From Leucoraja ocellata (taxonomy: Eukaryota): a stretch of 64,000 nucleotides of DNA. Both the position numbers and the translations under genes were made by a program. Below, piece after piece: positions 1 to 64,000 of the stretch (positions are counted from its first letter, which is position 1; every line of letters begins with the position of its first letter). Where the stretch lies: assembly GCA_036785375.1 (NCBI GenBank), contig JAWMAR010000709.1:62001-126000 (forward strand). The letters are read 5' to 3'. The notes beneath the pieces were generated by a model. That model searched no databases and was not told the origin of the DNA. It saw only the letters and a program-made list of their open reading frames with translations.

Positions 1-2421
1 TGTTTGTGCTCCTCTTCCCCCTTGAGAATGTCATACAGTCACTCTGAGACATCCTGGACCATTGCACCAGGAATGGACCTCACCATCTTGGAACCTCGAC
101 TGCTGCCGCTTCTTGCCTGAAACAAGAGTGTCCACATCATAGGGGGAAGTAAATCTTGTGAAAGAGAGAGAAAACAAGCACATTGCTTTTGGATGCCTCT
201 CTGAGGACCTTGGAGAAGAAAATACAAACCCAGGAATTTCAGTTATATGACCTGAGTGCAGTGTATTGGAATTGGTTTATTATTGTCACGCATAGTGAGA
301 TGTAGTGAAGATCTTTGTTGTGTGTGCTATTGAGGCAGGCACACTGTATACAAATATAATTGTGCCATACATGAATGTTGCAAGATGGTTACATAATTTG
401 CATCTTCAAGTGGAATATTGGATCAAATGCACCCCCAGCCTCATCACGATACGGTACGATACGCTAGAACTTTATTCATCCCTGGAGGGAAATTAGTCTG
501 CCAACAGTCATAACACCAAGGTACATGAAAACTTAAAATTAAAATTAAATTAAAAGTGAAAAGTGAAAAAAAAAAGAAAAAGACCAGCACAGCCAATTCA
601 CCCTGCAATCTTTCCCAACCAAGCAAAGGTGAACATGTGCAATTATGAAGTACTGGCAGGAAGGCGGCTGAGGCAATCAGTACAAATGAATTCGATTGTC
701 AATGTTACTGGTATGGCTGCATATCAATTCAAGTCACTTACTCCATTTTTGTGACCTTACAACACATGAGCATTTCTGAAAAGTTAAAAACTAGAATTTC
801 CTTTTTAAAATGTTTTAATATTATTAGTTTTAAAAATAGAACAAATTAATTAAATTATGAGGTCAGGCCCTTAAACAGCTTAAGCAGTTTATAGGATGGT
901 GGTCCGCCACATACACCATGAGCAAGGTTAGCGGTTCATTTCTCATGATGTGTGTGTGGCGGATCATCACAACCTTGGATGGTACGATTATATTTCTATA
1001 TAGTGTGCCTGACTCAACAGCACACAAAACAAAGATCCTCACTGCATCTCGCTACGTATGACAATAATAAAAAACAATTCCAATACACTGCATTCAGACC
1101 AAAATTCCTGACTTTGCTTTTCCTCAACAAAAAACATTGCTTTCACCCCTGTGAACAAGATTCAAAATTGAAAATCGAATGTTTACGCTCTTACATTTAG
1201 CACCGTTGCTGATCTCATGCTCAAACCACACAGTTTGCACACACTGTTAGCTAGGCAAACACGACGGGCAAAGGCAAAAGAAAAAGACTAATAGCACTTC
1301 CTATAGCAGGCAATGTTTAAATGCGGGCAGCAGTCACTATAACTGGGGTAGGCAAGCTAACTCATGGAAGGACAGGACCCAGGCTATATTTGGAGCATCC
1401 ACTAATGAGATTGTGACCAATAGAGAGTTCAACAAGTGATGAGCAGTATCGGTACATCAATCACAGCTTGTCACACCTTAATTTCATCAGTGAATCATAC
1501 ACCGTGTGCTCCATAGCATAACTTTATCTCTCTGTGCCTTCATTCAGCTACCCAAGAAATGCTACTTAGCCATGCAGTGGATGGCAACAGAAAACAAAGC
1601 CTCCATCAATCAACTTTCACTCATGAACTCCAAGACAGATCATTGTGTAATTTAGAATTTAGCTCAGAGGTAGGAATTGCATTAGTGACCTGCAGCCAAA
1701 GTAAGGGGACAACAAGGATAGATAGAACAGCAGCAATTTGCAAATAATAAAACTAAAGACTTTCACAGCATTAGATGGCATAAATAGGTTAGTCCACAGA
1801 AGAAGAGTGATGGGAATGTACAATGAAATACTTGAGATGCTGGGAAGCTCAGTGAAATGATTGCATTCAGTGATAAAGGCCACAGGGGAGCCCGACCAAA
1901 TTCACATAGGGCTTATTCTCAATAGACTTATCAGTGAGGTTTGATCATTCAAAATCCTGTAAAATGAATTACTCTATTGGAAAACCATAGTCACCTGTAT
2001 TGCAATTGCTAATGTACAATTCAGAGAAACAAAAGATATATTTCAAGAATGAACAGACATAATCTCTTATCTGTGCTTTGTTTCTGTGCGTGTATTCATA
2101 TAGATCTGGATAAATGTTTAATTGGGTATATTGCCAGCTAATGCGAGTGTTTGATTCACAGAATCTTTTATTTTATTTATTTGAGGTAAAACGTGTAGAT
2201 TTATTTATGCTGTGGCTAGATCTGTTTCAGTGATGAGTAGTCAAATTAATATATCCTGATGAAATACTGATCAATGAAATATGATTATAAGACTTTGTCA
2301 TTTTGTGGGTATTTTTTAAATTACTTGTAGATCCTCACAGTACAGGTAGTAGCATTATTTAGATTTTTTATGACAATATTGGATGTATTTCGCATAATAT
2401 CGGAAAAACGTGGAAGTAATT

Positions 2422-2880
2422 GGCCTGTCCCACTTAGGCAATTTTTTAGGCAACTACAGGAGACTAAGCGGTCGCCACATGGTCGCCGGTGGTCATCGGG
2501 GTGTCACCTGTATGGTCGTGAGTAATCTCCTCAGTCGCCCAAAGAGTCGTAGCATCTTTCTGGTCGCTGAAAATGTTTCAACATGTTGAAAATTTTTTGT
2601 CGACAGTGGCGACTGTGGGTTGGCGCCAATGAGTGTAGCTTGACGTAGGTGCAGTCGTAGGTTGACGCCAGGTTAAGGTAGGTAGTCGCCAGGATGTTAT
2701 AGGTTGTCTCCAGGATGTCGTAGGTTGTCGCCAGGTGAGGTAGGTTGTCGCCGGTGCTGACCGGTGAATTTCAATGTTGTATTTGCCACCTCATTAGTCC
2801 AGTCGCCATTTTTTTGGCAACCTGCTACGACTATGATAGTCGACGGCAGTCGCCTAAAAATCGCCTAAGTGGGCCAGGCC
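2422..2880. mobile_element. Non-autonomous DNA transposon (MITE)
   Basis: Terminal inverted repeats ggcctgtcccacttaggc...gcctaagtgggccaggcc with internal gtcgcc/gtaggt short repeats and no ORF. Confidence 0.8.
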
Positions 2881-3740
2881 TTTCATTGTTAAAATTAATA
2901 CTGAGTTACTTAATTTTCACATTTTCACACCATGGCAAATTTGCTCTCTAAGCACTAACGTTTTGGTACTTATGAGATACATGAAAATTTAACAATTTCA
3001 GCTACTAATCATTTTAGGTGATTTCTTAAATGTGGAGTATGGCTCAGACATATGATTTTTAATAAATAAAATTAGGATCTTCAGAGTTTACTCTAAGCAA
3101 TGTTTAGTGGACAAGCTGCCACAGAATGAATTGATAAATAGCAGCAATTGGTCTGCCACTATACATGTGCAAGCTTTGATGCTACTCAATACCAATATTT
3201 ACACTAATAATACTGCATGCCTAGAAATTTGATGGTTTTACACATTTTTCCTGTAGTGTTAACAGCTGGAAAATAGATTTTTCCCCATTATAAAACATTA
3301 TGACCATGTCAGATATTTTTGAAGGCACTCCAGGAATTTGGCTGGATATAACTCACCCTTGATTAGATACACAATTAATCCCCACATAATGCTTCTTGGC
3401 AGACCCGTGGGAAGTCTGGTCATTCCAGGAGATTTAATTGTTGGTCTTTATTTTGAACCCATTGATTGAGGCCACTTTTATGTTAAGTCCCTCACTTATC
3501 TTGGATACTTTAATCTCCAGGTTCCTGTCCCTCCCTAATTTCACTCACTCCAGGTCACTTCTCCAAAGACCCAGATGAATTCACCACAACCTGCACCCTT
3601 CCCTTCCACTTAACATAGTCACCATTCTTGACTCTTCACTCAATGTTGCTCAGCCTTCCCATCGGTCTCCAGTAGCTTATCCTATTCTCCCACCTTCCAC
3701 CAATGCACCTACCTCACTGCAAGGCCAGGAAAATGTGGAA

Positions 3741-4205
3741 ACAAGGAACTGCAGATGCTGGTTTACAAAGAAACACACAGTGCTGGAGTAACTCAGCAGG
3801 TCAAGCAGCATCTCTAGAGAACACGGATGGGTGACTTTTGGCTTGGGACTCTTCATCAGACTGATTGTGCGGGATGGGGTGATGAGGGGGAGGGAGGCTG
3901 CAAGGGAGGTGGGGTTGGGATAAAGCCAGGCAAGTATTAGGTGGACACAGGTGAAAGTCTTTTTGAGGCAGATGATTGGAAAAAAAGCCAGCGATGAAAA
4001 GACAGAAGATGTGAGACGTAAGGATTGAAGAGGTGTGAATTGTGAAGCTAGAAGAAGAAGAAGTGAAGGTGGGAAGGAATGGGAGGGGTAGTGGAGAAAT
4101 AGATATGTCCAGGTGCAGCATAGGGTAGAGAGGGGGGAGGAAATAGGAAGAGGGGAAAGAAAAGGGAGGGTGTGGGTTGTAGTTACCTAAAATTGGAGTG
4201 TTCAA
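3741..4205 (-). mobile_element. Penelope-like element 3' end/terminal repeat
   Basis: On the minus strand, ...EHSNFR* (resembling a PLE ORF C-terminus) is followed by a pyrimidine-rich UTR, a ctgatga hammerhead-like core and the gcatctgcagttcctt tail shared by many copies in the window. Confidence 0.6.
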
Positions 4206-4365
4206 TTCGATCACTTTTCAATACCGATTCAATTTTATACCCTTCGATTCTAAAGTAACCAACCAACTAAGGTGCTGTTCCTCCAGTCTATATACAAAAC
4301 ATAATATTTTACATTTGTACTGGTAGGGCCATGTACACTGTTAAAACAGTTGTTTATATGTTGAA

Positions 4366-4555
4366 ACAAGGAACTGCAGATGGTGATTAACAAAACAAGA
4401 CACAACGTGCTGGAGTCACTCAGCGGGTAGGGCAGCATCTGTGGAGAATGCTCAATCATAATCAGCCCGAAAAAGGGTCCTGACTCGAAACGTCACCTGT
4501 CCACTTTCTCCAGAGATGCCGCCTGACTGGCTGAGTACACCAGTACTTGTATCTT
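4366..4555. mobile_element. Inverted pair of Penelope-type terminal fragments
   Basis: gctggagtcactcagcgggtagggcagcatct ... agatgccgcctgactggctgagtacaccag inverted arrangement around a degenerate gggtc..gaaacgtc core. Confidence 0.6.
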
Positions 4556-5877
4556 TTTTTAAAAATAGAAGTTATCTCTGCTACAATAACCTAGCTTATA
4601 CAAGCAAATAAAGAACTAATCGTGACTATAAGCAAATAAATTACTAATTATGACTGGAACAATCTTCGATGAACTTGAAGCTGGAACCTCAGGGATTCTA
4701 TGTACATGTAAGAGAAAATAATATAAATATAATTTTTTTTCTACATGTATAATCGAATGAATGCACAATTTGCCATATCACAAACGTAACGGCAACTAGC
4801 CAAGGAATGTGTCCTTCAGATGGTATCCCCATGCAAGCAAATGTGGTTGGATTTTTTTTTTTTTAAATACAATTACTTTCAATCAATGCCCCCATTTATC
4901 AATATGACTACAGTGGCATATAAAGAATGCTGATGAAATAGTTCTAACATTCGCGCTGCTCCCTTTAAATCCATGTCCATGTGGAGTGAATCCAGTAATG
5001 TTAGATGTAACAAAACTTTTATTGTAATAAAATTCAGCAGGGCCAAACAAATCAAACAAAGGTCTGGCTGTTCACCAAAGGATTGGCAATTTGCTGAATG
5101 AAAAAAAATGAAGGAACTACTCATTGGCACCTCTAAATGTGTTGTGAAAAAATCTATACCACGTAGGTATTCTATAGCATGTGCTATTTTTGTGCAGGCT
5201 ATTTTTACCCTGTTAAACAGTCCCCTCAATCCAAGTGACACAACATTGTGCCGTTTTGCATGATTGCAAGTCTTTTCAAAATTCACTGATTGAACAAGTA
5301 TCCGACCTCCATGCCATCAAACTTTCCCAACGCAAAATGCTGACATATAATTATTTCTCCATCACTTGGCTTACCTCAAATTTAATATATTTCTATGTTG
5401 TCCCAAAAGTTCCACGTCTCTCATTCCTTTTTTTACTACCGTTATGACAGAACACCCAGTATGCTTAACTTTAGGTCGTGAAATGTTTTCCTGGCTTTTT
5501 CATCATGTTATATTTTCAGCATACTGATCTGGATTATTTTTTTCAATCTGCTGTCCACGAGTTGAAACGTTTGAGATAAGGATTTCAAGCATTTGATAAC
5601 CTCTTGATCTAAGCCTGTAGAATGCATTTTACATTCAAGGGAAGGAAGTCCAGTGTAACTTCTCCCGAGTCATTGCAGATGCACCAGACTTTGTTGATGA
5701 ACATCAGCGACTTACATTGTGGGAAACTACTTTTTAAAAATCTATTAACCCGATCTTTTCTCCGGAAGTCTCGTAACCTAGCTACATTTTTAATGGGAAA
5801 ACGATTATTTTAAAAATCAGTTTTGGTTATATTATAATTGAGTCACAACCATGTTACTTACTATTTTGCTTTAAACA

Positions 5878-6190
5878 ATGGGGCAGCACTGTGGCACAGC
5901 TGATAAAGTTGCTGCATCTAGCGCCAGAGGCCCGGGTGCGATCCTGACTTCGGGTGGTGTCCATGTGGAGTTTTCCTGTTTCCCTGCATATCCACGGGGG
6001 TCCTCTGGATGGTCTGATTTCCTCCCAGATCCCAAAGGCACACTGCCTTGCTGGTTAATTAGCCTCTATTAATTGTCCTGTATAGAGAGTTGATGTGAAA
6101 GTGGGATAATGTTGAACTACTGTGAATGGGTGATCAATGGTCAGCATGGACTTGGTGGGCCGAAAGGCCTGTTTCCTTGCTGTATCTTTC
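5878..6190 (+). mobile_element. tRNA-derived SINE
   Basis: gcactgtggcacagc A-box-like and gggtgcgatcctgact B-box-like head, with a CR1-like tail (tgggccgaaaggcctgtttcc). Homologous to 42832-43130. Confidence 0.75.
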
Positions 6191-6759
6191 AAGCAAGGAG
6201 GGTTCTAAATTTAAAATCATTATTCTGCTTAAAGCAACTCATTTTTTATTTGAAACATGATGCCTTCAGAATATAGCAGAGTTGGTTTTTGCTGGTAAAA
6301 CATTGCCTGCCAGTGAAATGGTGCTCTCTCGGGGCCCTGTTCCAAGCAGATTTGTAACTTGGTTTCTTGGTGGTTTGATTTCCACAGACAAAGATGGTTC
6401 ATTATTCCAACATTTGAATGCAAATTGGTGCAGGGAGAGTTGCCTTCGGTGAAAATTGTCTTTTGAAATTTGGCCACACCAAGGGTGCTGCATTTTCCCA
6501 GTATTCAACAATTGTCAACTAGATTGCACATCAATTTCAGTGGGGCTAATCCCATTAACCTCTAACACAAAACAAATCTCATATAAATGAGCAAGAATTG
6601 AGGCATAGATCAGCCATGATCATGCAGAATGGCATGGCACCCTTGAGGCCATGGTAGACTCCTCCTGCTCCTATTTTCTGGTCATACAATCACACAGCAT
6701 GCAAACAAGCCCTTCAGCCCAACTCGTGCATGCCGACTAGGTGCCCATCTGAACATGGC

Positions 6760-9700
6760 GAGAAGAGCGGAGTAAAGGAGTGCTGAGCTGGCAGACAAGT
6801 CAATTTCAAGGCAGGAAGCAGAGCAGCAGCAGCAGTCGGGAGTTTAAAAGGAGCCGTTGGGATTAAATAAAGTAATGATACAGGATCACTTGATGTGCTG
6901 AAGCTGCATGATGTGGGAGCTGGTAGACCCTATTATAGTTCCTGGTGACCACAACTGCAGCAAGTGTTGGTTGCTTGAAGAATTCAAGCTCAAAACTGAG
7001 GAATGAATTGATCAGTTATGCTATAATTGAGTCACAACCATACTGACACTTTGCATTAAACAATGGGGCATTAATCCTTAACAGCATTGATGTATAAAGG
7101 GATCTTGGGTTCCAGAATCTGAGCTTCAAACACTGCAGCATGTCAGCAATGGGATAATTTCCTGGAAGTGTACCTAGAGGGAGTCACACTTGTTAGATTA
7201 ACTACTCCCAATTCGGTTTTTGCTCAGGAAGAAGAGGTTGTGACGGTGAATAAGGTAGGTAGGGGGATCCAAGTGACGGTGTTGGAGGAGCCTCAGCCTT
7301 TGTGCTTGCCTAACTGGTCTGAGAGTCTTGATCCCTGTGTGGATGAGAGTGGGGGTTGCAGGATGAATGAGCAACCTAACTATGGCACTGGGGATGAGGG
7401 AGCCATTCTAAACGGGGAGTGGGGGAGAAGAAGGGACATGTAGTTGTAATTGGGGTTAGTATAATCAGGGGCACAGAAACAATCCTCTGCGGCAAGGATT
7501 GAGAGTTCTGAGGCTTTGCTGCTTGCCTGGTGCCCGGGTTCGGGACATCACAACTCATCTGTAGAGGACTTTAGAATGGGAGGGAGTAGATCCAGTTGCG
7601 TGGTCCATGTTGATACCAATGACATGCGTAAAGCAAAGAAAGAGGTTCTGCTGTGGGAATATGAGCAGCTAGGAACTAAATTAAAACGCAGAACTAAAAA
7701 GGTAATAATCTATGGGATGCTACCTGAACCACGAGTAAATTGGCATAGAATCAATGAGATTAGATAATTAAATGCATAGCTAAAGATTGGTGTGTGAGAA
7801 GTGGGTTTGAATTTGTGGGACAATGGCATCAGTATTTTGGTGGCACAGTGGGACAGCAGGAGAGTTGCTGCCTTACAGTGCCAGAGACCTGGGTACGATC
7901 CTGACTGTGCGTGTTGTCTATACGATCGCCCTGTGTGCTGAGATTCAGATTCAGATTCAATTTAATTGTCATTGTCAGTGTACAGTACAGAGACAACGAA
8001 ATGCATTTAGCATCTCCCTTGAAGAGCGACATAGCAAACGATTTGAATAAATAATAATAAGTGTCTGGGGGGGGGGGGGGGGGGGGTGGTGATTGGCAGT
8101 CACCGAGGTACGTTGTTGAGTAGAGTGACAGCCACCGGAAAGAAGCTGTTCCTCGACCTGCTGGTTCGGCAACGGAGAGACCTGTAGCGCCTCCCGGATG
8201 GTAGGAGGGTAAACAGTCCATGGTTGGGGTGAGAGCAGTCCTTGGCGATGCTGAGCGCCCTCCGCAGACAGCGCTTGCTTTGGACAGACTCAATGGAGGG
8301 GAGCGAGGAACCGGTGATGCGTTGGGCAATATTCACCACCCTCTGCAATGCCTTCCGGTCGTAGACAGAGCAGTTGCCATACCATACTGCGATGCAGTTG
8401 GTAAGGATGCTCTTGATGGTGCAGCGGTAGAAGTTCACCAGGATCTGAGGAGACAAATGGACCTTCTTCAGTCTCCTCAGGAAGAAGAGACGCTGATGAA
8501 CCTTCTTGATCAGAGTAGAGGTATTGTGGGTCCAAGAGAGGTCATCGAGATGTTGACTCCCAGGAACCTGAAGCTAGAAACACGTTCCACCTCCGTCCCG
8601 TTAATGTGGATGGGGGTGTGCGTGCCGCCTCTGGACTTCCTGAAGTCTACAATGAGCTCCTTGGTCTTCTTGGAGTTAAGGGCCCGGTTGTTGTCAGCGC
8701 ACCATGCTGCTAAGTGCTGGACCTCCTCCCTGTAGGCCAGCTCATCGTTGTTGCTGATGAGGCCAATCACCGTTGTATCATCTGCATACTTGATGATGGT
8801 GTTAGTACCATGCTCGTGGGTTTCCTCTGGGTGCTCCGGTTTCCTCCCACTTTCGAATGACGTAGGTTTATGGGTTAATCGGCTTTTGTAATTGTCCCTG
8901 GTGTGTCTGATAGAACTGGTGTCGGTCAGCACAAATTTGTGGGGCCAAAGTATCTGTTTCCATGCTGTATCTTTAAATTAAAACTATGGGGAAAAGAGGA
9001 AGCTGTTCTGATGGGACAGACTCCACCGGGACCATGCTGGGAGCAGGATCCCATTGAATCGCATAACTAGGGCTTTAAACTAAATAGTGTGTTTGGGGTG
9101 GGGGACGTGTTTAAACACCATGCAAAAATATGGATAAAGATAAAGAAAAGGATAGTGCAGGGGAGGTTACTGAGGTCTGCAGAATAAGAAATAGAATTTC
9201 TTAAATAAGATTTGCTTTAACTGAACAAGTGCGAGGCATGAACTTTGAGAGGTCGAAAAAATACAGTTAATGGCAGGACCCTTAACAGCATTGATATATT
9301 CCAGGTCTATAGCTTCCTGAAAAGTGGCAACACAAGTAGATGCAGTGGTAAAGGCAGCACATAGTATGCTTGAGGCATTGTGTATAAAAGTCAAGAAGTC
9401 ATGTTACATCTTTATAGGACTTTGGTAAGCTGCATTTGGAGTATTGTGTGCAGTTATGGTGTCCCCAGTACAGGATGGACATGGAGGCTTTGGAAAGGGT
9501 AAAGAGAGGGTTTGTCAGAATTATACTTAAATTAAGATACTAGCTACAAGGAGAGGGTGGACAGACTTGGGTTGTTTTCTCTGAAACACTGGATGTTGAA
9601 GGGAAACTTGACAGACGTGTATAAAGTTATGAGTCAATGGGTACAAGGATGGAAATATCAAATACTAGAGCACACAGCCTTCAGGAGCAAGGGGTAAAGT

Positions 9701-9930
9701 TTTAAAACAATCATTTTCTTAAATACAGGGAGGCAGTGTGCCTGGAACGCATCCCAGAGTTGGCATTTTAGGCAGATCTGATAGTGCCTTTTAAGAAGCT
9801 TTTAAATAGGCACATGGATATGCAGGAAATGTACGGATATGGATCATGTGCAGGCAGATAAGGGTTTGTCTTGGCAACATATTATGCACAAACATGTGGG
9901 CTGAAGGGTCTGTTCCTGTGCTGTGCTGAT
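6760..9930 (+). mobile_element. Degenerate CR1 LINE (ORF1 zinc-finger/esterase remnants, deleted ORF2 3' part), interrupted by SINE and Rex1
   Basis: ORF1-like C..C...C.KC and VVIG.SIIRG/VVHVDTND esterase remnants at 6.9-7.8 kb; LEYCVQ-type ORF2 end at ~9.43 kb. Confidence 0.75.
7942..8811 (-). mobile_element. Rex1/Babar-clade LINE 3' fragment inserted in a SINE
   Basis: KYADDTTVIGLI RT motif, LVNFYRCTIKSILTNCIAVWYGNC and LLPSGRRYRS C-terminus, and a (tgaatc)n tail. The SINE head (7840-7940) resumes at ~8812. Confidence 0.85.
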
Positions 9931-9934
9931 CTAT

Positions 9935-10572
9935 ACATAGAAACATAAAAACATAGAAATTAGGTGCAGGAGTAGGCCATTCGGCCCTTCGAGCCTGCAC
10001 CGCCATTCAATATGATCATGGCTGATCATCCAACTCAGTATCCCGTACCTGCCTTCTCTCCATACCCCCTGATCCCCTTAGCCACAAGGGCCACATCTAA
10101 CTCCCTCTTAAATATAGCCAATGAACTGGCCTCAACTACCCTCTGTGGCAGAGAGTTCCAGAGATTCACCACTCTCTGCGTGAAAAAAGTTCTTCTCATC
10201 TCAGTTTTAAAGGATTTCCCCCTTATCCTTAAGCTGTGACCCCTTGTCCTGGACTTCCCTAACATCGGGAACAATCTTCCTGCATCTAGCCTGTCCAACC
10301 CCTTAAGAATTTTGTAAGTTTCTATAAGATCCCTCTCAATCTTCTAAATTCTAGAGAGTACAAACCAAGTCTATCCAGTTTTTCTTCATAAGACAGTCCC
10401 GACATCCCAGGAATCAGTCTGGTGAACAGTCTCTGCACTCCCTCCATGGCAATAATGTCCCTCCTCAGATTTGGAGACCAAAACTGTACGCAATACTCCA
10501 GGTGTGGTCCCACCAAGACCCTGTACAACTGCAGTAGAACCTCCCTGCTCCTATACTCAAATCCTTTTGCAT
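9935..10572 (-). mobile_element. CR1 LINE 3' end
   Basis: PHLEYCVQFWSP, RTRGHSL and FFTQRVVNLWNSLP motifs; (ttctatgt)n tail. Confidence 0.9.
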
Positions 10573-12787
10573 GCTCCTTACATGAACCGTTTAAACTGTT
10601 TATTTGCCCGTAATTAAACCAACATTTCCCTTCCATGACTTGGCACAGGTCATTGCTTCGAGATCATAATGAAGATATATATAGCTGTGTATTTGTGAAT
10701 ATGTGTATAAATACCACACTGAACTTTTTTTTCTCTCTCGGTTATTACATTGTTTACAGTGTGTGCTATGTTTACATATTCTGTTGTGCTGCAGCAAGTA
10801 AGAATGCCATTGTTCTACTGCATCTGGGACATATGACAATAAAACACTCTTGACTCTTGAGGAGCTTCTGCTGTACTTCATCCTTTTCCGAGGAAGAATA
10901 ATGTTGGTATTATATTTCTTCCAGACAGGATGCTACATTAGCAGTCCATTGATTGATCGAGGCCTGCTCATCCACTGAGAGAATAGAAATTTTCTTAGAA
11001 AATTCTATATCATCCAAGTTAAATATTCATCTGTAGATTTAAATTAAATTTAAAGCGCTTTGCTCTTTTCACTTAATGGATTAATAAAGGAATGGCTGCC
11101 ATCCAAGAACCAATTGTACTGATATTAAATTAAAATCACATATTTTGAAATTCAGTGATAAAAATACTACCATTGGGAAATCATATAAGGTTGATAACTA
11201 CAATCATTTTGTTAATCCTAATCTCAGTGCTGGTTTCCTCTGGGTGCCCCAGTCTCCTCCAACCCTAACCCCAAAGACGTGCTTGTTGATAGATTAATTA
11301 GCCACTTACAGTAAATTGTTCCTCAGGTGTAGGTGAATAGTGGAATCTTTGGGAGGAGGGGTGTGTGGAAGAAGGGAATTAATTAGGATTCAAGAAAAAT
11401 TAAAACAATGAGATTAATGGACAATTAATATAAATGGATGGTTGATAGTCAGCAGACCAAAGGGCTGATTTCTGAGCTGTATGTCTCAACAATTCTTAGA
11501 GCTTTAAACAGACTAATTAAAAATAACCTCAAGGAATATCGAATACCAAGTGAAAACACGTCTTCCAAGATTTACTATGTCAATTGGAAAGATTGAATCC
11601 AAGTAAATCAAACCACAAAATAAATTTGGGATATTCTATTCATTGGTCATTTGTGCATTGACCCAACAAACCTTTCCTTCCATAATTGTTAATTTGTTTT
11701 TTTTGTTCCATGGTTACGGAGTTTATCTTATCAAATATTCCTATTAAAACAAAATGCAATTACACTAATGATGTAAAACAGTATCAGGCGTTTATTGCAT
11801 GGCGTGTAACCAATTGCTACATTTTATCAACAAACTGAACTACATATTAAAATTAGTATACATAGTTTGCAGATAAAAACAGGTTGTTAATCTGAACGTT
11901 TGATGAGTGAGAAAAAATTACTTAATGGAGTTAATCTGAACAGTACATCGATTCACAAAAACTGGATGGCATCCCTACTGATTCAAAAGTAACATCACAA
12001 ATCTTTGAGATTATACAACTGATCCCAAAGATTATTGTCATCACAACTTTTTTTTGCTATGCAGCTAAAGCTTCCTCTTGCCATTTACTTACTACAGCAT
12101 TTACAGCAGTGGTATCTGTAAACATAATGCAACATTAAAGCAGTGTTTGCATTTATTCTTGTGAAAATGCAACAAAACTCTTTCATCACAATGTATGAAC
12201 TATTGTCTATTAAATGAACGCAACGTTTAAAGCTGCATGCACCCAAATAACTTGGAAATAGACACAAAAAAGATGTTGTGGATTGCCATTAAAAACTGGT
12301 AGATTAACAATCTGTAAGGATGCAGTGTAAGGATTCAGCGAGAGAGAGAGTCAATGTTTCTACTACTTTGGCTAATAATCGCTCAGTCCCATTGTTTTCT
12401 GCAATCAGGTGATACTTTGTACCCAAGCACAAAGAGAAAAATCTGCATGTCACGAAGCAAATTAAGAACACTGAAGTACATATCTTTAACATGTGAAAAA
12501 GGCCATAACAGCAGCTATAATTCTGGGTGCCAGTGACATGCAAGTAATTTAGTATAAAGGGTCAAAGTACAATGGACACAGATTTTTGTACCAGTTGGAA
12601 TAATGCATAGAGCCATAAATACCTTACTAATGGAAGGAGGTTGACTATGGTTTGGAAACAAAAAAAAACTATATAAATCTGATCAGTTATGATTCCAAAA
12701 TTGTAGCCCCCTTCTGGAGAGACCAAAAACGGATTATAAAAATGTTGCAAAGATTTCAAACCGATGAATGGTAATAGACTTTGTAGA

Positions 12788-13221
12788 CAGTGCCGGATTT
12801 ACGTATAAGCTAAACAAGCTATAGCTTAGGGCCTCCACTTTCTAGGGGGCCCCCGAAAAAATTGATGGGCCTCGAGGTCTAGGGGGGCCTCCGGCCAAGG
12901 CAAAACACCTTCCGTTCAACTCTGGGCGGCCCCCCTCTCTATCTCTCTCTCTCCATCTCCCCCCACTATCTGTGTCCGGGCCGCCGGGCTCCACTCGCTC
13001 CTCATCCGCCGGCACGGTAGGCCGCCTTGCACATGCGCACAACCACGGCCAGCACATCATCGGCCGCCCTGCGCATGCGCACTGCAACGGCAACTGGTCG
13101 GCGCTGGGCACTTTCTCCCTCGCTTTGAATTGTGGGAGATTTGGCCGCCATGGCTGTCCGGTCGTTGGGGGCCTCACAAGTGGAACAGCTTAGGGCCTCT
13201 CTTCATCTAAATCCAGTACTG
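12788..13221. mobile_element. Non-autonomous hAT element
   Basis: TIR cagtgccggattta...taaatccagtactg; perfect 8-bp TSD tttgtaga; subterminal cttagggcctc repeats. Confidence 0.88.
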
Positions 13222-16200
13222 TTTGTAGAAATATTAATAACTTATAAACTAATTATTTTAATAATCTAATTCTGAAGAAGTAAAACCACTTTAAAGGGAG
13301 CAGTATATATAATACTACGAAAAAACAAAGTATAGGTAGTAACATTGGAATACGAAGCAAGCAGAAAGAGAAGCAAATTGTTGCCAGGTCTCGCATCTTC
13401 CTATAATTTGTATCATATAATATTAAATAGCCCATGGCAGTACTGAATAATCCAAGTGGTAAAACTTGTAGCAATATTAACGATTCCAAATTGCACCTAT
13501 TCTCTGCAGCAATAAATTGTAGCGTTCAACAACAAGTTAATATTAACGTTCTACGGAAGTACAAATAGAAAACTGAGGTAAGCAAAATTATTTGCTATCT
13601 TCCCTGTATACTCCCTTTTCACACAAGTTATTTGTTCTACTTTCATTTAGCTTTAAAATTCCACAATATACTGTTGATAACTCAGTCTATCCATTATATA
13701 TTCACCTATGCTATTGGGTAATTTCAGCCTATACTCTCAGATATACAAAATATTTTGCTCCATGAATCAAAAGATTTATTTCAATTCGTATTGAGAAACT
13801 GTTCAGTTTGCAGTCATCTACTCATTGGAAAAATATCACAAAAGATACATTCTGTGGGATTCTACTCCACAAGGGCTGACTATGAAGATTGTTACACATA
13901 AATTAGTTAATGGAGTGTAGTTATTTCTGTCAAAATGTCATTGCAGCATTTAAGAGCATTCCTTTAAGAGTGACAGTCCTTCAGGAAGAAATCTCTATTT
14001 TCTGAGACCAGAAGTGATGCCTGGAAGGTGGTTCTGCTAAATGGACAATGAAGAGAAGCATTACTGTTTTCTTCCCTCTTCTTGTTGATCCTATGTCTTT
14101 TCACCACCAAAGCAGCAAGTTTAAACTTCTGATTCTTGGTCTTTACTCATTGGTGAATCTCAGCAAATTAAAATCAGAAGCCTTAAAAGTGGCTTCAGTG
14201 TCCTTGGCTTAGTAAATGATGTGGATGAAAGTAACTCCAATATTATTCTTTGGAATCCACCCAGTTTCAATTTTTTTTTAATGGAACGGATACTACAGGA
14301 AAAATCAAAATAAGGTTTAAATGGGAGACTATTTTAATAATTGGCGGTAGTACTTTATCATGACTGAAAAAATACACATGGCTTTGATTTCTAGGGACCA
14401 AACTCTGAAACAAAATAACTTTAGCACTTTTCTTGCTGATTTGTCAGGTCAGGCAAGTGCTCGCTCACCTCCAAGGTGGCCCAGCTGTAGACTTCTTCCA
14501 TTCAGCTAACATTCCCAAATATTGCTATATTATTTACACTTAATAACAGCAGTCTCACATCATTAAGCAGCAACTTCAAATATTCAGACAAAAACAAACA
14601 TTTTGAATGCTGTCCTCCCTCGATTTCACAACCACTTCCAAATGTAAATTTTGAGGAACATTACAACCTTGAAACAGTGAAATAATTATAATTATTCAAC
14701 CTAAAAGTACAAATACAGGTACACAAATACTTGGCAGAACCTCTTTTAAACAGCATCCTGCCGTTTTGGGTGATCACAAAATTGTGCTAATGACCTACCT
14801 CTGTGTAGTTAAAAGTATTCTGTTAAACCAAGATACATTTCTTATTATTTCAAGATAGCAGTATGGCAGTAATGTTGGTAAACCATTCTAGACCTAACTT
14901 TATGGTGTCATCAGAGCTCTGTCCATCAGTTCGTAAAATGATCTAACGTATGGAGCTTTCTAAACATCCCCAGATATATAAACAGCTGTTATTGTACTCC
15001 AGGAAGAAAACTAACATGGTTACTACAGAAAACACATTTTTACAAAAATCTTAAATTTGAGCCTTGAATCTTGAGACATAATTACATGGGATCATTTTTT
15101 TTACCTTTAAAGAAGTGAATTAGTGATGAATTTCACTTAACCAGAATTTTTCTCTGAAGCCGACTCCAAAAATATGGCTCATCATTAGCTTATATTTATT
15201 GATTGCAAGCATGGCGAAGTGGAATTGGCAGTGCCTACATCCCTGTCATCACGGCTGCTTTCAAAACAGACTCTGTAGCTTCCTTTACTATCACAGTATT
15301 TCACATTAGTCGACAAAACGTTAATACAAACATAATTTAATCATAACAAGATGTCAGTAAACTTTACAATGTAGCTTCTAAATGTATAGAGTGCATGCAC
15401 GAAGACATACTAATTATAAAAGTTAATAAAAACTAGAAAATCCACTCTGTCACAACCCGCATGATGCCATAATTCACAAAAAGAGTTCTATATGTAACAA
15501 TTAAATATTATCCGTAACTTCAACAAATAGTCCTATTTCCGTAATTTAATTAAACCTCGAGCTATCTATTGCAAAATATTTAGTGTGTAGTCAGCAGTTC
15601 CGTTAATATCAGTTTGCTTTAATCTTGAAGGATGTAGAAGTGTAGATCTGTATAATTGGACTTCAAAACAGCTGCACCTGCATCATAGAGTTAAAGCTAA
15701 CTCTATAAAGTTTAGAAAGGTAGAGGAACTTGGTATTTTAGCTAACATTTGAAGTTCCTGATGTTTTAAGGTCCATCACTAAAACAAAACAAAACACATC
15801 TCGATCAGATCATTAACATACAAATATAACTAAATCAAAAATCAAACTGATCTAGATTTTTTTAAATTACTGGTATTTTCTAAGGGTGGAATTTCCTGTG
15901 TTAGATGAAGCAATTATCCTAACACAATTAGTACTTTCTTCGGGAAAGTTCATGTTACAACCCAGAATGTAATAGAATGAATGTCAGGGGAGGGGGTGGG
16001 ACAGAGATCGAATGTAGGCGGAGACAATAAGACTGGTGGGCGACTTGTAATGGGAAGGGGATGGAGAGAGAGGGAAAACAAGGGCTATCTGAAAGAGTAT
16101 TTAAAATAAATTACAAGAAAATAGATAGAGCTAAGTGACAAAACTAGTGGCAAAAGGATTGACTAATACTTTTGCAACATTGAAAATATTAATCTAACAG

Positions 16201-16930
16201 CAGTCCTAGATGTAATGGTGAACCTTAAAGGTTCTCAAATGTAAGGATGAGCTCGACGAGCCACAACACACAACACAAAATAAAAATGGAACCGTAAACA
16301 GATATTTATATTCTACTCATCCATTGAGAATTTGTGAATCAGGGGCAATGCTAAATAACTTCACGGTATGAAGTTTTTACAAAGTGCAACTATTAAGTCA
16401 TATAATCTAGCACAATCTTTTATCCCTGATGTTATTTTGTCAACAGTTGTACTTCTACACTTAAGACCACTGGGAAGTTACTTTTGTTTTCACACTTCAT
16501 TACTCAAAAAACGTCTTGACTGCTTATAACTGATATTTGAATGTTATATAAAAAGCATAAGCGGAAATCCGATACCATATTTCGAATAAAGATGTCATTT
16601 TAGAGACTCTACAAAGTATTCCATAAGGATTTTGGCAATTCTAACATTTCATATTCGCACACATTTCAATGTATTTTCTGAAAGCGATACAAAAAGAGGT
16701 AATGGGCATCGACTTTTCCCTTGGGCCTCTCTACTGGAGCAATCTGAATGAAGAGGGTGATATGTTGCTTTAGTAAAATGCTGACTTTTACTAAAAAAAG
16801 ACAAGAACCACCTTTGTAAACTTCCAATTGCTGGTGCGAGCAAATGAATAACAGAAAATGGAACAATTCAAGTAATAACTATAATGACATAGACAGCAAC
16901 CAATGTTGATTATACTTTCACTTTCTGTGC

Positions 16931-17070
16931 CTACCTGTTGTCTAAGCTGCTAACTATCTCTTGCACCTTCTTCACAAGCTTCTCGTTCTGCTGAGGGTCG
17001 TTGTCTATGATACTATGAAGTTTTGTCATATAGGAATCAATCGTGTCAATTGTCAAGCTTTCTCCACTTC
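16931..17070 (-). CDS. HMG20B: HMG20 C-terminal coding exon
   Basis: ttcttag|GSGESLTIDTIDSYMTKLHSIIDNDPQQNEKLVKKVQEIVSSLDNR*. The stop TAG overlaps a possible AG|gtagg donor at 16935/16934, so a further short exon cannot be excluded. Confidence 0.9.
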
Positions 17071-17469
17071 CTAAGAATTGAGGAAAGAACAAGAAATGTT
17101 TTGCTGCACTTTAATTGAAAATCACACTAATCCTAAAATATTATATATAATTGGTATAGCTTTACATAAACATTTTCTCCACCAATTTTCACCATCCTGT
17201 ATATGTATCTTTTCCCATGAGTAACATCTTAACATTTAACATTTAACATATTGGGTAAAAAGTAAAACTCTCACATGATTATAGCAGCATTTGATAAATC
17301 TTTAAAGTATAATAGTCAGAATCATACAGCATGGAAACAGGCCCTTCGGCCCAACTTGCCCATACCAAACAGCATGGGCCATCTACACTAGTCCCACCTG
17401 CCTGGGGTTGACCCATAACCCTCTAAACCTATCCTATCCATTGTGCAAATGTCTATTAGATGTTATATT

Positions 17470-20400
17470 ACCTGGGTAGTTCTACACGGGTGGGTTTAAA
17501 CTAGATTGGCAGGGGTTGGGATCTCATACAGGTCAGAGGCAGTTGAGAGGTTAACAGTTGGTATAAAGGGTGGTGAGCGACAGGTTGGAGGTCAGAATAG
17601 GCAGGAGAAAGGAGGAGAGTGAGGAAGGAAGGTTGGTTTAAACTGCAAGTATTTTAATGCAAGGGACCAGACGGGTAAGGCAAATGAGCTTAGGGCATGG
17701 ACAGGTATGTGCGACTGGGATGATGTAGCCATTACTGAAACCTGGTCAAGAGAGGGACAGGACTGTCAGCTCAATGTTTTGGGATAGAGGTGCTTCGGGA
17801 GAGACAGGGGTGATGATAAAAGAGGGGTGGGTTACATCATTGGTTAAGGAGAATGTCACGGCAGTAGTCAGAGGTGACATTACAGACGGTTCATCTAGTG
17901 AGGCTATATGGGTGGAACAAGAAAGGGATGATCACCTTGTCGGGGGTGTACTATAGACCCCCAAATAGTCAACGGGAACAGATGTGCCAGGAGATTGATG
18001 ACAGCTGCAAGTCAAATAAAGTTGTTATAGTAGGGGATTTTAACTTTCCCAGTATTGACTAGGAAAATAATAGTGTGAAAGGTTTAGATGGGGTGCAGTT
18101 TCTCAAAGGTGTTTGGGAAAGTTTTTGCAACAATATGTAGAGGGCCCCACATGTGAGAGGGTGACACTTGATCTAGACTTGGGAAATTGGAAAGGGCAAG
18201 TGAATGAGGTCATCGCGGAGAAGTCTTTTGAGACCAGTTCCCACTGTTTGATTAGGTTATAGATAGGGACGGAGAGGGCTCACGTGTTAAAAAGCAATAT
18301 AGGGATAAGGCCAACTTTCAGGGTATGAGAGAAAGTCTCGCTCAAGTTGATAGGAGCAGGTTGTTTGAGGGGAACAAATCATCAGCCAAGTGGGATGTTT
18401 TTAAAAGTGTGATGACAAAAGCTCAGCATATGCACGTCCCTGTTAGTAGGGATGTTACAAAACTTACCTTCAGCAGCGCTGCAGTTCTGTCACTGGCCGT
18501 GTACGCGACTTTGGCGCCTTTGAAGGGAGAGGGGCGGGATTAAAATGCCGTTGTCTCCTACCTGTCGGAGATATATTTTCTCGGGATACTACCTAATTCT
18601 GAATAATCGTTCCGACTGCCGTTCTGTGAATTTTGTTTTTAAACCACGGGACAATTTAATCGCTGGAGTAAAATAAAAATGCTACTTCTAACACCGACAA
18701 CGGGACGGATCTCCCGTACGGGACAAAACATAAGGTAAGTTGTTTATTTTACATATAAACTTGCTTCTTAGGATTACTTTAATCAAACTTTCATCAACGA
18801 AAATGTGATTATGTAAATATACAAACCGGCAGTGTTTTTCTTGCCGATATGGGGTTTAAATTCACCTCAAACCGCAACTTTCCAATCGATCGCGTTCCAC
18901 AAAATCTCACTCGCAAGATGATTAAAAGGGCCATTAATTTATGGGAATTAAACACTAAATTCCTTCCATTTGGCCTATAAATTCATGACAATGAGATTTA
19001 AAAATCATGTTATATTGTGAATTCTTGTGTGAATGCTATTTGGACACTTAGGCTATTTAAAAATGTTAATCTTTCCTTAAGAAATGGATAGGTGTTTAGA
19101 TCTAGTAATTGAATTGTGTAATTAGCTACAATTAGGTAACTAACTAATTATATGTTTTAATTTCAGGTCATCCATGTAAGATTGTTTCATATTTGTTTCA
19201 GAATGCTTCAATCTATAATAACTGAACATTTCATTCAGTTCTCTTAATTTTTAAGAAAGTTATGGGTTTTGACTGACCTCAATCACAGCTTTTGAGTTAA
19301 GTCAATGGAAAAGCAATAGGGAACAAGATGCTAATTTCAGAGTATGAAAATGGCCATAACTTTTTTAATACTGAAGATATGAAAGTGAATTAGGTGTCAA
19401 ATTAAACTTATTTTTGTGCTTTTTCTGATGGGTTAAATTGCAGACTTGATTTTTAAAATCTCAAAATTTTGTAACATTGCTACTGTTAAAGTGAAGGGCA
19501 AGGCAGGCAAACGTAAGCTGATGAGAGAAATAGAGGCATTGGTTAAGATCAAGCATAGGAAAAAAGTACAAAAGGGCAAAAAGGGGTCATGAGATAGTTC
19601 TGGCAAATAGCATTAAGGACAACCCCAAGAGATTTTATAAATACATAAGGGGGGGGAAAAGGGTAACTAGAGAGTGGGCCCCCTCAGGAATCAAAGCAGT
19701 CACCTCTGTGGAGCCACAGGAGATGGGCAAGGTCCTCAATGAGTATTTCTCCTGTGTATTTACCGAAGAGAAAGACAGGAGGACGGCAGAACTTGGGACA
19801 GTCAATGGAAGTGACTTGAGAGCAGTCAGTGTTATGGTCAAAGAGGTGCTGAAGGTACTAACGTGTATGAAGCTAGACAAATCTCCAGGGCCTGATCAGA
19901 TATATCCGAGGACATTGTGGGAAACCAGGGGAAATTGCGGGAGCCCTGTTTGAAATTTATGAGTTGTCTTTAAATGCAGGAGAGCTGCCAGAAGAATGGA
20001 GGTGCCTTTATTGAAGAAGGATTGCTGGGAAAATGCTGGGAACTATCGGCCAGTGAGCTGAACATCTGTAGCTGGAAAGTTACGACAGGTTATTCTGAGG
20101 GATAGGATATACAGGCATCCTTCAGAATAGTCTCTGATTATGGATAGTCAGCATGGTTTTGTATATGGGAAGTCGTGTCTCACAAATCTGATTGAGTTTT
20201 TTGAAGACGTGACCAAAAAGGTTGATGAGGGCAGAGGTGTAGAGTTGTATATATGGACTTCAGTAATGTATTCTGTTGGGCATGGTAGGCTGCTCTGGAA
20301 GGTTAGATCGCATGAGATCCAAGGAGAGATAGCCGAATGGATAGAAAATTGGCTTCATGGAAGGAAGCAGAGAGTGATGGTTGCTTCTCGGACTGGAGGC

Positions 20401-20520
20401 CTGCAACTAGTGGTGTGCTACAGGGTTCGGTGCTGAGCCCATTACCGTTTGTCATCTATATCAATGATTTTGATGAGAACGTACACGGCAAGATTAGCAT
20501 GTTTGCAGAAGTTTGCAAGT
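17470..20520 (+). mobile_element. Degenerate CR1 LINE ORF2 (APE endonuclease + RT), interrupted by a MITE
   Basis: GVYYRPPNS, VGDFNFP, KSPGPDQI, QHGF...SCLTNLIEFFE and GVLQGSVL motifs across frameshifted ORFs. Confidence 0.9.
18447..19482. mobile_element. ~1-kb non-autonomous TIR transposon (TAG termini, hAT-like)
   Basis: tagggatgttacaaaa...ttttgtaacattgcta TIR with flanking ctgtta duplicated; second copy at 63395. Confidence 0.8.
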
Positions 20521-20887
20521 AATCCTTGCATCCCTTCTCTCATCGTCCCTCCCCCATCCTAGTCGTTGTACTAGTTTCACTGTTGGCCTGGAGAGTTTCA
20601 TTGTCTGAGTAACTCATTATCCCTAACCCACAGCCAACAATGAGCTGTTTCATTGTCGTTGCTTTTTTGCACATCTTTCATACATTTGTTCCACCTCTCT
20701 CTATATCACTGTCTACATCTCTCATTTCCCTTTCCCTTAACTCTCAATCTGAAGAAGGTCTCGACCCGAACCATCACCTATTCCTTTTCTCCACAGATGC
20801 TGCCTGACACATTGAGTGACTACAGCTTTTTGAGTCTAGCTTTCTGATAAACTTTGTCTGTTTCGCCTCATGATTTTGACATCTCTG

Positions 20888-22445
20888 CAGTGCATGCAGA
20901 AAGTATTCAGACCCCTTCACTTTTTCAACATTTTGTTGTTACAGCCTTTTTTTTAAATGGATTTAATTCATGTTTTTTTATCATCAATCTACACACAATA
21001 CCACAGAATGAAGAAGCGAAAAACAGGTGTTTAGAAATATTTGCAAAGTAATTCAAAATAAATAACTGAAATATAGCACATTTAAATAAGTATTCAGACC
21101 CTTTGCTTTGACACTCAGGTTCATCCTATATTTGCTATATTTAAGAGGGAGTTACATGTGGCCCTTGTGGCTAAAGGGATCAGGGGGTATGGAAAGAAGG
21201 CAGGTACGGGATACTGTTGGATGATCTGCCATGATCATATTGAATGGCGGTGCAGGCTCGAAGGGCCGAGTGGCCTACTCCTGCACCTATTTTCTATGTT
21301 TCTATTCTGTTTCCATTGATTATCCTTGAGATGTTTCTACAACTTGATTGGAGTCCACCAGTGGTAAATTAAATTGATTGGACATGATTTAGAAAGGCAC
21401 ACACCTCTCTATACAAGGTCCAACAGTTGACAGTGCAAAAACCAAGCCATGAAGATGAAGGAATTGTCTGTACACCTCCAAGCCAGGATTGTGTTGAGAC
21501 ACAGATCTGGGGAAGGGTGTAAAACAATTTATTCAGCATTGCATGTCCCGAAGAGCACAGTGACCTCTGTCATTCTTAAATGGAAGAACATTGTAACCAC
21601 CAGGATTTGTCATAGAGCTGGCCACCTGTCCAAACTGAGCAATCGGGGGAGAAGGGCCTTGGTCAGGGAGGTGACCAAGAACCTGAACTGCCTAAGATCC
21701 AAAGCATACCACCTGATCTGTGAAACACAGTGGTGGGGGTGTTATGGCCTGGGCATGTATGGCGGCTGAAGGTACTGGCTCATTTATCTTCATTGATGAA
21801 ACAACTGCTAATGGTAGTAGCATAATGAATTCTGAAGTGTATAGACACATCCTATCTGCTCAATTTCAAACAAATGCCTCAATACTCATTGGCCGGCAGT
21901 TCATTCTACAGCAAGACAATGATCCCAAACATACTGCTAAGGCAACAAAGGAATTTTTCAAAGCTAAAGTCAATCACCCGATCTGAACCCAATCGAGCAT
22001 GCCTTTTATATGCTGAAGAGAAAACGGAAGGGGACTAGCCTCCAAAAGAAGCATAAGCTAAAGATGGCTGCAATACAGGCCTGTCAAAGCATCACCAGAG
22101 AAGAAACCCAGCAACTGGTGATGTCCATGAATCGCAGACTTCAAGCAGTCATTGCATGCAAAGGATATGCAACAAAATACTAAACATGACGACTTCCATT
22201 TACATGGCATTGCTGTGTCCCAAACATTATGGTGCCCTGAAATGGGGGGGGGGGGGGGCTATGTATGAAGTGCTGTGATTTCTAGATGGTGAAACCAAAA
22301 CGTATAAAAATACCCTTCATTAAAATCTGACAATGTGCACTTTAACCACACGTGATTTTTTTTCTATTACAAGTCTCAAATTGTGGAGTGCAGAGACAAA
22401 TAAATAAATTATGGGTCTTTGTCCCAAAGATTATGGAGGGCACTG
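20888..22445 (+). mobile_element. Tc1/mariner transposon remnant (composite), with CR1 3' fragment at ~21135-21305
   Basis: HTH part MKELS...RHRSGEG.KTI..AL.VPKSTV and catalytic part KHSGGGVMAWAC...FILQQDNDPKHTAK; cagtg...cactg ends. Confidence 0.88.
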
Positions 22446-22586
22446 TATTTCTACCCATGCACTGTGACAAACCAACTAATCCATCTGATGTGGTCGCTGA
22501 ATTTCCATCTCCCTGTTATTTTCTGATAGGTTGCAAAGGTATGTTGGCGGGATGGGTTGTTGATGATAGCAATAGATTCATCTGAC

Positions 22587-22802
22587 CTGGCAGTGCGGCG
22601 TCAGTGAAACCGGTTGTTAATATTTGCCGTAAGTTGTCAAGGTGCTTGTGTAGATTTGCATTTTGACTCTGTTCTTCAGCCAGCTCTTCCTCCAGTTTTT
22701 CTTTAGCACTTCTCATATTATCAATGTGCTTCTGCAGGACTGCATTCTGCTCTTCATATTCAATGTTAGTCTTTCGCAACTTTCTCAACTCTGCTTCTCG
22801 AG
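22587..22802 (-). CDS. HMG20B: HMG20 coiled-coil exon
   Basis: ttttgcag|AREAELRKLRKTNIEYEEQNAVLQKHIDNMRSAKEKLEEELAEEQSQNANLHKHLDNLRQILTTGFTDAALPG|gtcaga. 216 nt, phase 1-1. Confidence 0.93.
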
Positions 22803-25030
22803 CTGCAAAACAATTTAAAAAATACGAAAATTATTTGCATTTGAAGGTGTGGTTTCTTTTATATTGAAGATCCCAAAAAAACTGCTAGAGTACATTTTTC
22901 CACTCTTTCTGCAGGTGTGAGCAAGAGAAAGTTAATTTTGTAGATCAAGGATCTTCAATCATGGAGCTTTGATGAAAGAGCAGTGGGCGAAACATTAACT
23001 CGCTAGCTGCTGCTCATCTCAGTATCTTGCAATTCGGTATTTTGCTCTTAGTGTCTGTCATTTTTATCTAATGTTATGATCACAACTGCCTAGATAATAT
23101 CTCAGATAATCTAGATAATATCTAGATAACATCAAAGATCAATATCTTTGGACAAATATCAAATACCTATGCATTATTACTGTATCAAGTATAACAACCT
23201 GATTTTTAATTTTGCATAAAAGGAAAAAATGGAAAATGCCTGGCAGTATCCAAAAGATAAATTACACATGAACAGTTTAAGATAAACAGAATGTTTATTG
23301 CTGTTTACCTAAAAAAGGGAACACAAGGTTATTTGTAATGTTGTTTACAGGAGGCTTATTTTCCACACCCTCCCATTTCCAGTCTTACTTGATACTCGCT
23401 TTCACACCAGACTCAACAAAAACTTCAGTGATTCTTTTTATTTCTCTGCTCTGCTGCAGTTTGAATAGGACTTGTCTGATGAGCAAAACGTTTGCTCTAC
23501 TTACTGAGGTTACTGTCAATATAGAATGAGCCTAGCAGTATCTGGAGAGTGATGGCAATGGCCTTGCTTTAACAAAACTCACTAAGGGAAAGTGGGAATC
23601 TAAGCCAGGTGGTTAGCTGGAATATTTTCATCTTCTTGCAAACTAGAAAACCTTGTGTTTATTTCGGATGCCATAGGATTCCACCTTTTTTTCCCTTTTA
23701 ATTTTTCGCCAATTTACACTTTTGCCGTTTTCTTGCTTCAACTTCTTTCACGTGGCATGCACAGCCTAAAGTTGTTGGACAACTTGTTCTATTTGATCTT
23801 CCGTTTGTGCACGTCGAGTTGATTGCATTAGTCGAAACAGGGCGTACAACATGAAAGCGCTTTAATATCAGTCATCAGTTGCAGACCAATCAATCCATTC
23901 ATTTTCCATCCCCTAGGTATAGATCACTTGCCTTTACCTCTGATTACCTTGCAAATCCACTAAAGTGCTACTTCAATTTTCAGTTCAGACAACAAATAAT
24001 GGACATTATGTATGCAATCAGCATTCCTTAATGTTTTTATAGTTAAAATGTGTTCTTTCTTGTTATACCTTTGTTAATTATACAATACCAAAGTTCGTCG
24101 TTTTGATCAGCATATTAAGTAGCCTTTGTTCACTTTGCCATAAACACTGTGTGATTTAAGATAGATGCACATCAGTGGCTTCGTTGTTTTACATCCTATT
24201 ATGCATATTAATTTTTTTACATTCATATTTCATGCAAGTGATCTTCATAAGCTAATATTTCCAATATCATGGCACTGATTAATACTGACAACTTTTCAGA
24301 ACCATCCAACACATCTATTTTGTACTAAAAAGATCTTAATAAAATGTTCATGGAACACACAATTTAATAAATGCATTTAAATTGTCACAATTATCCAAAC
24401 GAAAACTGCAAGGTCTCCAAGCCCATCATGTTGTTTTGGATTTTCCAATAACAAAAGGGCATCTAAAATCTATAACCATTTATAATCAATGTCTTTTGCA
24501 TTATAGTTTCATCCGATTCCCTAAAACACAAGTTCAAAATAAACAATGACCTGTTCCTATAAATCTCTCACAAATCTAAATCATGCCTTCACTGATTACA
24601 TCTATTCACAATTCATCTATTCACTTAATTTTAAGATTTGAACATTGTGTTGAAATCCTTCCATTGCATCACAACACTCCAGATTTTTAATCTCCTCCTT
24701 ACTACGTCTTATTTTCACCTTTGTTCCTCTGAAGTTAACCTGTTGCATTCCTCCTGCATTCACGGCATAATTCACAGCCAATGAGATCCCACTCTGTATC
24801 TTAATTCTATCCCTCAACCTTCAACTCTCCAGGTTCCATTACTTCTTCACAACCACCTTTAAAAGGCATATTTTTGACCTTCTTCCTTGACTCAATATTC
24901 ATTATCCTAAAAACTTAATTACATTTCTCAATTACATCAGCAGATATACAAATTCAAAAGTGGATTTTTTTGTACAAATTTAAATCATACAAGTACACAG
25001 GTTTAAAGTAAAATATTATTGATTCCCTAC

Positions 25031-25109
25031 CTTTGTTATGATCAAGAAATTCTTCTGTAAATATTGGAATATTAAACATAGACATTTTCCCTTGCTGTTC
25101 GTTGTTCTT
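25031..25109 (-). CDS. HMG20B: HMG20 exon preceding the coiled coil
   Basis: ttttctcag|KNNEQQGKMSMFNIPIFTEEFLDHNK|gtaggg. Carries the conserved F.IPIFTEEFL.(H/Q)NK motif; 79 nt, phase 0 to 1. Confidence 0.92.
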
Positions 25110-25848
25110 CTGAGAAAATAAAATGATAAACTGAATTAAAGATGAGAGCCTTTAAATAATGCCTATTAAATCTATTGGATTTTGCCGATTCATACTGCTA
25201 AGCAAGACTGAACTAAACAGAAGCCTATACCACTTTCAGAATTTTTATGTTTTTTTTTTTACGTACTTCTGGTGCAACAACTTCATGTAAAAGCAGTCTT
25301 CAACCAAATAGCACCAGCAATGTGGTTCGGCTGTTTTGCAGTTTATTTCATGGTCAATGAGGGAGCCTATCTGGATGGACAGAACACTAAATTAAATGCT
25401 ACAATTTTGTATATTAGCTGAGACACCTAGACTTGTGGCTGTTTGGACCCTTCCTCTCCAACTGAAACATACTTGTGTTATAGAGCCACCTGGTGTCACT
25501 TTCCTACGCTGCAATGTAAATTAAATATTTTTATGGAAACAGCTGCTGAAATTGTATCTGCAACTTGACCGATATAATTTGGCAAATCTGAAGGCTGATT
25601 ATAATGCAAACAAAAGACACAACTGTAATAAAAAGACTGACAAAACTGAACTCCTTTTCTAAAAATAACCCAACTGCAGCATTTATTTCAATACCAAGGT
25701 GCATTCCAGAAGCTCTTACCTCAGCATGCATACCATTTGACAATGAATGAGCGGTTTCTAAAAAAAGCATAGAATGATAATTAATTGAGAAAGACAGAGT
25801 CTTGGAAAAGTATTGATCCATAAAATTTCCACCCATGTCTTACTGTAC

Positions 25849-25871
25849 CTTAGTTTTATTTTCTTTGCAAT
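25849..25871 (-). CDS. HMG20B: Candidate 23-nt linker microexon (DCKENKTK)
   Basis: Flanking exons require a phase 1 to 0 exon. tcttttcattgcacgtcag|attgcaaagaaaataaaactaag|gtacag fits. An in-frame longer version using an upstream ag (59 nt) is also possible. Confidence 0.55.
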
Positions 25872-26011
25872 CTGACGTGCAATGAAAAGATACAAATCGG
25901 TAAACATCTATTTTTAGTTTGCCACTAAGAATCCAGCTCTTAGACTGAACAAATATTCAGTCTAACACAGTAGTAGAACACAGTATAAATGATAAGAAAA
26001 AGCATAACTAC

Positions 26012-26132
26012 CTTTCCTTAGCTTCTTTTCCTGGATGCCAATTTTGCTCATTTTGCAAGCTTCAGTTCGCTGATACTCCTGCAGTTCTTTTATGTACTGT
26101 TGCTTTGCCCGCTCAGCTTCATCCAGATAGCA
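26012..26132 (-). CDS. HMG20B: HMG20B-like exon, HMG box helix 3
   Basis: ttttaag|CYLDEAERAKQQYIKELQEYQRTEACKMSKIGIQEKKLRK|gtagtt. 121 nt, phase 0 to 1. Matches HMG20B RYLDEAEREKQQYMKEL...IQEKKIKK. Confidence 0.92.
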
Positions 26133-27349
26133 CTTAAAAATTAATGTGTATTTTTAACAATATAGAGTGGAGGGAATCAGAAGTAAATAATTCCTTGCTT
26201 TAAAGGACATTTGAAGAAACATTAACATTCATGAAAATATATCATCCCAAAATAATGGCACAGACTTAGCAGTGAGCAGCAAACACTGCAAGTTAATTGC
26301 TAAAGCCAGTAAAATAATTGTAATTACATTTTGTTTTCCTCCCAGCAGATACCCAGAAAAACACACCCAGAAAAACACGGGAAGGTTCTTCATCAATTAA
26401 GTCTTGCGCATTGTTGCATTATTCGGATTTTACAGGGGTATCGGACGATTGTTGACAAAACTGGATCCATACAGAAAAATCTGAAAACCCCATACAGAAA
26501 AATCTGAAAATATTGATGGCAGGGCTCGAAATTAACGGTTACCCGGGTGCCAATGACCACCCAAAGTTTGCAGATACTAGTTTATACCGAAGATAGACAC
26601 AAAAAACTGGAGTAACTCAGTGGGTCAGGCAGCATCTCTGGAGAAAAGGAACGTGAGGTTTCGTGTCTACGGCGGTTGTATTGCGGGGCAAAGATATTAG
26701 GTGCGTGGTGACGAAGGGTCGGAGCAAATGACGGGCCCCGCACAGCGGCTCCATCTCCTCTTCCTTCCGCACCCCGCCCACCCTGATAGCGGCCGCTGCT
26801 AGCAAATCCGCTAACGGCGATAACCGCTTTCAAAATAAACCCTCTCGCACGCCGAGGCCGGGAGGATGGAGGGAGGGGGAGGCCTCCTTCCGCTATCTGA
26901 AGCATCTGCACCAAAGATCCTATAGCTATAGGATCGTTGAGCTGCACCGCTCTGCCCCGCATCTTGCTGTTGGCTGGAGATGGGGAGGCAGTGGCGAGGA
27001 GTTCACAACCGCCTCCCCCTTTGGCAGCGGCACTTGGCGGTGGACAGGGACAGCCAAGGCAGCGGGGCGCTGTTGTCCGAGGAGCGCTGACCTTCCTTCC
27101 TCCCCACTTCCCCCCTCTCTCTCTCTCTCTCTCGTACATCCCCTTCCACCCCTCTTATCCTGGGACCCTTCCTCTTCATCCCGCACTGATCCCCATTCCC
27201 GCCTCTATTCAGTCCTCACTGACATTCCCTGTGCTCCCATCCCCATCTACCCCCCCCTCAATCTATTCATCCTGCGCTGATCACCCTATCCACCTCGCAT
27301 TGATTCACCTGCCATTCCCCTTCCATCCTACACTGATACCCCAATTCAT

Positions 27350-27850
27350 CATGTACTGACCCCCTATTCCCATCCATCCTGCACTTCTCCTCCATTCATC
27401 CTGCACTGGTCCCCTCATTCATCCTGCACTGGTCCCCTCATTCATCCTGTACTGATCCCCTCATTCATCCGATATTGATCTCCCCATTCATCTTTTACTG
27501 ATCCCCTCCATTCATCTTGTACGGATCCCCTCATTCAACCTGTACTAATCCACCCATTCAACCTGCACTAATCCACTCATTCATCCGATACTGATCCCCT
27601 CATTCATCCTGTACTGATCACCATTCATCCTGTACTGATTCCCTCATTCATCCTGTACTGATCCACCATTCATCTTTTACTGATCCCCCATTCATCTTTT
27701 ACTGATCCCGCCATTCATCCTGTACTGATCCCCTCATTCATCCTGTAGTGATCCCCCATTCATCCTGCACTGACCCTCTGATCCACACTGTACTGACCCC
27801 CCCACCCCCCCATTCATCCTGTACTGATCCCCCCCATCCATTCCGTATTG
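27350..27850. repeat. ~21-22-bp minisatellite (cccctcattcatcctgtactgat)
   Basis: About 20 degenerate tandem units visible. Confidence 0.9.
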
Positions 27851-28631
27851 ATCCCCCCCCAATCCCCCGTGCTCTCCCCTCACAATTTTACATACTCCAA
27901 CACATACTAATTTACCTGACTCAATCCATCCATTCCGGGCCGATTGCCTTCTCAACCCTCCCCCCCCCCCCCCCGTTATCTATCCACCCTGCACTGATTC
28001 ACACACATACTCCCCCCCTCCCCTTCCCTGACCCTATTGGGCTGGAAATGTCTTCAGAGCGAACATTGACTATGTTTGATAACGGAATGCAATCAAATAT
28101 GTTTTAATTCCAAATGTTATTATTTGTTTTAGTCCATAAAGATGGATTAATTAAATTGTTAACACATGAAACATTAAAACCGCAGTGTTCGATTGCTACC
28201 GTTGACACGATGTTACAGGATTCATTTTAACGGCAAATCAATGCTCTTAATATGGAGTATGAGTACTGTAGTTATTTAATGAGCAACATTCACAACTGTA
28301 CGTTGGATTTATCCAGGTTTTACTTCTACAGTCGGTCATATATTTGGTCAGGAGATACTTCAGTTGAAATTTTAACGTTAATTCTGAAGTGGGAACGATG
28401 GAAATAGCGTTTATCAATATATATATTTTTTAAATCTGATGCGTCTAAACTGGGTATCTTCATTGTTGTTCACAACACGTACATCTAATCTGAATGTCCG
28501 GTAAGGTGGTGTTTTGACACCTTTAAACATGTTACCAAAAGAACATTTGGCCAGTTATGTCCTTTGGCCATCTCTTGTCAGTTAGTGTAATGTTTAGCCC
28601 ATCAGATGGGCACAGTCGGTTTTAACAGCTA

Positions 28632-29147
28632 CTAGACCAATGGCAGTCCCGTTGGGTCTGCTCCCCCAACGCAGCCGTTCCCTACCCGCAGCCCCCACGG
28701 GAGACGTGGCCCTCGAACAGAAGCCGTTCTTGAAAGGCCAAATTAAATGGCGTCTCTTGAGGTTGAAATGCGGGCGCCAGCAGCCGTTATGGTCGCTGGC
28801 CAGCAGGAGGCGACAAAATGAGTGAGTGGGGGGGAGAAGGATTTGATTAAAAACGTGTACTTAAAGGCGACGAAATGTAATGAGCAGCAGATACTTAGAA
28901 AGAAAAGCGAAATCTCCACCGAAATGAAAAAGACCTGGGAGATTGAGCGTCTGGATTCGGTGTGGCAGTGAATCAAAGGAAGAAAGTAAAAGGTTCCATT
29001 CCGATTGGACATCTGCGAGCATCGGCCATTCCGATTGTACATCTGCGAGCATCGGCCGTTCCGATTGGACATCTGCGAGTATTGGGCACGAATCAAAAGG
29101 CAGAAAGACAGCCAGTCGTCAGGCACAGAGCTTTATAGATATATAGA
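28632..29147 (-). mobile_element. Non-autonomous Helitron
   Basis: Minus strand starts A|TC and ends CTAG|T, with a subterminal hairpin gcagaccc-aac-gggactgc shortly before CTAG. No TSD. Internal 30-bp tandem x~2.8 (28996-29079). Confidence 0.75.
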
Positions 29148-29801
29148 TTATCATAAAATGCCTTTAGAAATTTCCTTGCAACCTGATTATTTTGTTATGG
29201 ATAAATTATGTGGGAAGTGAGAGTGTTTCTGTACCAATAACAATAATGACCCGTGCTACGGCCATGTCATGGTAATTTTCGGTCCTTCACAGAAAACATG
29301 CTTGCATCAATCTGTAGTGTGCATGGTTAAGCATATATGTTACCATGGTCCAGGATTTATTGACACAGGTTGATCATACGCTGAATAATCCAACCACATT
29401 TTTGTTTGGAAGTGGAAAGAACTAATAGAAATTGCATTAATTGCAATGTGTAAAAAGAGTTGAGATACTGTATTATAATTTTGCTGCATGTCATTGTGGT
29501 ATATATCATGCCTCGATTGGTGAATATGTTTAGTTTGTGACTTTATTTGAAGCAGAAATAATATGTGAATGCTTCATTGAGCATAATTCTGACTGGTAAC
29601 TACACACTTCGTCCGAGCACATTATCGCATGTGTCATGCAAACAGTCTTAAATGACCACCTAAACTATCATTTGGCAACCTAAAAAGCTGCCAAGGTTGC
29701 CCGGCTGGCAACAGGGAAAAAAAGTTAAGTGAGAGCCCTGGATGGTGGTCAAATTTAGTTAGTACCACTATACTTTTTGTCTTCTAAACACTCTGAAACG
29801 C

Positions 29802-31566
29802 AAAAAGAAGAAAAAAGCAAGCACAGACTTCTATAAAGATCCCTTTAAGTTTGTAAGGCATTTTCACAAAAGAGAAAAGTGAATCCCTGAAAGCGTCAAA
29901 AAAGGAGGTTGAAGGACACATCAGAACCATCCCCACTGATGAGCTAAAAGATGAACTGATACTTGTCCCCGCTGACATCAACAAGACCTTGCTCCAGGAA
30001 AACTCAAGCTGTGGTGCTTCCAGTATGGCATACTACCAAGACTCATGTGGCCTTTAACTGTGTATGAAATCCCCATCAACAGAGTGGAAAAGCTGAAAAG
30101 AATGATCAGCACACATGTGAAACAGCGGCTTGGACTTCCACGATGTTTAAGTCTTGTCGGACTGTACAGGAGTGGCAAACTGAAATTAGCCATTGTAGGT
30201 CTTGTGGAAGAATTCAAATGCACTAAAGCAAGGTTGCTCATGACCATTATTGAATCTGAAGATATTGTTATTCGAACAGCGCACCCCCCATGTGGCAACA
30301 GGGAGGATTTGGATCCCATCTAAAGCCGTTCAGAGTGCAAAGTATGCTCTTCATTTCTGGTATGTGGTTGGCCAAGTACAACATGGGAGAGCCAGGCTCA
30401 GGCTTGTACCAAAAGCTCCTCAATGGCACAAGGCGTCATCCGTGCAGAAGAGACGGCTCGTGGTGGAGGATGTGTGAAGACAGGAGGCAGAGCGGCAAGC
30501 CAAGGCCGTCTCAATGGCCAGGCAGGGCCAATGGATTAACTGGGAGAGCCTGGAAAAGAGGAAACTCAGCTGGCGTGACATTGGCAAATGGAGGGATCTC
30601 GGCTAAGTTTTGTCATCAGAGCCACTTATGACATTCTATCTTCACCACAGAACCTGAAGCAGTGGTTCAGAGAAGACCCCTCTTGCTCCCTTTGCCAAGC
30701 ACCTGCATCACCAAGGCACATTTTAACAAGATGCACTAAGATCCTTGCCAAAGAGCATTACACTTGGCAGCATAACCAAGTTCTCAGACAGTTGGCATCA
30801 ATCCTGGAAGAGGCGAACTTCACAAATGCTTCCCCACAAACATCAGCAGGAAATGTTCATTTCACAACATTTGTACCAGCAGGCTAACCTCCAGAGCACC
30901 AGATAACATCAAAGGATGCAAGCATACTGCAGCCTGCTCGGGATTGGAAAATGGACGTGGACTTGGAAAAAAAGTGTGTTTCCCCCAGATATTGTGGCTA
31001 CAACACTCTGGCCAGACATGGTCCTGTGGTCCACAATGGCCAAGTTGGCATACGTTGTGGAATTGAAGGTGTTGAAGAAGCTTGTGACAGGAAAAAGACC
31101 AAGTACTCTGAACTTGCAACTGAAGCTGCCCAGGATGGCTGGAAGACCAAGATTTCCCCTGCAGAAATGAGGGTGCAGGGGATTTGTTGCTACATCTACG
31201 ACCAGTCAATTGAAGAAAATGGGGGCGACGGGTCGCTCACACCACCAAGCAATCGTCATTGTCAAATTCAGAAGAAAAAAGCAGCAATTGGCTTTGGATT
31301 AAAAGGAAAGACAACAATTGGGATGCATGTTGAAGACAGGAGGGTATGGAACTGAGGGGGGTGTTCCATACCCTCCTATCACCATTGAGCCCTCTGGAGA
31401 CGTTGTGGGCTTATCAATGAAACGTCAAAGAAGGAGGATGCCCAACTGATGACCCCAATGACGTACCTACCCTACCTTTCCCAATCCTACACTCCAATCC
31501 CATAGCCAATATCAAGAGTACTGACTTACTACATGAATTGGAACATCAAGTCCTATTAGCTCTACA
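29802..31566 (+). mobile_element. HERO-clade (R2-like, restriction-like endonuclease) non-LTR retrotransposon, RT domain deleted
   Basis: FYKDPFKFV pre-RT motif joined to KLWCFQYGILPRLMWPL..YEIP; CCHC finger CSLCQ..HILTRC; PDMVLWS...VVELKV RLE motif. Several frameshifts and stops. Confidence 0.8.
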
Positions 31567-31599
31567 TTGCCCACTCAGCTTTATTCAGATAGCACTTAA

Positions 31600-33136
31600 T
31601 ATAATAATATAATAATAATAATAATAAAAGCTTTATTTCAGACACAGGTTCATATAACACATCATACAGTATAAGGAGATACAAAAAATACATTAAAAAT
31701 TGCATATTAGCCTATAAGATATACAAGCTATTGCACCAATGCCATCTTAGCCTAGAAGTGAATCTATAGCAGCTTTTCAGAGGGCTGACTAGGGCTTCAA
31801 TTATGTGGTTCTCTGACTTGTCCAGGCAACACATATAACTAAACATCAGCTGTCTTAAGAGTGCCTCACAGGTTGGCACTCTAGTGGACACAAACAATTG
31901 ACTGGCACTATGCCACCTAGGGACACGAAGTAGCAACCTCATTGCATCATTGTATGCTACCTTGAGCCTCTGCATACTCTTTTTCTTAGTTCGACCACAA
32001 TTGAGCAGTATATAACGGTGTGATATAGGTTCTGAACAAGGAACACTTCACAGTCAGAGCACATAGAAAACTTCCTTATAAGTATGTTAGCTTGAAAATA
32101 AATTTTACAGCGCTGTCGGTAGAGGTCTTTGTCATCCGTCCAGTCATCGGATATGACATGACCTAGGTATTTAATTTCCTCACACACAGCAAGAGGACTG
32201 TCTGACAAATAAAAGGTCGAAAAAGTTGATTTCCTGTCCTCAGCGCTTCTAACTATCATTATGCGGCTTTTCTCAGCATTATACTTTATGTCATAATCAA
32301 GGCCATACTGAGAGCACACCTTCAACATCTGCTGCAGCCCAGCACTATATGGACAGAGCAGGACCAGGTCGTCTGCATACATAAGATGATTAATAATAGT
32401 GTTGCCCACAAGACAGCCAGTTTTTAACCTATTTAACTGATTTGATAATTCATCCATATAAACATTAAATAAAATAGGAGACAAAATTCCTCCTTGCCGC
32501 TCTCCGTTACTAACACAGAATGGAGCAGATACAACATTGTCCCATTTAACCTGAAACGTTTGATGGGCATACCAAAACACTAAAATTCTCACAAAAAATT
32601 TAGGGGCACCTCTATCTAGTAATTTTACAAACAATTGTTCATGATTAATTCTATCAAATGCCTTGGACGCATCAATAAAACATAGGAATACAGATGAATT
32701 CAGGCTTGTGTACCTGAACACAATCTCTTTAAGAGCATAGATACACTGGTCAGTTCCATGTTTTCTTTTGAACCCAAACTGATTGTCAGTAGTAAGGACA
32801 TACATTTCTAGCTTTGTTAGCAGTATTCTCTCCAGTATTTTAGACAAGATACTGGCTAATGCAATAGGTCGATAATTGTCAATACTGTTGAGCTTACCAG
32901 TCTTGTCTTTAAGCACAGGCACTAACATTACAGACATAATAACATTTGGCAGGAAACCATGAACCAGACAACCATTAAATCACATGGAAAGCAAAGGGCA
33001 GAGCTTATAGCTGGCATATTTTAGATGTTCTGCAGTAATGCAGTCCATACCGCAGGCTTTGTTGTTATCCAACATGTTAATGGCATCATAGACATCTGCT
33101 GCCCTAACTATCATATCTGCTGAGAGATCAATATGT
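31600..33136 (-). mobile_element. 5'-truncated RTE-X-like LINE
   Basis: 326-aa RT ORF (NYRPIAL, QFGFK, DASKAFD, QGGILSP, YADDLVLL), (att)n tail after aataaa, and acttaa TSD (31594-31599 / 33137-33142). The LINE call is firm; the clade is less so. Confidence 0.82.
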
Positions 33137-34810
33137 ACTTAAAAATGAATGTGTATTCTTAACAATATAGAGTGGAGGGAATCAGAAGTAAATAATCCCT
33201 TGCTTTAAAGGACATTTGAACATATTAACATTCATGAAAATATATCATCCCAAAATAATGGCACAGACTTTGCAGTGAGCAGCAAACACTGCAAGTTCAA
33301 TGCTGAAGCCAGTAAAATAATTGCAATTTCATTTAGCTTTCCTCCCAGCACATAATCAGAAAAACACTGGAAGGTTCATCGTCAATTAGGTCTTGTGCAT
33401 TGTCGCATTATTCAGATTTTACAGGGGTATCGCATAAGGTAGGCAAAACTAGCCCCATACAGAAAAATCTGAAAATATTGATGGTGGGCAAATTTAGTTA
33501 GAACCATTATACATTTTGTCTTCTAAACACTCTGAAATGCTCCTGAATATCTCAAAATCATCCAACAATATTTGGTAACATATTAAAAGCTTGAAAACTG
33601 TCTAAAAGGAGCATGTGATTTGGTGCCTTGGTGGATAAGTTTAATGGGAGTGTTGGAACTAGGTTATAAAGGAGCAGATTTTGATTCTGTAATGCTAGCA
33701 GAGCAAGCAAATAAAAGGGCTAGTCATCCAGGTATGTGCACTAACTATCCACAGATCCAAATTAAACTCCAGCAGCTATGGAATTTAAATTCATATAGTA
33801 ACTTAGAAAAACTTGTCTTTGACGATTAGCACAAAACTGTCGTATTGTTATAAAACAAATTTGATTCAGTAATATCCATTCAGGGACAAAATTTGTCATC
33901 CTTACTTAGTCTGTACAATATATGACTCCAGACCCATGTCATGTGGTTGGCTCTTAAATGGCCTCTGAAAAGATCTAGGAAGTCTTTGTTCACGGATACA
34001 TTCAGATCCACAGGTACAGGGAAAGCACCACACACAGATTCCCCTTCAATTTACAGCTCTAATATGAAAATCCATTGCCAATCTTTTCTTGCTAGATTTT
34101 CAGCGCTGTCATTTAACTAAATTTTGGAACGCTCTAGTCCACAGCAAAGTTGAAGCACTCTGCACAACTGCAGCGGTTCAACAAAACACCTCATCCAGTC
34201 TTCTGAAAGGCAAATACAAATGGGCAATAAATGACACCCAGTTCCCAAATCAATTAATTTTAAAAAGGGGAAGAAATGAATACCAACAATAGACTAACTT
34301 AAGTAGGTGATTTACAAGTTAGACCGGAGGAAGACTTCTATTTTTTGAACAATTCCATTAATGGTGTTGCATCCCCTTTCTCGCCATCCCTCCCCCACCT
34401 TAGTCGTACCAGCTTCAAAGTCGTCTTGAGTCTCATTGCCTGTACTCGTTTTCACCTAGCACACAGTTAACAATGACCTGTTTCCTTTATCATGGTTATG
34501 TTTTTACATATCGTTCATTCATTTGTTCTATATCTCTCATTTCCCTTTTCCCTGACTCTCAGTCTGAAGAAGGGTCTCAACCCGGAACATCACCTGTTCC
34601 TTTTCTCCAGAGATGCTGTCTGAACTGCTGAGTTACTCCAGATGTGTGTGTCTATCTTTACTTTATCAGCACGTACATTTATCTGTTGTGTCTTCTTCAT
34701 TAACTTGCTTAGTTACTTTAACAAAATAATTTGTTCCAATTAATCAGATATCTTACAGGCTTTTCAAAATTAATTGTAATAATCCGATTATGCACTGTAA
34801 ATCAGCAAAC

Positions 34811-35020
34811 CTGTTTGTCTTCAGGCTGGAGTTTGCTCCATTCACTGCCCAATGTCTTGATGATTTCTTGAAAAGGTAGATCTGGTTGCTGTGCACGCAG
34901 TTGTTCACGACGCTCATTCAGGAACCGCATGTAGCCTGTAAGTGGAGCTTTGGGACCATTGGGTACGTTTTTTTGGCGCTTTTTGCCCTTTGGCCGGCCT
35001 CTTTTCTTGGTCACACGCTG
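34811..35020 (-). CDS. HMG20B: HMG20B-like exon encoding basic region and first part of the HMG box
   Basis: [70 protein letters not shown] closely follows HMG20B ([36 protein letters not shown]). tag/cag NAGNAG acceptor, gt donor, phase 0-0. Confidence 0.93.
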
Positions 35021-36765
35021 CTAATGTAAATGTAAAAAATTGAACAACCAGTTTCAAATCTGGAGTTAAATGCGGACATCACCAAACGGTACAACAAGAT
35101 CAAACAATTCACCAGTGCTTTATTTTTGTTTTAAAAGCAACATGATCAAACAATTCATCACTTGAACAATTATAATAACAGCACATTTTCAATCAGTTTT
35201 CAGTATGATAACTAAATTTTACTGGCATTCCTTGTTTATTTTTCCCACATTGATAACATTAAGCACTAAAGATCATATAAAGAATGGTAATTTGCCCAGT
35301 GAGCACTGTCCCAATGGGTCCATTTTCTGAACACCCCGAAAAGAGAACATTTCCCCTCCTGGTGCCCATTGTGAGTGAAACACACAATTTGGAATCCAAC
35401 TTTCAAATCTGTGATTCACGCAATCAGCATTTAAACTTTCTAAACTCCACTTTACATATCACTGGCAAGTCAGAGAGAGAAAACCCTCATTCCAAAATCT
35501 CCCAAATATTGTAGACAACAGCATTTTTGTTTAGTATACATTTGGCATTCTATCAAATCTCCTCACTGTGCAATATAATACTTTCATGTTAAGCCATCAT
35601 CCTCCCTGAAATGATAAATCCCGATTAAAATCTGACGGAACTGCTTCTGGAATGATGAGCTTTCACTGCATCAGTTCATACCAAATTAAGAAAAAATTTA
35701 CAACATACAGTGCAATCCTAAATCCTGGTTGATTGTTTAAATGTGTTCCAGTGTATGAAATATACATAAACACATTATGGCTGAAGTCTCTCAATAAGAC
35801 CCAGGATCCGAGCCATTATGTCTATTCACCTACATGAAACTAAACCATCGCCTGTCTCAACCAATTAGTAAATCTAGGGATGGATGGGTAGAACTGTCTC
35901 CAAAATATGATCCTCAACCATTGAAGAGGATTCATCCATGTTCCCTTGATTTAGAAATGAAAGAAAACATAGATTCATCCTCTTATTTTTCATATTGGAA
36001 ATATTTTGACAAAGGGAAAAGCTGAAGCAGAGATTAATGCATGCTTTATATGAACAAGTCACATGGTTGTGCAGCATAAAACAGGCTCTTAAGCTCAGAT
36101 CTATGCCAACGATCGTGCTTTTCTACACTAATCCCACTTGCTTGCAGTAATTCCATGCCCTGTCAAATTAAATGTAATGATTGTTCCTGCCTCCAGCACC
36201 ACCTCTGGCAGCTCATGCAAGGGACCAAATGCACAGAGAAAAAAAATAGCCCAGATTACATTTAAATCTTCTTCCAGATGGCTTTATGTCCTCCTATCAT
36301 TTCACCTCCCAGCCTTCTTCACTCCAGGGAAAACAATACCCCCATTATGACTCAAGCCTTCCATTTCAAGCAACATTCTTTTGAATCTTTTCCAACCTCT
36401 TGAGCTTAATTATGTCCCATGTGACAGGCATGTGTTATCAACTGACAGTACTGATAACTGAGCAGCTTGGACAATAATGTGCTCCTCCCAAGAAGATAGC
36501 AATTAACTATTCACATGCCTATCTGCTGCTTGGGAAAATCATGTATCAAGAATGGCTGGATGACAAGCAAAGCAAGTAGCATAGATCTAGTAATTAACAT
36601 TTACACAAAATAAATAATATTTTTGCCTGGATCTTTGTCGTTGTCAACTAAATGGTGGTTTTGTTTTGATCAAATGAAACTGGAAATCATTCATTAACAA
36701 AATCAACCCCTGAGAATTGGAAGATACATGGCAGATATAGGCAACTTTCAGATTACACTACTCAC

Positions 36766-36889
36766 TTCTTCATTTATCTTCTCAATGTGTTTTTCATTTT
36801 TCTGTGATCCATAGTATATATTATGACCTTTTGAAGTCTTACTCCCATCCTGTTTTTCTCCAGGTGGTGACCCCGGAGTACCCGAGCAT
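36766..36889 (-). CDS. HMG20B: HMG20-family gene, N-terminal coding exon (start-codon exon further upstream not identified)
   Basis: ctttatag acceptor and gtgagt donor. 124 nt, phase 2 to 0, open frame CSGTPGSPPGEKQDGSKTSKGHNIYYGSQKNEKHIEKINEE. It joins in frame to the HMG-box exon, matching the phase pattern of HMG20A/B. Confidence 0.7.
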
Positions 36890-37104
36890 CTATAAAGGCA
36901 ATACAACAGAAGTATTAGGATTCACATTCATTTACAATATAAAACACAGATACGATGTCACAAAAGTAACTGCATTGCCAAATCTTAATTGGGTCCACAA
37001 TAAATGTAAGAAAATAGTAAACATTATCAAACATAATATTAAAAATAGAATTTTACACAATCATTTTGTAAATAAAATATATTTCACATGGAATCCAAGA
37101 TGAG

Positions 37105-37690
37105 ATACCCATTGGATTTAAGACATCAAAGGGTAGATGTGGAGGTTTCTTTTCTGATTGGAGGTCCGAAACCAGTGGAGTTCCGCAGGAGTGGGTTCAC
37201 TGCTATTTGTTCCATACATTAACGATTTGGATGAAAATGTAGATAACCTTGCTAGTAAATTTGCAGATTACCCCCAATCTGGTAGCGAGGAAGGATTTCT
37301 AACTTTACAACAAATTGTAGATCTGTTGGAAAGATAGGCAAATGGAAAATGGAAAGAATGGCAAATGGAATTTTCAACTCTGAAATGTACAAGGCTTTGC
37401 ATTTTGATTTGTTAAACCAGGCCAGGACCTACACAGTAAATGGCAGAGCCCTGTGTTTCAGAACAGATATGTGAGTGCAGGTGCATGGTTCAAGTGGCAT
37501 CGTTCATGTTGGATGGATTGTGGAGCGAAGACAACGTTTGGCAGACTTGCCTTCATTGGGAAGAATATGTAGTTACAAAAGTTGGCACATCATGATGCAG
37601 CTGCACAAGTTATTACTGAGACTGCACTTGGAATACTATGTGGAATACTGAGAGCCCAACTACAGGAAGGATGTCATCGAGTTTGAACAT
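37105..37690 (+). mobile_element. Old CR1 RT fragment
   Basis: SGVPQ, INDLDENV..L.SKFAD, WQMEF and HLEYYV remnants. Confidence 0.75.
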
Positions 37691-37909
37691 TTGCAGAGAT
37701 CTAATACAGCTACACACCTTAAGGTGTGCTTATGTGCAATGACAATAAAATATATTATTATTATTATTATTATTATATTAAAGTTTAATCAGGCAACTAG
37801 GTTGACTATAGAAGGAATTATTACAGAGGCAACAAAAAACTTGCTCAGAGAAAGATTTGTGTGCACATTAAAGGAGAAAATCTTAATTCAGAAAATCGAT
37901 CCAATGTAG

Positions 37910-38090
37910 ACACTAAATGTTAACTCAGCAGGACAGGCAGCATCTCTGGAGAGAAGGAATGGCTGAAGAAGGGTCTCGACTTGAAACATCACCCATTCAT
38001 TCTCTCCAGAGATGCTGCCTGTTCTGCTGCTACTCCAGCATTTAGTGTCTATCTTTGGTGTAAACCATCATCTGCAATTCCTTCCTACAC
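37910..38090. mobile_element. Inverted Penelope-type terminal insertion with TSD
   Basis: Inverted arms around ctgaagaagggtctcgacttgaaac; flanking direct repeat aat(c/a)gatccaatgtag. Confidence 0.75.
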
Positions 38091-38140
38091 AATAGATCCA
38101 ATGTAGTTTTGTTAAGTAAGACAAACCAGTTGCACAATCA

Positions 38141-38805
38141 CAGTGCCCCCCATAATGTTTGGGACAAAGACCCATCATTTATTTATTTGATTCTGTATGC
38201 CACAATTTGAGATTTATACTAGAAAAAGTAACATGTCGTTAAAGTGCACATTGTCAGATTTTAATAAAGGCCATTTTTATACATTTTGGTTTCACTATGT
38301 AGAAATTACAGCAGTGTTTATACATAATCCCCCCCATTTCAGGGCACCATAATGTTCGAGACACTGGCGATCTTGGTGAAAGATCCCAGGCTCCGTGGTG
38401 TTTAAAGTCAGTGCCACCCGCAGACCACAGCTCCACGATGTTAAAGTCGGCAGGCCCAGCACTCCAGAGCTCCAACACGGCGACCCGGGGAAGGCATCGC
38501 CCCGCTCCGCGATGGTACATCAGTGCTGAAGCTGCAGCTCGAAGTTCTGGCCGATCTTCGACAGGAAAGGCCGCGCAAATCTGAATGGTAGGCCGTGAGG
38601 AGTAGGCAAAGATGCAGCACGGAGGAAGGATGCATCCTCGCCCAGGTAGGGACTGGAAAAAACGGTTTAACAAACTAACATTTTTTTTTTAAAAGGGTGA
38701 AGAACAAACAGCTGCAGGCGAGGCTGCCAAACTCTATGGCGCCACCACTCAAGAGAGTGGTGATGGGTCTTGATGGGTCTTTGTCCCAAACATTATGGAG
38801 GGCAC
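38141..38805. mobile_element. Tc1-derived non-autonomous element with internal insertion
   Basis: cagtgccccccataatgtttgggacaaagaccca ... tgggtctttgtcccaaacattatggagggcac; same TIR family as the right end at 22445. Confidence 0.8.
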
Positions 38806-39179
38806 CTTATGTAGTAAATGCTATAAACAGATCTGAACTATTACATACAACTGATGAACTAAAGTGCAAGATTTCAGAAGTAATTGTCCTGACATTTTCA
38901 TGTTAAAAATTGATCTTACCCAGACTCTGGTGTACAATCCATCATTGGCAATCATGTGACCAAAATTAGAGAGTCGAGTTTGCAGAGAGAGCCTGAATGG
39001 AGAAATATAAAAGCTGTATTAATATCTGAAATCTATGGCTCCTCACAATGTTATTATGACATTCAAACATAACCAAGTTTGACAAATTATTCTATATTAG
39101 AGGGGAAAAAAGACTTGCTGGAGAAAATCAATGGGTTAGGCTGCAGCAGTGAAAGGAAATTGACAGGACCCTACTTCAG

Positions 39180-39840
39180 ATCCAGGCCACATCAAAGCAA
39201 CAGCCAAGAAAGCACACAAATGCCTCAACTTCCATCAAAGGCTTAGGAAGTTTGGCATGTCCCCAATGACCCTCACCAACTTATACAGATGTGCCATAGA
39301 AAGCATTTTATCAGTTTGCATCAGGGTATGGTTTGCGAACACCTCCATTCAAGACCACAAGAAATTAGCATTGTGGACGTAGCCCAGACCATCACACAAA
39401 CTAACCTTCCTTTCATTGACTTCATCTACACATCTACACTTTGCCTCGGCAAGGCCACAAGCACAATCAAGGACCAGTCTCACCCCAGTCACTCCATCTT
39501 CTCCTGTCTCCCATCAGGCAAGAGGTACAGATGTTTGAAAACGGAATACCTCCTGAATCAGGGATAGTTTATTTCCAGTTGTTATCAGGCAACAACCATC
39601 CTCTCACCAGAAAGAGAGCGGTCCTGACCTTCCATCTACCTAATTGTAGACCTTCAAACTATCTTTAATCAGACTCCATTAGACATTATCTTGCACTAAA
39701 TGTTATACCCTTTACCCTCTATCTGTACACTGTGGGCAGCTTGATTGTAATCATGTATCGTCTCTTCATTTATTGAAAAACAAAAACAAAAAGCTTTTCA
39801 TTGTACCTTGGTACACATTACAATAATGAACTAAACTAAA
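39180..39840 (+). mobile_element. Rex1-clade LINE 3' fragment
   Basis: LPSGKRYRCLK motif, homology to 49432-49905, and (actaa)n tail. Confidence 0.8.
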
Positions 39841-52640: not shown

Positions 52641-53154
52641 ACTGAAACACCAGATCTGCTTCAGCGTGTAATATATTAAGTGCAGTGTTAGTGATGGATT
52701 ATCATACTGCTAATGCTATCACCTGCTTGAGGTAGCAGTTTGGCTAATACTACAGGTATACCCATTGCACACCTAGAAGGAGGTGGACACATTACATCAC
52801 TGGTGTGATATCATATAGTCATCATGAGTTACAGAGCTATAGGGCACAGTAACAAGTCCTTCAGCCCAATGTGTCCATGCCGACCAAGATGTTTATGATA
52901 ATCCCACTTTCCTGCATATGGCCCATAATCCCTCTATTCCTTTTTTATCCATGTACCTGTCAAAATGCTTTTTAAACAATTATCATTGGTACTGCCTCAT
53001 TTTCTGGCATATTAAATATGGATCTGCTTCCTGTAGCAGTTCTTGAATAAAGTTGAATAAATAAATAAATAACAAGAAAAGCTCTTAGATAAAATAAAAA
53101 TCCTAATATTAGTGCAAAACTAAACAAAGGCCTGAATTCCTTAGTGAACCAAGA

Positions 53155-54105
53155 CAGTTCACAGATTGAAGTCTAGCTGATGTTTGTAGTGTTCAATAGC
53201 CTGTTGTTTGTTGGGAAGAAGCTGTTCTTGAACCTGGGAGTCACGGTTTTCTGACTCCCATACCTTCTCTATGGTAGGAGTGAAGTAAGAGTGTGGCCAG
53301 TGTGGTGTGGATCTTTGATGATGCTGTCTGCCTTTTTGGGGCATTGCCTCCTGCAGATTATTTTGTTGATGGGGAGGTCAGTCAGTGCCTATGATGGACT
53401 GGACAGCGTCCACCACTTTTTGTAATCTCCTTCATTCCTTGGCATTTGAGTTGCTGAACCAGGCTGCGATGCAACCAGTCAATATGATCTCTACCGTACA
53501 CCTGTAGAAGTTCAAGAGATTATACGATGTCATACAAAATATCCTCAATCATCTCAGGAAGTAGAGGCATTGAATGGCTTTCTTTATGAGTGTGCTGGTT
53601 CCAGGACAGATCTCCAGAGATATGCATGCCCAGGAACTTGAAGTTGTTGACTCTCTCCATCCTCGACCCATCAATGAAATCAGGTTTGTTGGAATCATTG
53701 GCCTTCCTCATATTAAATCAACTATCAGGTCCTTGGTCTTACTGATATTAGGAAAGAGGTTGTTGGTCTTGCATCATTCAATCAGATGATTGATCTCCCT
53801 CCTATACACTCTGACCATTCATTAACCAGAATTCATCCAACAGTGGTGTCACTGCGAATTTAAAGATGGAGTTGGAACTTTGTCCGTTTACACAGTCATG
53901 GGAATACAGTGAGTAGAACAGGGGACTGACCACACACCCTTGAGGAGCTCCTGTGCTGATGGTTATTGAGGAGGACATGCTGTTGCCAATTCGTACCAAT
54001 TCTGATCAGTTGATGAGGAAGTTGAGGATCCAGTTGCAATGGGATGCACAGAGACCCAATCATTCAGCTTTGTAACAAGAATGGAAGGGATGATTGTATT
54101 GAACG
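53155..54105 (-). mobile_element. Rex1-clade LINE RT fragment
   Basis: STGAPQGCVVSPLFYSLYSHDC and FKFLGMHISGDLSW motifs. Confidence 0.82.
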
Positions 54106-54477
54106 TCGAGTGGTAGTCTTTTTTAATTTTTCAACAATCTTGTTGAACTGCAGTGGTGCATTTCAGCTTAAGGTATTGCTGCTGAGACTGCTCCATGAAG
54201 CAGGGCAGTTTACTTGCAGCAACTGAGACTCAGGTGTTAGAAACTGAGGTTTGCCCCTGGATTAGCCTAGTGGCCTAAAGCAGATCTAAGGGCTTTTCTT
54301 TGCATTATATCTGATGATCAGACAGGTCGAAACAGTTGAAATGGATCTAAATATTAAAGATATTAAATATTTAAAAACACATTTTGCACATAGAAATTAA
54401 TGTTAAAAAGTTAATTAAAGTAAGGAGAAAAAGCAAAATACTTTTTATTACTTAACTTTCCCATCAGAGTTAACTGT

Positions 54478-54968
54478 AGAAACATAGAAAATAAGTGCAG
54501 TAGTAGGCCATTCAGCCCTTTGAGTCAGCACTGCCATTCAATATAGTCATGGCTGATCATCCAAAATCCGTACCCTGTTCCTGCTTTTTCCCCATATCCC
54601 TTGATTCCGTTAGCCCTAAGAGCTAAATCTAACTATCTCTTGAAAACATTAATTGAATTGGCCTCCACTGCCTTCTGTGGCGGAGAATTCCACAGATTCA
54701 CAACTCTCTGGGTGAATAAGTTTGTCCTCATCTCAGTCCTTATTCTTAAACTGTGACCCCTGGTTCTGGACTCCCCCAACATTGGGAACATTTTTCCTAC
54801 ATCTAGCCTGTCGAATCCCATAAGAATTTTATATGTTTCTTTAATATATCCTCTCATCCTTCAAATTTCCAGTGAATACAAGTTCAGTCGACCCATTCTT
54901 TCATCATATGTCAGTCCCGCCATCCTGGGAATTAACCTGGTGAAACTATGCTGCATTCCCTCAATAGT
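54478..54968 (-). mobile_element. CR1 LINE 3' end
   Basis: RTRGHSL and FTQRVVNLWNSPP motifs. Confidence 0.85.
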
Positions 54969-56824
54969 AAGATGGGGTTGGTGACCCCATTGCAATGAAT
55001 GAGACGTTGCTAGATGCAATGGCATAATGACGAGGGATTGGATAACCAGCTTATCCAGTCTTTTCTTTGGCTGACTGGGAACCACCAGAGAGTTCATGGT
55101 GAATCCAGGGTGGAGCACGGGATCAGCTGTCCTGGCATGGCTGAATGTCAGGAAATGCTAACAGATGTACTCTGGAACAGCCAGCTCACATTCAGCTTGA
55201 TCCTGACAATCAGTGTCAAAGCGGGGAACGTGTAGTCCAGGAGCTTTAACAAAGCCTTAACACATCCTTTATACTGCATGATGAATTGCCTTCAGTTTCT
55301 TTGAAACAGTTCTTAATCTCTGGCAAAAGTATTTCAACTGTAATTGCATTAAGATTAGCATCCAGGTGCAGTAGCTTCTGAAGTACAAAAAGATGTGTTT
55401 GATTTGGACCAAAAAGTAAATAGCTAGATGAACTGGACATTTCTGTTCACAGATGTGGCCTGACCCGCTGAGTTCCTCCAGCATTTTGTTTTTGCTCAAG
55501 ATTCCGGCATCTGCAGTCCCTTGTGACTGGGCGGTGTTGTTTCTATCCTGACTTGGATTAGTTTAGCTCTTTCTATCTGAATTTTGCAAAAACATCATTG
55601 CATCCTTTTGGGTAATGGTGCTTCCTGCAAGCCTTAAATCACTACTTCCATGTGAGCGTTCCTTCTCGTTCACCTAATATTTTAAATATTTTTACCCATT
55701 CATCAAATATCTATATCTTTTTTTTTTTATCATTTCTTGTTTGTCATCTCTAATATATGAGGTGTATTGTTGCCATTCAACTGTGCCCAGTTTTTATTAT
55801 TTAAGCACTTTTCAGTTCACTCTACTTGTCAGGGTATCGCATAATTTCTTCCTTAGCCTTGGAATATTATATATTAAATGCCCAACAGATAAACTAATGT
55901 AGTTCAAGCAAATAAAATGGACTATCTTTTAACTTTCACTCCATCAGATTGCCATTTATTTGTGAATACTTTTAGATGTAGTTCAAATTGGTTTTGACTG
56001 AGCATAATGCCATTGCTCTGAATCTGGGCAGCAAACTGCATCTCTCTGGAATCGTGGGGGTACAGTAACAAAGACAACTAAGAGGGTTTCAGCAACAAAT
56101 AAACATGAAATAAACATTAACAAGGTGGAAACTGGCATTCTGAATGATTGTGCTAACTAAACTTTCCTCAATTGCTAACTAAATCCTGATGGTCAAAAAT
56201 GACACCAATTACCTTATCCATTAGCTAATGCTGATAAAACTCTCAGGGGATAGATAACTGGCCTTATCAGGCATATGTCAGATATTTTGTGCGTTTATTA
56301 CATTGCTGTGCAATAATCACAATGTGTCAGAAATAGCATTGTCAGTCCTGTGCAAAGTTTGACCATGTGCTGCTGTAACTTTCTTTCTATTATCATAAAT
56401 AATTTGATGACAGTTGTTATACCGAATAATCTTATTACCACAAGGTTAGAATGACATTCATTTAGATACTGTTGTGATATAAAAAGCATTGCTAAATAGC
56501 TTCTTTTTTAACATCTAAGAATTGCTCGACATAAGCTTGAAACCCACTACAAAACACAGCTACAACAACTTTTATTTATATAGCTATTTTAATATAGCAG
56601 ATTCAGGTATTATATCAGAGTAATTCACTATACGATACCCTGGCATTCGTTTGGAAATGTATTATCCTGCTGTTTGCATAATTTGTTAATCATTTCTTAT
56701 CTGCATCACCAGAAACCCATGTGCGTCTTCGTTCATTAAGTAGCTATCTATGTTATCATAATGAAAGTGGTGCACTCATTCCTTATTGTATCCAACGTGT
56801 ACTTTCTGAAATAATGCTGATTCA

Positions 56825-57352
56825 TAGAGTCATAGAGTGATACTGTGTGGAAACAGGCCCTTTGTCCCAACTTACCCACACCAGCCAAAAGGTCTCAGCT
56901 ATACTAGTCCCACCTGCCTGAGTTTGGTCCATAACCCTCCAGAGCTGTCTTATCTGTGTACCTATCTAATGGCTTCCTAAATGTTGGGATAATCCCTGCC
57001 TCAACTACCGCCTCTGGCAGCATGTTCCATACACCCACCATCCTTTGTGTGAAAAAGTTACCCCTCAGATTCATATTCAATCTTTTCCCCTTTACCTTTA
57101 ACTTATGTCCTCTGGTCCTTGATTCACCTACTCCGGCCAAGAGACTCTGTGCATCTACCAAATCTATTCCTCTCATCATTTAATATACTTCAATAAGATC
57201 ATTCCTCATCCTCCTGCACTCCAAGGAATAGAGTCCCAGCCTACACAACCTCTCCCTATAGCTCAGACCTTCTAACCGTGGCAACATTCTTGTAAATCTT
57301 CTCTGTACCCTTTCCAGCTTGACAACATCGTTCCTGTAACAGGCTGAACATT
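56825..57352 (-). mobile_element. CR1 LINE 3' end
   Basis: LERVQRRFTRMLP, RTRGHKL and FFTQRMVGVWN motifs. Confidence 0.88.
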
Positions 57353-57711
57353 CCAGAGGTGACAATCAGTGGTTTGAATACAACTATGGTAGAATCAGAC
57401 CATTATTAACCTGACAACATAATAAAATAACTACAAACAAAACAATTATATGTATGTGATACCTGTCAAGTGATTTGCACGTCTATGGTGGTTAAAATAA
57501 TTTGAAAATGAGGAGATGTAGTTATACGTAAATGTATGTGATAATAAGCCGCAAGCAGGGTTAGAGAGAAGAGTATTAGCCTCCAGGTGAAGATATTTAC
57601 TGATAATCTATTCTCTATCTTATTCTCTTCATAATGGAATAAAATGAAAGCTTTCTTTTCATTAATTGTTAACGTTAATTAGCTCAATGTAAATTTAGTA
57701 TATATAGAGTA

Positions 57712-58140
57712 TGTAAATAGCTCGTTCTAAGCTTCCCCCCCTAGTCTAGTTTCAGTCAATAAAATACTGAGTCACGCACTTGCGCAACTAATCTTTATTT
57801 TGGAAAAAACACAATAACAGTTCCCACTACTAACCACCACGGGTTCGATCCTCGTATCTGCCTGGCCAAGCCCTCCTAGCCTCATTCAAGCAGACACTCC
57901 AGAAGGTCACGCAGTCCTAAGAATTCTCCCAGAAGATCGACACAGAACCTCGTTGGAGCAGCCTTTTATAAGTCCCCGAACCTTGAGGGGCCAAACCACA
58001 TGGGGGTGGTCTCTTTAAAGTCCAATAACAGATATCGATTAACACAATACACATTTCCATAACCCAATAATACAGTAATTAACACATTGTATTCAAACAG
58101 AGTTTCTGGAAGGAAGCAAACAAGAATAAACATTGAAACA
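57712..58140 (-). mobile_element. LTR-like segment at the 3' end of the ERV
   Basis: Minus-strand TATAAAA (57964-57970) followed by AATAAA (57794-57799). TG...CA limits are approximate; no TSD or matching 5' LTR found. Confidence 0.5.
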
Positions 58141-58159
58141 TGTGCCCTGAGATTCACGC

Positions 58160-60600
58160 AGTTTCTCCAAGGCTCAACTTCTGATCCTTTCCTCACCCAA
58201 GTCTTCACTAAGACATAGTCTCCAGGTTTTACTTTAATGGGAGTTACTAATGAAGGCATATCATCATAGGCTGCTCTCACTGCACAATGTAAATCCCTTA
58301 AGGCTCTGGTCAAGGCTGAGATGTAGTCGGTCATCTCTGCAGTCATATGGTGGAAATTAACTATTTTCATTGCATTCTGGTTCCAAGGGGTTTTTAACGG
58401 CCTGCCGTAAATAATTTCAGCTGTGTTTAATCTAGATTTCCCTGCAAGCATGACTCATCTGAAATAGTGCTATTGGGAGTAATTTAATCCATCCGAGTCC
58501 AGTCTCCACCTTTAATTTGGCTAATTTAGTTTCAAGGGTCTGGTTTGCCCTTTCTACGAGTCCATCAGCCTGTGGTCGAAAAGCACAGTGTAATTGCTGC
58601 TGGATCCCCAGCTGCTCACAAAACTCTTTATTGATTTGTCCAATAAAGTGTGGACCATTATCTGAGCTAAGTCGAATGGGAATGCTGAATCTAGGGACAA
58701 TTTCTCTCATTAGCACCTTGACAACAGTAGCAGCTTTATTGTCAAGGGTCAGGCATGTTTCGATGCACTGGCTGAATACATTGACTATCACAAGAATGTA
58801 TTTATATCCTTGGCATTTTCCTAGTTCAATATAGTCCATTAGCAATGTCGCAAAAGGACCCTTAGGCAATGGGGTTTTCCCTCCTTCACACCCTACTCCT
58901 TTCACTGGATTGTATTTCTGGCAGACCAGACAATTACTGCTTACCTCTGAGCAAAGTATTGTAATTTTGGATGCCACCAAGTAGCCAATATAGTGTCCTC
59001 TACTGCCCTTGCACCGCAATAGTGTGCATAGTGCATACGGCTAATGAGTTGGTGGGAAGGCAATTTAATAAGATGGCACAATATTGAGGGGAATTTACTC
59101 CATTTCTGTAATTTAAGTCACCCGATTGGTCAATATATAATTCAGAGAAACGCTCTGAAAATTAATCTGCTCCTTCTCCCCTTTTTGGTCTTACATCTAG
59201 TATTCTGGCCAAATCGATTGGTTTTTGAAGGGTGTTTGCAAGGGTTGTTAAAACAACCTCTTCCCTTGCACCATTGTCCGCTATTATATTTGCGAGAGCT
59301 TCATGTGACGGATGCCGTAAATTCATTAGGAATCGGGTGTGCTCACTTGGGGTAATTATTTACTGGATCACCGCCCATAAATCTCGGGAATCTGCGTATA
59401 AACACGCATTGTAGTTCTAAGTGATCCACAAAGAAGAGGGTGACTTTCTATGATCGGGTATCGGACTTAAAATATCCATCATCTCGTTAGGCTTGCATGG
59501 GGAATAGACTCTAATTGTACGGGGATTATTTGCACTCATTGCGTTGGTTGGATCAAAAGAAACAATAGGCATTTCCCTTACAGGGAACAGTCTAAGGGTT
59601 TTTTGTTTAGTTTCAAGATCTACCTTGGCTTCTTCAATGGTTGTCTCACCCCCAGATGTATCTTCCCCTTCACCAGGGGGTTCTTGGTACCTTCTAAATG
59701 ATGTATTTCCTTCTCTAATTGCTCGTCCAATTTGTCTAGGGGTACGCTCTTCTTTCTCCTTAACTAATTGAGTTTTTTTCAAGATTGGCTACTGGTAGCA
59801 TGTACTCTAGGACTATCTGTAATCAATGGAGCGGTGGGGTTTAAGGAAGTCTGTGCCATGGAATCTAATTGTCTATTCCGTTCACAAGTTCCACAGTGTG
59901 CATCCGAGGTATTGGGATTGTAAGGTGAATAAGGTGGGGAATGTGAATTCCTAATTTTAACACTTTCCCAATCTTCTAAATAATCATTGCCATCCCTCTT
60001 GTAACCAGTGCCAACCATCAGATCCTCACGCTTTAAACTTATGGAAGCCAGTTTCTCTGTGGAAGATTTTCTTTTCCCCTTATCTTTAATCCTCTCGGGC
60101 TCCTCCATTAGGCTACCTGGAGGTTCAAATGCTTCATTATCCTCTAATTTTATCCCCCGCTTTAGTTGCTTCCTTCCAACTTACCATTGTTTCCACCGCT
60201 CTACTCGCTTTCTGTTCCTCGTTATAATTTTTCCCCAATTCAATTAATTATTTTACCTCTGCACTACCGCTGCATTGCCAGACAATCTGCTCAATGTATT
60301 TCAATCCCTTTACTGTATCTATGCCCCCTTTGGGCCATAATTCGCTCCCTAATTCTCTATTTAATACTCCGGAAAGTATTCTCAATTGGTCAGCTTTTTG
60401 TGGAATTTCACTGCATATTTCTTGTAACGGACTTTCCGAGTCAGCAGTCATATCTTTATTTACGTGGTTCCCCATTCTATTGGATATGGAAGCAACTCTC
60501 AAGCTACTTGCACTTCTTAACAATCTTCCCCTTTCTAATTTCAAATTTAGTCATTTTTAAACAATATTCAAAAATTAAGGTGCTCCAGGAAACAACCAAC
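58160..60600 (-). mobile_element. Endogenous retrovirus (epsilon/gamma-like), gag + integrase only
   Basis: Gag starts MGNH (ATG 60475) with a WPKGG matrix motif and a capsid-like VYSP..P.E...I...IPD; GRGCFN knuckle start. Integrase HHCC (HYAH...CLVC) and D-D-E core (MDYIEL, SSDNGPHF, GLVERANQTL). Confidence 0.88.
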
Positions 60601-61811
60601 CACAATCACACACATTCCTGCTACCCGTTTCCTATCTCCAACCTTAATCTAAGCGCATGCAAATAAGCTCTAAACACACAAACAAAATTGAATACAGAAA
60701 ATAAATTATTCCACATTATAAATATGCCTAACCACATTGCTGAATAAACCATAGGCACTCGTCTAATAGAGCATTTGTCAACTATATAGTCTCAAAATTA
60801 AATCGCTGTATTCTCAATACCTCCTCGTGGTTGGCACGGTCAGAGTAGAAGTATAGGACTCATAAACTGCAGTACTATGATGAGAGTGTGCACTGTGCTC
60901 TCAGATACCACAGGAAACAACTGCCTGATATACAATACATAACAGTTTAAGATTTTGTATTGCTTCACTAATATGAATTTCAGCACGTAATCAATTGTGT
61001 AAACAAGCTAGAAATATTTAATATCAATGAAAAATAATGATTTAGTTTTCCTTCCAGCAGACACAGCTGTTTTAATTGCGTGCTGTAGAACTTACTGTAG
61101 AAAACTAAATCAGTTATAACTTATAAGTGGACATATTGTGCCCCAGGGATATAATTAACAGGGGTTGTCTAATTAATAAGGATGCATGGCAGCCTTTGAT
61201 ATTTTGCACTGAAATCATCATCTGAGCTACAATAATCAAAATGTTTTGATGCACAAATCCAAAAGAACAAAGGAAGTTGAAAAAATCTCATCTTTGATAA
61301 ATGATATAGATTCTGACATCACCATTTGGGATAATTCCAATGTGTGACAATGTTTTCCACAAGGGATCCCCAGTCTCTTGATTTGTAAATCGCGAGCCCC
61401 CCATTCTTTAGCCCCACATTGTTTGTGGAGGTTTATTAAGCGGTAATACTGCTTGCTCTGACAAAAAGATAAACCAAAATCTCATTGAATGGCAGGAACA
61501 TTTCAAAGGGCCACAAGGCCTACTCTATTGACAGTGCATACTTCAAGAGGATGGCCTGTGCATGTCAGGTTGAAGATGGTATCAGACATAATGGAGAACA
61601 GATAACCTGGCAAAGCTTTTCACTCTATGAGGGAGGATGGTTGATGAGAGAGCAGATTTGTTAATTCACTTGCAGGGGCACCTTGAGTCACCCAGGATAA
61701 ACTATTCAACTGTCAAAATATGCAGCAGAAATAGTAGCAAGGGACTGCTGTGCCATTCTGTTAGGCTAGGTGTCTGCTTTGTTCCTTTTCCCCTTGTGAT
61801 CCCCGATGAGC

Positions 61812-62200
61812 CATAGAGTTGGAGTGATACAGCATGGCAACATGCCCTTCGGCCCAACTTGCCCAAACCAGCCAACATGTTCCAGCTACCTCCCACCTAC
61901 CTGCGCTCGTCCCATATCCCACCAAACCTGTCCTATCCATGTACATGTCTAAATGTTTCTTAAACTTTGGGATAGTCCCTGCCTCAAATGCCTCATCTGG
62001 CAGCTTGCTCCAAACCCCCACCACCCTTTGTCTGAAAAAGTTACCCCTCAGATTCCTATTAAATCTTTTCTCCTTCACTTTAAACCAAGGAACAGAATCA
62101 CAGCCTACTCAATCTCTCCCTATATCTCAGACCTTCTAGTCCTGGCAACATCCTCGTAAATGTTCTCTGTACCCTTTCCAGCTTGACAATATTTTGCTTA
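61812..62200 (-). mobile_element. CR1 LINE 3' end
   Basis: FFRQRVVGVWSKLP; same subfamily tail as 56825. Confidence 0.85.
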
Positions 62201-62303
62201 CAAAAAAACCCTATCAACCTCATCCTTCACTATTATTAATGCTGAGCAACCAAAGCCTTCCAAGGAAATAAAAATATTGAAAGGCATTGTAGTGTATATA
62301 ATG

Positions 62304-62425
62304 TTTAAGAAGGAACTGCAGATGCTGGAAAATCGAAGGTAGACAAAAATGCTGTAGAAACTCAGCGGGTGAGGCAGCATCTATGGAGCGAAGGAAATAG
62401 GCAACGTTTCGGGTCGAGACCCTTC
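62304..62425 (-). mobile_element. Short Penelope-type terminal insertion with 14-bp TSD
   Basis: tagtgtatataatg on both sides; the element is truncated inside the hammerhead-like core. Confidence 0.78.
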
Positions 62426-63394
62426 TAGTGTATATAATGGTGACTGTATCTTTAAGAACTGAGTACCAGAATGGTGTGATTGTGATATATTAATTATCTT
62501 ATCAGTCTCGTGAATATGTGTGAGCATGCTCAGTGTAAATTAATAAAAAAATAAAGAAGTCCTACGCTGGCAAAGGCTTGTCTGAGAACATGTGCTTAGC
62601 TTTTAGAACCCTACATGCCACGATTGTAATATCTTACATGCATAATGTTGTAAACTAAAGCAAATGTAGCCATTACAAAGTTCCAGAACAAATTTTCAGC
62701 AAGTTCATTTTTGTCCTTTGTATCTCCCTAAATAAAGAGGAACAGAATATTTGGTTACTAATGTGGTGTCAGGCCAAGCAATATTGCCTCAAGTTGGCTT
62801 GGTCCTCACGAAAGTCCAGACATGTGGGGTGCAGTGGCAGGTTTGCACAAATCAATTCTTATATCTTATATTATATTTTAAAATAATTTAAGTTACTTTG
62901 AACCATATCTGACTATCAAAGGCATTTAAAACAACAAGATACTGGTGCTGAGGCCTCCGTGATACAGTGCCTTAGGCCAACTTGTTCCTAAAATTAACGG
63001 CACCTCATGAGATATCCCTCAGGTGTGCAGGGTCAGCTCATCCAACTGCTCAGGGTAGGAGCAAGCTGGTTGGTTGTGTTCCCACCTTCTTCAGCCCATT
63101 AGTTCTCCAGTTATCTCTGAAGTACAAATCTGAAATCTGTGGTGCATGAATGGATTTGTAATAGTAGAGTGCAAGCTGGTATAAATATTACATAGTTTGC
63201 TTTCATTTAGTTAAGGAGTGTACTGAACCACAAATGGAACAGAAATTAAATATTAATTGTAGCCATCAGCACAGACATATTTTTTAAAAACCAGGAAGTC
63301 TGAACAGAAATTTTCAAACAGATATGCGATTCTTAAAGGCATTTATGGATTTTCAGGCATTTATGGATTCTTTATGTCCATTACCTTATTTATG

Positions 63395-64000
63395 TAGGTA
63401 TGTTACAAAACTTACCTTCAGCAGCGCTGCAGTTCTGCCACTGGCCGTGTGCGCGACTTTGGTACCTTTGAGAGGGGGGCATGATTAAAATGCCGTTTTC
63501 TCCTGCCTGTCGACCGATTTTCTTAGGCTGTTTAGTTGCTGCAGAGAAATCGCTCCAACATCCGTTCTTTCAAGTTTTTTAAAAACATCGCTGGATAATT
63601 TAATTGCTGGAGCAAAATAAAAATCGACTTCTAACGCCATCAACGCCGTCAACCCCGACAACGGGACGGATCTCCCGTACGGGACAGATAAAGGTAAGCC
63701 ATTTAATTTACATGTAAACTTGCTTCTTAGGATTACTTTAATCCAAATTTTACATAGCAAAAAGGTGATTTAGGCCCCATAGGAACCGGCAGTGTTTTTC
63801 CTGCCGATATGGGGTTTAAATTCACCGCAAACCGCAACGTTCCAACCGATCCCGTTCCACAAAATCCCACTCGTAAGATGATTAAAATGGCTTTAATTTA
63901 CACGAATTAAACACTAAATTCCTTCCATTTGGCCTATAAATTCATGACAATGAGATTTAAAAATCATGCTATATTGTCAATCCTTGTGTGAATGTTATTT
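63395..64000. mobile_element. Second copy of the TAG-terminus MITE (runs off window)
   Basis: taggtatgttacaaaacttaccttcagcagcgctgcag; colinear with 18447 onward. Confidence 0.88.

Follow-up and report, generated by a model that had tools for sequence, protein, structure and literature searches.

Among the non-LTR retrotransposons described to generate long target-site duplications (TSDs), Dualen-4b_cRei of Chlamydomonas shows them in 13 of 25 insertions with a median length of 915 bp, which its authors suggested to be caused by the combined presence of RLE and APE (PMC9977147). The locus investigated in this study resembles Dualen in that a LINE of RLE type, 5'-truncated as are many Dualen copies, is placed between hundreds of base pairs of duplicated target, but relatives of our element contain RT and a C-terminal RLE region only, and the insertion is a single old fixed copy in a vertebrate. 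For L1 in HeLa cells, up to 10% of the TSDs exceed 100 bp, NER-deficient cells show a median of 1,495 bp (PMC5223499), and extremely long TSDs are associated with 5'-truncated copies (PMC2912911), while for ZfL2-2 one of 25 insertions carries a TSD of 1,228 bp (PMC2666801). In these cases, and in tandem duplications bridged by L1 (PMC7058536), the 3' end of the element is found at the first nick and the 5' end is joined far downstream, as appears to be the case here. The L1 and ZfL2-2 events also share with the one proposed below a sporadic occurrence and variable length, and exon duplication has been proposed as their consequence, but they concern tailed APE-type elements and new insertions in cultured or tumour cells, whereas our element is of RLE type, tail-less and fixed. 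R9 of Adineta vaga, for which a TSD of 126 bp is cited in PMC6895275 and PMC9977147, is according to these secondary accounts also an RLE-only R2-group element with a TSD above 100 bp, but it is specific for a site in rDNA, in contrast to the single host gene and the 3.4 times longer duplication described here. For HERO elements, we found neither TSD nor 3'-end data in the literature searched; as its scope excluded Repbase Reports and papers behind a subscription, among them the first descriptions of HERO and R9, this does not establish absence from print.

The locus is contained in a stretch of 64,000 nucleotides of Leucoraja ocellata (the window; assembly GCA_036785375.1, contig JAWMAR010000709.1, positions 62,001-126,000 of the forward strand), and all data on repeats and element refer to this one old fixed copy (n=1). 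It resides in an HMG20B-like (SMARCE1-related) gene on the minus strand, whose exon at 34811-35020 encodes the first half of an HMG box (70 of 70 residues identical to protein P0126), followed by an exon at 26012-26132 encoding the second half. The latter is a functional host exon with 100% identity to P0126 over 40 amino acids, P0126 itself matching HMG_box with an E-value of 4e-19 in a domain search. The entire structure of two repeats and enclosed element is located in the intervening intron (26133-34810), with 28 nt of the upstream repeat reaching into the exon, and the orthologous HMG20B-like proteins show a single normal exon junction, although a comparison of proteins is blind to introns. 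The site of insertion is a protein-coding exon, neither rDNA nor a microsatellite (n=1).

The upstream repeat, copy A, consists of 26105-26519, which comprises the 28 nt of exon (26105-26132), the splice acceptor and intron, and of 29741-29801, as defined by self-BLAST and alignment. The downstream repeat, copy B, consists of 31567-31599, a decayed duplicate of the exon start and acceptor, and of the intron duplicate at 33137-33540, whose first six bases (33137-33142) are the second copy of the target duplication of a later insert; all four parts are given on the plus strand. Self-BLAST of the window returns three colinear pieces (26105-26137/31567-31599, 26132-26487/33137-33475 with an E-value of 1.6e-118, and 29741-29801/33480-33540). 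After removal of later insertions, copies A and B measure 471 and 431 bp, respectively, a difference that mostly stems from two local tandem duplications of 14 and 23 bp in A. As the earlier note had described, the excised copies are colinear and moderately diverged: their alignment contains 395 identities in 428 bases (30/33, 318/348 and 56/61 in the three pieces) and 33 mismatches (19 transitions, 14 transversions) with 49 gap columns, equivalent to a K2P distance of 0.082, and its local score of 477 compares with a maximum of 29 among 300 shuffles. Beyond the repeat ends only 9 of 30 and 6 of 30 positions are identical, so similarity ends at both borders. The statement that the repeats adjoin both ends of the element exactly also holds, since the last base of A is 29801 and the first of B is 31567, leaving neither a spacer on either side of the 1,765-bp element nor an extra short duplication at either junction. 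The repeated sequence is host DNA, composed of intron, a splice acceptor and 28 nt of the HMG20B-like exon. In the exon piece of copy B, three transitions change amino acids at positions where orthologues carry the residues of copy A, except for one R-to-Q exchange in P0129, and the acceptor of copy B, at 31594, is a decoy that leads to a stop within 11 codons. We discarded an interpretation of the repeats as LTRs, as they contain a piece of host exon and no third copy is found within the window, and an origin of copy B from host mRNA, as most of its sequence is intronic and the element RNA is of the strand opposite to the pre-mRNA.

Both repeats were later interrupted, and the nesting shows that both inserts are younger than the HERO-like insertion. 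Copy A harbours at 26520-29740 a non-autonomous DNA transposon with no assigned strand, terminal inverted repeats of 17 nt (82%) and a target duplication of 8 bp that is 3 nt short on the left side; the label hAT-like would follow from these termini, and none of its three ORFs matches Pfam. Within it, at 27317-27804, we observed a 23-bp minisatellite. In copy B, a 5'-truncated non-LTR element (RTE-X in the earlier note) sits at the duplicated splice acceptor on the minus strand (31600-33136), with an RVT_1 match (E 4.5e-35) and a tail of TTA type; its target duplication measures 6 bp.

The element between the repeats is itself incomplete. Its 5' piece on the plus strand (29802-29979) corresponds to about residues 270-329, preceding the RT, of the full-length relative P0003, thus defining it by tblastn as 5'-truncated, and shares 47 of 61 residues with P0009. 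It is followed by a C-terminal region (29980-31330, plus strand) equivalent to residues 690-1148 of P0003, which spans the post-RT region, a CCHC knuckle and a PD-type endonuclease region (323 of 447 residues identical, with 7 frameshifts and 2 stops), and by a 3' UTR (31331-31566, plus strand). The join at 29979/29980 marks the loss of about 360 codons, among them the RT core, which is located in P0003 as RVT_1 at residues 407-640; this loss is absent from the earlier note. The same deletion was not found among the listed proteins having both flanking motifs, which are separated by about 413 residues in most and by 238 in the shortest, one two-copy fusion aside, although predicted proteins are a poor source of decayed copies. 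As judged from its relatives, the element is an R2-group (RLE) non-LTR retrotransposon: P0003 contains RVT_1 in a single ORF, whereas the window copy is devoid of the RT core, and a family profile searched against the PDB finds R2 proteins best (E 2e-38) with L1 ORF2p behind (1e-27). In the alignment, the window copy retains a C-x2-C-x7-H-x4-C and a PD motif in columns conserved across 21 relatives, with a spacing of x7 compared to x8 in the published description. The label HERO, taken from the earlier note, is one that we presume to apply, and none of the protein matches listed for the element carries this name. Resemblance to the HERO clade, with its described members HERODr, HEROFr and HEROTn, is found in a single ORF with RT, CCHC and a C-terminal RLE, in fish hosts and in a target outside rDNA, as described in PMC3636483, PMC4640811, PMC2790886 and PMC9004415; in the same sources, the clade is mostly without target specificity, with some members specific for microsatellites. 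The full-length relatives may differ by a conserved Cys/His motif (C56, C58, H72, C78) upstream of the RT, in a region missing from the window copy, whereas PMC2790886 describes HERO without such a motif. No further copy was detected in the window by tblastn, an Rfam search of 25000-35000 returned two weak miRNA matches under the gathering score, which were rejected, the predicted fold of the 3' UTR is ordinary (z -0.84) and the ESM Atlas yielded unnamed clusters and leads to zf-RVT/RVT_1 only.

The properties of the two junctions offer insight into how element and duplication are related. At the 3' side, the models P0305, P0307, P0308 and P0193 from other genomes all lose similarity at 31565±1, immediately before copy B begins at 31567, a terminus that was located via translated UTRs to ±1 nt. 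The last UTR frame matches P0305 across all 48 codons (E 5.9e-5), and in the carp model P0193 8 of 10 residues match up to 31566, better than in all 389 of 389 control windows. Past this point, the four members of the P0305 cluster diverge, with one continuation in three and another in the fourth, while P0307 and P0193 run on identically into the leader of a next copy, where 13 of 14 positions fit and, for the last nine, none of 200,000 random 9-mers was equally good. The element thus stops at the natural, tail-less 3' end of its family, right at the start of the repeat. At the 5' side, copy A ends at 29801 and the coding match of the element starts at 29796-29803; the final 3-9 nt of copy A are in frame with the element protein, and the last target codon encodes Arg, a residue shared by 50 of 64 homologues and 12 of the 13 closest. 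This end is truncated, with probable microhomology as deduced from proteins rather than a DNA consensus, a feature that does not separate repair pathways. With 2 stops and 8 frameshifts over about 508 codons, the element has decayed to a degree consistent with the age of the split between the copies, for which 4 gap events are counted across about 430 bp with two lineages summed, although the test is loose, as 2.7 stops are expected at 4% divergence and values of 1-8% are all compatible with the two observed.

These results favour a common origin of duplication and element, and the combination of a natural 3' end at the start of the repeat, a 5' truncation with microhomology and matching decay favours a single event. 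We consider it on balance probable that the locus reflects one retrotransposition with a long TSD, an occasional outcome in which host repair completed the integration. Features of TPRT with a TSD are present, including an intact 3' terminus at the repeat start and a direct repeat of host DNA that adjoins both ends and includes a conserved exon piece. In such an event, the bottom strand would have been nicked at 26104/26105, a position 28 nt inside the exon that is marked by the repeat border, presumably by the endonuclease of the element, and reverse transcription would have been primed there from the extreme 3' end of the RNA, as suggested by the natural terminus at the junction. Synthesis of the cDNA would have ended early, and the RT core may have been lost by a template jump, already in the source copy, or later. 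The 3' end of the cDNA could then have annealed over a few bases to the top strand about 431 bp downstream, where the same chromatid or its sister carried a distant nick or break, and fill-in would have duplicated the interval. A second-strand cut about 430 bp away by the element's own endonuclease is a candidate step. Copy A, downstream in the direction of transcription, retained the intact exon and would thereby have allowed the allele to survive, whereas copy B, upstream in that direction and with its decoy acceptor, decayed, and two elements inserted later. The RT-core deletion is left unaccounted for by this single-insertion model.

All junction evidence would equally fit the same insertion if long duplications were a regular trait of this RLE-only family, with second-strand cleavage or a cDNA jump preceding it often taking place 0.1-1 kb downstream, a view that we regard as rather unlikely. 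It draws on the RLE-bearing precedents R9 and Dualen, the latter showing long TSDs also in older copies; the fact that RLE-bearing Dualen makes them routinely, whereas sporadic cases concern APE elements in cultured cells, favours this view. Three of the four copies in the P0305 cluster also share a 3' flank of at least 78 codons, which is a lead but could be explained by a repeated target or a segmental duplication. An identification of the flank shared by P0305, P0306 and P0308 as the leader of a next copy was rejected, since eight of eight leader comparisons were at the level of shuffles. Against a regular trait, the relatives P0307 and P0193 join head-to-tail directly with no long spacer, and a distant locus (L006, 28% identity, 6-kb flanks on both sides) is flanked by (GA)n tracts and lacks a long duplication. 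L006 is the one locus with long flanks on both sides among seven (25-49% identical) retrieved from 33 candidate stretches in a scan of genome contigs for DNA of the family; no long flanking duplication was found in the seven, their 3' UTR matches are at chance level (best 11-21 nt), and they presumably constitute eukaryotic contamination of prokaryotic assemblies.

Patching of an existing break, either by endonuclease-independent capture of cDNA or by DNA template switching (MMBIR/SDSA) via another genomic copy, which would yield a duplication with a templated insert, appears improbable. Template switching would fit the internal deletion and the 5' microhomology, L1 cDNAs have been found joined to distal breaks (PMC13526784) and bridging sister chromatids to form tandem duplications (PMC7058536), and the absent tail leaves an RNA origin without proof; however, a switch at the DNA level would not be expected to hit the natural 3' end within 1 nt, and the RNA-templated form differs from the favoured single insertion solely in the maker of the first nick. 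Recombination between two insertions or cDNA intermediates, located on homologous chromosomes or sister chromatids at a distance of 431 bp, would explain the internal join as a crossover at 29979/29980 in a chimeric element, and L1 intermediates recombine experimentally (PMC13526784), but we deem it quite improbable, as it requires two events in the same orientation within 431 bp for the sole copy in the window, with both pieces nearest to the same relatives (P0009, P0003). Local tandem duplications are present at the locus and blunt insertion is described for some R2-group elements (PMC3636483); still, a tandem duplication that preceded a TSD-less insertion into its junction would be very improbable, given that the element must strike one position in about 860 duplicated bases without extra bases and that element and duplication are of similar age. 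We found no point in support of an assembly artefact placing two haplotypes in tandem, which is contradicted by 8% divergence, by the separate insertions of the two copies, each accompanied by a short target duplication, and by decay of the exon piece in copy B only, and which we view as negligible.

Of the earlier proposal that HERO integration made the duplication, the joint origin and the TSD geometry are thus upheld by the natural 3' end, the 5' truncation and the decay, whereas its portrayal as an unrecognised way to duplicate host DNA was overstated, in light of published TSD-like duplications of hundreds of base pairs to kilobases (Dualen, L1, ZfL2-2, and R9 with 126 bp); duplication of exons, presented as an overlooked consequence, had likewise been named in published work on long TSDs. 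The second half of LINE integration is still an open question (PMC6895275). With its 431-bp duplication, this insertion of an RLE-only element, fixed in the germline, provides a clean natural case beyond cultured cells and algae. If a one-off, it would be a well-preserved instance of a known rare outcome. The locus also offers a cheap genome-wide test, as TSD finders limited to short direct repeats, such as those of 5-30 bp in PMC2912911, would overlook such a duplication. In a further and rather unlikely reading, this tail-less family with RLE only would routinely complete its integration in the germline of vertebrates at a distance of 0.1-1 kb from the first nick. If true, short intragenic duplications in fishes and sharks, splice sites and parts of exons among them, would have in this family a source that has been overlooked, an APE domain would be unnecessary for long TSDs as in Dualen, and direct head-to-tail arrays may stem from the same loose 5' joining. 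If frequent, such events would matter for the annotation of transposable elements, for how small duplications and decoy splice sites arise, and possibly for the by-products of RLE-based gene insertion tools.

The earlier note's claim that a HERO element is flanked by a direct duplication of about 430 bp of host DNA was confirmed at the coordinates proposed, with three colinear direct matches appearing in a self-BLAST of the window. Copy A (26105-26519 and 29741-29801) and copy B (31567-31599 and 33137-33540) enclose the element (29802-31566, plus strand) and, upon excision of later insertions, align with 395 matches, 33 differences and 49 gap columns (K2P 0.082), or with identities of 30/33, 318/348 and 56/61 if the pieces are left unjoined. 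The main piece scores 477 compared to a maximum of 29 among 300 shuffles, and the similarity drops outside the repeat, with 9/30 and 6/30 identical positions in the flanks. The copies measure 471 and 431 bp, respectively, and since copy A contains local tandem duplications at two places, one of 14 bp and one of 23 bp, the original repeat probably comprised about 431-434 bp. The later insertions, a hAT-like sequence in copy A (26520-29740) and a minus-strand LINE in copy B (31600-33136), are each confined to one copy and carry a short target duplication of their own, and both are thus younger than the duplication.

The whole structure falls within one intron (26133-34810, 8.7 kb) of a minus-strand gene that is HMG20B-like. 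The gene contains an HMG box, and the identity of its exons to the protein P0126 (named SMARCE1-related) is 100% or close to it. The nearest accessions are presumably skates, and named sharks are found among more distant orthologue clusters, which identifies the host as a cartilaginous fish. The repeat begins 28 nt within the exon 26012-26132 and therefore takes in nine codons as well as the acceptor. This exon piece shows, in copy B, three residue-changing transitions (D to N, E to K and R to W) at positions where the residues of copy A are kept in 8 chondrichthyan-type orthologues, except for one R-to-Q change in P0129. Its acceptor, if used, would lead to a stop at codon 11. The normal exon junction in 15/15 proteins of the nearest cluster is weak evidence that this decoy acceptor is unused, since the set was gathered by similarity to the normal exon. 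Three of these proteins (P0144, P0147 and P0148) lack the residues MSK within the same exon. The younger LINE sits precisely at the decoy acceptor (31594-31599/33137-33142), splitting the acceptor from the pyrimidine tract that belongs to it. Outside the two later insertions, 32 TTAA sites occur in 3,909 nt of the intron, and a landing at this place would have a chance of about 3% if TTAA were preferred. The figure is post hoc, and either selection or luck could explain the placement.

The element matches two segments of its full-length relative P0003, about residues 270-329 (29802-29979) and 690-1148 (29980-31330), and is therefore 5'-truncated, with a loss of about 360 codons that takes in the RT core (residues 407-640 of P0003). 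The two segments meet at 29979/29980 in two Ile codons, which suggests a microhomology of at least 3 nt. Closest relatives are gene models from an eel (242/319 identical) and a devil ray (130/171). A profile built from 21 relatives finds R2 proteins as best PDB matches, and a CCHC knuckle and a PD motif are both present, which by sequence criteria places the element in the R2 group within the non-LTR retrotransposons, HERO-like by label. Directly after its stop codon, a near-perfect hairpin (31335-31380, 18-nt arms, 94%) has a right arm unlike that of relatives, suggestive of a fold-back template switch.

The main new evidence concerns the 3' end, which was located via ORF calls and gene models whose translation runs through the 3' UTR. 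P0305 was retrieved with the last UTR frame that is free of stops (E 5.9e-5; 63% across the full 48 residues), with two further multi-stretch matches in long proteins left out, and the carp model P0193 contains four colinear UTR matches, the last of which extends to 31566 and scores above all 389 control windows. In a codon-profile alignment, P0305, P0307, P0308 and P0193 stop at 31565, and P0207 and P0024 stop at 31481 and 31461. Beyond the common end, three of the four members of the P0305 cluster share one continuation and P0307 has another, which is the same as in P0193 (13/14 positions compatible, with an equal fit of the last nine in 0/200,000 random 9-mers) and which leads in P0193 into a full-length ORF. 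The shared stop and the common continuation indicate that the family's 3' end is fixed and tail-less, that relatives are joined directly head to tail, and that the window copy stops at this terminus directly before copy B. A junction at the natural terminus is what the established model of target-primed reverse transcription (TPRT) predicts and what capture of a random fragment at the DNA level does not, and we infer that the window junction reflects the former. Among relatives, head-to-tail tandems take two forms: in P0193 and P0307 the 3' end of one copy is joined directly to the 5' end of the next, and in P0195 and P0024 neighbouring copies are fused. P0305, P0306 and P0308 are identical in their 3' flank over at least 78 codons, with no detectable similarity to the element leader; a repeated target, a tandem unit or an amplified long target-site duplication (TSD) are candidates for this flank.

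At the 5' junction, the last target codon encodes Arg in the element frame, the same residue as in 50/64 homologues and 12/13 of the closest, and the two preceding codons are partly compatible with the element protein, which suggests a microhomology of 2-9 nt as judged from proteins only. In the proposed mechanism, for which the terminus, the positions, the orientation and the order of nesting can be seen directly, the bottom strand would have been nicked by a presumed enzyme at the observed position 26104/26105, with priming at the RNA 3' end at the observed terminus. Reverse transcription would have ended early, and the RT core may have been lost by a template jump, in the source copy or later. 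The cDNA would then have been joined, about 431 bp downstream, to DNA of the top strand, with a second end of putative source, followed by fill-in.

A single event begun by TPRT, in whichever version, appears probable. That repair resolved it as an occasional outcome is somewhat favoured, and long TSDs as a habit of the element's family seem doubtful: the flank common to three copies offers a lead in this direction, but head-to-tail joins are direct and without a long spacer, and the sole distant locus with long flanks (L006) lacks a long duplication. It is rather improbable that an existing break was patched with the element, as DNA-level capture of a random fragment would not be expected to place a junction at the natural 3' terminus.

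The element has accumulated 2 stops and, across about 508 codons, 8 frameshifts (about 5 per kb), and between the repeats 4 gap events are counted over about 430 bp and two lineages (about 5 per kb per lineage). Simulated decay at 4% divergence yields 2.7 stops, with 1-8% all compatible with the observed 2 and 15% disfavoured (P of 2 or fewer stops 0.0065). The ages of element and duplication are consistent with one event, short of proof. We consider a recombination between two insertions to be quite improbable, a duplication preceding the element insertion to be very unlikely, and an assembly artefact to be scarcely credible.

Other repeats in the window include an LTR-retroelement or provirus-like remnant (57966-60550, minus strand) with an integrase core (rve, E 1e-13), whose upstream ORFs have no Pfam match, a Tc1/Sleeping Beauty-like transposase fragment (21431-21769; HTH_SB, E 2e-17) in a different intron of the HMG20B-like gene, and a 600-bp repeat in two 81% identical copies (18446-19041 and 63394-64000) that is probably a dispersed element. 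Eukaryote-type RLE retroelements at seven distant loci (L001-L007) within prokaryotic assemblies and MAGs likely reflect contamination; L006 is located on a 1.5-Mb contig labelled Nitrospirales with (GA)n tracts on both sides, and L005 shows a 119-bp terminal overlap.

Long TSDs have been described in Dualen-4b, where TSD-like duplications in 13/25 insertions (median 915 bp) were tentatively ascribed to RLE plus APE (PMC9977147), in ZfL2-2, with a 1,228-bp TSD in 1/25 insertions (PMC2666801), and in L1, where no more than 10% of events in HeLa cells have TSDs over 100 bp and the median is 1,495 bp without NER (PMC5223499). Long TSDs are associated with 5'-truncated L1 (PMC2912911, whose own survey spanned 5-30 bp), L1 cDNAs can be joined to distal breaks or to one another (PMC13526784), and sister chromatids bridged by L1 give rise to tandem duplications (PMC7058536). 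TSDs measure 126 bp in R9, 13 bp in R4 and 9 bp in R8, with second-strand cleavage described as unclear (PMC6895275). The suggestion of an unrecognised way to duplicate host sequence including exon parts is thus not supported, since long TSDs are published for Dualen, L1 and ZfL2-2 and exon duplication has already been named as a consequence of those of L1 (PMC5223499). The consulted parts of descriptions of the HERO clade (PMC4640811, PMC3636483, PMC2790886, PMC9004415, PMC7650587, PMC13580325) contain no TSD data and those of 10.1101/522623 nothing relevant, and long TSDs of HERO are not reported in the literature searched, with Repbase Reports and subscription papers outside its scope. Collectively, the case described here is a real and clean example of a familiar type of event, the insertion of a LINE accompanied by a very long TSD, and works like the corresponding events of Dualen and L1. 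Within the literature searched, such a TSD is apparently unreported for a fixed vertebrate insertion of an RLE-only element outside rDNA.
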